Positions 1-64,000 of a DNA stretch of 64,000 nucleotides are shown here, in pieces. Positions within the stretch are counted from its first letter, which is position 1. Each line of letters starts with the position of its first letter. The notes beneath the pieces were generated by a model, which did no database searches, had not been told where the DNA came from, and was given only the letters and a program-made list of their open reading frames with translations. Both the position numbers and the translations under genes were made by a program. The DNA comes from an uncultured Eubacteriales bacterium (GTDB lineage: Bacteria; Bacillota; Clostridia; Oscillospirales; CAG-272), in contig CAKRSS010000002.1 in NCBI GenBank assembly GCA_934401725.1, positions 1 through 64,000 of the forward strand, written 5' to 3'.

Positions 1-1241
1 GTGTTAAGATAATCGGCACCGACTGCGACGCCATCGAGCGCGCCGAGAACCGCGATGTGTTCGAAAAGCTGCTGCTTGACCTCGGAATCCCCGAGCCACG
101 CGGCAAGGCGGTGACAAAAATCGAGGACGGCGTCAGAGTTGCGGACGAGATCGGCTACCCTGTTCTGGTGCGCCCCTCCTTCGTGCTGGGCGGTCGCGCT
201 ATGCAGATAGTCGCCGACGAGGCGGGACTGCGGCACTACCTCAAGACTGCTGTTGAAATTGACGAAGAGCGGCCGGTGCTTGTCGACAAGTACATCGTCG
301 GCAAGGAGGTTGAGGTCGACGCGATATGCGACGGGCACGACGTCTTTGTGCCCGGTATCATGGAGCTTGTCGAGCGTACGGGCATACACAGCGGCGACAG
401 CATCAGCGTCTACCCGCCGTTCAGCATATCGGATAAGGTCAAGGGCGTGATACTCCAGTACGCCAAGCGGCTTGGCCTTGCCATCGGCATACGCGGACTG
501 TTCAATATTCAGTTCATAGTCGACAGGAACGACCAGGTGTTTATCATCGAAGTAAACCCGCGCTCCTCTCGGACCGTGCCATTCCTCTCGAAGGCGACCG
601 GCTACAGCCTCGCCGACATCGCAACCGAGGTCATACTCGGCAAGTCGCTCAAGGAGCAGGGGATATTCACAATCTACCCCGACGAGAGAGCGCGCCACTA
701 TGTCAAGGTCCCCGTCTTCTCGTTCAGCAAGATAACCGGCGTCGACGCTTCGCTCTCGCCCGAAATGAAGTCGACAGGCGAGGCAATCGGCTATGACGAC
801 CGCCTCAACCGCGCGCTGTACAAGGCGCTCCAGGCGTCGGGCATGAAGCTGCACAACTACGGAACCGTGTTCGTCACGGTTTGCGATGCCGACAAGCCGG
901 AGGCGCTGCCGCTTATCCGCCGCTTCTACAACCTCGGCTTCAACATCGAGGCAACCGAGGGCACGGCGCTCTTCCTTAAGCACAACGGCATACGCACGCG
1001 CATTCTGCGCAAAATAGGCGAGGGCTCGGACGACATACAGAACGCCCTCTGCCAGGGACACATCACCTATGTCGTAAACACCGGCGACGTTTCGGTGTCG
1101 GCGCAGAACAGCGACGGCTACCGTATCCGCCAGATCGCGACAGAAAACAATATCACGATGTTCACATCACTCGATACCGTCCGCGTCCTGCTCGACGTTC
1201 TCGAGGAAACGACATTCGCCGTATCGACCATCGATTCTTAA
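1..1241 (+). CDS. carB: carbamoyl-phosphate synthase large subunit, C-terminal portion (5' end lies outside the window)
   Basis: An open frame enters from the window edge. The protein has ATP-grasp and MGS-like C-terminal signatures (LVRPSFVLGGRAM, IEVNPRSSRTVPF). Pyrimidine genes follow. Confidence 0.85.
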   Translation, partial: VKIIGTDCDAIERAENRDVFEKLLLDLGIPEPRGKAVTKIEDGVRVADEIGYPVLVRPSFVLGGRAMQIVADEAGLRHYLKTAVEIDEERPVLVDKYIVGKEVEVDAICDGHDVFVPGIMELVERTGIHSGDSISVYPPFSISDKVKGVILQYAKRLGLAIGIRGLFNIQFIVDRNDQVFIIEVNPRSSRTVPFLSKATGYSLADIATEVILGKSLKEQGIFTIYPDERARHYVKVPVFSFSKITGVDASLSPEMKSTGEAIGYDDRLNRALYKALQASGMKLHNYGTVFVTVCDADKPEALPLIRRFYNLGFNIEATEGTALFLKHNGIRTRILRKIGEGSDDIQNALCQGHITYVVNTGDVSVSAQNSDGYRIRQIATENNITMFTSLDTVRVLLDVLEETTFAVSTIDS

Positions 1242-1252
1242 AGGAGGCGTCG

Positions 1253-1984
1253 ATGAAGCAAGTATTTTATGAAGTGACCGGCAACCGTCAACTGGTGCCG
1301 GGGATATTCGAGCTGAGGCTTACCGGAGACACGTCGGCGGTCGTGCGGCCGGGGCAGTTTGTCAACCTGAAGATCGACGGCTGCTATCTGCGCCGCCCGC
1401 TGTCGGTGTGTGACCGGCGCGACGACGGCCTGACGCTCATTTACAAGGTCGTCGGCCGCGGAACCGAAATACTGTCGGAAATGAAAGCAGGCGCTGTTAT
1501 CGACACGCTGTCGGGGCTCGGAAACGGATTTGACGTGAGCGCGTCGGGCGAGTGGCCGCTGCTTGTCGGTGGCGGCGTCGGCGTGCCGCCTATGTACTGG
1601 CTGTGCCGCGAGCTTATAGACTGCGGCAGGCAGGTGACGGTGGTGCTCGGCTTCAATTGTGCCCCGGAGGTGTTCTATCGCGAGAAATTTGAGGCACTCG
1701 GCGCGCGCGTCATTGTTACGACGGCGGACGGCAGCGCCGGTGTGCGCGGCTTTGTCACCGATGCGGTGAGAATGCTGGATTACACCTATTTTTACGCCTG
1801 CGGCCCCGAGCCCATGTTCCGGGCGCTCGACGCAGTTGTCAAGACCGAGGGCGAGTACAGCTTTGAGGCGCGCATGGGCTGCGGCTTCGGCGCTTGTATG
1901 GGCTGCTCCTGCAAAACCAAATACGGCTACAAAAGAATCTGCCGCGACGGACCCGTCATGCGGCGGGAGGAGGTAATATGGTGA
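1253..1984 (+). CDS. pyrK: dihydroorotate dehydrogenase electron-transfer subunit
   Basis: 243 aa. FAD/NAD-binding fold with a C-terminal Cys cluster (CGFGACMGCSCKT). It lies immediately upstream of pyrD and shares a 7-nt overlap with it. Confidence 0.8.
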   Translation: MKQVFYEVTGNRQLVPGIFELRLTGDTSAVVRPGQFVNLKIDGCYLRRPLSVCDRRDDGLTLIYKVVGRGTEILSEMKAGAVIDTLSGLGNGFDVSASGEWPLLVGGGVGVPPMYWLCRELIDCGRQVTVVLGFNCAPEVFYREKFEALGARVIVTTADGSAGVRGFVTDAVRMLDYTYFYACGPEPMFRALDAVVKTEGEYSFEARMGCGFGACMGCSCKTKYGYKRICRDGPVMRREEVIW

Positions 1985-2895
1985 GCACGGCTGTAACGCT
2001 CTCGGGCTGGGAGCTTGATAACCCCGTCATTCCGGCAAGCGGCACGTTTGGGTATGGCCTCGAGTTTGCCGAGCTTTACGACATAAACCGCCTCGGTACT
2101 TTCTCGTTCAAGGGCACGACCGAGGAGGCGCGATTCGGCAACCCGCTGCCGCGGATTGCCGAATCCACGGCAGGCATAATAAACTCGATAGGGCTTCAGA
2201 ATCCCGGCGCGGATCACGTCATAGCGCACGAGCTGCCGGAGCTCAAAAAGGTCTTTCACAAAAAAGTGATAGCCAACATCGGCGGCGCAACCACGGATGA
2301 ATACGTCCGCCTCGCCGACCGATTCAGTCGTGAGGAGCAGGTGGGGCTGCTCGAGATAAACATCAGCTGCCCTAACGTCAAGCACGGAGGCATGGCGATG
2401 GGGACGTCTCCCGAACTTGCCTATGAGGTGACGCGCGCCGTCAAGGCCGTGGCGGGCAAGCCGGTATATATGAAGCTCTCGCCCAACGTGACGGACATAA
2501 CCTGCATCGCGCGCGCCTGCGAGGAGGGCGGAGCCGACGGCATCAGCATGATAAACACGCTGACAGGTATGCGGATTGACCCGGCGCGCCGCCGCCCGGT
2601 CATAGCGAACAAAATAGCCGGATACGCAGGTCCGGCGCTGTTCCCGGTCGCGCTGGCGATGGTGTGGCGCGTGTATGAAGCGGTGAGCATCCCCATCATC
2701 GGTATGGGCGGAGTCAGCACAGCCGAGGATGTAATCGAGATGATGCTTGCCGGTGCGACGGCTGTCGAGGTCGGTGCCGCCAACCTGCTCGACCCCTACG
2801 CCTCGCTGCGCATAGTCGAGGAGCTGCCCGCGGTCATGAAAAAATACGGAATCGAAAATCTCAGAGATATAACAGGAGGAGCACACAATGGATAA
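1978..2895 (+). CDS. pyrD: dihydroorotate dehydrogenase catalytic subunit (class 1B)
   Basis: ATG at 1978 is preceded by GGAGGAGG. The protein carries class 1B DHODH signatures (MVSTAVTLSGWELDNPVIPASGTFGYG, NTLTGM). Confidence 0.9.
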   Translation: MVSTAVTLSGWELDNPVIPASGTFGYGLEFAELYDINRLGTFSFKGTTEEARFGNPLPRIAESTAGIINSIGLQNPGADHVIAHELPELKKVFHKKVIANIGGATTDEYVRLADRFSREEQVGLLEINISCPNVKHGGMAMGTSPELAYEVTRAVKAVAGKPVYMKLSPNVTDITCIARACEEGGADGISMINTLTGMRIDPARRRPVIANKIAGYAGPALFPVALAMVWRVYEAVSIPIIGMGGVSTAEDVIEMMLAGATAVEVGAANLLDPYASLRIVEELPAVMKKYGIENLRDITGGAHNG

Positions 2896-3589
2896 CAAGG
2901 TCATAATTGCGCTGGATTTTGACAGCGCGCAGAAGGTTTACGGATTTCTCAACAAATTCGGAGACCGCGAGCTTTTTGTCAAGGTCGGCATGGAGCTGTA
3001 CTATGCGGAAGGCCCCACGATAATCCGCGAGATTAAAAAGCGCGGCCACAAAATCTTCCTCGACCTCAAGCTGCACGACATTCCGAACACTGTAAAGAAG
3101 GCCATGCACGTGCTGTCCGGTCTTGATGTTGACATGTGCAATCTTCACGCCTCGGGTACGCGCGAGATGATGGAGGCGGCGCTCGAGGGACTTACGCGCG
3201 CGGACGGCAGCCGCCCGCTGCTCATCGCGGTGACGCAGCTGACCAGCACCGACGAGCGCGCGCTGCACGAGGAGCTGCTTATCGAGCGCCCGATGAAAGA
3301 GGTCGTTATGTCCTATGCGGCGCGGGCCAAGGATGCCGGGCTTGACGGCGTGGTCTGCTCGCCGATGGAATCCGCCGCGGCGCACGAGAGATGCGGCAGT
3401 GGCTTTCTGACAGTGACGCCCGGCGTACGTTTTGCAGACGGCGACAAGGGCGATCAGAAGCGCGTCATGACGCCCGCCGAGGCACGCAGAATCGGCTCGG
3501 ACTACATCGTCGTCGGCCGTCCGATAACGGCGGCAGCTGACCCGGTAGCGGCATATGACCGCTGTGTAAGCGAATTTTCCGGTAACTGA
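2888..3589 (+). CDS. pyrF: orotidine 5'-phosphate decarboxylase
   Basis: 233 aa. OMP decarboxylase motifs are present (IIALDF, FLDLKLHDIPNTV). It overlaps the pyrD stop. Confidence 0.9.
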   Translation: MDNKVIIALDFDSAQKVYGFLNKFGDRELFVKVGMELYYAEGPTIIREIKKRGHKIFLDLKLHDIPNTVKKAMHVLSGLDVDMCNLHASGTREMMEAALEGLTRADGSRPLLIAVTQLTSTDERALHEELLIERPMKEVVMSYAARAKDAGLDGVVCSPMESAAAHERCGSGFLTVTPGVRFADGDKGDQKRVMTPAEARRIGSDYIVVGRPITAAADPVAAYDRCVSEFSGN

Positions 3590-3596
3590 GGAGGAT

Positions 3597-4244
3597 ATGA
3601 TAGTGGAAGCAACAAACGAACGCATAGCACGCGAGCTATTGTCGATCCGCGCGGTATTTTTCCGTCCGAACGAGCCGTTCACCTGGGCGAGCGGCATAAA
3701 AAGCCCGGTTTACTGCGATAACCGACTTATTCTTACCGCGCCCGAAGTCAGAGGCGACGTCGAGCACGCCATAGCCGAGACGGTAAAGCGCGAATATCCC
3801 GACACAGAGGTGCTCATGGGAACCTCGACTGCGGGAATCGCACATGCCGCCATTGCGGCTGAAATACTCGGCCTCCCCATGGGATATGTCCGCTCGGGAG
3901 CCAAGGATCACGGTCGTCAGAATCAGATTGAGGGGCGGCTGGAGCCGGGGCAGAAGGTCGTCGTGATTGAGGATCTTATCTCGACCGCAGGAAGTGTGCT
4001 CGAGGTTGTCGAGGTGCTGCGCGCTGCCGGTGCCGAGGTGCTCGGAATCGTGAGCATATTCACCTACGGCATGAAAAAGGGACTCGACAGACTCGCCGCG
4101 GCCGGCGTGCGCAACGTCAGCCTTACCGATTTTGACACCGTTGCCCGCATTGCCGGAGAGCAGGGCTACATCGCGCCCACGGACGTCCGCCGCCTGCTCG
4201 CCTTCCGCGACAATCCCTCGGACGAGAGCTGGATAGGAGCGTGA
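3597..4244 (+). CDS. pyrE: orotate phosphoribosyltransferase
   Basis: 215 aa. PRTase motif (VVVIEDLISTAGS) with an OPRTase-type N-terminus. Confidence 0.9.
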   Translation: MIVEATNERIARELLSIRAVFFRPNEPFTWASGIKSPVYCDNRLILTAPEVRGDVEHAIAETVKREYPDTEVLMGTSTAGIAHAAIAAEILGLPMGYVRSGAKDHGRQNQIEGRLEPGQKVVVIEDLISTAGSVLEVVEVLRAAGAEVLGIVSIFTYGMKKGLDRLAAAGVRNVSLTDFDTVARIAGEQGYIAPTDVRRLLAFRDNPSDESWIGA

Positions 4245-5336
4245 TGACATATCAAAAACGTAATTGATATTCTTGACCTGTCAGTCGGCGAGATTGACCG
4301 GCTTATCGAGACCGCGGAGGACATTTCGGCAAATCCTCAGAAATACGATGACGCGATGAAGCACCGCACGCTTGCGGCGCTGTTTTTCGAACCGTCGACG
4401 CGTACGCGGCTCAGCTTTGAGTCGGCGATGCTGTCGCTCGGCGGCAATGTCATAGGCTTTTCCGACGCCGCCACCTGCTCGGCGACCAAGGGAGAAACGC
4501 TGGCGGACACCGTCACCGTCGTGTCGGGCTACGCCGACATTATCGCCATGCGTCACCCCAAAGAGGGCGCGCCGATTGTGGCGTGCGAGCATGCATATGT
4601 TCCCGTCATAAACGCTGGCGACGGCGGGCATTATCACCCCACTCAGACGCTCGCCGACCTGCTTACGATAAAGCATGAAAAGGGAAGGCTCGACAACCTG
4701 ACCGTCGGCTTCTGCGGAGACCTCAAGTACGGCAGAACCGTCCACTCACTCATAGACGCCATGGCGCGCTATCCCGGTATTCGCTTTGTCCTGATTTCTC
4801 CGGACGAGCTGAAGCTGCCCGATTTTGTGCTCGACGGCACCATCCGGCGGCACGGAATTCCGTTTGTCGAGAGCGCCTCGCTCGAGAGTGAGATAGGCGG
4901 GCTTGACATTCTGTACATGACGCGCGTCCAAAAGGAGCGCTTTGACGACCTTGGGACTTATGACCGGCTTAAAGACGTCTACATCCTGACCGAGGAAAAA
5001 ATGAAGATGGCCAGGTCCGACATGATAGTCATGCACCCGCTGCCTCGCGTCAACGAAATTCCCGCATCCATCGACCGCGACCCGCGCGCCTGCTATTTCA
5101 AGCAGACCGTCAACGGTAAGCTGATGCGCATGGCGCTCATACTAAAGCTCTTTGCCGAGCGCGAGCTGCCCGACGTTGACAGAAGAAAGGGAAGCCCCGC
5201 CGCGTACGACGGAGTGTGCCGGAATGTGCACTGCATCACCGCCTCTGAGCGCTGGCTCGAGCCCGGCTTCTACCGTGACCCGGACGGCGTCCTCCACTGC
5301 GCCTACTGCGACGCGGTTGTCACTGAGAACGAATAA
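4244..5336 (+). CDS. pyrB: aspartate carbamoyltransferase catalytic chain with a C-terminal PyrI-like zinc domain; apparent frameshift at the 5' end
   Basis: STRTR and HPTQ motifs are present. A continuous frame runs from 4248 with an ATCase-like N-terminus (NVIDILDLSVGEIDRLIETAED) but has no in-frame start codon. An ATG at 4244 overlaps the pyrE stop but is one base out of frame across an A5 run at 4254-4258. The C-terminal ~60 aa carry CxxxxC...CxxC with NVHCITASE, matching the PyrI zinc domain. Confidence 0.8.
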
Positions 5337-5338
5337 AA

Positions 5339-5378
5339 GCATCAAAGACCCCGGATTTCCGGGGTCTTTGATGCTTTC
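5339..5378 (+). terminator. intrinsic terminator after pyrB
   Basis: A 16-bp inverted repeat (GCATCAAAGACCCCGG / CCGGGGTCTTTGATGC) is followed by a short T run. Confidence 0.6.
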
Positions 5379-5462
5379 ACACAAAATTCATATTTTTGTT
5401 CCCGTTACGACACATACTTATTATACAATCTGAAATACATACATTAAGGAGAAAAACACGAC

Positions 5463-7286
5463 ATGAAAGAAGTAAAATCCCCACGCAAGCCGTTGTTGTA
5501 TTACTACATTATCGTTCTGATGGTGATACTGTTTTTTAACATGGTAGTCTCGCCGCTGCTGACGAGCGTAAAGGTGCAGGAGGTCGATTACGGAACCTTC
5601 ATGAAGATGATTGAGGAGAAGAACATCGGCAGCGTCGAAGTCAATGACTCCGAGATAGTCTTCACAGACAAGGAAGAAAAGCAGATATACAAGACGGGCG
5701 CTATGAACGATCCCGGCCTTACCGACCGTCTTTATGGTTGTGGAGCGCCATTCTCCAGCAGTACTGATAAGACCATGTCCCCGCTGCTAAGTCTCTTCCT
5801 GACTGTCATACTTCCTATTCTGATATTCTTCGGAATCGGACAGTATATGAGCAAAAAGCTGATGTCGCAGGCGGGCGGTCCCAACGCCATGGCCTTCGGT
5901 ATGGGTAAGAGCAACGCCAAGGTTTACGTTCCTTCGACGGACGGAATAAAGTTTGACGATGTCGCGGGCGAGGATGAGGCCAAGGAGAGCCTCGCCGAGG
6001 TCGTCGACTACCTGCACAACCCGCATAAATACACCGACGTCGGCGCGTCCATGCCCAAGGGCGTGCTGCTCGTAGGCCCTCCCGGCACAGGTAAGACTAT
6101 GCTCGCAAAGGCTGTCGCAGGCGAGGCGGGCGTGCCGTTCTTCTCCATTTCCGGCTCTGATTTTGTCGAAATGTTCGTCGGCATGGGCGCGTCCAAGGTG
6201 CGCGACCTGTTCCGTCAGGCCAAGGAGAAAGCCCCCTGCATCGTCTTTATCGACGAGATAGACGCGATAGGCAAAAAGCGCGAAGGCCAGCTCGGCGGCA
6301 ACGACGAGCGCGAGCAGACGCTCAACCAGCTCCTCACCGAAATGGACGGCTTTGAGGGCAACAACGGCGTCATAATACTCGCCGCCACCAACCGTCCCGA
6401 GTCGCTCGACCCGGCGCTGACGCGTCCCGGACGCTTTGACCGCCGGGTTCCCGTTGAGCTACCCGACCTTGCCGGACGCGAGGCCATTCTCCGCGTTCAT
6501 GCAAAGAAAATCAAGACTGCGGACAATGTTGACTTCCACACCATCGCCCGCATGGCGTCCGGAACCTCCGGCGCCGAGCTTGCGAATATCATAAACGAAG
6601 CGGCGCTGCGCGCCGTGCGCAGCGGGCGCACGGTCGTTGAGCAGGCAGATCTCGAGGAGAGCATCGAGGTTGTTATCGCGGGATACCAGAAGAAGAACGC
6701 CATCATGACGGATGCCGAAAAGAAGGTCGTGGCGTATCACGAGATAGGTCACGCGCTTGTGGCCGCGCTTCAGACTGATTCCGCGCCGGTTCAGAAGATA
6801 ACCATCATCCCGCGCACCTCGGGCGCGCTCGGCTATACGATGCAGGTCGAGCAAGGCGACAAGGTGCTGATGACCAAAAAGGAAATCGAGAACAAGATCG
6901 CCACCCTCACGGGTGGTCGCGCGGCAGAGGAGCTTATTTTCGGCGAGATTACGACCGGAGCCTCCAACGATATTGAGCAAGCAACCAAGCTCGCCCGCGC
7001 CATGATAACCCGCTACGGCATGACCGACGAGTTCGACATGGTGGCCATGGAAACGGTGACGAACCAGTACCTCGGCGGCGACACCACGCTTGCGTGCTCG
7101 GCAGATACGCAGAAGGAGATTGACCGAAAGGTTGTCGAGACGGTGCGTACACAGCACGAAAAAGCACGCCGCCTGCTCTCCGAGAATCGCGGCAAGCTCG
7201 ACGAGCTGGCATCCTTCCTCTACGAGAAGGAAACCATAACCGGCAGTGAATTCATGACCATCCTCAAGTCGGAGGAGGGTGAGTGA
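5463..7286 (+). CDS. ftsH: ATP-dependent zinc metalloprotease FtsH
   Basis: 607 aa. N-terminal TM helices, Walker A (GPPGTGKT), AAA second region of homology, and an HEIGHAL zinc site. Confidence 0.95.
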
Positions 7287-7287
7287 T

Positions 7288-7830
7288 ATGAGAAGACGTT
7301 CGGGCATTGACTGGCTCGCGTTAGTGCTCGGAATCCTGCTTACGGCGCTCGGAGTATTCACGCTTGTCCGCCCTGACGGAGCGCTGACGTGGGTCAGACT
7401 CGTGTACGGCCTCGGCGCTATCACAATGGGTGTGCGTGACGTGGTGGTATACATCCGCATAGCGCGCTTTACCGGATTCGGCCCTATGCTTTCGTTGATT
7501 TCGGGCATACTCAGCGTTATGTGCGGCGCTATGCTCGTCGCCAATCCCGGACTTAGCCGTCGGGCGCTGACGGTGCTGCTCCCGGTGTGGTTCATAGCCC
7601 ACTGCATATACGGCCTGACACATGCAGGCTTGATACGCCTCTCGGGACGGCGCGTACTTTATTTTGCCTCGCTCGTACTGAACATTCTCGGACTGATACT
7701 CGGTTTTCTCATGCTCCTCAGTCCCGCGCTGTCATTTATGACGCTCCGGGTCGTAGGCTACATGGTAGCGTTCTACCTCATCGTGTTCGGCGTCGAATAC
7801 GTTGTGTCGGCCTTTGACAGCTGGGATTGA
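7288..7830 (+). CDS. small integral membrane protein, HdeD/DUF308-like
   Basis: About 180 aa with 5-6 predicted TM helices and no catalytic motifs. The family call is by architecture only. Confidence 0.45.
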   Translation: MRRRSGIDWLALVLGILLTALGVFTLVRPDGALTWVRLVYGLGAITMGVRDVVVYIRIARFTGFGPMLSLISGILSVMCGAMLVANPGLSRRALTVLLPVWFIAHCIYGLTHAGLIRLSGRRVLYFASLVLNILGLILGFLMLLSPALSFMTLRVVGYMVAFYLIVFGVEYVVSAFDSWD

Positions 7831-7852
7831 TTATAATTGTCATAATTTTGAT

Positions 7853-7889
7853 GCCCCGGAGCCGATTGCGGCGGCTCCGGGGCGTTTTT
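7853..7889 (+). terminator. intrinsic terminator
   Basis: Hairpin GCCCCGGAGCC...GGCTCCGGGGC followed by TTTTT. Confidence 0.85.
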
Positions 7890-7901
7890 GTACGGTTTTT
7901 A

Positions 7902-7930
7902 TTGACAAGAGGACGGGGAAGAGATATAAT
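7902..7930 (+). promoter_or_regulatory. consensus sigma-A promoter for the islet operon
   Basis: TTGACA, a 17-nt spacer, then TATAAT. A GGAGGA RBS follows 40 nt downstream, ahead of the ATG at 7976. Confidence 0.7.
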
Positions 7931-7975
7931 AATATTCGAAGATATTGACATTTTGGATTTTGGAGGATTATATCT

Positions 7976-10399
7976 ATGACCGGCGCACAGATTGGCATTA
8001 TACGCTTTCTGCTTATCGCGTCTTTGGCTTTCATTGTTGTTCCGATAATTGTGTATATTGTCAGGGACATTACGTCAAGACTGTCTGATGGTTCGGGGCG
8101 GAATCTTGGTGTGAGTAAAATGCTCAAGTTCACCGCCTGCCTGCTTGGATCTATCTGGTGCCTGCGCTATGCAGTAGGATTTTATGCTATTGTCGTCGGA
8201 AATGATGGTGCCCCTACACTTACGTGGGGGGAAGAAATATTCAACAGCATCGTTCACACGCTGCAGACCTTCAGTATGGACGAGGACTACACCGAGTATA
8301 TCATAGACGGCAAAGATATGCTTCGGGCAGTGGCAGGAGGCAGCGGGACATGGCAGGATGTGTACGGAATATATGCGTCCGTGCTTAATTTTATCGCACC
8401 CGTTGTCGGAGGAGCTATCATATTCGAGATTCTTGCAAGCATATTTCCAAAAGTCAGGCTGTGGCTGCTTTCGTTTGCGGTTTGGCGTAAAAAGTATTAT
8501 TTCAGCGAGTTGAATGAAGCATCAGTTGCGCTGGCGACGAGTGTTTGCCGTGCAAATAAAGGCCTTTGGCGGCGACCGATTATAATTTTTACAGATTCCT
8601 ACGTGAATGCGCAGGAGGAGGGCGACTCCGAGATGCTCCTTGAGGCAAAGTCACTCGGCGCTATTTGCGTTAAAGACGATCTCTCACATATTGTCAAAGC
8701 AAGGCATGGCGAGCGCAGCTTTTTTCTCATGGATCAGGCGCCGGTCGGTAACATACAGTCCCTGACCACACTGTCCGACAATCAGAACTGCAAATATCTT
8801 AAAAATGCAGAGATATACATGTTCATGACCAATGATGCGTATGTTCAGGTGGAGCAAAATGTGCGGAACCGATTGAAGAATGATATGAAATTCGAGAATG
8901 GGGAATTACCGGTGTTCATACCGGTAAACAGTTACCGAAATCTTATCTCAAACATGTTGGTGGACATTCCGCTTTACGAGCCGTTGATAAATAAGGTAAC
9001 TGTCGGCAAGACTGTCGATCTTGTCCTGACCATTCTCGGTGTCGGTGATATCGGTACGGAAATGTTTCTGTCGTCGTATTGGTTTGGCCAGATGCTTAAT
9101 TGCAGGCTTACCATAAATATAGTTTCCAATGAGCTGGAAGATACCTTCTGGAATCGCATAGATTATATCAATCCGGAGATACGCAGGACAACTATGGAAA
9201 ACGATTCAATACTTGAGTATAACAGTCGCAAGGATCAATCTCCCGTTTACTGCAAGGTCAACTATGTCTACTGCGACATAAATTCGTCAGAATTTGTAAA
9301 GAGGCTGAATCCGGGAGAGGGGAGTCTCCTTGATACAGACTATTTCTTTGTGGCACTTGGCTCGGACAAGGAAAATCTGTCTGCTGCAAGCACACTGCGC
9401 AGATATGTAGGCAAATATCACCTTAGCGAAGGCTGTAATCGTCAGACGGTAATCACATACGTTGTATACAACCCCGAGCTGTCCGAGATTCTCAACAGAA
9501 CGAAATACTATTTTTATTCGTCTGATGGCTATAAAAATTCGGTTGGCGATACCGAGGCGGATGTGTATATGTGCGCGGTCGGAAGTCTCCATGAGGTGTA
9601 CGGCGCGCGGAATGTATTCATGACAGATCACGAGGACAATGCTCAGGCCATTGATCTGAGACGCCGTTCAGAAAGCGAGGACAGGCAAACATTCGAAGCC
9701 GTCAGTGACTATGAGAAGAAAAGGCACGGAACAAAGGCAAGCACTGAGCGCGAGCAACGACGGATCAGAGCGGCGGTGCACAGCAAGCGTATGAATGATG
9801 ATTATCAGCATTGGGCGAATCTCGCACGTACCATGCACCGCAAGTACAAGCTGTTTTCCATGGGGCTTCTGACAGGCTGTTCTATTTTTGACGAGGCACG
9901 GTCGCCGCAGTACGAAGTTGCCGCGGTCAAAGAGGCGTACAAGGTCATATATGAAGGCGGTAAAAACCACGAAAACGCAGCTGAGCATGACAAATGGCTG
10001 AGACTTATGCACAGCATGTCGTGGCTCGAGCATAGACGCTGGTGCGCGTTTACACGTGTTAAGGGTTTCCAGGGAACGGATAAATACAGCTTATACATTG
10101 AGAAAGAGGAGTCCCACAGGCAAATGGATCTTAGATTGCACCCTTGCTTAGTCGAGTGTGGGAAACAGGGAATACGCGCAAAGATCAAGGATGACGGAAC
10201 TATTGATGACAATGCAATTATCGAGTACCCCGACAAGACCCCGCTTGACAGACTGGATGAATTATCGGATCACGTTAAGCCAATAATCATTGAAATCAAG
10301 CAAAGGCAGAAGGATGATAAAGGTAGCAAAGATGATCCTAAGCCTAACGATCTTGACTTCAAGGTGAGCGATTACCCTTTCAATGATTTTAAGCTTTAA
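7976..10399 (+). CDS. 807-aa membrane protein: MthK/RCK-like channel homolog with a divergent filter, plus Rossmann (KTN-like) domain(s) and a large C-terminal domain
   Basis: N-terminal layout: TM helix, then TM / putative pore helix with T-x-x-T-F-S-M-D-E-D-Y / TM. The cytoplasmic region has a GxGxxG motif (LVLTILGVGDIGTEMF) followed about 20 aa later by an acidic residue ending a strand (TINIVSNE), typical of NAD-binding KTN/TrkA_N domains. About 45% GC in a ~60% GC genome. Confidence 0.55.
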   Translation: MTGAQIGIIRFLLIASLAFIVVPIIVYIVRDITSRLSDGSGRNLGVSKMLKFTACLLGSIWCLRYAVGFYAIVVGNDGAPTLTWGEEIFNSIVHTLQTFSMDEDYTEYIIDGKDMLRAVAGGSGTWQDVYGIYASVLNFIAPVVGGAIIFEILASIFPKVRLWLLSFAVWRKKYYFSELNEASVALATSVCRANKGLWRRPIIIFTDSYVNAQEEGDSEMLLEAKSLGAICVKDDLSHIVKARHGERSFFLMDQAPVGNIQSLTTLSDNQNCKYLKNAEIYMFMTNDAYVQVEQNVRNRLKNDMKFENGELPVFIPVNSYRNLISNMLVDIPLYEPLINKVTVGKTVDLVLTILGVGDIGTEMFLSSYWFGQMLNCRLTINIVSNELEDTFWNRIDYINPEIRRTTMENDSILEYNSRKDQSPVYCKVNYVYCDINSSEFVKRLNPGEGSLLDTDYFFVALGSDKENLSAASTLRRYVGKYHLSEGCNRQTVITYVVYNPELSEILNRTKYYFYSSDGYKNSVGDTEADVYMCAVGSLHEVYGARNVFMTDHEDNAQAIDLRRRSESEDRQTFEAVSDYEKKRHGTKASTEREQRRIRAAVHSKRMNDDYQHWANLARTMHRKYKLFSMGLLTGCSIFDEARSPQYEVAAVKEAYKVIYEGGKNHENAAEHDKWLRLMHSMSWLEHRRWCAFTRVKGFQGTDKYSLYIEKEESHRQMDLRLHPCLVECGKQGIRAKIKDDGTIDDNAIIEYPDKTPLDRLDELSDHVKPIIIEIKQRQKDDKGSKDDPKPNDLDFKVSDYPFNDFKL

Positions 10400-10725
10400 T
10401 GAGCAGAAGGGAAAACATACAAATGGGATATAAACCAAACCCGGTTGATACCAGCAATATCCGTTTGCCGGATTCTCTAATCGAGCTGACTGAAAAAATA
10501 GCCGAAAACGTCCATGAAAACTGGTCGTACGGGCGTGTGTCAGAGGGTTGGAGCTACGGCGAGCAGCGTGACGATTCAAAAAGAACGACGCCTTGCCTTG
10601 TCCCATATGACGAGCTGAGCGAGGAAGAGAAGAATTATGACAGACATACTGCGATAGAAACGCTCAAACTTATAATTGCGCTGGGTTACAGAATTGAAAA
10701 GGACACGGACAAATACATCTCATGA
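10399..10725 (+). CDS. stand-alone RyR (ryanodine-receptor Ryr repeat) domain protein
   Basis: 108 aa matching the bacterial RyR domain consensus (AENVHENWSYGRVSEGWSYGEQRDDSKRTTPCLVPYDELSEEEKNYDR...LGYRI). Its start overlaps the upstream stop (TAATG). Confidence 0.65.
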   Translation: MSRRENIQMGYKPNPVDTSNIRLPDSLIELTEKIAENVHENWSYGRVSEGWSYGEQRDDSKRTTPCLVPYDELSEEEKNYDRHTAIETLKLIIALGYRIEKDTDKYIS

Positions 10726-10808
10726 ATTAATGAGGGCTATACCCGGTAGTTGTAAAATAAAGAGTCCCGGACAGAATCAAAACGATTTTTGGTGGAACTC
10801 TTGTTCAC

Positions 10809-11030
10809 TCAACTTCGATTCCAATGGTTGAGCTTTGGCAGTTGCGCTTCGAAGAAAGCCCGCGCTTCCTCCGGCGGCCAATTGTCGTTTGACATGTGTT
10901 TTACGAGAAAATCGATCAGCTTCTCAAGGCTTGTGTAAACAAATTTGCCGTCGGTATAGCACCATTTGCAGTACTCCTCGTTGAATGTGCCGTCCGGCTC
11001 TTTGCTGATTGTCGAGTCGTCCAGCGGCAT
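10809..11030 (-). CDS. small zinc-ribbon domain protein
   Basis: 73 aa with CKWCY and a Cys-pair architecture common to small Clostridia zinc-ribbon proteins. Low GC. Confidence 0.45.
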   Translation of the reverse strand: MPLDDSTISKEPDGTFNEEYCKWCYTDGKFVYTSLEKLIDFLVKHMSNDNWPPEEARAFFEAQLPKLNHWNRS

Positions 11031-11341
11031 TCGAATATGACATCTTTTGCTTCCATAATTTTCATCACCTCGTGAATATTATATCACTGCCTTACAGCAA
11101 AGTAAAGCAACCCGCTGTTGCTAAAATTATTGCCCAAAATATCGCGGCGACGTTATCTTATTCTACCGGTACATCCACAGTAATGATGCCCGTTGCAAGC
11201 CCTGCGCTCTCCGGCAAGAGCGTGAGTGAGAACGTGCGATAGTTCATGTGTTATAATGAGACGCTTGTCATTTTCCGCAGCGGCGGATGTTGTTTCCTGA
11301 ATGAAAATCGGCGGCAAGCGCCGCCGGGTACCGGAGGTAAT

Positions 11342-11848
11342 ATGAGGTTACTATTTGAGATGGATAAACGCGATTACGATAATTGCACCAATAAATTCGT
11401 GCGCAATTCGGCAAGAAGCATAATAATCCGCGACAAAAGGCTGGCAATGATACACAGCTTAAAATACGACTATTACAAATTTCCGGGCGGCGGAATTGAG
11501 GGTGAGGAATCACCCGTCAGTGCGATGATACGCGAAACCCGCGAAGAGGCGGGCCTGGCGGTAAAGCCCGAAACGGTAAAAGAATACGGCTATGTGCATC
11601 GCGTACAGAAAAGCAATAGGGACGCCTCCGAATGCTTTGCCCAGGATAACTATTACTACCTTTGCAACGTTGAGAACGCAACTGTTGCACAGCACCTTGA
11701 AAAATATGAAGCAACCGAAAACTTCACTTTGGAGTATGTTGAACCGCTCATTGCAATTCAAAAGAATCGTAGTATCCCGCATGATTCCTTAATGCTTGAG
11801 CGAGAAGCGCGGGTTATCGAAATGCTGATTGACGAGGGACTGCTGTAA
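11342..11848 (+). CDS. NUDIX hydrolase
   Basis: Nudix box GGGIEGEESPVSAMIRETREEAGL. The ATG at 11342 is preceded by GGAGGT. Low GC. Confidence 0.8.
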   Translation: MRLLFEMDKRDYDNCTNKFVRNSARSIIIRDKRLAMIHSLKYDYYKFPGGGIEGEESPVSAMIRETREEAGLAVKPETVKEYGYVHRVQKSNRDASECFAQDNYYYLCNVENATVAQHLEKYEATENFTLEYVEPLIAIQKNRSIPHDSLMLEREARVIEMLIDEGLL

Positions 11849-11861
11849 TTACAGGCTTCTA

Positions 11862-12533
11862 TCATCCGCATTTCTTGCAGACGCGGCTCTTACCCGCCGC
11901 GACAGCGTCGGACTGCGTGCCGCTTATGATATCCGTCGAATTTTTGAGTGCACTGCACCCGCGGCTGACATGCCAGACGCTGCCGCTATTTGTCCAATAA
12001 ACGGTGGCTCCGTTCGGTATTGTGGTAAAGATGTCGGGCTCGAGGGTCTCGCGCGCAGTCGTGGTTGAGCCGGTCGTAGTTTCGGCCGGAGCGGTAGTAG
12101 TTTCAGCCGGAATGGTCGGAGTTGTGGTCTCGCCCTGCGGCGGGGCTACGGTGTTATCACGGTCATATTCCGTGGTTGTCACTTCGGAATGCTTGGTGGT
12201 CTCTTCGGGAGTGGTGACGGTATCGGGAGCTTTGGTTGTCCCGGGTGTCGTGGTATTGGGGGTAGTCGTGGTCTCGGGGACTGTGGCGGTGTCGGGGGTG
12301 GTCGTCACTTTATCGGTTTCGGGCTTGGGAGCCGTCGTTTTGGCCGCTTCCTTTGAGCTTGCCGCCGCGGCAGATGACGACGCCAGCTCGCGCGATATTT
12401 CGGCAACATAATCCGGAGTAAGCGTAACGCCGGACGAATCGGATGTATCCTTAAAGTCGTCGTATACGAACGAGCAACCGGTGAACATGTACATCAGAAT
12501 AATCAACGCAGTGAGATTTCTCAAAACTTTCAT
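11862..12533 (-). CDS. lipoprotein with a long Thr/Pro-rich linker and a small C-terminal Cys-containing domain
   Basis: Signal peptide plus lipobox (LIILMYMFTGCS). About 120 aa of T/P/E low complexity. The C-terminal region reads VYWTNSGSVWHVSRGCS...RVCKKCG. Confidence 0.6.
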   Translation of the reverse strand: MKVLRNLTALIILMYMFTGCSFVYDDFKDTSDSSGVTLTPDYVAEISRELASSSAAAASSKEAAKTTAPKPETDKVTTTPDTATVPETTTTPNTTTPGTTKAPDTVTTPEETTKHSEVTTTEYDRDNTVAPPQGETTTPTIPAETTTAPAETTTGSTTTARETLEPDIFTTIPNGATVYWTNSGSVWHVSRGCSALKNSTDIISGTQSDAVAAGKSRVCKKCG

Positions 12534-12535
12534 TC

Positions 12536-13432
12536 TTACATTTCCTCCGTCTCAGTCAGCATACGCTCAAGAAGATTGACCTTGTCGGCCGAATATTCAT
12601 AAGCGCCGCGGTAATTATTTGTCTCCTTCGAGCATATCTCGAGGTCAAAAAATACGTTGTAAAGAACAGGGTCGGGAATACGCTCCTGCATTGAAAGTAT
12701 GCTGTGCAGCCTGCGCTGCGCCTCGGTGTAGTCGTGCCGACGGATTGCGTCGCGCGCTGCGATGTGCGTCGAGAGTGGGGAGGACTGCTCCATGTTGCAG
12801 CTGTCGAGCAGTGAGCTGACTGGTATTTCCGGATGCGCCTCGGATGCCTCAAGCACCATGATGTATTCACAAATCCGGTCGTTTGCAGCCGCAGAGCGGT
12901 TAATATTTGAATCCGTGACGTCAGTCATGAGCGTCGCAGATATTTTGTGCATATAGTGCTGATACACAAGCGCCTGCGCGCGGACGGCGCCGTCGCCGTA
13001 TATCGTTTTTGCGTCGTACTCGCGAGCCTCGTCAAAACGGCGCATGGCTGAGCGGAGTCTGCCGTAAAAAAAGTCGTCCTTCGCAAGTCCGAGCAGGCAC
13101 TGCGCGAGTATCATGTTGATCTCGTCATCCTCGCCTCCGAGCGAGAGACATAGGTCGCGGCATATGGCAAAATCGCCGTCGGTAAGCGCACGCTTTATGT
13201 TGCCGATGCCGTTGATTTTGCGGTAAATATATTCGTCATCGCCCTCAGATAGCAGGTAGCCGACGGGCACCTTCAGCCTTCCCGCAAGGTAGGTGACGGT
13301 GGACAGGGAAGGCATCGCCGCGCCGTTTTCAATGCGGCTGAGCATGTTGCGCGTGATGCAGTCGCCGGCAAGCTGCGATTGGGTCATGCACTTCGCAAGA
13401 CGTATTTCTTTGATTTTTTCACCTATCTTCAT
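12536..13432 (-). CDS. XRE-family HTH transcriptional regulator with a TPR-like C-terminal domain (Rgg/RNPP-like architecture)
   Basis: N-terminal HTH_3 (MTQSQLAGDCITRNMLSRIENG) and an alpha-helical repeat C-terminus of about 230 aa. Confidence 0.7.
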   Translation of the reverse strand: MKIGEKIKEIRLAKCMTQSQLAGDCITRNMLSRIENGAAMPSLSTVTYLAGRLKVPVGYLLSEGDDEYIYRKINGIGNIKRALTDGDFAICRDLCLSLGGEDDEINMILAQCLLGLAKDDFFYGRLRSAMRRFDEAREYDAKTIYGDGAVRAQALVYQHYMHKISATLMTDVTDSNINRSAAANDRICEYIMVLEASEAHPEIPVSSLLDSCNMEQSSPLSTHIAARDAIRRHDYTEAQRRLHSILSMQERIPDPVLYNVFFDLEICSKETNNYRGAYEYSADKVNLLERMLTETEEM

Positions 13433-13610
13433 CCAACATCCCCCGTAAGTAATTTTCTGACCATAACTCCGAAAGTTTTATGCCACGATAAGCATACCAC
13501 AAATCGACCTGATTTTCAAGTTTTTTATACACAATTTTTCAAAAACTCTTTCCCATCGACCGAAAATGTTGTATAATAGAGTGGCAGGATTTCAAGAAAG
13601 GCAGAATACA

Positions 13611-14186
13611 ATGGAAGAACTCAAGCAACGCATAATTCACGATGGCCGCATATGCCCCGGCGGCATACTCAAAGTAGATAATTTTCTGAATCATCAGATA
13701 GACACCTCACTGGTCGACCGCATGGGCGCCGACTTTTACGACCATTTCAAAAACAGCGGCGTCACAAAGATACTGACCATCGAGGCGTCCGGTATCGGCA
13801 TCTCCTGCCTCACCGCACGCTATTTCAACGTTCCGGTGGTGTTTGCCAAAAAGTCTGAGGCCAAAAACCTCTCTGACGAGCTGTACACCGCTGAGGTATT
13901 TTCCTATACCAAGGGAAAATCGTTTACTGTCCGAGTCGACAAGCATTACATATCCGCGGACGACCGCGTACTTATCGTTGATGACTTTCTCGCCAACGGC
14001 AAGGCTTTGCTCGGGCTTATTGAGATAGTAAATCAGGCGGGGGCTTACCTTTGCGGCGCAGGCATCTGCATAGAGAAAGCGTTCCAACCCGGCGGTGACA
14101 TGATCCGCGGCATGGGAATCGATCTTCACTCGCTTGCTGTCGTCGACGTCGACAAGGACGACAAGCTGATATTTGTGGACAAATGA
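13611..14186 (+). CDS. xpt: xanthine phosphoribosyltransferase
   Basis: MEELKQRIIHDGRI...LKVDNFLNHQID...LIVDDFLANG, typical of Xpt. Confidence 0.85.
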   Translation: MEELKQRIIHDGRICPGGILKVDNFLNHQIDTSLVDRMGADFYDHFKNSGVTKILTIEASGIGISCLTARYFNVPVVFAKKSEAKNLSDELYTAEVFSYTKGKSFTVRVDKHYISADDRVLIVDDFLANGKALLGLIEIVNQAGAYLCGAGICIEKAFQPGGDMIRGMGIDLHSLAVVDVDKDDKLIFVDK

Positions 14187-14935
14187 GCACGCTGGCGCTT
14201 AAGCTGATTGCCTGCGTGGCGATGCTTTGCGATCACATCGGATATTTCGGCGTGCTCCCGCCTGCGGTCAGCCTCGGTATGCGCATAGTCGGAAGAATTG
14301 CCTTTCCGATATACTGCTACCTCCTGTCCTTCGGCTTTCGAAAAACGCACAATAAATATCTCTACCTTGCCCGACTTGCTGCCTTCGCTGTAATCTCCGA
14401 GCTCCCGTTCAACTATTGCTTTTACGGAACGGTGTCGTTCGGTTTCAAAAACGTCTTCTTTACGCTGAGTCTTGGCCTCGCCGCAGTACTCATTTACGAC
14501 ATAATGGCGCAGGGCAGGGGCCTTGCGTCAAAGCTGCTCGCGATAGTGCCGACGGTGCTGTTCGCTCTCATCGCAGACTGGCTTGAGACCGACTACGCCG
14601 GCTTTGGCGTGGCGCTGATATTCCTGTTTTACATGGCCGGTGAGTCAAAGTTGTATGCCTCGGTCGTCTGCGTGCTGTTCGGTGCGCGGTACGTGCTTGA
14701 CGGGCTGATCTCGGCTATAGTCGACGGCTTTGCCCACCCGTATATTTCAGACTGGGACTGGATTGCCATGTTTGCCGCCGCTTCGGCAATACCGATACTG
14801 CTATGCAACGGCAGTCGCGGCGCGTACCCGCGCTCGCGCGTCGGTAAGCTACTATATAAGTACGCCTTCTACGCCTACTACCCGGTGCACATGCTGCTCC
14901 TCGGTCTTATAATGCACCGAGGGTTTGGCGTATAA
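14183..14935 (+). CDS. TraX-family membrane protein
   Basis: 250 aa polytopic membrane protein with a TraX-like N-terminus (LKLIACVAMLCDHIGYF). The ATGA overlap with the xpt stop indicates translational coupling. Confidence 0.55.
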   Translation: MSTLALKLIACVAMLCDHIGYFGVLPPAVSLGMRIVGRIAFPIYCYLLSFGFRKTHNKYLYLARLAAFAVISELPFNYCFYGTVSFGFKNVFFTLSLGLAAVLIYDIMAQGRGLASKLLAIVPTVLFALIADWLETDYAGFGVALIFLFYMAGESKLYASVVCVLFGARYVLDGLISAIVDGFAHPYISDWDWIAMFAAASAIPILLCNGSRGAYPRSRVGKLLYKYAFYAYYPVHMLLLGLIMHRGFGV

Positions 14936-14937
14936 AC

Positions 14938-14973
14938 AAAAAAGCATCCGCACATTCGTGCGGATGCTTTTTT
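14938..14973. terminator. bidirectional intrinsic terminator (TraX / potD convergent)
   Basis: AAAAAAGCATCCGCACATTCGTGCGGATGCTTTTTT: a perfect hairpin flanked by A and T runs. Confidence 0.9.
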
Positions 14974-14979
14974 CAATAT

Positions 14980-16209
14980 TTAGTCGTCGTAATTCTCGCG
15001 TTTCTTTTTGCGGATTACCGATACAACGATAACGGCCGCGATAACCGCAACGAGTATGCCGCAACCGATGTAAATGGCGTTTCCGACCGAGCTTTCTATC
15101 TTGAGCTCTTCCCAGAGTGTGTTGATAAGCGTCAGCTTTTCGCGGGAGAGGTTCTTGTAGAAGGTGGTCTTAAAATCCGTGTTCTCGGAGTAGAGAATGC
15201 CCATTGCGTCGGGGTGCAGGTCGCTCATGTAGTCGATGTAGTCCTGGCTCGAGGTGACGAGCGTGTTCGGAGATGCATAGCAGGTGTACTCCGCATTGGC
15301 GATAGCCGGCTCCTCGGAGAGCATGAAGTTGATGTAGCGCTCGGCTATCAGCTGATTTTTGGACGACGCCGGAACGCACATAGCGTCAACGTAAATGTTC
15401 GAGCCTTCCTTCGGATAGTAGAAGGCAAGATCGGAGTTGCTCTCGTACATGGTGAAGAAGTCGCCGGCATAGTAGGAAGCGACTGCGGCAGAGCCGCTCA
15501 TCATTTTGTTGAACACCTCGTCCATGACGTAGCCCTGAACGAGCGGCTTCTGCTTCTTGAGCATATCCAGCGCCTCGCGCCACTGCTGCTCGGTGGAGTC
15601 ATTGACGTCGTAGCCGAGGAAATACTGTGCTGTGCCGAAGGCGTCACGCGAGTTGTTGAACTGAAGAATGCTTCCGGAATATTTTTCATTCCACATGAGT
15701 CCCCAGCTGCCGATGGTGGGATCGTTTGCATCGACCATTTTAGTGTTGTAGATAATGCCGACGATACCGTAAGCGTAGGGAACAGAGTACTCATTAGCAG
15801 GGTCGTAGTAAACGTTGTCGCCTTTGAATTCGTCCGTGATGTACTGATAGTTAGGGATGTTCTCAAAATTGAGCTTGGCGAGCAGTCCCTCGCTTATCAG
15901 GCGCTCAATCATGTAATCGGAGGGGATGATGACGTCATAGTTCGCTGTACCGCTGCTGATTTTGTCGTACATGCTCTCGTTGCTGGAGTAGGTGGAGTAG
16001 TTGACCTTTATGTGCTCGCCGTAGGTGTTGAAGTAATACTCCTCAAAAGCGGCATTGACGTCAAGCGTGCCCTCGGAGCCGTCGGAAATGTATTCGCCCC
16101 AGTTGTAAACATAGAGCGTGGTGGAGTCACTTCCGTCACAGGAGGTAAGACCGAGCGTAAGCGCGCCGAGGACGGCGGCCAGCATCACAAAAAAAGCAAA
16201 TCTTTTCAA
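14980..16209 (-). CDS. potD: spermidine/putrescine ABC transporter substrate-binding protein with a C-terminal TM anchor
   Basis: PotD/PotF-like SBP with a lipoprotein signal (LTLGLTSCDG). The C-terminus is unusually hydrophobic (IYIGCGILVAVIAAVIVVSVIRKKKR). Confidence 0.8.
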   Translation of the reverse strand: MKRFAFFVMLAAVLGALTLGLTSCDGSDSTTLYVYNWGEYISDGSEGTLDVNAAFEEYYFNTYGEHIKVNYSTYSSNESMYDKISSGTANYDVIIPSDYMIERLISEGLLAKLNFENIPNYQYITDEFKGDNVYYDPANEYSVPYAYGIVGIIYNTKMVDANDPTIGSWGLMWNEKYSGSILQFNNSRDAFGTAQYFLGYDVNDSTEQQWREALDMLKKQKPLVQGYVMDEVFNKMMSGSAAVASYYAGDFFTMYESNSDLAFYYPKEGSNIYVDAMCVPASSKNQLIAERYINFMLSEEPAIANAEYTCYASPNTLVTSSQDYIDYMSDLHPDAMGILYSENTDFKTTFYKNLSREKLTLINTLWEELKIESSVGNAIYIGCGILVAVIAAVIVVSVIRKKKRENYDD

Positions 16210-17039
16210 CTTATTGTCTCCTTCTTTTTAGACTTGATTGATTTTTTCGACCGTATGTCGCCGATCGAGCCTGCAAAGTTGACCAACATCAAAAGCACAA
16301 GTATCGCCACTATCATGAGCGTACACAACGCGTACATGCTGTACTTGACCTGATGCGCGGTCTGGTTGTAAATATAGAGCGGGAGTGTCTGGAAATCAGG
16401 GGAGCTGACGAAATGGCTGATGACGAAGTCGTCAAGTGACAGCGTAAAGCCCATCATAAGCCCCGAGATGATGCCGGGAACAACCTGCGGCAGTTCGATT
16501 TTGAAGAACGTCTGAAGCGGCGTACAGCCGAGATCGAGCGCGGCCTCGGAGAGGCTGCGATCCATCTGCTTGAAGCGCGGCAGCACCGACAGAATGACGT
16601 ACGGCAGGTTGAAGGTTGTGTGCGCGATAATCATTGTCGTGCGTCCGAGCACGCTGTCGCTCTTGAGCATGGCGCCAAGTGCCACGAACAGCAGCATCAT
16701 GGAAACGCCCGTCACGATGTCGGGGTTCATCATAGGGATGTTTGTCACCGACATGACGGCGCCGCGCAGGTGCTTTTTACGCATACGGTCGATACCGAAG
16801 GCGGCGAGCGTGCCGATGACGGTCGCAAGCAGCGATGACGTCACTGCCAGAAACAGCGAATTCTTAAGCGATGAAAAGGCGCGTGCGTCGCGAAACAGCT
16901 CGCCGTACCAGTAAAAAGAGAACTGCGAGTAGTTGTTGACGTCGCCTGCGCGGTTGAACGAGAACACAACGAGGACGATGATCGGCGCATAAAGCAGCAC
17001 GAACACCAGCCACATGTAGATTTTCGAAAGAACCTTCAT
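16206..17039 (-). CDS. potC: spermidine/putrescine ABC transporter permease
   Basis: 277 aa ABC permease with an EAA loop region. It overlaps potB and potD. Confidence 0.85.
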   Translation of the reverse strand: MKVLSKIYMWLVFVLLYAPIIVLVVFSFNRAGDVNNYSQFSFYWYGELFRDARAFSSLKNSLFLAVTSSLLATVIGTLAAFGIDRMRKKHLRGAVMSVTNIPMMNPDIVTGVSMMLLFVALGAMLKSDSVLGRTTMIIAHTTFNLPYVILSVLPRFKQMDRSLSEAALDLGCTPLQTFFKIELPQVVPGIISGLMMGFTLSLDDFVISHFVSSPDFQTLPLYIYNQTAHQVKYSMYALCTLMIVAILVLLMLVNFAGSIGDIRSKKSIKSKKKETIS

Positions 17040-17902
17040 ACCACAAGTCCTCCTTCGCTGTCGGAGAACTTATTCATAATCGCCACCGAGATGAGGATAA
17101 GCACCATCATGACCAGCGATATTGCCGCGCCGGTGTTGTAGGTCAGCTGATTCTGGAACTGGCGCTCGATTGTGTCGCCGATAAGGTCGAACGAGCCGCC
17201 GCCCAGCTTCTGCGAAATGTAGAAGGTGCTGATTGAGGGGACGAACACCATGGTAATCCCGGATATTATGCCCGGAACCGAGAGCGGGAGTATGACCTTG
17301 GTCAGAACCTGAAAGCGGTTGCAGCCGAGGTCGTGCGCCGCTTCGATATAGCGCTTGTCGAGCTTTGAGATAACGGTGTAAATGGGGAGCACCATGTAAG
17401 GCAGGAAGTCGTATATCATACCGAGAATGACCGCGCCGCCGGTGCCGATGAACTTTATCTTCGGCAGGCCGAGGTGCCCGAGCAGTGTGTTGATGAGCCC
17501 GCCGTTGTCAAGAAGCGCCATCAGCGAATAGGTGCGTATGAGCAGGCTTATCCACATGGGGAGCATGAGCACCACGACGAGTATACGCTGTGTGCGCGGT
17601 GAGGTGTGCGCCATGAAGTAGGCCAACGGGTAGCCGATGAGAAGGCAGATGACCGTTGCCACAAAAGCAAAACTGACGGAAAGAACGAAAATGTGCGTGT
17701 AGTTCGTGAGCGAGCCGATGTTTGCCAGCGTGAAGTTTCCGTCGTAATCAGTGAATGCAAAGTAGGCGACTATCATGAGCGGCGCGATTATGAACATAAC
17801 CGACCACACGATATGCGGCACCGCCGCGGCGCGCTCAAGCCATGAGCGGTAGCTTGTTTTGCTCTGCATAGTCAGTCCTCCGTGACCGATTCCGGCTCGC
17901 AT
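17036..17902 (-). CDS. potB: spermidine/putrescine ABC transporter permease
   Basis: 288 aa ABC permease with an EAA motif (IEAAHDLGC). Confidence 0.85.
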
Positions 17903-19011
17903 GCCTCGGGGTCGGAGAGACGATCCATTTCTTCACTGAAGGTCGAATAGTCGCCGAACATGTCGGAGAACTTGGACTTTTCCATTACGTGAATGGCGTC
18001 GGGCTCTATGTATATACCGATGGTGTCGCCGGGGGCGACGTAATCCGTCGACTGTATCATCCACTTGAAGCCGCAGACGTCGACGATAATCTCGTAATGG
18101 ACGCCCTTGAATGTGACTGATGTGACACAGCCCGTCAGCATACCCTTGTCGACGGGGACGACGTCGACATCCTCGGGACGGATGACTATGTCAACAGGCT
18201 GGTTTTTCTCGAAGCCGCTGTCGACGCAGGGGAAGACATGCCCCGCAAACTTAGCGCGGTAATCCTCGGGCACCGTGCCGTCGAGGATATTGCTCTCGCC
18301 GATAAAGTCGGCGACGAAGGCATTGACAGGCTCGTTGTATATGTCGACCGGAGTGCCGATCTGCTGAATGCGTCCCTCTGCCATGACTACCACGGTGTCT
18401 GACATCGAGAGCGCCTCCTCCTGGTCGTGTGTAACGTAAACGAAGGTTATACCGGTTTGTTGCTGAATGTTCTTGAGCTCGTTCTGCATGTCTTTTCGCA
18501 GCTTGAGGTCGAGAGCCGCCAGCGGCTCGTCGAGCAGCAATACCTTGGGGTTGTTGACAAGTGCGCGTGCTATTGCTACCCGCTGCTGCTGACCGCCCGA
18601 GAGCGTGTCAACCTTTCGCTTCTCAAATCCCTTGAGGTTCACAAGACTAAGCATTTCCTTGACCTTCCTCCGGACTGTCGGCTCGTCCATTTTTTTGACG
18701 CGCAGACCGAAGGCGATATTCTCAAACACATTGAGGTGAGGGAACAGGGCATACCGCTGAAAAACAGTGTTTACCTGCCGATTGCATGGCGGCAGGTCGT
18801 TGATCCTCTTGCCGTCAAAAAAGACCTCTCCGGCATCCGGCGTTTCAAAGCCGCCGAGAATGCGGAGCGTTGTGGTCTTGCCACAGCCCGAGGGCCCGAG
18901 CAGAGTTATAAACTCCTTGTCGTGAATATCGAGATCGATGTTGTCAAGAACAGTCTCTCCATCAAACGACTTACAGATACCCTGTAAATGTATGAGTACC
19001 GTCTCCTTCAT
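17872..19011 (-). CDS. potA: spermidine/putrescine ABC transporter ATP-binding protein
   Basis: Walker A (GPSGCGKTT), signature LSGGQQQRV, Walker B, and a C-terminal TOBE-like domain. Confidence 0.9.
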
Positions 19012-19173
19012 TACACATAAAAACTCCTCTGAATAAATAAAATTCGGTTACCTTATGACGGACAAACAGAAAAACGGATATATGCCCCTCCGTCACAGAT
19101 ACCCTACGTAACATTATAACAGAAAACGCCGAAAATGCAATATATTTTTTCAAAAAAATCCGCACAAAACGAC

Positions 19174-19770
19174 TTATTTTTCGAAGGCGTCCGCTCCGAG
19201 AAAAAGCTGGGCGAACAGCGCCGAGGAAAAGACGAAAAGCGCGAGCGAGCTGCCGAGCCGCAGCATGAGGTAGACCGACGTCCCCCACAGCAAAAGCACG
19301 CACAAAAACGACAGCACGCGCAGTATGCGTTCTGCCGTGAAAACGCCTATCATGGGCGCTGCTATGCACATGAAAATTCGCCCGCCGTCGAAGCTCTGCA
19401 CAGGCAGGAGATTCAGCGCGGCGAGAAAGAGACTGGCGACACCGAAAAAAAGGGCGCTCTGTGCGGCGCATCGACTGAATATGTATAGCGCCGCACCGCC
19501 GGTGACTATGTTTGTGAGCGGCCCCGACAGCGACAGAAGCAGCTCTTTTCGATAAGAATAAAGCGGTAGCGAGAGCCCGAGCCGCGCACCGAGCAGCCCG
19601 AGCGAAAAGCTGTCGAGGCGCATACGCAGCGCCAGTGCGGCGACGACATGTCCCGCCTCGTGGACAGCCGCCGCCATAACCGCAATCAGAGCATATCCGG
19701 TGCTGTCGCCGAAGAGCAGTATCAACAGCATCAGTACCCCGAATATGCTTATTCTCAGCTTCAGTTTCAA
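19174..19770 (-). CDS. M50 family (site-2 protease) membrane metallopeptidase, SpoIVFB-like
   Basis: HEAGHVVAA inside a TM helix. 198 aa. It lies downstream of an M23 peptidase in the same operon, as in spoIVFA-spoIVFB. Confidence 0.55.
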   Translation of the reverse strand: MKLKLRISIFGVLMLLILLFGDSTGYALIAVMAAAVHEAGHVVAALALRMRLDSFSLGLLGARLGLSLPLYSYRKELLLSLSGPLTNIVTGGAALYIFSRCAAQSALFFGVASLFLAALNLLPVQSFDGGRIFMCIAAPMIGVFTAERILRVLSFLCVLLLWGTSVYLMLRLGSSLALFVFSSALFAQLFLGADAFEK

Positions 19771-20390
19771 TTCGGCACCCCGGCATAGACGCTGCCGACA
19801 TACTCAAACGGATCGACGACCTGCCCGTCGACGCGTATCTCAAAATGCAGGTGCGGGCCTGTGGCGCGCCCGGTCGCGCCCGCGACGGCTATGCTGTCGC
19901 CCGCATGCACGGCGTCGCCATCGACGGCGAGAATTTCGGCGCAGTGGGCATAGAGCGAAACGTAGTCTCCGTGGTCAATCATAAGGTAGTTTCCGTAGCC
20001 GGCGCTGCTGCCGGTGAAGCAGACGACTCCGTCGGCACAGGCGCGTATGTCGCGGCTGTGAGCGGCTGAAATGTCGATGCCGCGGTGAAATTCGGTGTCG
20101 GCCTCGCCGCCGACTGCGGCGTTGAAGAAGGGATCGTCGCGCCATGCAAATCCGGAGGTGATCCGCCCGTCGAGCGGGAAGATTATGCGGGGGAGATTAA
20201 ACGAGGCCTCGCTTTCTTCGGTCGTGGCAGGGAGTGTTTCGGGCGGGCGCGGGTTTCTGACACTGTCCGCCGTCTCGGGCGCTCCGAGGACGCGCGGGAC
20301 GGCTGTCACAAAGCAGACGACTATCGTCAGTATCGCACATACCGCGAGCAACGCCGGGAGAAAATTGTTATCGGATGATTTGGTATTCAT
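19767..20390 (-). CDS. M23/LytM family peptidase with an N-terminal TM anchor, SpoIVFA-like
   Basis: HRGIDI...DGDAV...HLHFEI catalytic motifs. N-terminal TM helix. Translationally coupled to the downstream M50 protease. Confidence 0.55.
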   Translation of the reverse strand: MNTKSSDNNFLPALLAVCAILTIVVCFVTAVPRVLGAPETADSVRNPRPPETLPATTEESEASFNLPRIIFPLDGRITSGFAWRDDPFFNAAVGGEADTEFHRGIDISAAHSRDIRACADGVVCFTGSSAGYGNYLMIDHGDYVSLYAHCAEILAVDGDAVHAGDSIAVAGATGRATGPHLHFEIRVDGQVVDPFEYVGSVYAGVPN

Positions 20391-20465
20391 ATCATTGTTA
20401 CTCCTTGGATAATTGGGAACGTATCTATTTATATGCTATCCGCAGCATTTTCATACCGCGGGATA

Positions 20466-20494
20466 TTGTCAAAGCTATGCTTTTATGGTACAAT
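20466..20494 (+). promoter_or_regulatory. candidate sigma-A promoter reading into repeat copy A and the HAD gene
   Basis: TTGTCA, 17-nt spacer, TACAAT. Confidence 0.4.
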
Positions 20495-20500
20495 AGCTTT

Positions 20501-20646
20501 AAGGCATCACCGCGCAATGCCCGAGTGGGCACACTTGACGGGCATTTTTCCGTAATATTTCAAAAAAATTCTTTGCGAATTTTTGTTTCATCTGACGAAA
20601 AATCTGACTGCGCAATTGCGCAATCGGAATTACGCGGTGAAGCCTT
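20501..20646 (+). repeat. copy A of a TIR-bounded intergenic repeat family (146 bp)
   Basis: Ends AAGGCATCACCGCG ... CGCGGTGAAGCCTT form a 13/14 inverted repeat, with an internal perfect palindrome GCGCAATTGCGC. It is about 85% identical to the reverse complement of 62769-62934, and both of its ends are present in 36813-36875. Confidence 0.8.
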
Positions 20647-20652
20647 GATAGA

Positions 20653-21303
20653 ATGAAAGGCTTTGATGCAATGAAGGACATTGAATGGATATTTTTTGAC
20701 ATGGGTTACACACTCGTAAACGAGGACGCCGCTCATGAGCGCCGCATAACCATCGCGCTCGAGCGCCTGGCAAAGCTCGGTGTGCACGACGTTACGCGTG
20801 AGCAGTTTTGGCGCGCGGCGCGGAAATTCGGTTCGCAGGGCGAAGCGCCGTTTCCGGCAGCGGCACGGCATTTCGGACTCAAAAAGATGCCGCACTACAC
20901 CAATGACGGCGAGGTCGCCTATCCCGACTCGCGCGAGGCGCTGTGGCGGCTCCGGTCGCACTGTAAGCTCGGAATAATCGCAAATCAACCGCTCGGCTCT
21001 GCGCATCGGCTGACACTCTACGGCCTCGGCGACTGCTTTGACGCACTGTTTCCGTCGGCCGAGGTCGGAATCGAAAAGCCGGACACCGGGCTTTACATTG
21101 CGGCGCTACGCGGAGTCGACTGCGAGCCCTCTCACGCACTGATGGTCGGCGACCGGCCGGACAACGACATAGTCCCGGCGCACGAGGTCGGTATGCGGAC
21201 GGCGCGTATACTGCGCGGCTTTTACCGCGGCATGGCCGATTTGACGCCCCCTGATGTAACAGTGAACAGCCTTGATGAGCTTGCCGTTTATTTCCACTGT
21301 TGA
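20653..21303 (+). CDS. HAD-superfamily hydrolase (subfamily IA)
   Basis: Motif I (IFFDMGYTL) and C-terminal GDRPDND. Confidence 0.7.
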   Translation: MKGFDAMKDIEWIFFDMGYTLVNEDAAHERRITIALERLAKLGVHDVTREQFWRAARKFGSQGEAPFPAAARHFGLKKMPHYTNDGEVAYPDSREALWRLRSHCKLGIIANQPLGSAHRLTLYGLGDCFDALFPSAEVGIEKPDTGLYIAALRGVDCEPSHALMVGDRPDNDIVPAHEVGMRTARILRGFYRGMADLTPPDVTVNSLDELAVYFHC

Positions 21304-21405
21304 ATTCACGAAAAATTATTTTGGAATGGTATTGACAATCACGTGACCGTATTGTATAATAATATCAGTGAAGTCCGGATGAAGATCCAAAGGAGGGGAG
21401 AATAA

Positions 21406-21984
21406 GTGGAGATACAGTTATCCAACAACGAATGTATTCCGGGTACGGTACTTAACCGCAAAAAGATGGGCGATGTTACGGGCCTTGAATTTCTGCGCAA
21501 GATATTTTATATCACCGACGGAATAATGCTGAACCAGATACGCGAAATTTCAGGTATTGACGGCACCACGCTCCAGAATTGGACAAAGCGCGGCTGGGTG
21601 GAGAATTCCAAGCTCAAGCGCTACAATATCGACCAGCTGGCGCATATACTTATTATCAATATGCTGCGTTCATGTATGCGGCTGGACAGAATCGCTTTCA
21701 TCATCCGCTATGTAAACGGCGACGTTAACACAGTTGAGGACAACATAATAAGCGATTCGGAACTGTACGATTACATCTGTCTGATACTCGACAAAATGGT
21801 GTCCTATGGAGCAGGCGGCACGCTGCGCAACTGCATCGCGGAGACCACCGAGGCGTACTGTGAGAAGGTCAGCGGCGCGCGCCGCAGGCTCAACACCGCG
21901 CTCGAGATAATACTGACGGCGTATTATGCGTCGCTCATAAAGCAGAATGCCGACAATATGCTTGAACAGCTGTACAACGCGTAA
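21406..21984 (+). CDS. hypothetical protein, DUF1836-like, with a possible N-terminal HTH
   Basis: 192 aa. GTG start after AGGAGG. Resembles the small Firmicutes DUF1836 family by recall. First gene of the NfeD-flotillin operon. Confidence 0.4.
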   Translation: MEIQLSNNECIPGTVLNRKKMGDVTGLEFLRKIFYITDGIMLNQIREISGIDGTTLQNWTKRGWVENSKLKRYNIDQLAHILIINMLRSCMRLDRIAFIIRYVNGDVNTVEDNIISDSELYDYICLILDKMVSYGAGGTLRNCIAETTEAYCEKVSGARRRLNTALEIILTAYYASLIKQNADNMLEQLYNA

Positions 21985-22017
21985 TTGTCGAGTCTTATTA
22001 GGAAAGGAACGATCATT

Positions 22018-22659
22018 ATGATAAACTGGTGGAACTCACTTGATCTGACACAGCAGATATTCGCCTGCATTGCCATACCGTCAACGCTCATTCTGCTGAT
22101 ACAGACCATTCTTCTGCTTATTGGTGTCGGCGGCGGCTCTGACGGAGACGCAGACGCCGATCTTGACGGCGACGGCATCCCCGACGGCGAGGGCGACGGA
22201 GCCGGTGACGGCGGTGACGACGGTCTTGCGCTGTTCTCGGTCCGCGGCATCATGTCCATGCTTGCGGTTATGGGCTGGAGCGCGATGGCGCTGCTTGAAA
22301 CTCCGCTTCCGGGATTTGTTTCGATACTTATTTCGGTGGCGCTCGGCGTTGCGATGCTGTTCCTCATGGCTTATGTCATGAAGCTGATATATAAATTGCA
22401 GAATTCGGGTAACATAGAACTTGGAAACGCCGTCGGCAAAATGGCGCAGGTCTACATTCCGATACCGCCCAAGGGAACGGGCTCCGGCAAGGTGCATGTG
22501 ACAATACAGGAGCAGTATTGCGAGTTTGGCGCGATAACCACCGCCGGAACAAAAATAAAAACAGGTTCATACGTCCGTGTCGTCGCGGTCGATGAGACGG
22601 GAATGCTCGTGGTCGAGCCGCTGTGCGGCGACGCGGAGGAAAACGGAGAAAACAAATGA
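22018..22659 (+). CDS. NfeD-like membrane protein (YuaF-type, C-terminal OB-fold) with an internal Asp/Gly-rich acidic tract
   Basis: TM helices, then GGGSDGDADADLDGDGIPDGEGDGAGDGGDDG, then more TM helices and a C-terminal beta-rich domain (GKVHVTIQEQ...VRVVAVDETGMLVVEP). It lies upstream of flotillin. Confidence 0.6.
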   Translation: MINWWNSLDLTQQIFACIAIPSTLILLIQTILLLIGVGGGSDGDADADLDGDGIPDGEGDGAGDGGDDGLALFSVRGIMSMLAVMGWSAMALLETPLPGFVSILISVALGVAMLFLMAYVMKLIYKLQNSGNIELGNAVGKMAQVYIPIPPKGTGSGKVHVTIQEQYCEFGAITTAGTKIKTGSYVRVVAVDETGMLVVEPLCGDAEENGENK

Positions 22660-23243
22660 AACCAACAAAAATGAAACCTACCGACGCGCTGGTGTATTTC
22701 ATATACATTCTTGTTGCGTGCATTCTCGGGCTTGCGCTGTCGTCGATAATTGCGCTGATAGTGTCGAGCATCTCGGGCGCGACCTACCTCGCGCTGGCCA
22801 TAGTGCGCACCTTCGTGTTCCTTGTGGCCGAGGGCGGAGCGCTGTTCTTCATCGGCAGCCGCGAGGGGTACAGAAGCGCCGAATTCGACTGGCGGCAGAA
22901 GTCGTACTCGTGGGCGATTGCCTGCGTCATACATTTCGCTGTGGGACTGGTCTCAAGCTTTGCGCCGGTGCTGTCCGGCGGCGTGCGGTATATGGCCGGG
23001 TGGATGTACCTCGGAAATGAATTCACCGCGCTGACCACGGTCCGCGGCGGTCTGTACGGTTACTGCGTGCTGACCTACTTCATTTACCTTGCAGTCAATA
23101 CGGCCTGCTTCACCGTTGCAAGCTATCTCGGTGCCGAGGCGCGCGTGCGCGACCGCGCCGAGCTGACGGCAAATCAGAAGCCGGATGAGCCGTCCACGCA
23201 GACGGCTGAGAGCCCGGTGACAGAAAACAAAAACAATTTTTAA
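22656..23243 (+). CDS. hypothetical polytopic membrane protein (unknown family) between nfeD and floT
   Basis: ATGA overlap with the nfeD stop. 4-5 predicted TM helices. No recognisable motifs. Confidence 0.4.
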   Translation: MKPTKMKPTDALVYFIYILVACILGLALSSIIALIVSSISGATYLALAIVRTFVFLVAEGGALFFIGSREGYRSAEFDWRQKSYSWAIACVIHFAVGLVSSFAPVLSGGVRYMAGWMYLGNEFTALTTVRGGLYGYCVLTYFIYLAVNTACFTVASYLGAEARVRDRAELTANQKPDEPSTQTAESPVTENKNNF

Positions 23244-23260
23244 GAAAGGAAAACATATCA

Positions 23261-24691
23261 ATGGAAAAGCTTTTCACTCTGGCCGAAGGCGGGATCAATC
23301 CCGCAGTGGTAGGTCTCATCTGCGTACTTGCCGTGATAGTGTTTACTATGCTTATTGTGGTGTTCTCACGCTACAAGAAGTGTCCTCCGGACAAAATCAT
23401 GGTCATCTACGGTAAGGTCGGCACCAACAAGGACGGCACACCGCGCTCCGCAAAGTGCATACACGGCGCGGCAGCGTTCATCGTCCCGGTGCTTCAGTCC
23501 TATGAGTACCTTGACCTGACGCCTCTGTCCATTCCCGTTGACCTTACCAACGCGCTGTCGCACCAGAACATCCGTGTCGACGTTCCCTCGAGATTTACGG
23601 TCGGTATTTCGACCGAGGTCGGGGTTATGCAGAACGCGGCCGAGCGTCTGCTCGGGCTCAAGCTGGTCGAGATTCAGGAGCTGGCCAAGGACATCATCTT
23701 CGGACAGCTGAGACTTGTCATCGCCACGATGGACATCGAGGAGATAAACACCGACCGTGATAAGTTCCTCGACGCCGTCTCCGGCAATGTGGAAACCGAG
23801 CTTAAAAAGATCGGTCTGCGCCTGATAAACGTTAACGTCACCGACATTAACGATGAGTCCGGCTACATTGCGGCGCTCGGTAAAGAGGCGGCCGCCAAGG
23901 CTATCAACGATGCAAAAATCTCCGTTGCAGAGGCCGACAGAGACGGTTCCATCGGCGCTGCAGAGGCTGAGCGCGAGCAGAGAATCCGCGTGTCCAAGTC
24001 CAACTCCGAGGCTATAACGGGTGAAAACGAATCCAAAGTCAAGATAGCCGAGTCTGAGGCAATCCGTCGTGAGCGCGAGGCTGAATCGCTCAAGCGCGCG
24101 ACCGCGGCCGAGAATATTCAGGCGGCGAAGGCGCAGGAGGAGTCCTACGCGGCTCAGCAAAGCGCCGAGCTTGCCCGTGCGTCGCTTGAGAAGGCCAAGC
24201 TCGAGGCCGACATCATCGTCAAGGCCGAAATCAAGAAGAAGGAGCTTGAGCTCCAGGCTGAGGCTCAGGCCGAGCAGACCAGACGGCAGGCTCGCGGTGA
24301 AGCCGACGCTATCCTCATGAAGATGAAGGCTGAGGCCGACGGTATGCGCGAGATGCTGACCAAGCAGGCCGAAGGTTTTGACCAGCTGGTCAAGGCCGCA
24401 GGCGGCGAGGCAAACGACGCTATCCGCTACATGGTAGCCGACAAGCTCGAGCAGCTGACCAAGATTCAGGTCGAAGCTATCAGCAACCTCAAGATAGACA
24501 AGATTACCGTCTGGGACGGCGCAAACAGCTCCGACGGTAAGACCACGACCGCAAACTTCCTTTCCGGAATAATGAAGTCCATCCCGCCTATGAACGAAAT
24601 ATTCAACATGGCCGGCATGCAGCTTCCCGAGTACCTCGGTAAGGAAAAGGAGCAGGGAAAGGCCGACGAGGGCGCGGCCGAAGATAAATAA
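23261..24691 (+). CDS. floT: flotillin (SPFH/band-7 domain, FloT/YuaG-like)
   Basis: N-terminal TM helix, SPFH domain, and a long EA-rich coiled coil (AEAEREQRI..., AQAEQTRRQARGEAD). Confidence 0.8.
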   Translation: MEKLFTLAEGGINPAVVGLICVLAVIVFTMLIVVFSRYKKCPPDKIMVIYGKVGTNKDGTPRSAKCIHGAAAFIVPVLQSYEYLDLTPLSIPVDLTNALSHQNIRVDVPSRFTVGISTEVGVMQNAAERLLGLKLVEIQELAKDIIFGQLRLVIATMDIEEINTDRDKFLDAVSGNVETELKKIGLRLINVNVTDINDESGYIAALGKEAAAKAINDAKISVAEADRDGSIGAAEAEREQRIRVSKSNSEAITGENESKVKIAESEAIRREREAESLKRATAAENIQAAKAQEESYAAQQSAELARASLEKAKLEADIIVKAEIKKKELELQAEAQAEQTRRQARGEADAILMKMKAEADGMREMLTKQAEGFDQLVKAAGGEANDAIRYMVADKLEQLTKIQVEAISNLKIDKITVWDGANSSDGKTTTANFLSGIMKSIPPMNEIFNMAGMQLPEYLGKEKEQGKADEGAAEDK

Positions 24692-24726
24692 ATAAGGCCG
24701 CGGCAATGTCCGCGACGGATTAACGG

Positions 24727-24766
24727 GAGTCACCGCGTTCTGCGGTGACTCCTTATCAATTTTTTC
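24727..24766 (+). terminator. intrinsic terminator after floT
   Basis: GGAGTCACCGCG ttc TGCGGTGACTCC followed by a T-rich tail. Confidence 0.55.
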
Positions 24767-24797
24767 AGTTTTTCGACGCCGAATAGTAAAATAGGTA

Positions 24798-24827
24798 TTG
24801 ACAAGCCCATATCTGTTGTGTTATAAT
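24798..24827 (+). promoter_or_regulatory. sigma-A promoter of the rplU operon
   Basis: TTGACA, 18-nt spacer, TGT-TATAAT (extended -10). Confidence 0.65.
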
Positions 24828-24834
24828 ATACTGC

Positions 24835-24905
24835 CGCATAATGTAGGCTCAAAGCGCCATTGGCCGCCTGCATCAGCGAGTCTTTATGAAAGCGAGGTGC
24901 TTTTC
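24835..24905 (+). ncRNA. rplU 5' leader (putative L21 ribosomal-protein leader)
   Basis: About 70 nt of structured leader lie between the promoter and the GTG start. The position matches the Firmicutes L21 leader. I cannot verify covariation. Confidence 0.35.
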
Positions 24906-25223
24906 GTGTTCGCAGTAATTGAAACCGGCGGAAAGCAGTACAAGGTCAACGAGGGCGACGTCATCTTCATCGAGAAGCTGGACGTTGCAGAGGGCGAAAC
25001 TGTTACATTTGACAATGTAAAGGCTCTGTCCCTGGGCGATTCCCTTGAAGTGGGTGCTCCCAATGTGGACGGTGCTGTTGTCAAAGCCAACGTGATCAAG
25101 AACGGCAAGGGTAAGAAGATCTATGTTCTGAAGTACAAGTCCAAGAAGAACGAGAAGAAGAAGATCGGTCACAGACAGCCCTATACCAAGGTTCAGATCC
25201 TGTCCATCGGCAAGAATGCCTGA
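24906..25223 (+). CDS. rplU: 50S ribosomal protein L21
   Basis: GTG start after [20 protein letters not shown] is the canonical L21 N-terminus. Confidence 0.95.
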
Positions 25224-25240
25224 GCCCCGGGGAGACAACG

Positions 25241-25600
25241 ATGACTAAAATAAGGTTTTTCCGGACAGGCGGTGTGTTTTACGGCTTCGAGGAGCAGGGA
25301 CACAGCGGTTACGGCGAGGCGGGAGACGATGTTCTGTGCGCCGCGCTGTCAGCCATGACTATGCTCATAGTCAACACTGTGGAGATTGCCTACGCCTCCG
25401 ATGTCGAGTACACCGTTGACGAGGGTGCAACGCGCATCTGCGTCCGTTCGAAGGCGGCTCTGCCCGAATTCGAAGAGGACGAGAAAAAGCGGTACGCCGT
25501 TTCCGGAGTGTTCATGGCCTATTATTATCAGCTTAATGATATGGTCGAGGAATACTACGATTACCTTGAGATCGAAGTTGTCGACAGGGATTACCAATGA
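25241..25600 (+). CDS. prp: ribosomal-processing cysteine protease Prp
   Basis: 119 aa lying between rplU and rpmA. Conserved His/Cys context ([18 protein letters not shown]). Confidence 0.85.
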
Positions 25601-25649
25601 CCGTATCAGAAACGACAGCATTTATCTATTAATTACGGAGGAAATAACG

Positions 25650-25928
25650 ATGTTCAGAATCAGTTTGCAGTTCTTCGCTCACAAAAAGGGCGTCGGCTCC
25701 ACCAAGAACGGCCGCGACAGTGAGTCAAAGCGTCTTGGCGTCAAGAAGGCTGACGGACAGGGCGTTGTTGCCGGAAATATCATAGTAAGACAGAGAGGAA
25801 CCGCCATCTGGCCCGGTAACAATGTTGGTATCGGCAAGGATCACACCCTCTTTGCTCTGATTGACGGCACAGTCAAGTTCGAGCACAAGACCAAGGACAA
25901 GAAGCAGGTCAGCGTATACGCTGAGTAA
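25650..25928 (+). CDS. rpmA: 50S ribosomal protein L27 with an N-terminal propeptide
   Basis: MFRISLQFF|[15 protein letters not shown]. The FAHKKG cleavage motif matches a Prp substrate. Confidence 0.95.
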
Positions 25929-25937
25929 CTTTCAAAA

Positions 25938-25974
25938 ATATCCGCCGCGCTTCGGTGCGGCGGATATTTTTTTG
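25938..25974 (+). terminator. intrinsic terminator after rpmA
   Basis: ATATCCGCCGCGC ttcg GTGCGGCGGATAT followed by TTTTTTT. Confidence 0.85.
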
Positions 25975-26073
25975 CACGCCGTAATATTTTTTTATACTTT
26001 TTCGCGCAAAAAGGTTTACAAAGCGTGCAAAATGCTGTAAAATATATCTGATCGACTAACGGAGGGAGACCGT

Positions 26074-26781
26074 ATGGATACACCTGTTTACAAACGCGTT
26101 CTTGTCAAGCTGTCCGGAGAGGCAATGCAGGGCAAGGACGGGATAATTGACTTTGATATGCTTGAAAAAGTCGCCGAAACACTTAAGGCGGCGACCGACA
26201 AAGGCGTGCAGGTTGCAGTCGTTGTCGGCGCGGGCAACATCTGGCGCGGAGCCAAGCAGGGCAAGAACATGAACCGCTGTCTTGCCGACCACATGGGCAT
26301 GCTTGCGACCGTAATCAACGCGCTGGCAATAAAGGACGCCGTCATAAACGCAGGCGGACGCGCGACGGTAATGACGCCCGTCGATATGCCGCAGTTTGCC
26401 GAGTTCTATTCTGACGAGCACGCCATCGAGCGGCTTGAGGAGGGGTATGTCGTGATATTCGGTTGCGGTACCGGCAACCCGTATTTCTCGACCGACACCG
26501 GCGCGGTCCTTCGCGCAGCGGAGATTCAGGCCGACATAGTTCTCATGGCCAAGAATATCGACGGTATCTACGATAAGGACCCGCGCAAGTTTGATGATGC
26601 CGTCAAGTACGACCGGCTCTCGTACAGCGAAATACTCGACAAAAAGCTCGCCGCCTATGACCTCACCGCGACCGCCTTCTGCGCGGCCAACTCAATCCGT
26701 ACATACGCATTCGAGCTCAAAGATCCGGAAAACATTCTCCGCGTGCTCTGCGGCGAGCGGATCGGAACCGAAACCTATTGA
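26074..26781 (+). CDS. pyrH: UMP kinase
   Basis: KRVLVKLSGEA...VVGAGNIWRG, characteristic of PyrH. Confidence 0.95.
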   Translation: MDTPVYKRVLVKLSGEAMQGKDGIIDFDMLEKVAETLKAATDKGVQVAVVVGAGNIWRGAKQGKNMNRCLADHMGMLATVINALAIKDAVINAGGRATVMTPVDMPQFAEFYSDEHAIERLEEGYVVIFGCGTGNPYFSTDTGAVLRAAEIQADIVLMAKNIDGIYDKDPRKFDDAVKYDRLSYSEILDKKLAAYDLTATAFCAANSIRTYAFELKDPENILRVLCGERIGTETY

Positions 26782-26813
26782 TTTTACAGAACATAAGAAA
26801 GGATTAAACACCT

Positions 26814-27368
26814 ATGAAATTCAACACTAAGCCCTACGAAGAAAAAATGCAGAAGAGCATTGCCGCTCATGAGTCCAACCTCGCGGTCATCCGTGCGGGA
26901 CAGGCAAATCCTATGGTGCTTTCCAAAGTGACTTTTGAATACTACGGCGCCCCCACTCTCATCAATACCATGGCCGACATCCGCGTCTCCGACGCCAAGA
27001 CTATTGTTATCACCCCCTATGACCGCTCGACCCTCAAGGCCATCGAAAAGGCTATACTCGCCTCTGACATAGGCATTACACCGACAAATGACGGCTCTGT
27101 CATCCGCCTCGTTTTTCCGCAGCCGACCGAGGAGCGCCGAAAAGAGCTGGCAAAGCAGATAATGAAGTATGGCGAGGAGACCAAGGTGGCGATAAGAAAC
27201 GTCCGCCGTGAGGCCAACGAGCTTATCAAAAAGGACAAGAAGGACGGCGCCATGACCGAGGACGAGCAGAAGTCCGCCGAGAAGAACATTCAGGAGCTCA
27301 CCGATAAGTACATCAAGAACGTTGAATCCATAACCGATAAAAAGGCCAAGGAAATAATGCAGATCTGA
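26814..27368 (+). CDS. frr: ribosome recycling factor
   Basis: 184 aa with a canonical RRF sequence (IRNVRREANE). Confidence 0.95.
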   Translation: MKFNTKPYEEKMQKSIAAHESNLAVIRAGQANPMVLSKVTFEYYGAPTLINTMADIRVSDAKTIVITPYDRSTLKAIEKAILASDIGITPTNDGSVIRLVFPQPTEERRKELAKQIMKYGEETKVAIRNVRREANELIKKDKKDGAMTEDEQKSAEKNIQELTDKYIKNVESITDKKAKEIMQI

Positions 27369-27460
27369 CCGATATGAGCCGGCTTTGAATTTTCCAGAGC
27401 CGGCTCAAAAAGCATTTCCCCCGACCGCGGCGCGGATAGTTGTTTCTGAAAGAGGTTGAA

Positions 27461-28168
27461 ATGGACAAAAAAAAGACAGACCGGCTGCACGGCATCCGGC
27501 ACATAGCGTTTATAATGGACGGTAACGGCCGCTGGGCCAAGGCTAAAGGACAGCCGCGCGAGTTCGGCCATAAGGCGGGCGCGCAGGCCTTTCGCCGCGT
27601 GGTGACGCACTGCCGCGACATAGGCCTGGAGTACGTGACTGTCTACGCATTCTCAACCGAGAATTGGAAGCGTCCGCGTCACGAGGTGTCGGCCATTATG
27701 CGCCTGCTCGACTCTTTTCTCGACGAGTTTGCGGGCAGCGACGACAAGAATAACATGACAGTCCGTTTCATCGGAGACATGTCGGATCTGAGCGAGCGGC
27801 TGCGCCGCAAGATCGCGCAGATTGAGACCATATCGGCGGGGCACGACCGCGTACTCAATATTGCGCTAAACTACGGCGGCCGCGCCGAACTGGTTAATGC
27901 CTTCAACGCGCTCATCGCCGAGGGCGTCACGCACATAACGGAGGCGGACGTCTCCCGTGCGCTTTACACTGCCGACTGTCCCGACCCTGACCTCATAGTC
28001 AGAACGGCCGGAGAATACCGCCTGTCGAATTTTCTTCTGTGGCAGGCCTCGTACTCGGAGCTTTATGTCACGGACGTCCTGTGGCCTGATTTCGGCCCTG
28101 ACGACGTCGACCGAGCTATCGAGGAGTACGGAAAGAGACACCGCAATTTCGGCGGCGTCGTAAACTGA
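27461..28168 (+). CDS. uppS: isoprenyl transferase (undecaprenyl diphosphate synthase)
   Basis: HIAFIMDGNGRWA and FSTENWKRP motifs. The ATG at 27461 follows AGAGG. Confidence 0.9.
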   Translation: MDKKKTDRLHGIRHIAFIMDGNGRWAKAKGQPREFGHKAGAQAFRRVVTHCRDIGLEYVTVYAFSTENWKRPRHEVSAIMRLLDSFLDEFAGSDDKNNMTVRFIGDMSDLSERLRRKIAQIETISAGHDRVLNIALNYGGRAELVNAFNALIAEGVTHITEADVSRALYTADCPDPDLIVRTAGEYRLSNFLLWQASYSELYVTDVLWPDFGPDDVDRAIEEYGKRHRNFGGVVN

Positions 28169-28191
28169 ACACTGAATTGGAGTGCTATCTG

Positions 28192-29016
28192 ATGCTTCAA
28201 AGAATAATTACAGCAGTCGTAGCCATTATAATATTTCTGCCGGTACTTTGGTTTTCGGACACCGTGGCGTTACCGGCAGCGATGGCGTTGCTCATAGTCA
28301 TCGCCATGTTCGAAATGTTCCGGTGCCTGGGACTTCACCGCAGATTCGCGCTGACGTTGCCGTTTTATCCGGTCGGCGCGGCGATGCCGTTCTGCGTCCG
28401 TTACCTGCATGGCGACATACCGATTGACTACCGCGACACGGCGCTGTTGGCAGTAATATTGCTGCTGGTTTACATGCTTGCAATCGTGGTTTTGAGTCAC
28501 AATTCAATAAATTTCTCGCAGGCAGCTGCGATTTTTGCATCTGCGTGCTATATAATATTTTCGTTTTGCGGGATTATCTATCTGCGCGATTTTGAGAATA
28601 AGTACATTTATCTGCTCGTCTTTATCGGCGCGTGGATTACGGATACGTTCGCGTATTTTGTCGGACGCGTAGTCGGTCGACACAAGCTGATTCCCGATAT
28701 CAGCCCTAAGAAAACGGTGGAGGGAAGCATCGGCGGCATTGTGTTCTGCGTTGCAGCATTTGTCGGCTTCGCCTTTATTATCGGGATAGAGTACATAGGC
28801 GTGGGCTGGCTGATACTGTCCGGTGTCATCGTTTCGGTGGTGTCGCAGATAGGGGATTTGTCAATGTCCGCAATCAAGCGCGAACATGGGATAAAGGACT
28901 ATGGCCGCGTATTTCCGGGGCACGGCGGCGTGCTTGACCGCTTTGATTCCGTTTTGGCGGTCTCGTCGGTCATGACAGTGATTTTTGCAATTCTGAACAT
29001 TTTTCATGTTCTCTGA
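28192..29016 (+). CDS. cdsA: phosphatidate cytidylyltransferase
   Basis: Polytopic membrane protein with the C-terminal CDS signature (SAIKREHGIKDYGRVFPGHGGVLDRFDS). Confidence 0.85.
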   Translation: MLQRIITAVVAIIIFLPVLWFSDTVALPAAMALLIVIAMFEMFRCLGLHRRFALTLPFYPVGAAMPFCVRYLHGDIPIDYRDTALLAVILLLVYMLAIVVLSHNSINFSQAAAIFASACYIIFSFCGIIYLRDFENKYIYLLVFIGAWITDTFAYFVGRVVGRHKLIPDISPKKTVEGSIGGIVFCVAAFVGFAFIIGIEYIGVGWLILSGVIVSVVSQIGDLSMSAIKREHGIKDYGRVFPGHGGVLDRFDSVLAVSSVMTVIFAILNIFHVL

Positions 29017-29031
29017 AACAGGATTTTTCAT

Positions 29032-30186
29032 ATGACAGGTAACAAAACCGTATCCGTGCTGGGAAGTACCGGCTCTGTCGGAACGCAGGCGCTGGACGTC
29101 GCGCGCAAGGAAGGGCATCGCGTGCGCGTGCTCACGGCAGGAACGAACTACATCACAATTCAAAAACAGGCGCTTGAATTTCACCCTGATTTTTGCGTGC
29201 TTGATGATAAATCAAGCGCCGACCGGCTTCGCACAGCGCTTGACGGAACCGGAATTACGGTTCTCTCCGGCATTGACGGGCTCCGCACGGCACTGAACGA
29301 GGCCCCGGCCGACGTTACCGTCAACTCGGTCTCGGGCGCGGCGGGTCTCGTCCCTACGCTGGAGGTTCTGAAGACGGACACCCGGCTTGCGCTCGCAAAC
29401 AAGGAGTCTCTTGTTATGGCCGGCGATATGATAATGCGCGAGGCCGCCGCCAAAGGCAAAAAAATTCTGCCGGTCGACAGTGAGCACTGCGCTATATTCC
29501 AGTGTCTCGAGGGACGCGGCGGAAATAAGCCCAAAACGCTGTTTCTGACAGCCTCGGGCGGCCCATTTTTTGGCATGACTCCGGACGAGCTCGAGCACAT
29601 CACTGTCGACGAGGCGCTTGCGCACCCGACGTGGAAAATGGGACGCAAAATCACAATCGACAGCGCAACGCTCATGAACAAGGGCTTCGAGGTTATCGAG
29701 GCGGCGCGGCTGTTCGGCGTCGGGGCGGACGATATACGCGTCGTGGTTCACCGCGAAAGTATAATTCATTCGATGGTTGAATATGCTGATAACAGCATTT
29801 TGGCTCAGCTGTCGGTTCCTGACATGCGACTGTGTGTTCAGTACGCCGTGAATTATCCGGAGCGGTGCGAGGCCGTAATACCGCGGCTTTCGCTTGAAGA
29901 GATCGGAAGTCTGCGCTTTGCGAAGCCTGATCTTGTCAGCTTTCCGCTGCTCGGCATGGCCTATGACTGCCTGCGCGAGGGTGCGGCGATGCCCACAGTG
30001 CTCAATGCGTCGAACGAGGTCGCGGTAGAGGCTTTTCTCGGGCGTCGCATAGGCTTTGGCGACATTCCGAGGCTTGTCAGAGCAACTCTGGAGCGGGTTG
30101 CCGGACGTACAAGCGCCGGTAGTATCGACGAAATTCTTCATTACGACAGCATTGCACGTCAGCTTACACAAAAAGCATTAGCCTGA
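29032..30186 (+). CDS. dxr: 1-deoxy-D-xylulose 5-phosphate reductoisomerase
   Basis: N-terminal GSTGSVG NADPH motif. 384 aa. Confidence 0.95.
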   Translation: MTGNKTVSVLGSTGSVGTQALDVARKEGHRVRVLTAGTNYITIQKQALEFHPDFCVLDDKSSADRLRTALDGTGITVLSGIDGLRTALNEAPADVTVNSVSGAAGLVPTLEVLKTDTRLALANKESLVMAGDMIMREAAAKGKKILPVDSEHCAIFQCLEGRGGNKPKTLFLTASGGPFFGMTPDELEHITVDEALAHPTWKMGRKITIDSATLMNKGFEVIEAARLFGVGADDIRVVVHRESIIHSMVEYADNSILAQLSVPDMRLCVQYAVNYPERCEAVIPRLSLEEIGSLRFAKPDLVSFPLLGMAYDCLREGAAMPTVLNASNEVAVEAFLGRRIGFGDIPRLVRATLERVAGRTSAGSIDEILHYDSIARQLTQKALA

Positions 30187-30214
30187 AAAGGAGGCGAGTA
30201 CCATAGCAACTGTT

Positions 30215-31240
30215 TTGTACATTTTACTTGCGATAGTGATATTCGGATTCATGATATTCATCCACGAGCTGGGGCATTATCTGACCGCCCGTGCCTGCGG
30301 TGTCGGAATCAATGAGTTTGCCATCGGCATGGGGCCTAAAATTCTGTCGCACGTGTCACGCAAGTCGGGTATACGCTATTCGCTGCGGCTTCTGCCGATC
30401 GGCGGATTTGTCAGCATGGTTGGCGAAGACGAGGATAGCGCCGCCGACAACGCGTTCGGCAAAGCGAAGCCGTATAAGCGCATGATAATCATCGTGGCAG
30501 GCGCATTTATGAATTTGCTGCTCGGCGTGCTTATTATGGTGATAATCGTCAGCACGTCCAGCGGACTTCTCGCGACGAACGTCATCGGCGCGTTCGACGA
30601 GGACGCGGTCAGCAACCAACAGCTCATGGTAAACGACAAGATAATAAAGGTCGGAAACAAGCGCGTATACACAGGCTATGACTGCTACTACGAAATTATG
30701 AACCGCGGCGATAAAGCGCTCGACCTGACCGTTATACGAGACGGTGAGAAAATAGTGCTTCACGATGTTGTTTTCAACACCTTCGAGGAGAGCGGTGCGA
30801 CGTTCGGAGATGTGGATTTTGTTCCGTTTGGCGAACAAAAGACAGTCGGGCGCGTGCTGAAGCACACGTGGGTGAGGTCGGTCTCGACAGTTCGCATGAT
30901 ATGGAATTCGCTCATCGATCTTGTTCGCGGACGCTATGGCTTTGAGGCAGTTTCAGGTCCGGTTGGCATAACCGGCGCTATCGGGACTGCCGCTGAGGCG
31001 GGAACGACAAATCTTCTGTATCTCTGCGCTGTGATTGCCATCAATCTCGGAGTGGTGAATCTGTTGCCTCTTCCGGCGCTCGACGGCGGACGGTTTGTTT
31101 TCATTCTGATAGAGCTCATCCGCGGCAAGCCCGTCAAGAAAGAAGTCGAGGGCTATGTTCACTTTGTCGGCATTATTGTGTTGATGGCATTTATGCTGAT
31201 AGTCACATTTAAGGACGTTTGGACGATATTCCGAAAGTAG
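30215..31240 (+). CDS. rseP: RIP metalloprotease RseP (M50 with PDZ domain)
   Basis: HELGHYLTA in TM1, a central PDZ-like segment, and C-terminal LPLPALDGG. Confidence 0.85.
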   Translation: MYILLAIVIFGFMIFIHELGHYLTARACGVGINEFAIGMGPKILSHVSRKSGIRYSLRLLPIGGFVSMVGEDEDSAADNAFGKAKPYKRMIIIVAGAFMNLLLGVLIMVIIVSTSSGLLATNVIGAFDEDAVSNQQLMVNDKIIKVGNKRVYTGYDCYYEIMNRGDKALDLTVIRDGEKIVLHDVVFNTFEESGATFGDVDFVPFGEQKTVGRVLKHTWVRSVSTVRMIWNSLIDLVRGRYGFEAVSGPVGITGAIGTAAEAGTTNLLYLCAVIAINLGVVNLLPLPALDGGRFVFILIELIRGKPVKKEVEGYVHFVGIIVLMAFMLIVTFKDVWTIFRK

Positions 31241-31272
31241 ATCACAAATCCGAATATCAAGGATAAAATCAA

Positions 31273-32355
31273 ATGAAATATAACGATATAAGACGTAAAA
31301 CATCAAAAATCAAAGTAGGCAACACGTTTATCGGAGGCGATGCGCCGATCACGATTCAGTCCATGACGAACACCCGCGCAGGCGACCACGAGGCAGCGTA
31401 CCGTCAAATAGTCGAGCTCGAGAAGGCCGGCTGCGACATAGTCCGCGTGACTGTGCCGGACGTCGAGGCCGCACGCACAATAACATATGCGAAGGAGCAT
31501 AGCGTCCGCATTCCCATCGTCGCTGACATACACTTTGATTACAAGCTGGCGCTCCTGTGCGCCGACCTTGGTGTCGACAAAATACGCATAAATCCCGGAA
31601 ATATCGGCGACGAGGACCGCTTGCGGCAGGTCTGCCGCGCGTGCTCGGCGAAGAACATTCCCATACGCATAGGTGTCAACAGCGGCTCGCTTGAGAAAGG
31701 AATTCTCGCAAAATACGGCGCGCCCACTGCCGCAGCGCTCTGCGAGTCGGCCATGTATCACGTGGGACTGCTCGAAAAGTTTGATTTTTGCGACATTGCC
31801 ATCTCAATTAAGTCGTCAGATGTCAAAAATATGATAGATGCAAACGTAATGCTCGCCGAGCGGTGCGACTACCCGATTCACCTCGGTGTCACCGAGGCAG
31901 GGGCCGGGCGCGCGGGACTTATCAAGAGCTCCGCCGGTATAGGCGCGCTGCTTTGCCGCGGTATCGGAGATACTGTCCGCATCTCACTCACGGACGACCC
32001 CGTCAGCGAAATTCACGCGGCGCGCGAGCTTCTTACGGTGCTTGATATCGAGGGACAGCGCGGGCTGAATGTCGTCAGCTGCCCGACGTGCGGGCGTACA
32101 TCCGTAAACCTCATCGACTTGTATAACAGATTTGTCGCCGAGGCGGCGCGTCTCGGACTTGACCGCAAGCCGGTGACGGTTGCAATAATGGGCTGTGTGG
32201 TAAACGGCCCAGGCGAGGCGCGCGAGGCAGACTTCGGTATTGCCGGTGGCCGCGGTGAGGCGCTCCTTTTCCGCCACGGCGAGATCTGCGGCAAGATACC
32301 GGAAGACAAGATAATCGAAACATTGATAAACGAGCTAAAGGACATCACAAAATAA
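31273..32355 (+). CDS. ispG: 4-hydroxy-3-methylbut-2-en-1-yl diphosphate synthase
   Basis: 360 aa. Cys cluster (SCPTCGRT...GCVVNGPGE). Confidence 0.95.
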   Translation: MKYNDIRRKTSKIKVGNTFIGGDAPITIQSMTNTRAGDHEAAYRQIVELEKAGCDIVRVTVPDVEAARTITYAKEHSVRIPIVADIHFDYKLALLCADLGVDKIRINPGNIGDEDRLRQVCRACSAKNIPIRIGVNSGSLEKGILAKYGAPTAAALCESAMYHVGLLEKFDFCDIAISIKSSDVKNMIDANVMLAERCDYPIHLGVTEAGAGRAGLIKSSAGIGALLCRGIGDTVRISLTDDPVSEIHAARELLTVLDIEGQRGLNVVSCPTCGRTSVNLIDLYNRFVAEAARLGLDRKPVTVAIMGCVVNGPGEAREADFGIAGGRGEALLFRHGEICGKIPEDKIIETLINELKDITK

Positions 32356-32358
32356 AAA

Positions 32359-35300
32359 ATGCCTAAACACATACTCGAAATTTTCTCAAAATATGAACCA
32401 TCCGCCCGCGCAAAGGCGATATTGGCCTCGTCCGGCGAAAATCGGCTGCGATATGATCGCGAACAGCGTATCGTCGAGATGGAGGTAGCCTTTCCCGAGC
32501 TTGTGCTGAAGGAAGACCTGTATGAAATAGAGACCGCGATATGCGCGGCGTATCAGATGAGTTACGTAAAGCTGCTGCCGAAATATCCGGCGGCGCTTTT
32601 GTCGTACTATTACATACCGCAGGTGCTTATAGAAACCGAGCGCACGGGTGTCGTTGCGCGCGGCTTCTTTTCGGATTATACCTACGAGTTCGATGGCAGG
32701 CGGCTGACGGTCGATCTGCACACGCTTCAGAGCGGAGTAGACCTCGTCAACGACTTCAAGACTCCGCAGGTCATCGAAGGCATAATTTTCAGCGAATTCG
32801 GTGTGCGCGTGAGCGCCGAGATAATCTGTTCCGACCCGATGGTCGGCTATTCCGATGCGGTTTTGCGCGAGTATGAGGCTATTGACAGCACGCTGTCGCA
32901 GCTCAGCCGCAGCTATTCGCCGGATTACGGCGGCGGAAGCGAGAGTAACGGCTATTATCGCCGTCAGAAGGACGCACCGGCGGACGCTCCGGAATCCGAC
33001 GCGAATGATGAGCCTCAGCTGACGCGCGTCACCTCGCTTTACGCCGCGCCGGAGGTGCCCATCGACCAGCCGCAGGATCCCCTGATTTACGATTCCGGCT
33101 GTCGCCGCTTTGATCTCAGCGCTCCTGACTATGTCTACGGCGACGAGTTCGACGTGCGCCCGGTACACATCGCACGCATAACACAACCTCAGCACAATAT
33201 CGTTGTTGTCGGGGACGTTTTCGACTTCAAAAACGAGCCCACACGCTCTGGCGACAAGAACAACGTGTCTTTTTCGCTGACCGACTACAATTCATCAATA
33301 GATGTACGGCTTTTCGGCCTTGACCCGGACGAGGCCAAGACCATAGAGTCGTTCGCGCCCGGCGCGACACTGGCGCTTTACGGCTCCGCGCGTCAGGAGA
33401 CGCGCAAGGACAACAAGGCCACAAACGAAATCATTTTCAGATTTCAGCACGCCGCACGTGTGCGCGCCATCGGGCGCGAGGATAACGCCGCCGAAAAGCG
33501 CGTCGAGCTGCACCTGCACACGACAATGTCGACTATGGACGCGCTTATCTCGCCGCCCGATGTCATAAAGATAGCCAAAAAGTGGGGGCATACCGCCATC
33601 GCCATAACCGACCACGGCAACCTTCAGGCGTATCCTGAGGCCATGCTCGCAGCGGAAAAGCTGGGTGGGGTCAAGGTGATATACGGCATGGAGGCGTACT
33701 TTGTCAACAATACGTCCAGTGCGCTGTACGGTGAAGGTGCAGATTTTGAAGGCGAATTTGTTGTTTTTGACATCGAGACGACCGGTCTTTCCAACCGGAA
33801 CGACCATATCACCGAGATAGGCGCCGTGCGTATCCGCGCAGGCGAGATTGTCGAGACGTTCGGCACATATGCAAACCCCGGCATGCACATTCCGGAGGAA
33901 ATCACAAAGCTGACCGGCATCACAGACGAGATGGTCGCCGACGCGCCGAGTCAGATCGAGGCAGTGCAGGCGTTTCTTGACTTTGTCGGCGGACACATGC
34001 TCATCGCGCACAATGCCGACTTCGATATGGGTTTTATACGTCGCGTCTGCGACGACAACGGTATTCCGTTTGACCACCCCTATCTTGATACGGTGGCGCT
34101 GTCGCGCTACCTCAATCCCGAGCTGAAAAACCACAAGCTGGACACGCTCGCGAAGTACTTCGAGCTCGAGGATTTCAACCACCACCGCGCTTACGACGAC
34201 GCGTCAATACTTGCGAAGATATTCCTCTGCATGGTCGAAAAAATGCGCGGCATGGACATACGCAGCTTCAGCGACCTCACCCGTGAGATGAGCGAGAACG
34301 CTGATCCCATGAAGCTCAGAACCTACCACCAGATAATTCTGGTCAAAAACGCAGTCGGACTTAAGAATCTGTACAAGATAGTTTCGGAAAGCTACCTGAA
34401 TTACTTCCACCGCAACCCGCGCGTGCCCAAGACGGTGCTTGAAAAATACCGTGAGGGCCTTATAATCGGCTCGGCGTGCGAGGCGGGCGAGCTTTACACC
34501 GCCATACTCGACAACAAGCCCGAGTCCGAAATCGAGCGCATAGCCGAGTTTTACGATTACCTCGAAATACAGCCGGTCTGCAACAACCGCTTTCTTGTCG
34601 ACGACGAAAAGCTGAGTGATGACGATGCCATACGCGACATAAACCGCCGCATATACGAGCTCGGCAAGCGGCTCGGCAAGCCCGTCGTGGCGACCTGCGA
34701 CGCGCATTTCGCCAACCCCGAGGACGAAATATACCGCAAAATTCTGCTCACCGGCATGAAATTCAAGGATGCCGACCGCGACTGCGGGCTCTACCTGCGC
34801 ACGACCGAGGAGATGCTTGAGGAGTTCTCGTATCTCGGAGAGGAGGCTGCGTATGAGGTTGTGGTTAAGAACACCAACCTCATAGCGGACATGGTTGAGG
34901 AGGTGCGTCCTATTCCGAAGGGCTTCTTCACGCCGTCGATCGAGGGCGCGGACGAGGAGCTGCGCGACATGTGCTGGAAAAAGGCACACAGCATGTACGG
35001 AGACGAGCTTCCCGCGGTCGTGTCCGAACGGCTCGAAAAGGAGCTTAATTCAATCATAGAGCACGGCTTTGCCGCGCTGTATATCATCGCGCAGAGGCTG
35101 GTCAAGTTCAGCGAGGACAACGGCTATCTGGTCGGCTCGCGTGGCTCGGTCGGCTCATCGCTCGTGGCGATAATGGCAAGTGTCTCCGAGGTCAACCCGT
35201 TGCCGCCGCACTATTGGTGTCCGAACTGTCGGTTCTGCGACTTTGAAAACGTCGGAAATGTCGGCTCGGGCTTTGATTTGCCCGACCGAAACTGCCCCGT

Positions 35301-36813
35301 CTGCGGGCAAAAGCTGCTAGGCGACGGTCACGACATTCCCTTTGAAACCTTCCTCGGCTTCTACGGCGACAAGTTCCCGGACATCGACCTTAACTTCTCC
35401 GGCGACGTCCAGGGACGCGTACATAAGTTCACTGAGGAACTGTTCGGCGTCGAGAACGTCTTCCGCGCCGGAACGCTCGGCACGCTCGCGGACAAAACTG
35501 CGTACGGATTTGTCGTCAAATACCTTGAGAACAAGGGAATTTCGCTGCCGCGTGCCGAGGTTAACAGGCTGATATACGGCTGCGTCGGCGTCAAGCGGAC
35601 AACGGGTCAGCACCCCGGCGGAATCGTCGTTATCCCGAAGGAATACGACGTCTGTGATTTCACGCCGGTGCAGCACCCCGCCGACGACCCGAAATCCAAC
35701 ATAATCACAACGCACTTTGCCTTCACCTATCTGCATGACACCATTCTCAAGCTCGACGAGCTGGGACACGATATGCCGACGAAATATAAGTACCTCGAGA
35801 AGTACTCGAACACCTCTGTGCTCGACGTTCCCATGAACGACCGCTCAATTTACGACCTGTTTCTCTCGACCAAACCGCTCGGTGTCTCCCCCGAGGACAT
35901 CAACTGTCCGCTGGGCACGCTCGGTCTGCCTGAGCTCGGGACGAAGTTTGTTGTAAAAATGCTCCAGGAGTCCAAGCCACAGTCCTTCGCCGACCTGCTT
36001 CAGGTCTCCGGTCTTTCCCACGGAACCGACGTCTGGACCAACAACGCGCAGGATCTCATCAAGGACGGCACCTGCAACATTTCCGAGGTTATCGGAACAC
36101 GTGACTCCATCATGCTTGCGCTCATCAAATACGGTGTTGAGAAAAGCCACTCGTTCAAGATTATGGAGATGGTGCGTAAGGGCAAGGGCCTGACGCCCGA
36201 GTTTGAGACCGAGATGCGCGCGGCGAACGTGCCGGAGTGGTACATTTCGTCCTGCAAGAAGATAAAATACATGTTCCCGAAGGCGCACGCCGCGGCGTAC
36301 GACATGTCGGCGATACGTCTCGGGTGGTACAAGGTTCACATGCCGCTGGCCTTCTACTGCGCCATGTTTACCGTCCAGCCGCTCGGCTTTGATGGAGAGC
36401 TGGTCATGCGCGGCAAGGCTACCGTCAAGGATTATATCGCGGACATCGAGCGCCGTCAGAATTCCAATGACAACCCGGCGTCGCAGAAGGAGCTCCAGAG
36501 CCTGCCGGTACTGATGCTGGTCAACGAGGCGTATGCCCGCGGGATCAGATTTCTGCCCGTCGACCTTGAGAAATCAAGCGACTTTGAGTATCTGCCGGAG
36601 AACGGCAAAATCAGACTTCCGTTCTCGGCGTTTGCTGGTATAGGAGAGAACGCCGCCGCGAGCATAATCAGCGCACGTAACGACGAGCCGTTTTTCTCGG
36701 TCGAGGATTTGCGCACCCGCGCGGGACTGACCAAGAGCGTTATCGAAATTCTCCGGCGCAACGGCGCGCTTGACAATCTCAACGAAACCGATCAGCTTAC
36801 ATTTATGATATAA
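32359..36813 (+). CDS. polC: DNA polymerase III PolC-type
   Basis: 1484 aa. Exonuclease motifs (FDIETTGL), PHP domain, and an inserted zinc-finger region (HYWCPNCRFCDF...CPVCG). Confidence 0.97.
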   Translation: MPKHILEIFSKYEPSARAKAILASSGENRLRYDREQRIVEMEVAFPELVLKEDLYEIETAICAAYQMSYVKLLPKYPAALLSYYYIPQVLIETERTGVVARGFFSDYTYEFDGRRLTVDLHTLQSGVDLVNDFKTPQVIEGIIFSEFGVRVSAEIICSDPMVGYSDAVLREYEAIDSTLSQLSRSYSPDYGGGSESNGYYRRQKDAPADAPESDANDEPQLTRVTSLYAAPEVPIDQPQDPLIYDSGCRRFDLSAPDYVYGDEFDVRPVHIARITQPQHNIVVVGDVFDFKNEPTRSGDKNNVSFSLTDYNSSIDVRLFGLDPDEAKTIESFAPGATLALYGSARQETRKDNKATNEIIFRFQHAARVRAIGREDNAAEKRVELHLHTTMSTMDALISPPDVIKIAKKWGHTAIAITDHGNLQAYPEAMLAAEKLGGVKVIYGMEAYFVNNTSSALYGEGADFEGEFVVFDIETTGLSNRNDHITEIGAVRIRAGEIVETFGTYANPGMHIPEEITKLTGITDEMVADAPSQIEAVQAFLDFVGGHMLIAHNADFDMGFIRRVCDDNGIPFDHPYLDTVALSRYLNPELKNHKLDTLAKYFELEDFNHHRAYDDASILAKIFLCMVEKMRGMDIRSFSDLTREMSENADPMKLRTYHQIILVKNAVGLKNLYKIVSESYLNYFHRNPRVPKTVLEKYREGLIIGSACEAGELYTAILDNKPESEIERIAEFYDYLEIQPVCNNRFLVDDEKLSDDDAIRDINRRIYELGKRLGKPVVATCDAHFANPEDEIYRKILLTGMKFKDADRDCGLYLRTTEEMLEEFSYLGEEAAYEVVVKNTNLIADMVEEVRPIPKGFFTPSIEGADEELRDMCWKKAHSMYGDELPAVVSERLEKELNSIIEHGFAALYIIAQRLVKFSEDNGYLVGSRGSVGSSLVAIMASVSEVNPLPPHYWCPNCRFCDFENVGNVGSGFDLPDRNCPVCGQKLLGDGHDIPFETFLGFYGDKFPDIDLNFSGDVQGRVHKFTEELFGVENVFRAGTLGTLADKTAYGFVVKYLENKGISLPRAEVNRLIYGCVGVKRTTGQHPGGIVVIPKEYDVCDFTPVQHPADDPKSNIITTHFAFTYLHDTILKLDELGHDMPTKYKYLEKYSNTSVLDVPMNDRSIYDLFLSTKPLGVSPEDINCPLGTLGLPELGTKFVVKMLQESKPQSFADLLQVSGLSHGTDVWTNNAQDLIKDGTCNISEVIGTRDSIMLALIKYGVEKSHSFKIMEMVRKGKGLTPEFETEMRAANVPEWYISSCKKIKYMFPKAHAAAYDMSAIRLGWYKVHMPLAFYCAMFTVQPLGFDGELVMRGKATVKDYIADIERRQNSNDNPASQKELQSLPVLMLVNEAYARGIRFLPVDLEKSSDFEYLPENGKIRLPFSAFAGIGENAAASIISARNDEPFFSVEDLRTRAGLTKSVIEILRRNGALDNLNETDQLTFMI

Positions 36814-36875
36814 AGGCATTACCGCGCAACGCACGAATGGCGCAGTTGCGCCATCGGAATTACGAGGTGAATCCT
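36813..36875 (+). repeat. copy B of the repeat family (63 bp, internally deleted), abutting the polC stop
   Basis: AAGGCATTACCGCGCAACG..GCGCAGTTGCGCC..GGAATTACGAGGTGAATCCT. It carries both terminal modules of copies A/C and the central GCGCA(G/A)TTGCGC palindrome. Confidence 0.7.
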
Positions 36876-36921
36876 AAAAAACCAGTCGGCGTCCGGAATC
36901 GGACACCGACTGGTTTTTTTA
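36876..36921. terminator. bidirectional intrinsic terminator (polC / convergent membrane-protein gene)
   Basis: AAAAAA CCAGTCGGCGTCCGG aat CGGACACCGACTGG TTTTTTT. Confidence 0.9.
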
Positions 36922-37713
36922 TTTATTTTGCCGACGAAGCTCGCGGGAGCGCTGTGTCATGAGCCCCCACAGCATTCCGAGATACGATGCAAAGCCGAGG
37001 ACAAGGCACATGAAGTAGTAAAGAAGCATCCAAAGCAGATCCGCAAGGCTCCGCGGCGGGCCGATGATAATGTCGTTTATAAGCAGCTGCACTGCCTTGC
37101 TGACGGTGATGAGCCCGCCAATCCACAACGCCGCACGCTGAAACGGATTCTGCTTGTTTATCAGCGAGGTGAAAGGGAAGAACAGCGACTCTTCGTCAAA
37201 TCGGTAGTTCTCGAGCTTGCCCTCGAGCGACTTTTTTTCGGCAATGAATCCGCCCGCCTGACGCATGACACGGCTGATTATAAGCAATACCAAAGCGAGT
37301 TGCGCTATCTCGAGCACAAGCGGCAGAAGAAACGCGAGGAGTATGTCCGTCAGGTAGTTTTTGACGGAGGGCAGCGTTCCATTCATGATGACGGTGACGG
37401 CGACCTTGGCGACGTATTTGTACACCGTCAGCAGTGCAAATGCGATAACGTATCCCCGCCGCTGACGCTGAGTCGAGGTGCGCCATCTGAAGAGTATCAC
37501 AGTGTACGCCGCAAGCATACCGATAAGCTCGCACAGGTCGGTGGCGTACGGTATTATGTCCACGAACACCGGGATCATGAACGCAACATCGGTCTCGGAC
37601 TTGACGTACAGCGTTGTCATCACGACCGCGTAAAACGTGAATATTGCGAACACAGTCAGCACCATGCCGACCAGTGAGCGCTTATATGATTGATTTTTTA
37701 CATCCTGACTCAT
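36919..37713 (-). CDS. hypothetical polytopic membrane protein
   Basis: 264 aa with 6-7 predicted TM helices. No recognisable catalytic motif. Confidence 0.5.
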   Translation of the reverse strand: MSQDVKNQSYKRSLVGMVLTVFAIFTFYAVVMTTLYVKSETDVAFMIPVFVDIIPYATDLCELIGMLAAYTVILFRWRTSTQRQRRGYVIAFALLTVYKYVAKVAVTVIMNGTLPSVKNYLTDILLAFLLPLVLEIAQLALVLLIISRVMRQAGGFIAEKKSLEGKLENYRFDEESLFFPFTSLINKQNPFQRAALWIGGLITVSKAVQLLINDIIIGPPRSLADLLWMLLYYFMCLVLGFASYLGMLWGLMTQRSRELRRQNK

Positions 37714-37791
37714 AAAAACGGGGAGTTCCTTTGCATTAAATTTAGGTTCTGTTCATATGATGTTATAACTCAACAGAAAAGGATAACTGAT

Positions 37792-38469
37792 ATGGCAGAC
37801 AAGACAAACAGTACAAACAGCATAAATCGCGAAAAACGCATACTTGACTTTGAGGACATGAAGGATCACCAAAGCCTCATAGAACACCTCGAGGTGCTCA
37901 TCGGGCGCTATCGCGGATTGCACGTCGTTCCGCTCTCAATGTGTGAAGGAAGAATTGTTCCGGCCGTGTTTCTCGGCCACGGAAGCCGCATTACAGTCTA
38001 TACCGCAGACGCAGACGGGGAATCCTTCCTCCCGTCGCAGCTGCTCATGAGATACATAAACGAATATTGCGAAATGCGCCAAAGCGGGCGTCGGGTGTTC
38101 GGTATAGACCTTCTGAGCTTTGAGGAAAGCCGTTCGGTGTGCGTCATACCAATCTCACACACGGCCGACGGCGTCGCTTATACCGCGGACTCCGTGTCCG
38201 GTGACCGCCGCCTTTCCATTGAGCTGAAGCAGGGGGACAGCCACATCACCTGTGCTGAGGCGTCCTGCACCGGGCGATGTCGCGGAGTCGCGCAGTCGGT
38301 AGGCAGGCTGTGCGGGCTCCCGCCCACGATTGATCCGAGCCTACACGAGACCTCACGACCACACTTCAACATCTACTGCGGGCGTTGCTACGAGACCGAG
38401 GAGCAGGGCTTTTTCCGCACCTACGCCTCGGTGCGCGAGCTGCTGTTCGTCGCACCGATCATTGTGTGA
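37792..38469 (+). CDS. hypothetical soluble protein with a Cys-rich C-terminus
   Basis: About 226 aa, starting MADKTNSTN. The C-terminal region reads ITCAEASCTGRCRG...LCG...IYCGRCYETEE. No family recognised. Confidence 0.45.
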   Translation: MADKTNSTNSINREKRILDFEDMKDHQSLIEHLEVLIGRYRGLHVVPLSMCEGRIVPAVFLGHGSRITVYTADADGESFLPSQLLMRYINEYCEMRQSGRRVFGIDLLSFEESRSVCVIPISHTADGVAYTADSVSGDRRLSIELKQGDSHITCAEASCTGRCRGVAQSVGRLCGLPPTIDPSLHETSRPHFNIYCGRCYETEEQGFFRTYASVRELLFVAPIIV

Positions 38470-38489
38470 TGTTCCGGCGGTGTGCCGAC

Positions 38490-39554
38490 TCAATCGTCCT
38501 GCGAGTCGTCGATGCGTATCTGCTCGCCGTTGCGGGTCACGTTTGAGAAGGGAAGATTCAAGTGGTCGTATGCGGACTTGGTTACGCAGCGGCCGCGCGG
38601 AGTGCGCGAGAGAAAGCCGAGCTGCATAAGATACGGCTCGTAGACGTCCTCGAGCGTTATCGCTTCCTCGCCTATTGTCGCGGCAAGCGTCTCAAGCCCG
38701 ACGGGGCCGCCGTCGTACAGCCTGATTATGGCCTCGAGCATGCGGCGGTCGATTGAATCAAGCCCGAGCTCGTCTATGTCGAGGCATCCGAGTGCGTAGT
38801 TGGCTATTTCGGAGTCAATCCTGCCGCTGCCCTTGACCTGTGCAAAGTCACGGACGCGCTTTAGCAGCCTGTTGGCGATACGCGGCGTGCCGCGCGAGCG
38901 CGAGGCTATCTCAAGAGCGCCTTCAGGCGTGATCTCAATGCCCAGAATGCCCGCGCTGCGCGTGACTATCTTGGCCAGCTCGTCCGGCGTGTACAGCTCG
39001 AGACGCATTATGACGCCAAAGCGGTCGCGCAGAGGCGAGGTCAGCTGTCCGGCGCGAGTGGTAGCACCGATAAGCGTGAAGCGGGGCAAATCAATGCGTA
39101 TACTGCGCGCAGACGGCCCCTTGCCGATGATTATGTCGAGCGCAAAGTCCTCCATAGCGGGGTATAGAATCTCCTCAACGCCCTTTGAGAGACGGTGTAT
39201 CTCGTCAATGAACAGTATGTCGCCCTGCGACAGGTTGGTAAGTATCGCGGCGAGGTCCCCCTGCTTTTCGATTGCGGGCCCCGACGTGATACGGATGTTC
39301 ACGTTCATCTCGTTGGCGATTATGGCAGACAGCGTGGTCTTGCCGAGTCCGGGAGGGCCGTAAAGCAAGACGTGGTCGAGCGAATCGCCGCGCCCCTTGG
39401 CTGCGTTGATGTATATGCGCAGGTTTTCCTTGGCCTTCTCCTGACCGATGTAGTCGTCAAGCCGCCGCGGACGCAGCGAGACGTCGGTCTCGTTGTCCTC
39501 GGGAACGTAGGAACTGCTCATTAGCCGGTTTTCAAAATCCAATTCGTCGTCCAT
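38490..39554 (-). CDS. ruvB: Holliday junction branch-migration helicase RuvB
   Basis: GPPGLGKTT Walker A with a RuvB-specific context. Confidence 0.95.
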
Positions 39555-39567
39555 TTGCGTCAGCTCC

Positions 39568-40191
39568 TTACCTCATAAGTTTTTTCAGTGCCTGCCGGAT
39601 GACTTCTTCAAGCGGCAGGCCGTCTGCGTCGATTTCACGCAGGGCAGCCATGGCCTCGGGACGCGAATATCCGAGCACTGTCAGCGCGTCGATAGCCTCG
39701 GATAGCGCCGAGCGCTCGGTGCTCGGCGTCGGGCTGCTCGCAGCGTCCGAAGAAATGCTTGACGGAAACGACGTCGCCGCCAGCTTGTCCTTAAGCTCAA
39801 GAATAATTCTTGCCGCCGTCTTGGGTCCGACGCCGGAGGCCTTTGAGATGGTTTTTTTGTCCTCCGTGCAGACTGCCAGCGCGAACTTCTCGGGCGTCAG
39901 CAGCGACAGCACCGACAGCGCCACCTTAGGGCCTACCCCGGAAACCGAAATAAGCAGCTTGAAGGCCGCCAGCTCCTCGGTGCTTGCAAAGCCGAAAAGC
40001 TCAATTCCATCCTCGCGGACGGACATATAAGTGTAAAGCGTCGCCTTGACGGGTTCTCTCTGGAATGTGAGCTTGGGCAGGGCGTCGTATGAGGTCTGGC
40101 TTATGGACATTTTGTATGCGACGCCGCCCGCGTCGATAACGGCGCAGCCGGGTTCAAGTATAACAAGCTGTCCGCTGATATAGTAAAGCAT
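39568..40191 (-). CDS. ruvA: Holliday junction DNA helicase RuvA
   Basis: 207 aa. HhH motifs ([22 protein letters not shown]). Confidence 0.9.
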
Positions 40192-43080
40192 TCAGTTCTC
40201 CTTTTTGACGTTTTCTTTATTGTCGGGCCTGACGTCAGAGGGGGCTTTTTCGTCGTACGCCCCCTCGTTCAGGCAGGGCATCTCGCCGTCGCCGTTACCG
40301 GTGTCATCTGCGTTTTCGGCATCCTCGGGGCGGCGGTCCTTTATGACAAGGTGCTTGCGGAACACAATCAGAACCACAAACAGCCCGATACTTATAAGCG
40401 TAACGGTAAGTCCCAGCACAAACTCGCGCGGCATGTATTTCATGCGTACCTCGTGCGTGCCGGACGAGGTGATATTGAAGGCGATAAGCGCGTCGAGCGT
40501 CTCGAAGGTCTCGACCTTCTCACCGTCGACGTATATCTGCCAGCCTGCGTCGTAGGGAATGGTGGTGAGTATGGTCTGGCTCTCGTTTGTCGTGGTGATG
40601 GTGCCCTTGAAGTGGCTGTCGTCAAAGTCGGTTATATCGTATTGACACTGCGCGAGCCGGGTCATAGCGTCGGCAAAAACGGCCTCGTCGATGTAGTACA
40701 GCATGCTGCAACCCTTCTTTACATAGAGGTCGTCGCCAAGAAGTTCAAGCGTCAAATTGAAGGTATCCCCCTCCTCAAATGTGCCGAGAGTAATAATTTT
40801 TCCTTCGCCGCCGTAGCCAAACGATGATATGAACGTACCATTGGCTTTGATTCCTACCATACGCTGATAATCGCTGGGAACATAACAATACAACTTACCG
40901 TCGACGGGGGCCTCTATGGAATAGTAAACCATCGCAGTCGCACCTTCACTGGATTTTGCATACTTATAATGTCCGGCAATAAATGAGGATGTGCAGTTTG
41001 AGTTTGTTGTAGTCGAAGAAAGCTCCACCGGAACAAATACCTGAACGGTTTCCTCCTCGCCAAGCATCGCCGTTATTAAAGCGTTCATATAGTCCATCGG
41101 CGTATCATAGTCGTCCGCCTTAACTTGAGTCAGATCTGTCGCAACACCATATGCCAGAGACAACGCATACGTATTCAACCAGGCCGAGTAGTCGCCGACG
41201 GTGTATGCGCGCTCGTAATCAGCTGACAAATCATCAGAGCTGAACAGATACTTGATTCCGAGAAGCGCGTTATTTACAGGGGTGCCGGAGTATTTGTTTT
41301 TGTGGTCAACGTCATCGTAGTAGTTGGTGCTTGACCAATGCGATGCCGACGGATAACCCATGTTGTGCAGAAATTCTATCGTTGATGCATTAAGTGTTGA
41401 GGTCGAGTTGGAAATGCCGCGGATTCCCAGCGTCATATTGTCGTTCACCTTGCGCTGTATCGTTTTTTCCATTCGATAGAAGCTCGGGTCGTTCTTCATG
41501 GTTGTGTTGACAATCGGACGCAGCGCGGCCATGAAGTTGTTGTAGCCAGAGTAGCCTGAGTAGAGCACGTCCTTGTCGAGCCCGACAACGTTTGAAAGTC
41601 CGTTTGCGAACAGCTCGAAGCTGACCGCGAAGGCCATTATCAGAAGCATGTTTTCCTTGAACCTTGAGCTCTTGAACAGACACAGCAGAATGAGGTAGAC
41701 GGCAACGCACAGCAGCGAGAGCCAGATGGTCTGGAGATCGTCGACGTACTTATAGTCGAGCGTCTGAACGAACACGATAAGCCCGGCAATTCCGGTGCTG
41801 ATTGCAAGAATGGCCTTTGAGCTGACGCTTTGTATCTCCGAGAACGCCCGGCACGCGAGTACGAGCAGAAAGAAGCAAAGCATGAAGCTGTAACGATAGT
41901 TGAGCCAGTTGGGCTTCTGGAAGCCGTGCCACACAAGGTCGACGACGCTTATCGAGAAGCTGAGCACAAAGAACATTATCATGCAGCCCGACATAATTTT
42001 CTCCCTCGCCGAGAACTTAGACGACAGGAAAAACACAGGGACAAGTATGAGCGCAAGCGTGCCGCAGTAAACAAACGGCAATCCCTCGGGGCGTACGGTA
42101 TCATAGGCGCCGGGCAGGAACTTGGTCAGCAGCTCGATTATATCGAACTTGAAGCTGAAGCTCCAGCTGGGGTCGGTGAATGTGGTCTTACCGAACTTGA
42201 GCGAATAGTAAGCCGTGAGCAGTATCACCGTTGCGATGCCGACGGACAGCAGTGAATACCCCGCGAAGCGACCGAACGACTTGATGAAGTGGTGCTTTTC
42301 GCAGAGCGGGTTGTTTTTGTTGGCAACGTTCTCGGAGATGTAATAAAAGAAGAAATAAGCCAGACACCAGAAGCACATCATGTAGCCGATGTAGAAGTTG
42401 CTTGCAAGCGTGAGCGCGAGGAAAAAAACGTACATGCGGAACTTGCCGTACTTGACAAGCTGCTCAATGGCATACGATATAACAGGAAGCCAGATAAGAG
42501 CGTCTATCCACATCGAGTTGTGCTGCTGAACTATCGCGTAGGCGCTCAGCGCGTACATGCAGGAGAAGATGACGGTCGCAATTTTGCTGCGGCTCTTGCC
42601 GGTCTTATGGATGTAGAACCCGAAAGTGAAGCCGCAGAGTCCCGTCTTAAGCAAAAAGATAAACAGCAGCGCCTCGAGTATGCGCGTCTGCGGAAAAAGG
42701 CAGACGATATAAGAGAACGGGCTTGCGACGTAGTACGCGTAAATTCCCATGAACTCGCCGCCGAGCGCGCGGGAGAAGGAATAAAGCAGGCTTGCGTCAC
42801 CGTACACAAAGCGGCGCAGCGCCTCATAGAAATAGACGTACTGACCGTTAAGGTCGAGCACGAGCACCGAGCCGTCGCCAAACGGATGTATTTCCATGGC
42901 AATGTATATGATATACATTATGACGACCGGGATGATAAAAGCAAAGACAAGGTAAATACTGTCCATTGTCGCAAGACGCCGCAGACCGTTGCGTATGGTC
43001 GCAAGGACGCTTGCGGGTGAAAACTTTTTTTCTTCCATGTTTCTGTTTGCCTTCCGTGAAATTATTCGTGTCTGACTCAA
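40192..43080 (-). CDS. YfhO-family polytopic membrane protein (putative glycosyltransferase)
   Basis: 962 aa with more than 12 TM helices and a large extracytoplasmic C-terminal domain. Size and topology fit YfhO. Confidence 0.65.
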   Translation of the reverse strand: MSQTRIISRKANRNMEEKKFSPASVLATIRNGLRRLATMDSIYLVFAFIIPVVIMYIIYIAMEIHPFGDGSVLVLDLNGQYVYFYEALRRFVYGDASLLYSFSRALGGEFMGIYAYYVASPFSYIVCLFPQTRILEALLFIFLLKTGLCGFTFGFYIHKTGKSRSKIATVIFSCMYALSAYAIVQQHNSMWIDALIWLPVISYAIEQLVKYGKFRMYVFFLALTLASNFYIGYMMCFWCLAYFFFYYISENVANKNNPLCEKHHFIKSFGRFAGYSLLSVGIATVILLTAYYSLKFGKTTFTDPSWSFSFKFDIIELLTKFLPGAYDTVRPEGLPFVYCGTLALILVPVFFLSSKFSAREKIMSGCMIMFFVLSFSISVVDLVWHGFQKPNWLNYRYSFMLCFFLLVLACRAFSEIQSVSSKAILAISTGIAGLIVFVQTLDYKYVDDLQTIWLSLLCVAVYLILLCLFKSSRFKENMLLIMAFAVSFELFANGLSNVVGLDKDVLYSGYSGYNNFMAALRPIVNTTMKNDPSFYRMEKTIQRKVNDNMTLGIRGISNSTSTLNASTIEFLHNMGYPSASHWSSTNYYDDVDHKNKYSGTPVNNALLGIKYLFSSDDLSADYERAYTVGDYSAWLNTYALSLAYGVATDLTQVKADDYDTPMDYMNALITAMLGEEETVQVFVPVELSSTTTNSNCTSSFIAGHYKYAKSSEGATAMVYYSIEAPVDGKLYCYVPSDYQRMVGIKANGTFISSFGYGGEGKIITLGTFEEGDTFNLTLELLGDDLYVKKGCSMLYYIDEAVFADAMTRLAQCQYDITDFDDSHFKGTITTTNESQTILTTIPYDAGWQIYVDGEKVETFETLDALIAFNITSSGTHEVRMKYMPREFVLGLTVTLISIGLFVVLIVFRKHLVIKDRRPEDAENADDTGNGDGEMPCLNEGAYDEKAPSDVRPDNKENVKKEN

Positions 43081-43283
43081 TTGACGTGAGTGGTATGTTT
43101 GATGCTTTTTTCGAGTTTGATGCGGTCAAGCGTCATGTCGCGGCCGCAGCCGAGGCACTTCAGCCTGACAACACCTCCGACGCGTATTATCTCAAAGCTG
43201 TCAGAGCCGCAGGGGTGCGGCTTTTTCAGCTTTACTACGTCGCCGGGGGACAATCTGATTATTTCCAAGGTTACTCCCCCCAT
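43077..43283 (-). CDS. DUF951-family small protein
   Basis: GDVVKLKKPHPCGSDSFEIIRVGGVVRLKCLGCGRDMTL matches the DUF951 signature. It overlaps the yfhO start. Confidence 0.6.
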   Translation of the reverse strand: MGGVTLEIIRLSPGDVVKLKKPHPCGSDSFEIIRVGGVVRLKCLGCGRDMTLDRIKLEKSIKHTTHVN

Positions 43284-43356
43284 ATAAGCATTATTGATAA
43301 TTATATCATATAAGCACGGTTTTGTAAACACCGCGTGACATTTTTGTGACACATTG

Positions 43357-43393
43357 CATGTCAGGAATATTTATTCATTGATTTATGCATCGT
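43357..43393. promoter_or_regulatory. candidate ARG box (ArgR/AhrC operator) upstream of argG
   Basis: GGAATATTTATTCATTGATTTATGCAT. The AATA-TTT-TATTCA palindrome resembles the ARG-box half-site arrangement. Confidence 0.4.
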
Positions 43394-43543
43394 GATAAGG
43401 CATAATTGCCATAAATGCGGTTTAAAAACGCTCTTTAATTGTCGCATAAGTAGAAAACTAAGATTATTTAAAAAAGCTATTGAAAAAATATTCAGAAAGG
43501 TGTAATATATATGCACAAAAACAAAGTTCGGAGGAACACTGCA

Positions 43544-44773
43544 ATGGATAAAAGTAAAATCAAAAAGGTTGTTCTGGCCTACTCGGGTGGCCTTGACACT
43601 TCAATCATAATTCCGTGGCTCAAGGAAAACTACAACAACTGCGAAGTAATCGCCGTTTCCGGAAACGTCGGTCAGGCGGACGAGCTGGATGGGCTTGAGG
43701 AAAAGGCGCTCAAGACGGGCGCGTCCAAGCTGTATGTCGAAGACCTCACAAAGGAGTTCCTTGAGGATTACGTTTTCCCCTGCGTACAGGCCGGGGCTCT
43801 GTACGAGGACTATATGCTCGGCACGGCGTTCGCACGTCCGCCGATTGCAAAGCGTGTAGCCGAGATTGCGATTGCCGAGGGCGCTGACGCCATCTGTCAC
43901 GGCTGCACTGGCAAGGGCAACGACCAGGTGCGTTTTGAGTTGGCTATCAAGGCGTTCGCACCTGACATGCCCGTGATTGCTCCGTGGCGTGAGTGGAACA
44001 TAAAATCCCGCAGCGAAGAGATAGATTACGCCGAGGCGCACAACATCCCGCTGCGTATCAGCCGCGAGACCAACTACTCCAAGGACAAGAACATCTGGCA
44101 CTTGTCTCACGAGGGGCTCGACCTCGAGGATCCCGCCAACGAGCCGCAGTACAACAAGAAGGGCTTTCTTGAGATGGGCGTTTCGCCCGAACAGGCGCCG
44201 GACAAGCCCACCTATGTAACGATACACTTTGACGAGGGCATTCCCACCGCCGTCGACGGCGTCAAGATGGGGGCGGTCGAGCTTGTTACAAAGCTGAATG
44301 AGGTCGGAGGAGCCAACGGTGTAGGCCTGCTTGACATTGTCGAAAACCGTCTTGTCGGCATGAAGTGCCGCGGCGTTTATGAGACGCCCGGTGGCGCGAT
44401 ACTGTACCACGCGCACGCCGTTCTTGAGACGCTCTGCCTTGACAAGGAGACGGCGCACTACAAAGCTCTCGTTGCGCAGAAGCTGGCCGAGCTTGTCTAC
44501 GCCGCGCAGTGGTTCACTCCGCTCACCGAGGCCATACTCGCCTTCGTGAAAACGACGCAGCGCACCGTCACAGGTGACGTCACGCTCAAGCTGTACAAGG
44601 GCAACATGATAAACGCCGGAGTCACCTCGCCTTACTCTCTCTACGATCCCGAGATTGCCACCTTCGACGAGGACGACGTCTACAATCAGAACGACGCCTC
44701 CGGATTCATCACACTGTACGGTCTGCCTACCAAGGTCTACGCCAAAATGAAGGCCAAGAACGGTCTGAAATAA
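43544..44773 (+). CDS. argG: argininosuccinate synthase
   Basis: [10 protein letters not shown]-loop. 409 aa. Confidence 0.95.
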
Positions 44774-44777
44774 ATCC

Positions 44778-46175
44778 ATGGGCACAAATCAGAAAATGTG
44801 GGCGGGGCGCTTCGAGAAGCCGCTCGACAGCCTCGCTGACGATTTCAATTCCTCGTTGTCGTTCGACCGGCGCATGTACAAACAGGACATCGCCGGTTCG
44901 ATAGCGCACGCGGGGATGCTGGCAAATCAGGGAATAATCGCGCAGTCCGACGCCGAGCAGATAATCGCCGGGCTGACGGGAATACTCGATGACATAAATT
45001 CCGGCAAGCTCGAAATAGTTCCGGGAGCCGAGGACATACACATGTTTGTCGAGGCCGAGCTGACCGCGAGAATCGGCGACGTCGGAAAAAAGCTGCACAC
45101 CGCCCGCAGCCGCAACGATCAGGTGGCGCTTGATCTGCGCATGTACCTGCGTGACGAGGCGGACGGCATAGTCGCTGCCATACAGGGGCTGATAGCGGCG
45201 ATAGTCGACAAGGCCGAGGAAAACATAGACGCCATCATGCCGGGCTACACCCACCTCCAGCGCGCTCAGCCGATACTGTTTTCACATCACATAATGGCAT
45301 ATTCGTACATGCTGTACCGGGACATTTTGCGGATTTGTGATGCCAAAGCGCGCATGAATCAGTCGCCGCTCGGCAGCTGCGCGCTCGCCGGTACGACCTA
45401 CAATACCGACCGCGAGGCAGTCGCCGCAGCGCTCGGCTTTGACGGAATAACCCAGAACAGCATCGACGGCGTCTCCGATCGCGATTTCTGCATCGAGCTC
45501 ATGAGCGCGATGTCGATACTTATGATGCACCTGTCGCGCATGGCTGAAGAGATCATTCTGTGGTCGTCGTGGGAGTTCGGCTTTGTCGAGCTCGACGACA
45601 GCTACACAACCGGCTCGAGCATCATGCCGCAGAAAAAGAACCCCGATATGGCCGAACTTGTCCGCGGCAAGACAGGGCGCGTCTACGGTCATCTGATGGG
45701 ACTGCTTACCACCATGAAAGGCCTGCCGCTTGCCTACAATAAAGATATGCAGGAAGACAAGGAAGCCGTGTTCGACTGCTGCGACACGGTGAAAATGTGT
45801 CTCGGTGTTTTCACTCCTATGGTAGCGACCATGAAAGTGCGCCGCGACCGCATGATAAACGCCGCGCGCCGTGGCTTTATCAACGCCACGGATCTTGCCG
45901 ATTACCTCGTCGGGAAGGGAATACCCTTTCGCGCGGCCTACAATACGGTCGGGCGTATCGTCGGGTATGCCGTGCGGCACGGTCAGGTGCTTGAGGAGAT
46001 ACCGCTTGATATATATGAAAGCTTTGACGCCTCGTTCGGCGAAGACCTTTACGACGCCATAGAACTCGGCACCTGCGTGCGCCGCAGAACCTCGGCCGGA
46101 GGCACCGGAGAGGCATCCGTCAAATCGCAGATAGCCTTCATGCGGGACTATCTTAGAAGTGTGACGAAGGCGTGA
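44778..46175 (+). CDS. argH: argininosuccinate lyase
   Basis: Fumarate lyase signature ([12 protein letters not shown]). Confidence 0.95.
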
Positions 46176-46273
46176 ATTTGTGAACAATACATGAATATTG
46201 TCCAAAAACATATTCTTCGGTGGCCTTGATTATAGGCTTTTATGATAAATGAACACAAAATGTCGAAAACGAC

Positions 46274-46303
46274 TTGACAACACAACATTTTGTTTGGTAT
46301 AAT
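46274..46303 (+). promoter_or_regulatory. sigma-A promoter of the riboswitch-controlled nucleoside transporter operon
   Basis: TTGACA, 18-nt spacer, TATAAT. Confidence 0.6.
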
Positions 46304-46335
46304 AGGGGCAGTTCGAGATATTGTGATTTGATCGC

Positions 46336-46406
46336 GCTTGTATATACCCCATGATATGGTTGGGAAGTTTCTACCGGATAACCGTTAATTGTCCGACTAT
46401 GAGCAG
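46336..46406 (+). ncRNA. purine riboswitch aptamer (guanine class)
   Basis: UAUA-P2 with GAUAUGG loop, J2/3 AAGUUUCUACC, P3 GGAUA...UGUCC, then GACUAUG with the discriminator C. The match to the xpt G-box is nearly position for position. Confidence 0.85.
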
Positions 46407-46454
46407 ACAGAGAATTGCCCCGCGAGAACTGCATTTTTGCCGTTCCCTTGACGA

Positions 46455-46497
46455 CCGGCGTCTGCGCATAGAAGCTGCAGGCGTCGGTTTTGTTTTG
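46455..46497 (+). terminator. riboswitch expression-platform terminator
   Basis: An 11-bp stem (CCGGCGTCTGC / GCAGGCGTCGG, including 2 GU pairs) followed by TTTTGTTTT. Confidence 0.6.
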
Positions 46498-46548
46498 GCT
46501 TTACGGGCTATGCCCCTGAGCATATATAAAAATCATGGAGGAACAATC

Positions 46549-47820
46549 ATGTTCAAAAAAATCCTGTCACTTGCGCTTGTTGTCGTAATGTGTGCTTCAC
46601 TCTGCCTGGCTATGGTGTCCTGCTCTGACAATCAAGATCAGGGTGACGACATCATCGAATCCCCCCTGCCTCTGATCGAGACCAAATCCACGGTCACTGT
46701 GCCGGCCGACTTCAAGATCGGTTTCATTTTCCTGCACGACGAGAACTCCACCTACGACGCCAACTTCATCAACGCTGCAAAGAGAGTTCAGAAGGCGCTG
46801 AATCTGAAGGACGAGCAGATTGTTCTTAAGACAAATATTCCTGAGGACGATACCTGCTACAGCACCGCTATTGACCTTGCTGACCAGGGCTGCAATATCG
46901 TGTTTGCTGACTCCTTCGGTCACGAGGGCTACATTCTCCAGGCCGCTAAAGAGCGTCCAAACACCCAGTTCTGCCACGCAACCGGTACCCGCGCTCACAC
47001 CGAGGGTCTGGCTAACTTCCACAACGCGTTCGCTTCCATCTACGAGGGCAGATACCTCGCCGGTATCGCCGCTGGTATGAAGCTCAACGAGATGATCGAG
47101 TCCGGCAAGATCACCGCAGACAAAGCCGTCATGGGCTACGTCGGTGCGTACACCTATGCCGAGGTTATTTCCGGCCTTACTTCCTTCTACCTTGGCGCAA
47201 AGTCTGTTTGCCCCAGCGTTAAAATGAAGGTTCAGTTTACCGGCTCCTGGTACGACGAGGCTAAGGAGCAGGAGGCTGCAAATGCTCTTATCAGCAAGGA
47301 CTGCGTCCTCATCAGCCAGCACGCTGACTCCATGGGCGCTCCCTCTGCTTGCGAGATGAAGGGTATCCCGAATGTTTCCTACAACGGCAGCACCGTTTCC
47401 GCTTGCCCCGACACATTCATCGTTTCCTCTGCCATCAACTGGACCCCTTACTTCCAGTACATCATCGAGTCCTACGTCAAGGGCGAGGCAATTGCTGCTG
47501 ACTGGTGCGGCGGTATCGACGAGGGCTCCGTTGTCCTGAGTGACATCAACGGCAAGGCCGCTGCCAAGGGCACCAAGGAGAAGATTGCCGAGACCATCAC
47601 CGCTTTGAAGAACGGCACTCTCAAGGTCTTCGACGTCAACACCTTCACCGTCAACGGCGAGAAGCTGACCTCCTACATGGCTGACGTCAACTTTGACGAG
47701 AACTACACCAAGGATACCGAGGCCATCAAGAACGGCGCGTTTGCCGAGTCCTCTGACCGTTCGGCTCCTTACTTCGATCTCACCATCGACGGTATTGAGT
47801 TCCTGAACTCGATGTATTAA
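46549..47820 (+). CDS. BMP-family (PnrA/Med-like) nucleoside ABC transporter substrate-binding lipoprotein
   Basis: Signal peptide plus lipobox (LAMVSCSD). BMP-family fold. GGAGGA RBS. Confidence 0.8.
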   Translation: MFKKILSLALVVVMCASLCLAMVSCSDNQDQGDDIIESPLPLIETKSTVTVPADFKIGFIFLHDENSTYDANFINAAKRVQKALNLKDEQIVLKTNIPEDDTCYSTAIDLADQGCNIVFADSFGHEGYILQAAKERPNTQFCHATGTRAHTEGLANFHNAFASIYEGRYLAGIAAGMKLNEMIESGKITADKAVMGYVGAYTYAEVISGLTSFYLGAKSVCPSVKMKVQFTGSWYDEAKEQEAANALISKDCVLISQHADSMGAPSACEMKGIPNVSYNGSTVSACPDTFIVSSAINWTPYFQYIIESYVKGEAIAADWCGGIDEGSVVLSDINGKAAAKGTKEKIAETITALKNGTLKVFDVNTFTVNGEKLTSYMADVNFDENYTKDTEAIKNGAFAESSDRSAPYFDLTIDGIEFLNSMY

Positions 47821-47895
47821 TAAGCTGCTTTTTGGACAAAAGGCGGAGCATCAATGCCCCGCCTTAGTCCTTTTTATCTTATGGAGGATAACAGG

Positions 47896-49434
47896 GTGTC
47901 AGAAATCAACGCGCTCGAGCTCAGACACGTAACAAAGCGTTTCGGCTCAATCGTCGCCAATAAGGATGTCGATCTCGATCTCCGCCACGGCGAAATACTT
48001 GCCATTCTCGGCGAAAACGGAAGCGGCAAGACCACACTTATGAACATGATCTCGGGAATCTACTTTCCCGACGAGGGTGAGATACTTATAAACGGCGAAA
48101 AGGCTATTATTGCCTCGCCGAAGGACGCATACAAGTATAAAATCGGTATGATCCACCAGCACTTCAAGCTGGTCGACGTGTTCACCGCGGCCGAGAATAT
48201 CGTTCTCGGTATCAGCGATGAGAAATTCAGCATAAAGAATTCTATCCAGAGCGTCAAGGCCATCAGCGAAAAATACGGCTTTGAGCTTGATCCGAAAAAG
48301 AAAATTTACGAAATGTCCGTCTCCGAAAAGCAGACTGTCGAGATAGTCAAGGTGCTTTACCGCGGAGCTGACATTCTTATTCTTGATGAGCCGACTGCGG
48401 TTCTTACTCCGCAGGAGGCGCAGAAACTGTTCTCAGTCCTGCGCCGCATGCGCGACGACGGCAAGGCCATCATTATAATTACGCATAAAATGCACGAGGT
48501 TCTCGAGATTTCCGACCGCGTTGCAATACTCCGCCGCGGCGAGCACATCGCAACTGTCAATACAAAGGAAACCTCCGAAGCAGAGCTCACCGAGATGATG
48601 GTCGGCAAAAAGGTCAAGTTGAACATCAGCCGCACCGAGCCACGCAACCCGCAGGACAGACTGACAGTGGAAGGACTCAACTGCTTCAACCACGACGGTG
48701 TCAAAACGCTTGACAACATCTCGTTCACCGCACGCTCGGGCGAGATACTCGGCATAGCCGGTATCGCAGGAAGCGGCCAGCGCGAGTTGCTCGAGGCTAT
48801 CGCAGGCCTTCAGCACATCGATTCCGGCACGATAACATACAACAACCCCAAGAACGGCGAGACGGTCAACCTGCGTGACAAATCGCCGCTTCAGATACGC
48901 GAGCTCGGCGTCCGGCTGTCGTTCGTTCCCGAGGATCGCCTCGGAATGGGACTTGTCGGTAACATGGACATCATAGACAACATGATGCTCCGAAGCTACC
49001 GCCGTGGAAAATCCATTTTCGTAGACCGCAACAAGCCTCGCAACCTTGCCGAGGAAATAATAAAGAGCCTCGAGGTCGCAACGCCTGGCGCCACAACGCC
49101 GGTTCGTCGGCTGTCCGGCGGTAACGTACAGAAGGTACTTGTCGGGCGCGAGATCGCGTCGGCTCCGACGGTGCTCATGGCGGCGTATCCCGTCCGCGGA
49201 CTTGATATAAACTCATCGTACATGATTTACAATCTGCTCAACCAGCAGAAGGAAAACGGCACTGCCGTCATATTCGTCGGCGAGGACCTGGACGTGCTCA
49301 TCGAGCTGTGCGACCGCATAATGGTCATAAGCGCCGGACACGTAACCGGTATGCTTGACGGACGCAGCGCGCAGAAAGAGGAAATCGGTCTCTTGATGAC
49401 CAAAGCGGAAGGAGCGGACGAAAATGTCGGTTAA
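47896..49434 (+). CDS. ABC transporter ATP-binding protein with duplicated ATPase domains
   Basis: Two Walker A motifs (GENGSGKTT, GIAGSGQRE) and two signature motifs. GTG start after GGAGGA. Confidence 0.85.
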   Translation: MSEINALELRHVTKRFGSIVANKDVDLDLRHGEILAILGENGSGKTTLMNMISGIYFPDEGEILINGEKAIIASPKDAYKYKIGMIHQHFKLVDVFTAAENIVLGISDEKFSIKNSIQSVKAISEKYGFELDPKKKIYEMSVSEKQTVEIVKVLYRGADILILDEPTAVLTPQEAQKLFSVLRRMRDDGKAIIIITHKMHEVLEISDRVAILRRGEHIATVNTKETSEAELTEMMVGKKVKLNISRTEPRNPQDRLTVEGLNCFNHDGVKTLDNISFTARSGEILGIAGIAGSGQRELLEAIAGLQHIDSGTITYNNPKNGETVNLRDKSPLQIRELGVRLSFVPEDRLGMGLVGNMDIIDNMMLRSYRRGKSIFVDRNKPRNLAEEIIKSLEVATPGATTPVRRLSGGNVQKVLVGREIASAPTVLMAAYPVRGLDINSSYMIYNLLNQQKENGTAVIFVGEDLDVLIELCDRIMVISAGHVTGMLDGRSAQKEEIGLLMTKAEGADENVG

Positions 49435-50551
49435 CACACAAATAAAGAGCAAGCATGAACCGCTCTTTCACATTTCCAAGCGCGTCAGTCTGCCGTGGCA
49501 GAAGTCGCTGCTAATCCGCGCCATCTCTATCTTCGCGGCACTCGTATTCTGCGGCCTTCTGACATTCTTTCTGACAGGCGATAACCCTATATCGGTCTAT
49601 GTTACCATGTTTGAGGGAGCCTTCGGCAACACAAACCGTATATGGGTCACGGCACAGAACCTTGCGATACTGCTTTGCATATCGCTGGCTGTCACTCCCG
49701 CGTTCAAAATGAAGTTTTGGAACACCGGAGCCGAGGGGCAGGTTCTCATCGGAGGACTTGCAACGGCAATGTGCATGTTCTACATCGGCGGCAGCGTTCC
49801 CACATGGGTGCTCATACTCATTATGACGGTGACCAGCATTGTTGCGGGCGCGCTGTGGGGCGTAATTCCCGCCATTTTCAAAGCGCAGTGGCAGACGAAT
49901 GAGACGCTGTTCACGCTCATGATGAACTATGTCGCAATACAGCTTATCGAATATTTCCTCAAGGTCGCTGACAAGAGCGGTTCCAATACCGTCGGCCCCG
50001 ACCTGCTTAAGTTCGGATGGTTTCCCGAGCTGTTCGGGCAGAAATACCTGCTCAACATAGTGATAGTCGTTATCCTGACCGTTGGCATGTACATATACCT
50101 TAAGTACAGCAAGCACGGTTACGAAATATCCGTCGTCGGCGGAAGTGAGAACACGGCACGCTACATCGGCATCAACGTCAAGAAGGTCGTTATCCGCACT
50201 ATGGCAATATCCGGCGCTATCTGTGGCCTGACCGGTCTGCTGCTCGTCGGCGGAACCTCGCATTCAATCTCGGCAAACACAGCCGACGGACGCGGTTTTA
50301 CCGCTATCATGGTCTCGTGGCTGGCGAAATTCAACCCGCTGACCATGGTGCTGACGTCGTTCTTACTGGTGTTTCTTGACCGCGGAGCCGATGAGGTCTC
50401 CACTAAATTCGGACTCAACAGCTCGTTCTCCGATATAATCACGGGTATAATCCTGTTCTTCATCATCGGCTGCGAGTTCTTCATTCAGTACAAAATAAAT
50501 GTAAACGAAAACCATCGCCTGTGGGGCAAAAAGAAAGGGGAGGTAGAGTAA
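49424..50551 (+). CDS. ABC transporter permease
   Basis: 375 aa polytopic membrane protein, co-directional and overlapping with the neighbouring genes. Confidence 0.8.
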   Translation: MSVNTQIKSKHEPLFHISKRVSLPWQKSLLIRAISIFAALVFCGLLTFFLTGDNPISVYVTMFEGAFGNTNRIWVTAQNLAILLCISLAVTPAFKMKFWNTGAEGQVLIGGLATAMCMFYIGGSVPTWVLILIMTVTSIVAGALWGVIPAIFKAQWQTNETLFTLMMNYVAIQLIEYFLKVADKSGSNTVGPDLLKFGWFPELFGQKYLLNIVIVVILTVGMYIYLKYSKHGYEISVVGGSENTARYIGINVKKVVIRTMAISGAICGLTGLLLVGGTSHSISANTADGRGFTAIMVSWLAKFNPLTMVLTSFLLVFLDRGADEVSTKFGLNSSFSDIITGIILFFIIGCEFFIQYKINVNENHRLWGKKKGEVE

Positions 50552-50552
50552 A

Positions 50553-51530
50553 ATGACTGCTATTGCCAATTTTATTCAGCGTGCCATCATTCAGGGCACT
50601 CCCTTGCTGTTCGGCTCGACCGGCGAGATAATCACGGAAAAATCCGGCAACCTCAACCTCGGTATTCCCGGCATCATGTACATCGGCGGTATCAGCGGCG
50701 TCATCGGCGGCTTTATGTATCAGCAGGCCGGGCGCTTTTCGCCCGTGCTGGCACTTATAATCCCGGTTGCCTGCAGCCTTCTCGGCTCGGCGCTCGCGTC
50801 GTTGCTTTACTGCTTCCTGACCGTCACACTTCGCGCAAATCAGAACGTGACCGGTCTCGCGTTGACTACCTTCGGTGTCGGCTTCGGCAACTTCTTCGGC
50901 GGCTCGCTTATAAAACTGGTTGACTCCGAGGTGCCCTCCATCGCGCTGACGCGCTTTGCCAAGGTATACAAGCAGACCCTGCCGTTCGCCTCCAAGCTCG
51001 GCTGGTTTGGAGAGATGTTCCTGTCGTATGGCTTCATGGTTTATCTTGCGGTGATACTCGCAGTCGTTGCGACAATCGTGCTTATGCGCACGCGCATAGG
51101 CCTTCACCTCCGCGCAGTCGGCGAGAACCCGGCGACTGCAGATGCGGCCGGTATCAACGTCACGCTTTACAAGTACGTAGCGACCACCATCGGCGGCATG
51201 GTGGCCGGTCTCGGAGGACTTTACTACGTTATGGACTACACCAACGGCGTCTGGTCGAATAACGGCTTCGGTGACCGTGGATGGCTTGCAATCGCGCTCG
51301 TTATCTTCGCAACATGGAAGCCTGCTGTCGGAATTCTCGGCTCCTACCTGTTCGGCGGACTCTACATTCTGTTCAACTACATCAACGTCAGCATGCAGGT
51401 TCAGCCGCTCATTCAGATGCTGCCGTACGTCGTGACAATAATCGTTCTCGTTGTGACGAGCATCCGCAAGAAGCGCGAAAATCAGGCACCTTCAAGCCTC
51501 GGACTTTCGTATTTCCGAGAAGAGCGGTAA
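50553..51530 (+). CDS. ABC transporter permease
   Basis: 325 aa polytopic membrane protein. Confidence 0.8.
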   Translation: MTAIANFIQRAIIQGTPLLFGSTGEIITEKSGNLNLGIPGIMYIGGISGVIGGFMYQQAGRFSPVLALIIPVACSLLGSALASLLYCFLTVTLRANQNVTGLALTTFGVGFGNFFGGSLIKLVDSEVPSIALTRFAKVYKQTLPFASKLGWFGEMFLSYGFMVYLAVILAVVATIVLMRTRIGLHLRAVGENPATADAAGINVTLYKYVATTIGGMVAGLGGLYYVMDYTNGVWSNNGFGDRGWLAIALVIFATWKPAVGILGSYLFGGLYILFNYINVSMQVQPLIQMLPYVVTIIVLVVTSIRKKRENQAPSSLGLSYFREER

Positions 51531-51535
51531 TCAAC

Positions 51536-51567
51536 AAAAACAAGAGCCCCGGGCTCTTGTTTTTTCT
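51536..51567 (+). terminator. intrinsic terminator of the nucleoside transporter operon
   Basis: ACAAGAGCC ccgg GGCTCTTGT followed by TTTTTT. Confidence 0.85.
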
Positions 51568-51701
51568 TTTGCTACAAACGCGAAATAAATTCACTTTAGG
51601 GCTTTTCAAAACCGTAAGTATATGCTATAATAGTAAAGGGTTGCGCCGTAAAAATTGCGGCGTTTCGTATTACAATCGGAATTGTTCTGTGAGGAATCAT
51701 T

Positions 51702-53597
51702 TTGAATAGCAAATCACAAATTGAAAATAAATTTGAGATTCTCAATGGCATTTTGTCACCTTGTGACGTCAAAAAACTGCCCGCCGACAAGCTGCCCCAG
51801 CTAGCCGACGAAATAAGGCGGAAACTGGTAGAAACCGTCACGCAGAACGGCGGGCATCTTGCTTCGAATCTCGGCGTTGTCGAGCTGACGATAGCGCTTC
51901 ACCGCGTTTTCAACACGCCGCACGACCATATCGTGTGGGACGTCGGGCATCAGAGCTACGTTCACAAAATGCTGACCGGGCGCGTCAGGGAGTTCGACAC
52001 ACTGCGCCGACCGGGCGGTATTTCCGGGTTTACAAGCCGCAGCGAAAGTCCCCACGACTGCTTTGGTGCGGGGCATAGCTCAACCTCACTGTCTGCCGCG
52101 CTGGGATTTGCGGAAGCGGACAGGCTGTCGGGATCTGACGCGTACACGGTAGCCGTGCTTGGCGACGGCGCGTTCACGGGCGGCATGATCCACGAGGCGC
52201 TCAACAACTGCAATCGTGACCTGCGGTTGATAATCATCATAAATGAAAACGAGATGTCCATTTCCAAAAACACCGGCCGCTTTGCGAGCAGTCTCGCCGA
52301 GCTGCGGTCGCGACCAGGGTATTTTGAGACGAAGAAGGCCACTGGGAAGATAATCCGCCGCATCCCGCTCGTTGGAAACACGCTTTTCAGAGGCATACGC
52401 GGCTTCAAAAAGTCGCTCAAAAACCTGATTTACGGCAGCAATTATTTTGAAGACATCGGCCTTTATTACATCGGACCGATTGACGGAAACGACGAAGAAA
52501 AGGTTGAGACCGTGCTTCGTGAGGCCACAAAGCTCGAGGAAAGCGTGGTAATTCACCTCAAAACAAAAAAGGGCAGGGGGTACGAACCTGCCGAAAAGCA
52601 GCCGCACCTCTACCACAGCCTGTCGCCTAGCGGAAAAGAGCGTCCGGAACGGACATTTTCGTCCGAATGCGGGCGAATTTTATGCGAGAGAGGCCGCCAG
52701 AACGACCAAATTGTCGCCATAACGGCGGCCATGAGCTATGGGACAGGGCTTGAATGCTTCCGGCACGACTTCCCGGAGCGCTTTTTTGACGTCGGGATTG
52801 CGGAGGAGCACGCACTGACCTTTGCCGCCGGGCTGGCGGCGGCGGGCAAACGCCCGGTCGCCGCGATATATTCGACGTTTTTGCAGCGCGGATTTGACAG
52901 CATAATTCACGACATCGCTCTGCAAAATCTGCCCGTCCTGATGTGCATCGACCGCGCCGGGCTCAACGCCGGTGACGGCATCACACACAACGGCATTTTT
53001 GATGTGTCGTTTCTCGCAGGCCTGCCCAATGTGCGCATTTATACACCTGCAACCTTCGGCGCGTTAGAGCGTGCGATAGATGAGTCGTTGCAGCAGAACT
53101 GCCCCTGCGCAATCCGTTACCCGGCCGACGGGGAAGACGGAAATGTAGTAAACGCGTTCTACGCCTCGGAAACCAACTCCCCGGTTCTCACATATTTTCC
53201 AAACCCGGACTGCGACGTTGTCATAGTGGTTCACGGACGCATGGCGGCCGAGGCGCTGCATGTGGGTGAGTTGCTCGCCGAGTCGGGTGTGAGTGCGGGC
53301 GTGATGCTTCTCGAGCGCCTTACTCCGTGGGACGAAATTGCTGGCGTGATATTAGAAAAACTGCCGCGCGGCGCAAAAATGATAGTCACGTTGGAAGAAG
53401 AAATCCGATCGGGAGGTATGGGAATATCGATTTGTGACGCGCTCGCGCGTCTTGGACTTCCTGCGAATATAAAAATGCAAATTATTGCCGCCAATGACCC
53501 GTTCGCACGTCCGGCGAGCGGAGAGACGGTTTACAGTGCCGAACACCTGGACTGTGAGTCTGTAAAGAACACAATTCTGACGGAGATGAGAAAATAA
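51702..53597 (+). CDS. dxs: 1-deoxy-D-xylulose-5-phosphate synthase
   Basis: TTG start after GAGGAA. TPP-binding motif (GDGAFTGGM...NEN). 631 aa. Confidence 0.95.
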   Translation: MNSKSQIENKFEILNGILSPCDVKKLPADKLPQLADEIRRKLVETVTQNGGHLASNLGVVELTIALHRVFNTPHDHIVWDVGHQSYVHKMLTGRVREFDTLRRPGGISGFTSRSESPHDCFGAGHSSTSLSAALGFAEADRLSGSDAYTVAVLGDGAFTGGMIHEALNNCNRDLRLIIIINENEMSISKNTGRFASSLAELRSRPGYFETKKATGKIIRRIPLVGNTLFRGIRGFKKSLKNLIYGSNYFEDIGLYYIGPIDGNDEEKVETVLREATKLEESVVIHLKTKKGRGYEPAEKQPHLYHSLSPSGKERPERTFSSECGRILCERGRQNDQIVAITAAMSYGTGLECFRHDFPERFFDVGIAEEHALTFAAGLAAAGKRPVAAIYSTFLQRGFDSIIHDIALQNLPVLMCIDRAGLNAGDGITHNGIFDVSFLAGLPNVRIYTPATFGALERAIDESLQQNCPCAIRYPADGEDGNVVNAFYASETNSPVLTYFPNPDCDVVIVVHGRMAAEALHVGELLAESGVSAGVMLLERLTPWDEIAGVILEKLPRGAKMIVTLEEEIRSGGMGISICDALARLGLPANIKMQIIAANDPFARPASGETVYSAEHLDCESVKNTILTEMRK

Positions 53598-53632
53598 TTG
53601 CGGCGATGACGCCGCAATTATTTGTGAGCAAA

Positions 53633-54688
53633 TCATTTACAAAAAGCGGAAAATTCCGATATGAGCTCATCGGGAAATTCCGCCTTTTTGTTTATCGCGT
53701 CGGCGGAACGCAGGTCGATTCTGTACCCGATGTGGCTTATATCGTCCCAAACCTGTATTTTGACGAGCGGGTCAGCACCGAAAAGCTGTTGCCATAGCTC
53801 AATGTCAGCCTCGAAAGATTGAAAATCGAAGGTACTGTTAATTATCAACACCGGGACGGCGGCGTTTTTGAGGCTTTGAGCTACATTCAATTGATTGTAG
53901 CTTGCCCACCAGCAATCAGTAGCACCGAAATAGTAGTAGCCGCGGCAGTTGCCGTGGTCAGAGCTGTTGTCAGCGTCCTTGGCAGCGGCGGCGTAGCGGC
54001 GATACTCCGCCGATTTTTCCGGGTTCGCCGCACAGAACTGATCCGCCGCAATATCCGCAAGGTGGCGCGCGGAGCTGTTGAATGTAATCACGCCTGCGAT
54101 ATTTCCGTCGCGTGCAGCGAGCTCGGCTGCAACCTGCCCGCCGAGACTGTGACCTAACAGGTAAATTTCTCCGGACTGCGGCTGTTCACGTAGATAGGAT
54201 AGCGCCGCGGCCACGTCATAAAGATATTCCTGTTCGATACCGTCCTCCTGCGTGAAGCTTTGAGCGTAACGAAATGTCCTTTTCTCAACTCGCAGCGAGT
54301 TTACACCGTCAGATGCAAGTCCCCTGGCGATGTCCCTGTACGGCTTCAGCACGCCTAGGCTCCCGTCGCTGTCGCACGGCCCGGAACCGGGGATTATCAG
54401 CACGGTAGGGTGACGCTCGCCATCGTCGGCATACGTGTAAACTGCGTCAAGCGGATATTTTCCGGGCAGTTCAAATCTGCGCACTGCTATATTTGCGACC
54501 GGTTCTTCTGTCGTTTCCGCCGCGGCGGCGGTTTCCTTTGTTTCGGGCGTAGTTGTGCTCGTGCCGGACAAAGATGTGCTTTCGGATGTTGTATGTATTA
54601 TAGTGTCTGCAGGCTTTCTATCGCAGGACGCGTAGCTCATTATCGCCGCAAGCAGAACGGCAATGACGAAAAATTTCTTCGTTTTCAT
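53633..54688 (-). CDS. secreted alpha/beta-hydrolase-fold lipoprotein (esterase/lipase-like)
   Basis: Lipoprotein signal (MSYASCD), a Thr/Glu-rich linker, and a GHSLGG nucleophile elbow. Confidence 0.7.
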   Translation of the reverse strand: MKTKKFFVIAVLLAAIMSYASCDRKPADTIIHTTSESTSLSGTSTTTPETKETAAAAETTEEPVANIAVRRFELPGKYPLDAVYTYADDGERHPTVLIIPGSGPCDSDGSLGVLKPYRDIARGLASDGVNSLRVEKRTFRYAQSFTQEDGIEQEYLYDVAAALSYLREQPQSGEIYLLGHSLGGQVAAELAARDGNIAGVITFNSSARHLADIAADQFCAANPEKSAEYRRYAAAAKDADNSSDHGNCRGYYYFGATDCWWASYNQLNVAQSLKNAAVPVLIINSTFDFQSFEADIELWQQLFGADPLVKIQVWDDISHIGYRIDLRSADAINKKAEFPDELISEFSAFCK

Positions 54689-55410
54689 TCGACATCACCA
54701 TCACTTTCGTAGTAATTAAGCCACAAGCCGCAGATCATGTCGTTGTGAAAAACAAATTTAATCCTCAAAAACAAGTTCTCAAACTCGACAAATTGGTATA
54801 TAATATTTTGAAATTTATCATCATGTGACATACTTCCGAATCTTTTGAACGATTTCAATGGTGCCAATGTTTCCTCGCGAACGCGCATGTAAACATCGCG
54901 CGGCATACATTCCGATAAGTTCCGGTCGATTTGTTTGTAAAGTGCTTCTTTGTCTCCGCTGATTATCGCCTCCGAACACACGCGGGCAATTTCGTCGATA
55001 GAAGCGTCAGTATTAAGCGCTTTTTCCGTTGTCGTCGCGTCACTAACAGGACGCGTCAGTGCGGAAATGTCGCCGCCGTTGTCGATGGTGGCGAGCTCCT
55101 CGGTCAGCAGGTTAATCTCGTCAAGCCTTTTGTTCACACGCGCGATTATCTCAGCGCGCCGTCCGAGAATCGCGCTCCTCAGCTCTGCGTCACCAGACTG
55201 AATTTCATAAATAGCTCTGACAGGCAGTCCAATCGACCGAAGCACCAGCACGTCGCGTATGTGCCCGACCTGCTCTGCGGTGTAGCAGCGCCTTTTGTTA
55301 TGTGGCCGACTGCTTGATACGAGTCCTTTTTGCTCATAAAAGCGAAGCGTGCGTGATGTTGTGCCCAAGAGTCGACAAACCTCTGAAATATCGTAAGTTT
55401 CTGTCTGCAT
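54685..55410 (-). CDS. MerR-family transcriptional regulator
   Basis: MerR HTH (YDISEVCRLLGTTSRTLRFYEQKGLV). Confidence 0.75.
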   Translation of the reverse strand: MQTETYDISEVCRLLGTTSRTLRFYEQKGLVSSSRPHNKRRCYTAEQVGHIRDVLVLRSIGLPVRAIYEIQSGDAELRSAILGRRAEIIARVNKRLDEINLLTEELATIDNGGDISALTRPVSDATTTEKALNTDASIDEIARVCSEAIISGDKEALYKQIDRNLSECMPRDVYMRVREETLAPLKSFKRFGSMSHDDKFQNIIYQFVEFENLFLRIKFVFHNDMICGLWLNYYESDGDVE

Positions 55411-55547
55411 TTTATCACCTCCGGCACAAGTATACCACTTGACGCAGCGTCAATGTCAATAGTTTTCTTCGTTTTTTCAATCAAAAAGCGCTGTACAATG
55501 ATATTTTTTAGATTTTCCTCACGTACAGCGCTTTTGGATTGAATTCC

Positions 55548-56723
55548 TCAGATTCTCGCAACGCCGGTGCGGCGGGCGGCATCGGCAACGGCAGCCGCCA
55601 CGGCAGGGCCGACGCGCTTGTCGAAGGCGGCGGGGATGATATAATCCTCGTTCAGCTCCTCATCGGAGATGAGTCCCGCGAGCGCACGGGCGGCGGCAAT
55701 CTTCATCTCGTCGTTGATATCCGAAGCGCGGACGTCAAAGGCTCCGCGGAAAATTCCGGGGAACGCAAGGACATTGTTTATCTGGTTGGGATAATCCGAG
55801 CGCCCGGTCGAAATGACGCGCGCGCCGCCGGCCTTGGCATCGTCCGGGAAAATCTCGGGCGTGGGGTTAGCGCAAGCGAATATAATCGCGTCACGGTTCA
55901 TGGTCTTGACCATCTCCGTCGTGACAACGCCGGGGGCGCTCACGCCGATAAAAACGTCAGCACCAACGAGCATGTCGGCAAGCGAGCCCTGCTTGCAGGA
56001 AAGGTTGGTGAGCTCGGCCATCTCATTCTTGATCCAGTTCATGCCATCGGGACGTCCACGGTAAATTGCGCCCTTGCGGTCGCAAAGCGTAATGTCGGCA
56101 AAGCCGTCGGACAGCAGCAGACGGGTTATAGAAATCGCCGCGGCGCCCGCGCCGTTGACGACTATGCGGACATCCTCTTTCTTTTTGCCGACGACCTTGA
56201 GCGCGTTGGTAAGCCCCGCGAGCGTGATGACGGCGGTGCCGTGCTGGTCATCGTGGAAAATCGGAATATCACACTTTTCCTTCAGCTTGCGCTCAATTTC
56301 GAAGCAGCGCGGCGCTGCGATGTCCTCGAGATTTACACCGCCGAACGAACCGGAAAGCAGGTATACAGTGTTGACTATCTCGTCAACATCCTTGGATTTT
56401 ATGCAAAGAGGGAAGGCGTCGACGCCGCCAAACGCCTTGAACAGCACGCATTTGCCTTCCATGACCGGCATTCCGGCCTCGGGGCCGATGTCGCCAAGTC
56501 CGAGAACGGCGGTACCGTCGGTGATGACGGCGCAGAGGTTCCAGCGGCGGGTCAGCTCGTAGCTTTTGTTGACATCCTTCTGTATTTCAAGGCACGGCTG
56601 GGCAACTCCGGGTGTATAAGCCAGCGAGAGATCCTCCTTAGTTGCAACAGGGGCTGTGGCGATAACTTCAATCTTTCCGCGCCATTCGGCGTGTTTCTTA
56701 AGCGATTCAACAGCGTAATCCAT
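55548..56723 (-). CDS. NAD(P)-dependent malic enzyme
   Basis: LAYTPGVA, a malic-enzyme NAD-binding domain, and GAGAAA. The start at 56723 follows GGAGGAGA. Confidence 0.85.
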   Translation of the reverse strand: MDYAVESLKKHAEWRGKIEVIATAPVATKEDLSLAYTPGVAQPCLEIQKDVNKSYELTRRWNLCAVITDGTAVLGLGDIGPEAGMPVMEGKCVLFKAFGGVDAFPLCIKSKDVDEIVNTVYLLSGSFGGVNLEDIAAPRCFEIERKLKEKCDIPIFHDDQHGTAVITLAGLTNALKVVGKKKEDVRIVVNGAGAAAISITRLLLSDGFADITLCDRKGAIYRGRPDGMNWIKNEMAELTNLSCKQGSLADMLVGADVFIGVSAPGVVTTEMVKTMNRDAIIFACANPTPEIFPDDAKAGGARVISTGRSDYPNQINNVLAFPGIFRGAFDVRASDINDEMKIAAARALAGLISDEELNEDYIIPAAFDKRVGPAVAAAVADAARRTGVARI

Positions 56724-56891
56724 TTTCTTGTCTCCTCCGATAAAAATATATTCATAATATATTATATCAACAAACGTCCGAAAAAGCAATAGTAAAAGCA
56801 AGCAAAATACGGCGCAAGACAGATTTTTCAATGATTATACCGCCGTCTTACGGCAAATAATATTAAAACAACAGATTACGGGGGATTAACT

Positions 56892-57680
56892 ATGAAAAAG
56901 AACACAGTAATCGCCCTGATTGTCGTGATGCTGTGCGCCGTGATAACAACACAGCTGTCAGTACAGGCAACCGGGGAAGCGTATAATTGGTACTGCATGC
57001 GCAATAAGACCCACCTTCAGCCGCGATGCGAGCCAAATATGAGCTTTATCGAGCACTATAACGGCTACTACGTCGACCGTAGGCACGGCGACAACAGCAC
57101 GGAAAAGGTGCTGTACCTGACGTTTGACGCGGGCTATGAGAACGGAAACATCGCCAAGATACTAGACGTCCTCAAGTCGCGTGGTGTGAGGGCCGCATTT
57201 TTTATATTGAGCAATCTCGCAAAGTCAAACGCTGATCTTGTCAAGCGAATGGCGTCTGAGGGACACACTCTGTGCAACCACACCGCCGCGCACAAGGACA
57301 TGTCCAAAATAAACGACAAGCAGGCGTTTGAGAGCGAACTTGAAAAGCTGAACGCCGCCTGCCGGGACTATACCGGCCTTGAGGTCGCGCACTTTTACCG
57401 TCCGCCCGAGGGGAGATTCAGCGAAGAAAACATGAAAATCGCCTCCGAGCTCGGCTACAAAACGATATTCTGGAGCTTTGCCTATGCGGACTGGGACAAC
57501 AACAAGCAACCCTCGCCCGAGTACGCCAAAAAGCTGATATTTGACAATGTCCACAACGGCGAGATCATGCTTCTGCACCCGACCTCGGCGACGAACGCCG
57601 CAATACTCGGCGACGTTATTGACACACTCCGCGCCGATGGCTACCGGTTCGGAACATTGGAGGAGCTGACGGCACAATGA
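56892..57680 (+). CDS. polysaccharide deacetylase, PdaA-like (delta-lactam biosynthetic de-N-acetylase family)
   Basis: Signal peptide. LTFDAGYENGNIAKILDVLK...GHTLCNHTAAH closely parallels B. subtilis PdaA (TFDNGYENGY). Confidence 0.7.
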   Translation: MKKNTVIALIVVMLCAVITTQLSVQATGEAYNWYCMRNKTHLQPRCEPNMSFIEHYNGYYVDRRHGDNSTEKVLYLTFDAGYENGNIAKILDVLKSRGVRAAFFILSNLAKSNADLVKRMASEGHTLCNHTAAHKDMSKINDKQAFESELEKLNAACRDYTGLEVAHFYRPPEGRFSEENMKIASELGYKTIFWSFAYADWDNNKQPSPEYAKKLIFDNVHNGEIMLLHPTSATNAAILGDVIDTLRADGYRFGTLEELTAQ

Positions 57681-58366
57681 AATACAGGGCGGCGTTAAGT
57701 CTTGGGTTGGTGCTGTTTATTCTGCTGAATGTTTTCAGCATCTCAACGTATGCCAACCGGTTTTCCGATGTAGTTTACTGCAAAAAGAATTCGCAGATGA
57801 AAATCGCTCTGACTTTTGACGACGGCCCACACCCGGTTTATACCGGCGAGATACTCGATATTCTGCGTGAATACGGCATACGCGCAACCTTTTTTGTGGT
57901 TGGCGAAAACGTTGAACGTTACCCGGAGCTTGTGGAGCGTGAGCTCGCCGAGGGGCACGAGGTCGGCAACCACACCTACTCGCACTGCCACCTGTCAAAA
58001 ACGTCGCCGGATCAGATTATACGCGAAATAGAGGCCTGCGAGCGCAGCGTTTACCAGCTGTGCGAATACAGAACAAAGCTGTTTCGTCCGCCCGAGGGCG
58101 TGCTTCCGGACGCCATACACGACTACGCTCGCGACGCCGACTACACCGTCATTCTCTGGAGCGTCGACACCTACGATTGGGCGCATAATCCGATAAATGA
58201 AATAATGAAGAACATCCGTCACAACACCGAGCCCGGCGACATAATACTGATGCACGACAGCGTCAAGGACAGCCTGACTCCAACGGCGCTGCGTCAGATC
58301 ATCCCGTATCTTCTCGGCGAGGGGTACACCTTTGTGACAGTAAGTGAGCTTATAGGATGTAAATAA
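57677..58366 (+). CDS. polysaccharide deacetylase (NodB homology domain)
   Basis: ALTFDDGPHP...GHEVGNHTYSH. Translationally coupled to the upstream deacetylase. Confidence 0.8.
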   Translation: MKYRAALSLGLVLFILLNVFSISTYANRFSDVVYCKKNSQMKIALTFDDGPHPVYTGEILDILREYGIRATFFVVGENVERYPELVERELAEGHEVGNHTYSHCHLSKTSPDQIIREIEACERSVYQLCEYRTKLFRPPEGVLPDAIHDYARDADYTVILWSVDTYDWAHNPINEIMKNIRHNTEPGDIILMHDSVKDSLTPTALRQIIPYLLGEGYTFVTVSELIGCK

Positions 58367-58378
58367 CCTACCACACAC

Positions 58379-58446
58379 GCCGGGGACGCATCCGGCACCG
58401 CAGCACGAGGAACACTTTGGAGCGTGGGCGCGTCCCCGGATTTTTG
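58379..58446 (+). terminator. intrinsic terminator
   Basis: A long hairpin closing GCCGGGGACGC ... GCGTCCCCGG, followed by TTTTT. Confidence 0.65.
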
Positions 58447-58498
58447 CGTGCGAAAAAGAATATGCTTTCGGGATGTCGTGGTTTATGTGTTAAACGAC

Positions 58499-58527
58499 TT
58501 GCCAAAAGCATAAAATGGTGGTATGAT
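58499..58527 (+). promoter_or_regulatory. candidate sigma-A promoter of alr
   Basis: TTGCCA, 17-nt spacer, TATGAT. Confidence 0.45.
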
Positions 58528-58560
58528 ATATGCTGAAGAATTTGAGGAGCAGGATAAGCT

Positions 58561-59685
58561 ATGATGATATACGGAGCCGCCCGGCGTGCGTGGGCGGAGG
58601 TTGACTTGGGAAAGATAGAGCGCAACTATAAAGTAATACGCAGCGCGCTGCCGGAGGGTGTGAAGCTGTGCTGTGTGGTCAAGGCCAACGCCTACGCTCA
58701 CGGTGCGCTCGAGATATCGCGCCTTTACGAGAGGTGGGGCGCGGAGTATCTGGCAGTCTCAAGCATTGACGAGGCAATGGAGCTGCGCCGCAGTGGCATC
58801 CGAATGCCGATACTCAACCTCGGTTTCGGAGCTGTCGAATGCGCCGTGCTTCTGAGCAAAAACGACATCACACAGTGCGTATATTCAAGCGAATACGCGC
58901 AGCATTTATCGAATTGGGCAGTAAAATCGGGAGTCAAAGTCAAGGTGCATATAAAACTTGATACGGGCATGGCGCGCATAGGCTTCGTCTATCGTCCCGA
59001 GCAGCGTGACGACCTGGAGGCCGTCGCACGCGCGGCAACACTGCCGGGGCTCGTCAGCGAGGGCATTTTCACGCATTTTGCCGATGCAAATTCAGGTGAC
59101 GTCGGTGATAGCTATACGCGCAGTCAGTTCGAGTGCTTTTATGAGGCCGTCGACAGGCTGGAGCGCCTCGGGGTCAGGTTCGATATACGCCACTGTGCCA
59201 ACAGCGGAGGCATATTCGACTACCCGGCCTTCGACCTTGACATGGTGCGCGCAGGCGGAATTCTTTTCGGCGTCGCCCCGGATAATCGCATACGAAATCT
59301 CCCCCGACTCGAGCCTGCAATGACGCTCAAGGCGGTTATCAGCTGCATAAAGGAGTTAGCCCCCGGCGAGTCGGTCGGCTACGGGCGGACGTACATAGCC
59401 GGGCATAAAATGAAGCTCGCCACCATTCCGATCGGCTACGCCGACGGTATCGACCGCGCGCTTCCGCGCGTCTGGGTGAGCTCAACTCCCGCGCCTGTTG
59501 TCGGACGCGTGTGCATGGATCAGCTTATGGTGGATGTCAGCGGCATAGATTGCCGCGTAGGCGACGAGGTCGTCATATTCGGCGGCGACGGTGCCGCGGG
59601 CGTCGACGCGCTCTCGGAGGAGCTCGGAACGATAAGCTACGACACCCTTTGCAGCCTGCACCGCGTGCCGGTGTTTTATGAATAA
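58561..59685 (+). CDS. alr: alanine racemase
   Basis: PLP site (VVKANAYAHG). 374 aa. Confidence 0.95.
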   Translation: MMIYGAARRAWAEVDLGKIERNYKVIRSALPEGVKLCCVVKANAYAHGALEISRLYERWGAEYLAVSSIDEAMELRRSGIRMPILNLGFGAVECAVLLSKNDITQCVYSSEYAQHLSNWAVKSGVKVKVHIKLDTGMARIGFVYRPEQRDDLEAVARAATLPGLVSEGIFTHFADANSGDVGDSYTRSQFECFYEAVDRLERLGVRFDIRHCANSGGIFDYPAFDLDMVRAGGILFGVAPDNRIRNLPRLEPAMTLKAVISCIKELAPGESVGYGRTYIAGHKMKLATIPIGYADGIDRALPRVWVSSTPAPVVGRVCMDQLMVDVSGIDCRVGDEVVIFGGDGAAGVDALSEELGTISYDTLCSLHRVPVFYE

Positions 59686-59714
59686 GTTTTCCCGGAACCT
59701 CTTCGGGGGACTCA

Positions 59715-59748
59715 AAAAAGGCAGCTTTCCTTGAAAGCCGCCTTTTTG
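59715..59748 (+). terminator. intrinsic terminator after alr
   Basis: GGCAGCTTTC cttg GAAAGCCGCC followed by TTTTT. Confidence 0.75.
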
Positions 59749-59761
59749 CTGTCTCATGACG

Positions 59762-59789
59762 CAAAAAGCCCCGCGCAAGGCGGGGCTTT
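59762..59789 (-). terminator. intrinsic terminator of the convergent minus-strand operon
   Basis: The minus strand reads AGCCCCGCC ttgc GCGGGGCT followed by TTTTT. Confidence 0.8.
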
Positions 59790-59836
59790 AACATGCTTTT
59801 GAGTGCAGAATTTCGTTTTAACCGCTGATTTTTCAG

Positions 59837-60901
59837 TCAAAGCGTACCTTCTACGGTGTTCTGACCAGTCTCCGTACCGGAATCGGTGTCGGTGTCAGTG
59901 TCCGCATCGTCGTCAAGAGTTTTTTCCTCGTCGCCTCCGTCTGTATCATTCGGATGGTCGGGATCGTCTTTTTTGCTTACAACGGGGTCTATCATGTATT
60001 TCTCAATGACGGGGTACGCCGCGTATGCCTTGACAAAGAACGAAGTTCCGATAAAATAGAACAGCGGCAGGATCAGCGGCAGAATTATTCGCAGCGGGAA
60101 CAATACGATAGTCAGCCCTATATTGATTGCGGCGAGCACGAAAAGTCCGAGCGTTGCAACAACGTTGCGTTTGACGCCGAGCGCCGTGAATATCAGCGAG
60201 TTTTTGAGTATCTTCCACAAGCTGATGTCGAACGTTATCATCTGCATGTAGGTGTAGAAGCGCATGGTGTAGTAGATGTATATTATCGCAACCGTGGCAA
60301 AATACATCACATTGAGCATGAACGTTTCGGCGTGATACCTGAAATACAGGTAGTCAACAATCAGCACGCCGATAAACAGGCAGTCCAAGAGCCCCATGAT
60401 GAGCCCCTGACGCCAGTTCTTTTTTATGGCGTAGAAGTAGTCTGATATGACAAAAACGGGATCTCCGCGCACAAGGCTGCGCGCAAGATAGGTTCCGGCA
60501 ACGTTCTGCCATCCGAAGGTTATGACGTACACCACGCCAATCGCGGCTATTACGTAGTAGACGTACGAATTGTAGACCGGCACCGAAAGCTGACGGCCGT
60601 TAATCGCCATCATAATGTCCGCCGCAGGCGACCTCGACATAAACGACGCGCCGTACAGAGTAGGGAAGAGCGGGCTGCCCGACGACAGCGTCGTCGGCCC
60701 CATGATGAAGACCGCGGCGGAAATAATTATGGGCAGCACCAAAAAGATAAGTATCAGATTGACCGACAGCAGCTTCGAAAACTTGCGGAAGTAGAGCTTG
60801 AAAAAGTTTACGAAATTCTTGGGACCCTCCTCAACTTTTTCGACGCCTTTGCCGTCGCGATTCATGTCAAATAATTTGAACTTCTTTTTCTTTTTTTCCA
60901 A
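59837..60901 (-). CDS. polytopic membrane protein, DUF624/YesL-like, with an acidic (TD)n C-terminal tail
   Basis: Lys-rich N-terminus and six predicted TM helices. The C-terminus reads DTDGGDEEKTLDDDADTDTDTDSGTETG. Confidence 0.35.
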   Translation of the reverse strand: MEKKKKKFKLFDMNRDGKGVEKVEEGPKNFVNFFKLYFRKFSKLLSVNLILIFLVLPIIISAAVFIMGPTTLSSGSPLFPTLYGASFMSRSPAADIMMAINGRQLSVPVYNSYVYYVIAAIGVVYVITFGWQNVAGTYLARSLVRGDPVFVISDYFYAIKKNWRQGLIMGLLDCLFIGVLIVDYLYFRYHAETFMLNVMYFATVAIIYIYYTMRFYTYMQMITFDISLWKILKNSLIFTALGVKRNVVATLGLFVLAAINIGLTIVLFPLRIILPLILPLFYFIGTSFFVKAYAAYPVIEKYMIDPVVSKKDDPDHPNDTDGGDEEKTLDDDADTDTDTDSGTETGQNTVEGTL

Positions 60902-60913
60902 TTTAATTATCCT

Positions 60914-61540
60914 TTACAAAATGAATATAAGACACAAACGATACCCGACCGTTATCATAAGTGTGTACCCAAATGACACAAAAAGCCAGAGTATATAGTT
61001 CCAGAAACATCGCGACGTCAGCATGACGCGCGGATGCCCGATTTTACTAAGCTCATCCGCCGCAAGCTCCGCGCGCACGCACGACGCGACCATAAGCGCG
61101 CAGTGGAGCAGTCCTGCGATAACAGCGACCGTCGGCCACAGCACACCCGTGCAGACCTGCGTCAGCATACACCCAAACGACCACCCGACGGCGATTCCGT
61201 AAAACGTCAGCGAGAGGCGGCAAAGCGGCGCGGTGATGTATGTAAAACCCGATATTATAATTATAGCCGATATTTTGAATATGTCAACCGAATTATAAAT
61301 TATTGAAGCAATAAAGTCAAATATTTTTACGTTTTTCGCGGGCTGTGCAAGTTCTTCCAGATGGTTATAGACCGTTCGCGGCAAAGCGTTCGGCCACAGA
61401 CGGTATATCAGCGCACCGAAACCGACTGCGAGCGCCAATATAAAGATGTAAGAAAGACAGAGCCTCAGCCGTACATAGGCGGAACCGGTACCGTGGCCGA
61501 CCCGTCCGAGCGGTTGTTTTGCGGTAGCTTGCATGAACAT
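60914..61540 (-). CDS. membrane protein resembling stage II sporulation protein M (DUF95 family)
   Basis: 208 aa. The TM pattern and local similarity to B. subtilis SpoIIM (LS-YIF...G-FGA; G-VG--FG) are from recall and not verified. Confidence 0.35.
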   Translation of the reverse strand: MFMQATAKQPLGRVGHGTGSAYVRLRLCLSYIFILALAVGFGALIYRLWPNALPRTVYNHLEELAQPAKNVKIFDFIASIIYNSVDIFKISAIIIISGFTYITAPLCRLSLTFYGIAVGWSFGCMLTQVCTGVLWPTVAVIAGLLHCALMVASCVRAELAADELSKIGHPRVMLTSRCFWNYILWLFVSFGYTLMITVGYRLCLIFIL

Positions 61541-61585
61541 TCACCTCCGTGTTTTATACATCTTATTAACGGAGGCGGCGGAATA

Positions 61586-62344
61586 TTATCTGTTTTGCCG
61601 CATTATTTCAAACGCGATAACAGCGGCGGACGAGGCCGTCGTGAGCGAGCCCATAAACGGGCGGCCGTAGTCTATGCGGACGGTCATATCCGACAGCGCG
61701 AGCAAGGAGCGCGAAATCCCGCGTTTTTCGCCACCTATGATAAGTAACAGCGGCGCGCGCAGGTCGGCTTCAAAAAGCGAGACAGAGTCTCGTATTCCGG
61801 CGCAGACGATTCTGTAGCCAGCCGCACGGAAGGCCGCGGTTGCTACGACCGGATCGTCGACATAGGTCGGTATCAGCTCGCTTGTGCCTGCTGACGACTT
61901 TATGACGGTCCCTGCGGCGCTTGTCCAGTTGCGCGGCGAAAGCACGATTCCGCTGAATCCTGCCGCGTAAAGCGACCGCACCGTGTACGCAAAGTTGAAC
62001 GGATCCTCGATGCCGTCAAGCAACGCGAAAATGCCGTCCACGGGCAGACTTGCTGAATTTACGGCAGGGAAGCTGCGCCCGGAACACACGGCGACTATGC
62101 CGCCGTGCGTGTTGCCTGCGCTCATTTCATCGAGCCGCTCTGGTGGAACTACGGATATTTCATAGCTCAGATTGTGAGAATTGGTTCTCAGAAAGCCGAT
62201 TTCACGCGATTTCTTGCCGACAACGGACTCTGATATGTATATGTGGATAATTTTACGGTCATTAACCCCGGAGTTTACGGCGTTTATAAGCGCGGAAACC
62301 GAGGTCATGCCTTCAATTATTATATTGTCGTCCGGGATAGCCAT
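61586..62344 (-). CDS. TrmH/SpoU-family RNA 2'-O-methyltransferase (RlmB/YacO-like)
   Basis: N-terminal substrate-binding domain and SpoU motifs (IGGEKRGI, SLTTASSAAVIAFE). Confidence 0.8.
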   Translation of the reverse strand: MAIPDDNIIIEGMTSVSALINAVNSGVNDRKIIHIYISESVVGKKSREIGFLRTNSHNLSYEISVVPPERLDEMSAGNTHGGIVAVCSGRSFPAVNSASLPVDGIFALLDGIEDPFNFAYTVRSLYAAGFSGIVLSPRNWTSAAGTVIKSSAGTSELIPTYVDDPVVATAAFRAAGYRIVCAGIRDSVSLFEADLRAPLLLIIGGEKRGISRSLLALSDMTVRIDYGRPFMGSLTTASSAAVIAFEIMRQNR

Positions 62345-62456
62345 GAGCGCACCACCTTGTAATATTTAACAGTATATCCATAACAATAATTTGGTAATAT
62401 ATCCATGTCACTCGCATATTATTTAATGAAATAATCAGACACGGAGCGGATTTGAT

Positions 62457-62735
62457 ATGATGTACATTTCAGCAAGTAAGGAACGGTGCGTACAACTGGC
62501 GTGGTATATGCTTGAAAACAACGCCACGGTCAGAAGCGCCGCCAAGAAATTCGGCATAAGCAAAAGCACCGTACATAAAGACGTAACCCAGAATCTCAAG
62601 CGGATAAACAAGCCGCTGTACACAGAAGTCAAAAAGCTGCTCGAGCGAAACAAACAGGAACGCCATCTGCGCGGCGGCCAGGCGACCCGCCGCAAATACC
62701 TGCATATAGACGAACACGGGAATAAAATTGATTGA
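62457..62735 (+). CDS. spoIIID: sporulation transcriptional regulator SpoIIID
   Basis: ATVRSAAKKFGISKSTVHKDVT...RHLRGGQATRRKY matches SpoIIID almost motif for motif. Confidence 0.9.
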   Translation: MMYISASKERCVQLAWYMLENNATVRSAAKKFGISKSTVHKDVTQNLKRINKPLYTEVKKLLERNKQERHLRGGQATRRKYLHIDEHGNKID

Positions 62736-62768
62736 GCCAGAAAACGTTGAGTAGCAAGCAAATAAATA

Positions 62769-62934
62769 AAGGCATCACCGCGTAATTCCGATGGCGCAAT
62801 TGCGCAGCCAGATTTTTCGTCAGATGAAACAAAAATCCGCAGGCTGTAGCAGCGCTACAGACAAGGATTTTTGTGAAATATGACGAAAAAATGCCCGGCA
62901 AGTGTGCCACTCGAACATTGCGCGGTGATGCCTT
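62769..62934 (-). repeat. copy C of the repeat family (166 bp, inverted relative to copy A)
   Basis: AAGGCATCACCGCGTAATTCCGATGGCGCAATTGCGCAG ... CATTGCGCGGTGATGCCTT. It is the reverse complement of copy A, with a ~20-bp palindromic insertion (CTGTAGCAGCGCTACAG). Confidence 0.8.
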
Positions 62935-63115
62935 AACTCTTAGCGCCAACATGACACGCCGTATAATAACGTTCACATACAAGGAACGCCGTATTGACAA
63001 ACATAGTCACCAGACAAATCAAACGCAGAAGAAACCCGATGGCCGAGGCCAAAGGAGTCAAAAACTTCGGAAAAGTCTCAAATCGCCCTGTGTCGGCCTA
63101 TTTCGCTTCCCCCGA

Positions 63116-63323
63116 TTATACAAAATTTGCATTTTGTATAATTGGGTGGCGGCGTTCAAAGCCGCCGCCCTGGCTGGGACAAGCCTTTCAGCTACTGCGC
63201 TGATACCTTAAAGCCTGTTGATTCCCTTTGCAGGACAGTCCTTTCTGCCCTCATGTTACCACAAAGCTAGTCACTTGTCAAGTGTCAGACGGACGGCGAG
63301 GCTGCAATTGAGGTCGTATTTTG
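63116..63323 (+). ncRNA. candidate promoter-driven small RNA / structured spacer (identity unknown)
   Basis: TTATAC, 15-nt spacer, TG-TATAAT at 63116-63142. A GC-rich 5' hairpin follows (GGCGGCG ttcaaa GCCGCCGCC), then about 170 nt free of plausible ORFs, ending in a U-rich tract at 63318-63323. No canonical terminator hairpin. No known RNA family recognised. Confidence 0.25.
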
Positions 63324-63393
63324 TCCAAAATACACAATAACTATCCTTCAAACTGTTCAAAACAACAAAATTAAAGAATTTCTTATATTTAAT

Positions 63394-63422
63394 TTGCAAT
63401 AAGCGGCGCGATGTGTTATAAT
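63394..63422 (+). promoter_or_regulatory. sigma-A promoter of the downstream 140-aa gene
   Basis: TTGCAA, 17-nt spacer, TGt-TATAAT. Confidence 0.55.
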
Positions 63423-63464
63423 AATTGCAGGCTACTAAGTTTTTTTGAAGGGATGGTCATATAA

Positions 63465-63887
63465 ATGGCAATTAAAATGCGCGTCCTCTATTGGACCAAC
63501 AAAGCCAAGGTAAAAACTCTGGCAAACGATCTTAAGAAAGAATTCGATCTGGCGCTGAACGCTGTCGACGCTATTCCGCCCGCCTACTCCTGCGACAAGG
63601 AGCGTCTCGTGGTGCTCTGCATCACCATCAAGGACGAACCGGACGACAAGCTGAGACTGTTCTGTCGCGAGCTGACTAAGGCTCGTGCACAGAACGTCGC
63701 GCTCATAATCGACGGCAACGAAAAAGGCGCCAAGTACATACAGGATATACTTCGCGAAGCCGGCACAAACCTCATAGAGGACGTCTGCTACTTCAAGGGC
63801 GGACTTCCCTTCCTGTCCAAGGTTTCCGACGAGGAGCGCAAGCCTGTCTTTGAATGGGCTCATCGCGTAGTCGACCAGCTTGCATAA
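63465..63887 (+). CDS. hypothetical protein (possibly flavodoxin-like fold)
   Basis: 140 aa, well-formed ORF with a GGGATGG RBS region, its own promoter, and a terminator at 63898-63946. Confidence 0.5.
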   Translation: MAIKMRVLYWTNKAKVKTLANDLKKEFDLALNAVDAIPPAYSCDKERLVVLCITIKDEPDDKLRLFCRELTKARAQNVALIIDGNEKGAKYIQDILREAGTNLIEDVCYFKGGLPFLSKVSDEERKPVFEWAHRVVDQLA

Positions 63888-63897
63888 GTAAACCGAG

Positions 63898-63946
63898 TAA
63901 AACATCTCCGGAGATTTGGTTCTCCGGAGATGTTTTATTTTTCCAC
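63898..63946 (+). terminator. intrinsic terminator
   Basis: AAAACATCTCCGGAGA tttggtt CTCCGGAGATGTTTT followed by ATTTTT. Confidence 0.85.
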
Positions 63947-64000
63947 AGGAAAGCGCATGGACTCAATCAAAAGCTCCCCCGAACGGTCGCTTACTGTGAT

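Follow-up and report, generated by a model that had tools for sequence, protein, structure and literature searches.

What does the low-GC stretch downstream of ftsH in this Eubacteriales chromosome encode, and did it arrive as a single unit? The first-pass annotation read positions 7890-11860 as one horizontally acquired cassette of four accessory genes, and as the likeliest place for an undescribed system within the window (the whole 64-kb stretch of DNA analyzed here). We find that the two parts of this reading have different fates. The segment comprises the following features.

7853..7889, + strand: intrinsic terminator of the ftsH-DUF308 pair, forming the left boundary of the low-GC segment.
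7902..7930, + strand: sigma-70/SigA-type promoter of a two-gene operon (TTGACA-17-TATAAT, 12/12 matches).
7976..10399, + strand: open reading frame of an 807-amino acid (aa) orphan membrane protein ('BIG') that anchors the module and has no sequence match in Pfam, NCBIfam, PADLOC or the PDB.
10423..10725, + strand: single-repeat RyR-domain protein, 100 aa (PF02026, E = 5.6e-37).
10809..11030, - strand: Zn_ribbon_2 protein, 73 aa (PF12674, E = 1.9e-21), in the low-GC stretch and outside the module.
11342..11848, + strand: NUDIX hydrolase, 168 aa (PF00293, E = 4e-11), an independent gene, likewise low in GC.

All four genes are as originally described, and the terminator and the perfect promoter were likewise confirmed. 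The terminator consists of a perfect 12-bp stem (7853-7864 / 7872-7883) and a 7-nt loop followed by T5; the promoter is the sole perfect site in 7200-12700. One promoter serves both the 807-aa gene and the RyR gene, which starts 23 nt past the stop of the former behind an AAGGGA ribosome-binding site, and which has an alternative ATG at 10399 that overlaps the upstream stop codon. This bicistronic operon (7902-10725) is the best explanation of what constitutes the functional unit. The zinc-ribbon gene lies on the strand opposite to the module with its own promoter-like site (11106-11078), and the NUDIX gene is served by a TGnTATAAT element of its own and a GGAGG ribosome-binding site. Zinc-ribbon homologues never clustered beside the 807-aa gene in other species, the one such cluster (c12) comprising only the window and conspecific contigs. 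The NUDIX family is large (more than 4000 homologues), and relatives 73-80% identical to the window's protein stand alone in unrelated neighborhoods, never beside the 807-aa family. Between strains, the NUDIX gene carries 12 nonsynonymous and 4 synonymous differences. In PADLOC-DB 2.0, the NUDIX and zinc-ribbon genes gave weak single-gene candidate matches, PDC-S07 (E = 5e-7) and PDC-S19 (E = 1.4e-3), respectively. A single four-gene cassette was rejected because the genes form three transcription units, the NUDIX relatives are solitary and the zinc-ribbon gene has a host-like GC3. Only the 807-aa and RyR pair is a conserved module.

The low-GC patch itself is real. GC content is 46.3% in 7890-11860 against 54.2% in the rest of the 64 kb, making this the lowest of all 4-kb intervals, ~3.3 standard deviations (sd) under their mean (53.6%, sd 2.2%); 500-nt intervals within it range from 42% to 51%. 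Flanks near 60%, as first reported, hold for one side only, with 57-63% in positions 1-7000 and only ~50-58% in the downstream xpt and pot operon. The 56 other genes of the window have a GC3 of 0.67 ± 0.07; the values for the 807-aa gene (0.54), RyR (0.51) and NUDIX (0.52) place three of the segment's four genes ~2 sd under the genome's genes, and the zinc-ribbon gene (0.65) is the exception to this atypical codon usage. Thus, the anticipated anomaly appeared in GC and in GC3, the zinc ribbon excepted, but not in tetranucleotide usage, which is not distinctive once normalized for base composition. Together, these data support the view that the segment is compositionally foreign. Across the 807-aa family, 46 of 61 loci have a GC content lower than that of their surroundings (P = 6e-6). 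Homologues nevertheless follow host GC (31-57%), with an average of only 1.8 points under their flanks, whereas the window's copy lies 7.4 points below, among the largest deficits in the family.

Whether the segment was acquired horizontally is a separate matter. Its context is chromosomal, between ftsH-DUF308 and the xpt/pot genes, and every conspecific contig spanning the site carries it. No such segment follows the conserved pair ftsH-DUF308 in the two nearest sampled species (FtsH 89% and 86% identical), as the first-pass annotation had foreseen for a foreign insert. However, ftsH-DUF308 is the only block common to these sister species, and because synteny is broken on both sides of it, the absence is weak evidence for insertion. 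Flanking direct repeats, also foreseen, were not found beyond chance-level repeats of 12-20 nt, no integrase or other mobility gene occurs among the window's open reading frames, and no tRNA was noticed. Strain divergence of the segment is 0.37%, compared with 1.2-1.85% in flanking core genes; since the HTH and pot genes also show low divergence, this signal of recent spread is not specific. The segment could instead consist of native, AT-richer, fast-evolving accessory genes at a rearrangement-prone spot, so that the GC dip would say nothing about origin. The missing repeats and integrase, the ordinary tetranucleotide usage, the host-tracking GC of homologues, the broken synteny and the presence in every conspecific contig all fit a native islet. 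The depth of the GC and GC3 anomaly, the reduced strain divergence and the lack of any 807-aa homologue above 52% identity speak against it, and we consider a native origin unlikely, though a serious contender. Horizontal acquisition is plausible but unproven. The segment was probably recently acquired or reshuffled, yet its four genes did not come as one cassette.

The suggestion of an undescribed system, by contrast, was upheld. The 807-aa protein has no Pfam, NCBIfam or PADLOC match, PADLOC-DB 2.0 returned no family for either the 807-aa protein or RyR, and no description of the pair was found in the literature searched. The 807-aa protein and RyR are therefore an undescribed two-gene module. 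Its family is nonetheless large, with 438 homologous clusters at 90% identity and at least 545 at 50% identity (E ≤ 1e-30), the closest database homologue being 48-52% identical to the window's protein. It is absent from IMG/VR viral contigs and from plasmids, with one unverified phage record only. Four features of the 807-aa gene are relevant here.

7976..8470, + strand: N-terminal membrane domain (aa 1-165), a candidate pore module.
8295..8295, + strand: 1-bp deletion in conspecific strains, causing a frameshift at codon ~107.
8483..9595, + strand: two tandem Rossmann (RCK/TrkA-N-like) domains (aa 170-540).
9743..10396, + strand: divergent RyR-type repeat at the C terminus (aa 590-807), where the family is most invariant.

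We propose that the 807-aa protein may be built like a nucleotide-gated ion channel. The earlier label 'channel-like' agrees with the fold evidence: in the AF2 model (pLDDT 77.6, pTM 0.75), Foldseek found whole-length alignments to Slo1/Slo2.2 (probability ~1.0), and the protein has the tandem RCK (Rossmann) gating domains of MthK, GsuK and Slo channels. The second Rossmann domain carries G355-x-G357-x-x-G360-x-E362 and an acidic residue at 386. In the membrane domain, an acidic loop (LTWxEEIFNSxVHALQTFSMDEDY) and a short amphipathic helix are flanked by three hydrophobic helices, with P142, G145-G146 and P158 on the third; the acidic loop and Gly-Gly hinge are conserved across the family. Evidence for a pore is weak; superposition of this domain on the MthK pore fits 77 of 82 residues at 2.4 Å. 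Against a channel, the K+ selectivity filter TVGYG is absent, the matching loop being TFSMDEDY and acidic across the family; the protein has no Ion_trans_2 or TrkA_N Pfam match; and hhalign to MthK found nothing. At the C terminus, W683-L-E-H686-R-R-W689, R694, G697 and H722-P-C-L-V-E727 are invariant (conservation in at least 96 of 97). PF02026 is not matched there in a Pfam search. Direct hhalign of this domain with the small RyR yields a weak match (E = 0.0056, probability 6.5%), in which the HxxW, G[FW] and PCLV motifs nevertheless fall precisely in register. A 596-aa paralogue links the domain to the small RyR: in hhalign, its C terminus matches the aa 590-807 domain (probability 96.9%, E = 1.5e-10) as well as the small RyR (probability 70%, E = 4e-5).

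The small RyR is a complete PF02026 repeat (126.3 bits versus a cut-off of 27.4; profile positions 1-91 of 91). Its profile matches Bacteroides thetaiotaomicron 3NRT over the full length (E = 7e-44), and animal RyR repeats as well. H39, W42, R57 and D81 are invariant or nearly so among 28 orthologues. Work from 2026 showed that RyR-domain proteins of phages act on immune signals of the cyclic ADP-ribose type, either binding or cleaving them (PMC13232231; doi 10.64898/2026.06.04.730250): His, Trp and Asp residues of phage PF02026 proteins mediate the binding or hydrolysis of 2'cADPR and 3'cADPR (PMC13232231), and RyR Tad binds 1''-3' gcADPR, 1''-2' gcADPR and cADPR (doi 10.64898/2026.06.04.730250). 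The H39-x-x-W42 and D81 positions match the RyDEP / RyR Tad spacing (+3, +42), as mapped by published spacing rather than by alignment. At position +25, phage and animal proteins have a phosphate-binding His; the small RyR has Thr64, so its ligand may differ. Phage members reach no more than 50% identity with it, across half the length. The gene follows an 807-aa homologue in 27 of 73 genome loci and is fused to it in 2 more, and 7 of the best 120 database homologues of the 807-aa protein are PF02026 fusions of 827-899 aa. Partner RyRs share 57-72% identity with the window's copy, against only 30-50% for the channel-like proteins.

We sampled 76 related Clostridia loci of the 807-aa family. 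A small RyR partner occurs in ~40% of these (46 lack one), and a double-AAA (AAA_2+AAA)/M41 protease lies directly upstream in 28; where the contig has room upstream, this AAA_2+AAA+M41 protease is in the operon at 29 of 62 loci (~47%). A CARF4-PD-D/ExK nuclease is found in 14 loci. TIR domains occur in 7 of 76 as downstream proteins and in 3 as TIR-TM2 directly upstream (~10 of 76 overall). SIR2, a calcineurin-like phosphoesterase and a nucleotide pyrophosphatase are also among the neighbors, as are PADLOC matches to SAVED_TIR, ThsB, PD-T4-6, mads and PtuA/AriA. No homologue of the TIR, SIR2, CARF or protease genes was found anywhere in the 64-kb window (for TIR, by phmmer searches of all six-frame open reading frames with three TIR queries taken from related loci); thus, no signal source is visible here.

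From gene linkage, fold similarities, motif conservation and neighborhood statistics, we infer the channel activity, ligand identity and defense role of the module. As we see it, the chances are about even that the pair serves a conflict system as a nucleotide-gated membrane effector and, in this genome, does so on its own. The 807-aa protein would be an oligomeric ligand-gated cation channel whose N-terminal TM / pore-helix / acidic-loop / TM module forms the pore. Two RCK-type Rossmann domains, one with an intact dinucleotide-binding GxGxxG...D/E motif, would gate it from the cytoplasm, and the C-terminal divergent RyR repeat would keep the His-x-x-Trp and His-Pro-Cys-Leu-Val ligand-contact motifs. 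As the natural RyR fusions suggest, the 100-aa RyR may dock on that repeat and complete a two-fold, RyR 'Repeat12'-like nucleotide pocket; alternatively, it could buffer or hydrolyse the ligand. The predicted ligand is a NAD+-derived adenine nucleotide: NAD+ itself, ADP-ribose or an isomer of cyclic ADP-ribose. Once bound, it would open the pore, ion gradients would collapse and the infected cell would stop growing. In many other Clostridia, the module is wired to signal makers, destroyers and extra effectors (TIR, SIR2, CARF nuclease, NUDIX, phosphoesterases and the double-AAA/M41 protease), whereas alone in this genome it would sense directly or listen to signals made elsewhere. Given its place among immune-type genes in other gut Clostridia, the module, if this is true, may be a bacterial version of channel control by an NAD-derived signal.

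Two other functions have to be weighed against such an effector. The protein could be an RCK-gated cation channel or a transporter regulator with no immune role, using its Rossmann and RyR domains to read ATP/ADP/NAD(H) for ion homeostasis, with the immune-type neighbors incidental. Housekeeping K+ systems have RCK/TrkA-N tandems as their standard gating rings, and animal RyR Repeat12 has been described as an ATP- and drug-binding metabolic sensor (doi 10.64898/2026.06.04.730250). Further, 31 of the 76 loci have neither RyR nor protease and many neighbors are housekeeping genes, which counts against a conflict role, and intact 807-aa alleles are strongly constrained (3 synonymous, 0 nonsynonymous differences). 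A homeostatic channel sits poorly, however, with a patchy family of distant homologues that is absent beside ftsH-DUF308 in sister species, with operons repeatedly shared with TIR, SIR2, CARF-nuclease and AAA-protease genes, and with a filter-like loop that is acidic. It also fits badly with a circulating frameshift allele: the deletion at 8295 occurs outside a homopolymer in two independent metagenome assemblies (L097 and L098), where gene callers split the gene into 109 + 693 aa. We think this function rather unlikely.

Improbable, in our assessment, is a membrane-anchored protein that is not a channel and whose C-terminal RyR-like domain is an enzyme (e.g., a glycosidase or hydrolase acting on ADPR-type nucleotides), removing or converting the signal as an immune regulator or in anti-defense. 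In RyDEP, a RyR repeat acts as a His/Asp glycosidase (PMC13232231); in the 807-aa protein, conservation peaks in the C-terminal domain, which is rich in polar invariants (E685, H686, R687, R688, W689, H722, C724 and E727), and the weakness of the pore evidence also suits an enzyme. The whole-protein architecture instead matches channels with a TM pore, RCK1 and RCK2, and the conserved acidic loop and hinge point the same way. The near-absence of the family from viral contigs, plasmids and phage argues against a counter-defense gene of mobile elements.

How does an RCK and RyR membrane effector, as we prefer to read the module, compare with known systems? The TM effectors of Thoeris and CBASS are nucleotide-activated membrane effectors of bacterial immunity. 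The 807-aa family keeps similar genomic company (CARF nuclease, TIR, SIR2), but immune membrane effectors sense with CARF, SAVED, SLOG or Macro domains, where here it would be RCK and RyR; neither protein matches the ThsA models, with their SLOG or Macro sensors, in Pfam or PADLOC. Unlike those effectors, the module has no PADLOC model match and no linked signal synthase in this genome. Thoeris loci include a TIR synthase, whereas the 64-kb window has no TIR homologue. The type III CRISPR CARF-TM effector Cap1 (doi 10.1101/2025.11.13.688252) is another effector of this class, and the logic proposed for the module is the same, a soluble nucleotide sensor fused to a depolarizing membrane pore.

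The small RyR resembles RyDEP and RyR Tad in its PF02026 fold, single repeat and similar size, with a dimeric habit expected, and it conserves the positions (His-x-x-Trp and Asp) through which they contact or cleave 2'/3' cADPR. Those proteins are phage-encoded counter-defense sponges or glycosidases; the window's RyR is chromosomal, outside any phage or mobile anti-defense locus, and has Thr in place of their phosphate-binding His. It also shares an operon (and, in relatives, is fused) with a large membrane protein that has no relatives in viral collections. Its closest solved relative is the B. thetaiotaomicron 'putative ryanodine receptor' (3NRT, 4N05, 6UAG), likewise a stand-alone bacterial repeat of ~100 aa, whose deposited name gives no function.

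Among channels, the RCK-gated P-loop proteins MthK and GsuK (prokaryotic) and Slo1/Slo2.2 (animal) have no sequence-level relation to the 807-aa protein, which differs from them in two additional helices (a TM helix at the N terminus and one following the loop) and in the RyR-type C-terminal domain. Animal ryanodine receptors and oomycete PKDRR, in which RyR repeats are grafted onto an unrelated P-loop channel (PMC7399828), are cation channels bearing RyR repeats, as proposed for the 807-aa protein, and adenine nucleotides bind to the animal Repeat12. In its pore and gating domains, the 807-aa protein is unrelated to the RyR/IP3R superfamily, and where animal RyR has two tandem repeat pairs, the module has one divergent repeat and one separate subunit.

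The low-GC segment at 7890-11860 does not form a single four-gene cassette, as the first-pass annotation had it. Its genes instead fall into three transcription units, preceded by a terminator (hairpin 7853-7883 followed by T5) and a promoter at 7902-7930 (12/12) that both match their earlier description:

7976-10399, plus strand: 807-aa channel-like ORF, unit 1, read from the promoter at 7902
10423-10725, plus strand: RyR gene, following the 807-aa ORF in unit 1
10809-11030, minus strand (convergent): Zn_ribbon_2 gene, unit 2, with its own promoter-like site
11342-11848: NUDIX gene, unit 3, with an extended -10 element of its own and a GGAGG site

The RyR gene, which encodes a 100-aa PF02026 protein (the small RyR), starts 23 nt after the 807-aa ORF behind an AAGGGA ribosome-binding site; another candidate ATG start overlaps the stop codon of that ORF. 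We refer to these two genes as the module. No Rfam elements were found in 7000-13600.

The reported drop in GC content was recovered: the segment has 46.3% GC vs 54.2% in the rest of the window. It is the minimum among all 4-kb windows of the 64 kb, lying ~3.3 sd under the mean, and 500-nt windows within it range from 42% to 51%. Flanks near 60% exist on the upstream side, where the pyr-ftsH region has 57-63%. They do not exist downstream, where the xpt/pot region has just about 50-58%, so that the left boundary shows the sharper contrast. GC3 is similarly reduced in the 807-aa gene (0.54), the RyR gene (0.51), and the NUDIX gene (0.52), compared with 0.67 ± 0.07 for 56 other genes; the zinc-ribbon gene is host-like (0.65). 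With base composition factored out, tetranucleotide usage of the segment is unremarkable and carries no distinctive signature.

The segment was probably acquired horizontally. Its composition and codon usage count towards recent acquisition or spread, and the GC deficit of 7.4 points here, against a family average of 1.8 (negative in 46 of 61 loci, P = 6 × 10−6), favors acquisition. Part of the comparison with sister species also agrees with the earlier proposal of transfer: the module is missing there beside ftsH-DUF308. Because synteny is broken on both flanks in those species, this absence is weak evidence of insertion. Recent spread is favored by the divergence of the 807-aa gene between two strains (0.37% vs 1.2-1.85% in ftsH and the pyr genes). 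Against recent acquisition, or neutral, are the similarly low divergence of the HTH and pot genes and the presence of the segment in every conspecific contig. The same applies to the boundaries, where we found no significant direct repeats and saw no integrase or tRNA. A phage or plasmid origin was rejected, as relatives are absent from IMG/VR and PLSDB; the sole phage-labeled match (27%, partial) is to a bacterial-looking 'UNVERIFIED Bacteriophage sp.' scaffold.

Strain variation bears on whether the 807-aa gene is in use. A 1-bp deletion at 8295, in the conserved DEDYTEY motif, is shared by two independent metagenome assemblies of this species (L097 and L098), where it frameshifts and splits the gene. 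Intact alleles differ by three synonymous and no nonsynonymous changes. Intact copies are thus functional, although the gene is dispensable. An apparent RyR truncation in L097 proved to be a scaffold gap rather than a mutation. Note that a contig of a 92.6%-identical sister lineage (GCA_963617985.1) ends 27 nt beyond the left boundary of the islet; at its positions 9478-9505, aligned with window 7898-7925, the -35 box is diverged, reading TGCTCA instead of TTGACA.

The 807-aa protein gave zero matches against Pfam, NCBIfam, and PADLOC, and a profile of 26 homologues had no meaningful match among all PDB sequences. Nor did hhalign match the family to the MthK sequence used. Homologues are nevertheless numerous, with 438 clusters at 90% identity and at least 545 at 50% identity (E ≤ 1e-30, among 1.84 billion representatives); those with names are from Clostridia and annotated 'hypothetical protein'. 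Across 97 family members, conservation is concentrated at E86, S91, F99, S100, (D/E)102, E103, (D/E)104, and Y105, along an inner helix (P142/G145-G146/P158), and at a Rossmann GxGxxGxE motif together with an acidic position 386. The loop TLQTFSM may resemble the bacterial sodium-channel filter TLESWSM. Two charged, low-confidence, lineage-specific insertions, at aa 551-589 (window 9626-9742) and ~770-790 (10283-10345), are missing from the ~757-aa homologues and explain the 50 extra residues.

The most invariant part of the family lies at the C-terminus (W683-L-E-H-R-R-W689, R694, G697, and H722-P-C-L-V-E727). Direct profile comparison of this domain with the small RyR was weak (E 0.0056, probability 6.5%), and nonetheless aligned the RyR signature motifs HxxW, G[WF], and PCLV exactly. 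The two are bridged by a 596-aa paralogue, found upstream of a protease gene in about eight loci, whose C-terminus reads LEHRRWNAYMRAEGY...RNDLAKMHHDLV...L..EEKRKD. It matches the C-terminal domain of the 807-aa family with a probability of 96.9% (E 1.5e-10) and the small RyR with a probability of 70% (E 4e-5); its own RyR C-terminus is the more canonical. Because of this bridge, we treat aa ~590-807 of the 807-aa protein as a putative RyR repeat that has diverged and carries an insertion.

The small RyR matches PF02026 over its full length (E 5.6e-37); its closest relatives are 3NRT, a single-repeat protein of Bacteroides thetaiotaomicron, and the RyR repeats of animals. To our knowledge, RyR repeats had no assigned function for decades before the phage work of 2026. 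The small RyR partners of the family (n = 28) share 57-72% identity with the copy in the window, far above the 30-50% of the channel-like proteins. Stand-alone RyR genes, 60-64% identical to that of the window, also occur on two fecal virome scaffolds (MT837259.1, 11061-11354; MT836850.1, 7046-7348), from both of which the channel-like gene is absent. A third scaffold (MT835673.1, 16368-18458) encodes a 696-aa protein related to the 596-aa paralogue amid bacterial-looking genes. All three are recorded as 'UNVERIFIED Bacteriophage sp.', and their viral status is putative.

We scanned one genome per species for loci of the family and obtained 80, all from Clostridia MAGs or isolates of gut and rumen, the best match being just 48% identical; genes were called and clustered in 76. 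A small RyR lies downstream of the family gene in 27 of the 73 loci with room for it and is fused to it in two more; PF02026 fusions also make up 7 of the 120 best database homologues. The idea that all homologues of at least 850 aa are RyR fusions was discarded, as the RyR HMM detects just two fusions among the genome loci. Immediately upstream, 28 loci have a ~1170-aa AAA_2 + AAA + Peptidase_M41 protein without TM segments, and of the 62 loci with enough upstream sequence, 29 encode such a protein inside the operon. In 14 loci, the operon includes a CARF4-PD-D/ExK nuclease (PADLOC E 5e-30). Same-strand neighbors further include TIR proteins (7 of 76 downstream proteins), TIR-NACHT, TIR-kinase, Tubulin_2-TIR, SIR2, a calcineurin-like phosphoesterase, and a nucleotide pyrophosphatase, with TIR-TM2 directly upstream in three loci. 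PADLOC matches among the neighbors comprise SAVED_TIR, ThsB, PD-T4-6, mads, and PtuA/AriA components. By raw locus counts, the association is real but partial: both RyR and the protease are lacking in 31 of 76 loci, and housekeeping genes make up many of the flanks.

A larger conserved cluster, uncatalogued in PADLOC, recurs in L026, L028, L045, L054, L055, and other loci (for example, L054:1448-13066). It begins with genes for proteins of ~300 aa and ~90 aa, two proteins of ~157 aa (YbjN-like on visual inspection), and the CARF4-PD-D/ExK nuclease, followed by the optional 596-aa paralogue, the double-AAA/M41 protease, the channel-like protein, and RyR.

In the genome studied here, phmmer searches of the 64-kb window with partner proteins of related loci as queries (TIR, SIR2, CARF-nuclease, phosphoesterase, and others) found nothing, and BLAST of window proteins against locus proteins returned ftsH as the sole protease relative. 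Thus, the module is alone here. It lies two genes downstream of ftsH (5463-7286), and in 28 related loci an FtsH-like double-AAA/M41 gene is immediately upstream, which could make ftsH part of the system. We reject this because an 86-89% identical FtsH, always with DUF308, is present in sister species lacking the module (Huintestinicola and 'Ruminococcus sp. CAG:563'-type relatives, Oscillospiraceae); the FtsH of the window is the housekeeping orthologue. In these relatives, ftsH and DUF308 are followed by unrelated genes, and synteny is absent on both sides. The double-AAA/M41 protease is itself FtsH-derived, with ~40% identity to the window FtsH over 500 aa. By a rough estimate, chance alone would place the module at most two genes downstream of ftsH with a probability of about 0.1-0.2%; the adjacency may be coincidence or a functional or recombinational link.

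The other genes of the segment are not regular partners. The NUDIX protein, from a family of >4000 proteins, is thematically compatible with the module as a nucleotide-diphosphate hydrolase. As a conserved partner hydrolyzing ADPR it was rejected: its close relatives (73-80% identical) are solitary in unrelated neighborhoods, and NUDIX occurs in 2 of 76 downstream proteins. Between strains it shows a nonsynonymous excess (12 vs 4 synonymous). Strain-variable hot spots are the NUDIX gene (11342-11848, 3.35%) and a Thr/Pro-rich lipoprotein gene (11862-12533, 5.95%), compared with 0.3-1.9% in the surroundings. No zinc-ribbon homologues were found beside the family in other species, its cluster consisting of the window and conspecific contigs. 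Just outside the islet, adjoining the lipoprotein gene, is a gene for a 298-aa XRE-type HTH protein (12536-13432, minus strand) with weak PADLOC matches to HTH_VI, RmrA, and CapH-like; in L002, a compared locus, gene calling merges the two into one 476-aa product spanning a scaffold gap.

From the fold, linkage, motif conservation, and neighborhood that we observe, we infer a conductance, a ligand, and an immune role. We give even chances to the module being a membrane effector opened by an NAD+-derived adenine nucleotide. Its pore would be P-loop-like with an acidic mouth, gated by an RCK ring that holds a single dinucleotide site, and the C-terminal repeat and small subunit would together form the RyR pocket. 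Opening would dissipate ion gradients during infection or conflict; alternatively, the small subunit may buffer or hydrolyze the ligand. The TIR, SIR2, and CARF-nuclease neighbors are consistent with such a role. A homeostatic channel, with which the housekeeping flanks of many loci are compatible, is a possible but doubtful alternative, and would still constitute a new RCK-gated channel family with a non-K+ filter. A narrower version of the effector is unlikely: a cation channel whose direct gating ligand would be an NAD+ metabolite made by TIR or SIR2, either ADPR or an isomer of cyclic ADP-ribose, acting through an RyR Repeat12-like pocket. The channel's own C-terminal repeat and the 100-aa subunit would form that pocket. 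That the module is a membrane-anchored nucleotide-processing enzyme seems improbable, given the filter-like loop and conserved inner helix; the RyR domains would suit it.

Nucleotide-sensing membrane effectors are a known kind (Thoeris, CBASS, Pycsar, and type III CRISPR). An RCK and RyR sensor on a host channel-like protein is undescribed in the system libraries and literature searched, and to that extent the expectation of an undescribed system here is borne out. The module combines RCK nucleotide sensors and one putative RyR repeat in a channel-like membrane protein, and adds a second repeat that is either a subunit of its own or fused. If the effector reading is right, it would represent a new sensor class for nucleotide-signaled bacterial immunity, define a family of at least 545 clusters (50% identity), all annotated 'hypothetical' today, and offer a small tractable system for asking whether RyR repeats link channel gating to nucleotides derived from NAD+. 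Direct gating, if true, would provide a prokaryotic precedent for the cADPR-to-ryanodine-receptor coupling of animals, which has long been debated. Among phage anti-Thoeris proteins with RyR domains, RyDEP uses a His/Asp dyad to hydrolyze 2'/3' cADPR, and the adenine is stacked on a Trp three residues past the His (PMC13232231). RyR Tad is described as a nanomolar sponge for 1''-3' gcADPR, 1''-2' gcADPR, and cADPR (doi 10.64898/2026.06.04.730250). The RyDEP preprint and the RyR passages of the RyR Tad preprint, both from mid-2026, discuss neither cellular RyR-domain proteins nor membrane partners. When mapped by spacing onto the residues reported there, the small RyR has invariant H39, W42, and D81 at matching distances, but a Thr where RyDEP and RyR Tad carry a phosphate-binding His. 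On the host side, a directly gated channel would be the equivalent of the phage sponges with RyR domains.

Follow-up and report, generated by a model that had tools for sequence, protein, structure and literature searches.

The three intergenic hairpins in the stretch of DNA analysed here (64 kb, in the following called the window) are copies of a MITE family whose ends match those of IS5-family insertion sequences (IS), and the element is very probably mobilised in trans by an IS5-family (IS5 group) DDE transposase. The copies show the features by which a MITE is recognised: they are smaller than ~300 bp and non-coding, and they have terminal inverted repeats (TIRs), a target-site duplication and dispersed relatives with presence/absence polymorphism. 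The earlier note had called the repeats novel, which holds for the family but not for the kind of element. The family itself is new, and literature searches did not find a description of it, whereas a MITE is an ordinary kind of element. The proposal of the earlier note, a non-autonomous, TIR-bounded mobile element, is supported by the copies, the duplications, an empty site and the IS5-family ends.

Anatomy of the repeats in the window

The window has a G+C content of ~54%, and the sequenced relative closest to it is a MAG with the label Bulleidia sp. (GCA_963640785.1). Contigs conspecific with the window come from gut metagenome samples, Hadza samples included. Three intergenic copies in two orientations had been noticed before, and we recovered them at the same positions (Table 1) with the outer limits GGCATCACCGCG...CGCGGTGATGCC; no further copies or remnants were found elsewhere in the 64 kb. 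Allowing up to two mismatches, the terminal 14-mer AAGGCATCACCGCG has eight matches in the window versus 0.69 expected by chance, five of them being element ends, and a 31-nt right-end module occurs three times versus 0 expected. Aligned end to end in inverted orientation, copies A and C are 89–93% identical across ungapped segments of 76, 46 and 30 nt and C carries an extra central hairpin of ~20 nt relative to A, in agreement with the described similarity around a differing centre. The palindrome GCGCAATTGCGC (20610–20621 in A, 62795–62806 in C) and the segment CGTCAGATGAAACAAAAAT common to A and C, both claimed by the earlier note, are also present. Copy B has kept both ends and the GCGCAGTTGCGC palindrome and lacks the middle.

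Table 1. Positions of the repeat copies, their parts and the adjoining promoter in the window
Feature	Position	Strand	Remarks
Host sigma-70-type promoter of the HAD gene	20466..20494	+	TTGTCA-17-TGgTACAAT; 10/12 matches, TG extension; outside the element
Copy A	20501-20646	+	repeat copy, located by sequence
Copy A, left target-site duplication	20499..20502		TTAA; 4 bases before the GGC terminus; from family flank pattern and empty-site alignment
Copy A, core	20503..20644	+	142 bp, GGCATCACCGCGCAA...TTACGCGGTGAAGCC, imperfect palindrome; absent from L092, L093, L094, L097
Internal arm motif	20590..20614	+	ATCTGACGAAAAATCTGACTGCGCA; conserved, kept across subfamilies with differing TIRs
Copy A, right target-site duplication	20645..20648		TTGA; 1 mismatch to left copy
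Copy B	36813-36876	+	short form, 64 bp
Copy B, left target-site duplication	36811..36814		TAAA; first three bases are the polC stop codon
Copy B, core	36815..36874	+	60 bp; both ends and GCGCAGTTGCGC hairpin tip, right TIR degenerate
Copy B, right target-site duplication	36875..36878		TAAA; identical to left, non-palindromic
Copy C	62769-62934	-	inverted versus A
Copy C, flanking 4-mer	62767..62770		TAAA
Copy C, core	62771..62932	-	162 bp, full-length form, central GCTGTAGCAGCGCTACAG hairpin; inverted versus A
Copy C, flanking 4-mer	62933..62936		TTAA; 1 mismatch to the other side

The true boundaries of the element are GGC...GCC, flanked by a 4-bp duplication, and its TIRs comprise 14–18 bp (GGCATCACCGCGYAAT), which are found on both ends of A and C. 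The ends of the claimed inverted repeat could be confirmed, and in fact the inverted repeat is not confined to the termini, each copy being one long imperfect palindrome. Copy A folds with -62 kcal/mol (z = -7.2) and copy C forms a single 170-nt hairpin with -84.8 kcal/mol (z = -10.3). Paired ends co-vary between the subfamilies of the element. In the internal arm motif, ATCTGAC (GTCAGAT when read on the opposite strand) is directly repeated with a spacing of 12 bp, and the motif adjoins the GCGCAATTGCGC palindrome of copy A. The copies have no coding capacity, and the sole ORF crossing A (20375–20656) is missing from orthologous loci.

Target sites, the empty site and dispersal of the family

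The flanks follow the pattern tt-AAGGC...GCCTT-aa, that is TTAA-GGC...GCC-TTAA, corresponding to a 4-bp duplication with the consensus TTAA. Twelve loci have TTAA on both sides. As TTAA is palindromic, these loci alone cannot separate a duplication from a longer inverted repeat, but variant 4-mers can: at seven distinct loci (window copy B and six loci numbered L in our collection) an identical non-palindromic 4-mer stands on both sides as a direct repeat, with TGAA in L009, TCAA in L021, TAAG in L091 and TAAA in L028, L033, L090 and window copy B, and the inverted arrangement was seen at none. Thus, the target-site duplications for which the earlier note had proposed to look do exist. Formally their length lies within 2–4 bp, since a 4-bp duplication is not separable from one of 2–3 bp, TTAA being palindromic and the variation mostly affecting the middle two positions.

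Copy A, located in the intergenic region of a HAD-hydrolase gene and a divergent M23-peptidase gene, allowed us to look at the site before insertion. Orthologous intergenic regions without copy A are found in four lineages (L092, L093, L094 and L097), whose HAD proteins are 93, 84, 78 and 73% identical to that of the window, and the promoter, the ribosome-binding region (GAAAGG) and the gene start are preserved in each of them. The distance from ATAGC to GAAAGG is 157 nt in the window versus 11 nt in L092, and the net gain is therefore exactly 146 nt, equal to the 142-nt core plus 4. The empty site in L092 has TGAA as its 4-mer whereas in the window the 4-mers are TTAA (left) and TTGA (right), the two copies of the duplication having since diverged by one or two bases. 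This precise empty site in four lineages speaks for the mobile-element reading. The promoter directly upstream of copy A is conserved in the four element-free loci and pre-dates the insertion, and the earlier placement of the copy in the HAD 5' UTR just after a plausible promoter (TTGTCA-17-TACAAT with extended TG) was correct. Regarding the HAD gene itself, the listed start (ATG at 20653, 216 aa; region 20653–20688) is probably too far upstream, because the orthologs have 209–210 aa, corresponding to the ATG at 20671. The best Shine-Dalgarno sequence (GAAGGA) belongs to another ATG, at 20686, which stands directly before the DxD motif.

Copy B starts inside the stop codon of polC (ORF 32359–36813) and lies in the polC 3' UTR. 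Downstream of it a strong bidirectional terminator (~36879–36925, CCAGTCGGCGTCCGGAATCGGACACCGACTGG between an A-run and a T-run) separates the copy from a convergent gene of 264 aa, for which no Pfam match was obtained. No precise empty site was found for B: the 72% ortholog locus L307 lacks the copy with flanks too diverged to align, and an 86% ortholog contig has a different neighbourhood. Copy C follows the stop codon of spoIIID at a distance of 34 nt, and all conspecific contigs (L310–L312) contain it. A clean empty site was not found here either, every contig with an identical SpoIIID being filled, and several assemblies stop inside the copy. In L313 (2800–2850, equal to window 62787–62975) a 171-bp deletion, whose junction is at short TAAT-like repeats, has removed sequence from within copy C (beyond GGCATCACCGCGTAAT) and from the adjoining flank. 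A solo end remains, which illustrates a way for solo ends to form. Past copy C, up to the next gene (63465–63887), the window has ~530 bp without a convincing ORF (62937–63464), containing a 28-bp palindrome ATTATACAAAATTTGCATTTTGTATAAT (63115–63142) followed by a GC-rich hairpin GGCGGCGTTCAAAGCCGCCGCC. Rfam at E up to 10 gave no match for this region, and the spacing to the next gene is kept in the conspecific contigs L310–L312.

The earlier note had also proposed to look for more copies beyond the window, and about 29 distinct insertions could be found in related metagenomic genomes. An 18-nt left-end pattern retrieved 83 metagenome loci, of which about half are chance matches inside genes and ~36 are bounded elements of 42–208 bp, located at the ~29 distinct insertion sites, with many contigs labelled human gut. 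A 23-nt right-end pattern revealed two more copies in MAG GCA_963640785.1, one of them at a contig end. Contigs and assemblies break inside copies of the element. The lengths across loci are 42, 48, 55, 62–63, 70–72, 100, 146, 166–167, 174, 179 and 208 bp. Short forms of 42–72 bp are common in the family, and the most probable origin of forms such as B is a deletion between GCGCAATTGCGC-type palindromes present in both arms. The copies adjoin unrelated genes in both orientations and lie in 5' UTRs, in 3' UTRs and between convergent genes. Distant members with different but self-consistent ends (GGCAATACCGCAC, GGCAACACCGCA and GGGAAACACTGCAT) come from fecal 'phage' records and IMG/VR contigs. 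No match to the element was obtained in the plasmid collection, and in the phage collection only three unannotated fecal contigs matched, which carry diverged family members.

Some loci show unusual arrangements. In the 208-bp variant (L013, 12433–12640) one arm contains the CTGCGCAAATTGCG palindrome motif three times in tandem. L055 (4285–4311), like L048, L072 and L082, has a solo element end, TTAAGGCATCACCGCGCAATTCCCG, whose position coincides exactly with the stop codon of a gene for 475 aa. A partner end is not present nearby, and this end-only match was rejected as an IS. In L229 a 1.85-kb segment with a gene for an RtcB-like RNA ligase, adjacent to smpB, lies between two MITEs of different TIR subfamilies (1373–1551 with GGGAAACACTGCAT and 3401–3575 with GGCAATACCGCAC). 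L262, L264, L276, L279 and L283 show the same arrangement, and the contigs are catalogued as viral. The bracketed gene was considered as a transposase and rejected, as it is rtcB. The metagenome contig pairs L016/L029 and L039/L085 have one element flank in common and differ on the other side, which suggests either that copies have recombined or that the assembler mis-joined contigs at the repeat.

Relation to IS5-family insertion sequences

A transposase-bearing element with matching ends, for which the earlier note had suggested a search, was found in the form of an IS5-family IS, which is present on metagenome contigs of the human gut and of other origin. When all fetched loci were scanned for inverted end pairs 0.3–6 kb apart, the only result was L230 (4171–5306, 1,136 bp) with a sister TIR, TTAA-GGCAACACCGCACAAATAGCG...CTGTGCGGTATTGCC-TTAA. 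The 1,136-bp element of L230 and L298 (TTAA-GGCAACACCGCACA...TGTGCGGTATTGCC-TTAA) carries an ORF of 325 aa that matches the NCBIfam IS5-family transposase model NF033581 with 310 bits (cut-off 140) as well as Pfam DDE_Tnp_1 and DUF772, and that is ~47% identical to IS5-group transposases of proteobacterial plasmids. The same IS clade is represented by seven further copies, ~1.14 kb long with GGCAAYACCGCRCA as ends, and TTAA stands on both sides of the IS copies in L298 and L301. The right end of the L301 copy, TTAAGGCAACACCGCGCAATG, matches the end of the window element at 20 of 21 nt, and the other copies of the clade match the element ends at 13–15 of 15 nt. A set of 120 viral-contig matches to the 14-mer was also considered as the cognate IS and rejected, all of them being chance matches.

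We propose that an IS5-family (IS5 group) DDE transposase encoded elsewhere would recognise both ends of the element, move it in trans by cut-and-paste chemistry and insert it at TTAA-like tetranucleotides, which would be duplicated on insertion. Small, non-coding and dispersed, with ends that begin with GG and match ~1.1-kb ISs with a single DDE transposase, and with a preference for AT-rich intergenic DNA and stop codons, the window element resembles IS5-family MITEs. It differs from them in being palindromic throughout, instead of having two short TIRs around a spacer. IS5 of E. coli duplicates 4-bp YTAR targets, TTAA included (PMC5009759), and the 4-bp duplication found here has in its commonest form TTAA one of these targets. 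Several results count against this assignment. Neither the 64-kb window nor ~0.5 Mb around the other copies yielded an IS5-family transposase gene (tblastn, all MITE-bearing loci), and no IS with exactly GGCATCACCGCG ends was found. The similarity to the IS is confined to the terminal 15–21 nt, the interior of the MITE being unrelated. Furthermore, the target is looser than YTAR (TNAA-like), many duplications (TAAA, TGAA, TCAA) lying outside of it, and the flanking 4-mers differ by 1–2 nt in 10 of 29 loci. The strand asymmetry and the conserved internal motif described below are also not predicted by a purely double-stranded DDE substrate.

Other mobile elements have been compared as well. Long-palindrome bacterial MITEs acting at the RNA level are known as ERIC/IRU in enterobacteria and Correia/NEMIS in Neisseria. 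Like the window element they are imperfect palindromes of 100–170 bp at short A/T-rich targets, are often co-transcribed with neighbouring genes as long hairpins and have length variants that arise via internal deletion or insertion. They differ in their sequence and host phylum and duplicate TA where the window family duplicates a tetranucleotide, and their parent transposase is unknown or different. With piggyBac/IS1380-type elements, which insert specifically at TTAA, the window family shares TTAA as the commonest flanking tetranucleotide. In contrast to these, the transposase of the matching autonomous element is an IS5-family DDE_Tnp_1 enzyme and non-TTAA duplications are frequent, and a piggyBac-like reading was therefore rejected.

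Two explanations without a DDE transposase have to be weighed against mobilisation by the IS5 clade. Single-stranded mobilisation by an HUH (Y1) enzyme, either of the REP/BIME type via RAYT or as a palindrome-associated IS200/IS605 derivative, could account for a palindromic, intergenic element with strand-specific hairpin stability, but we consider it very improbable. REP/BIME and IS200/IS605 types have no target-site duplication and no TIRs recognised in double-stranded DNA, whereas the family described here has direct duplications of 4 bp that differ between sites and ends matching a DDE IS5-family element, and on these grounds (site-specific direct duplications, TIRs matching a DDE IS) the REP/BIME or IS200/IS605 origin was rejected. 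A RAYT or TnpA(Y1) gene was not noticed near any copy in an unsystematic look. Resemblance to a REP/BOX-type element, the finding that the earlier note had named as speaking against its own proposal, was likewise not found.

Even less probable, to the point that we give it hardly any credit, is a locally duplicated, non-mobile family of cis-regulatory or small-RNA genes in which the terminal complementarity is the closing stem. It would agree with the strong predicted structure and with copy A lying in a 5' UTR just past a promoter. However, the presence/absence polymorphism with duplication at a conserved site already contradicts it, and the unrelated neighbouring genes in varied contexts and both orientations, the match to IS5-family IS ends and the assemblies breaking inside the element all point away from it. 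At gathering thresholds Rfam gave nothing at the copies, the purine riboswitch elsewhere in the window being the only match to reach its gathering score, and at E up to 10 only chance hits appeared, e.g. a plant miRNA hairpin with 23 bits versus a threshold of 57. As a stand-alone explanation the cis-regulatory RNA family that the earlier note had offered as its alternative is thus unsupported, given the missing Rfam match, the empty site and the duplications. The purine riboswitch aptamer (RF00167, 70 bits versus a gathering score of 37) is located at 46318–46419 on the plus strand, and an ORF (46351–47820) starts within this match and runs on downstream.

Strand asymmetry and predicted effects on transcripts

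Returning to the MITE reading, the family shows an asymmetry between its strands that is suggestive of an RNA or single-strand signal and leaves room for a function at this level on top of mobility. When 24 long elements of all subfamilies were brought into one orientation, the same strand, which is the complement of the plus strand of copy A, folds better in 23 of them by a mean of ~19 kcal/mol. It carries 5–11 G.U pairs at positions that are A.C mismatches on the opposite strand. A strand-neutral self-alignment of each element with its own reverse complement gave 140.5 G.U-type versus 52.5 A.C-type arm mismatches. The consensus of the window's subfamily has eight G.U-type and two A.C-type positions and that of the other subfamilies five and three. 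Derived states at paired positions between the other subfamilies are also biased (20 G.U-type versus 6 A.C-type, together with 24 compensatory Watson-Crick changes), and RNAalifold found double-sided changes at 22 of 44 pairs. All these counts come from sequences related by descent and are therefore not independent. The arm motif TGCGCAGTCAGATTTTTCGTCAGAT, with two GTCAGAT repeats 12 bp apart (GTCAGAT-N5-GTCAGAT), is more conserved across subfamilies than the TIRs, and in either orientation the element has, near its 5' arm, a small GC hairpin with a T-run after it.

These observations would be explained if the spread or retention of the MITE also depended on one specific strand, as a structured RNA or a single-stranded DNA intermediate, with selection on the long hairpin. 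Such an RNA might be a small RNA or a module for processing, stability or termination. We regard this as unlikely, though worth considering. Against it stand the derived states within the window's subfamily, which are unbiased (11 G.U-type and 11 A.C-type) as expected from neutral decay of inserted copies, and the nearly equal folding of both strands in A and C themselves. The orientation relative to flanking genes is also mixed (~5 sense versus 6 antisense in tandem contexts with a crude ORF-based gene caller, showing no bias), and two of the three window copies are transcribed on the 'weaker' strand. Moreover, arm-to-arm compensatory change can also result from quasi-palindrome correction at the DNA level, and Rfam holds no corresponding family. 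It is a rather doubtful extension of this idea that the element goes beyond a passive MITE, with master copies selected for the one-strand hairpin and for GTCAGAT-N5-GTCAGAT, and that what an IS5-type transposase spreads is a ready-made module that forms a structured RNA or binds protein. If true, Firmicute genomes from the gut and from other habitats sampled, as well as prophage-like contigs, would have received this module, which could be a portable transcript-end, processing or insulator element. Should the strand bias be real, the family would offer a natural system for how selection at the RNA or single-strand level shapes a transposon-borne hairpin.

With regard to the host genes, copy A was inserted at about position +1 of the HAD-hydrolase transcript and would therefore be transcribed as a 5' leader, so that the HAD mRNA, judged from the sequence, would now start with a 146-nt hairpin-forming leader. 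This leader contains AAUGCCCG...CGGGCAUU followed by UUUCC, a terminator-like stem with a U-run, which makes a reduced or altered HAD expression plausible as a prediction. Copies B and C would in a similar way add long hairpins to the 3' UTRs of the polC and spoIIID transcripts.

In summary, the repeats belong to a MITE superfamily that comprises at least four TIR subfamilies and is tied to an IS5 clade. It occurs in uncultured Firmicutes, and human gut samples are the origin of many of its contigs. It accounts for the three odd intergenic hairpins of the window and for the breaks that assemblies of these organisms show at such places. Copy A represents a recent insertion at the transcription start of a HAD-hydrolase gene, which is predicted to have probably changed the expression of this gene.
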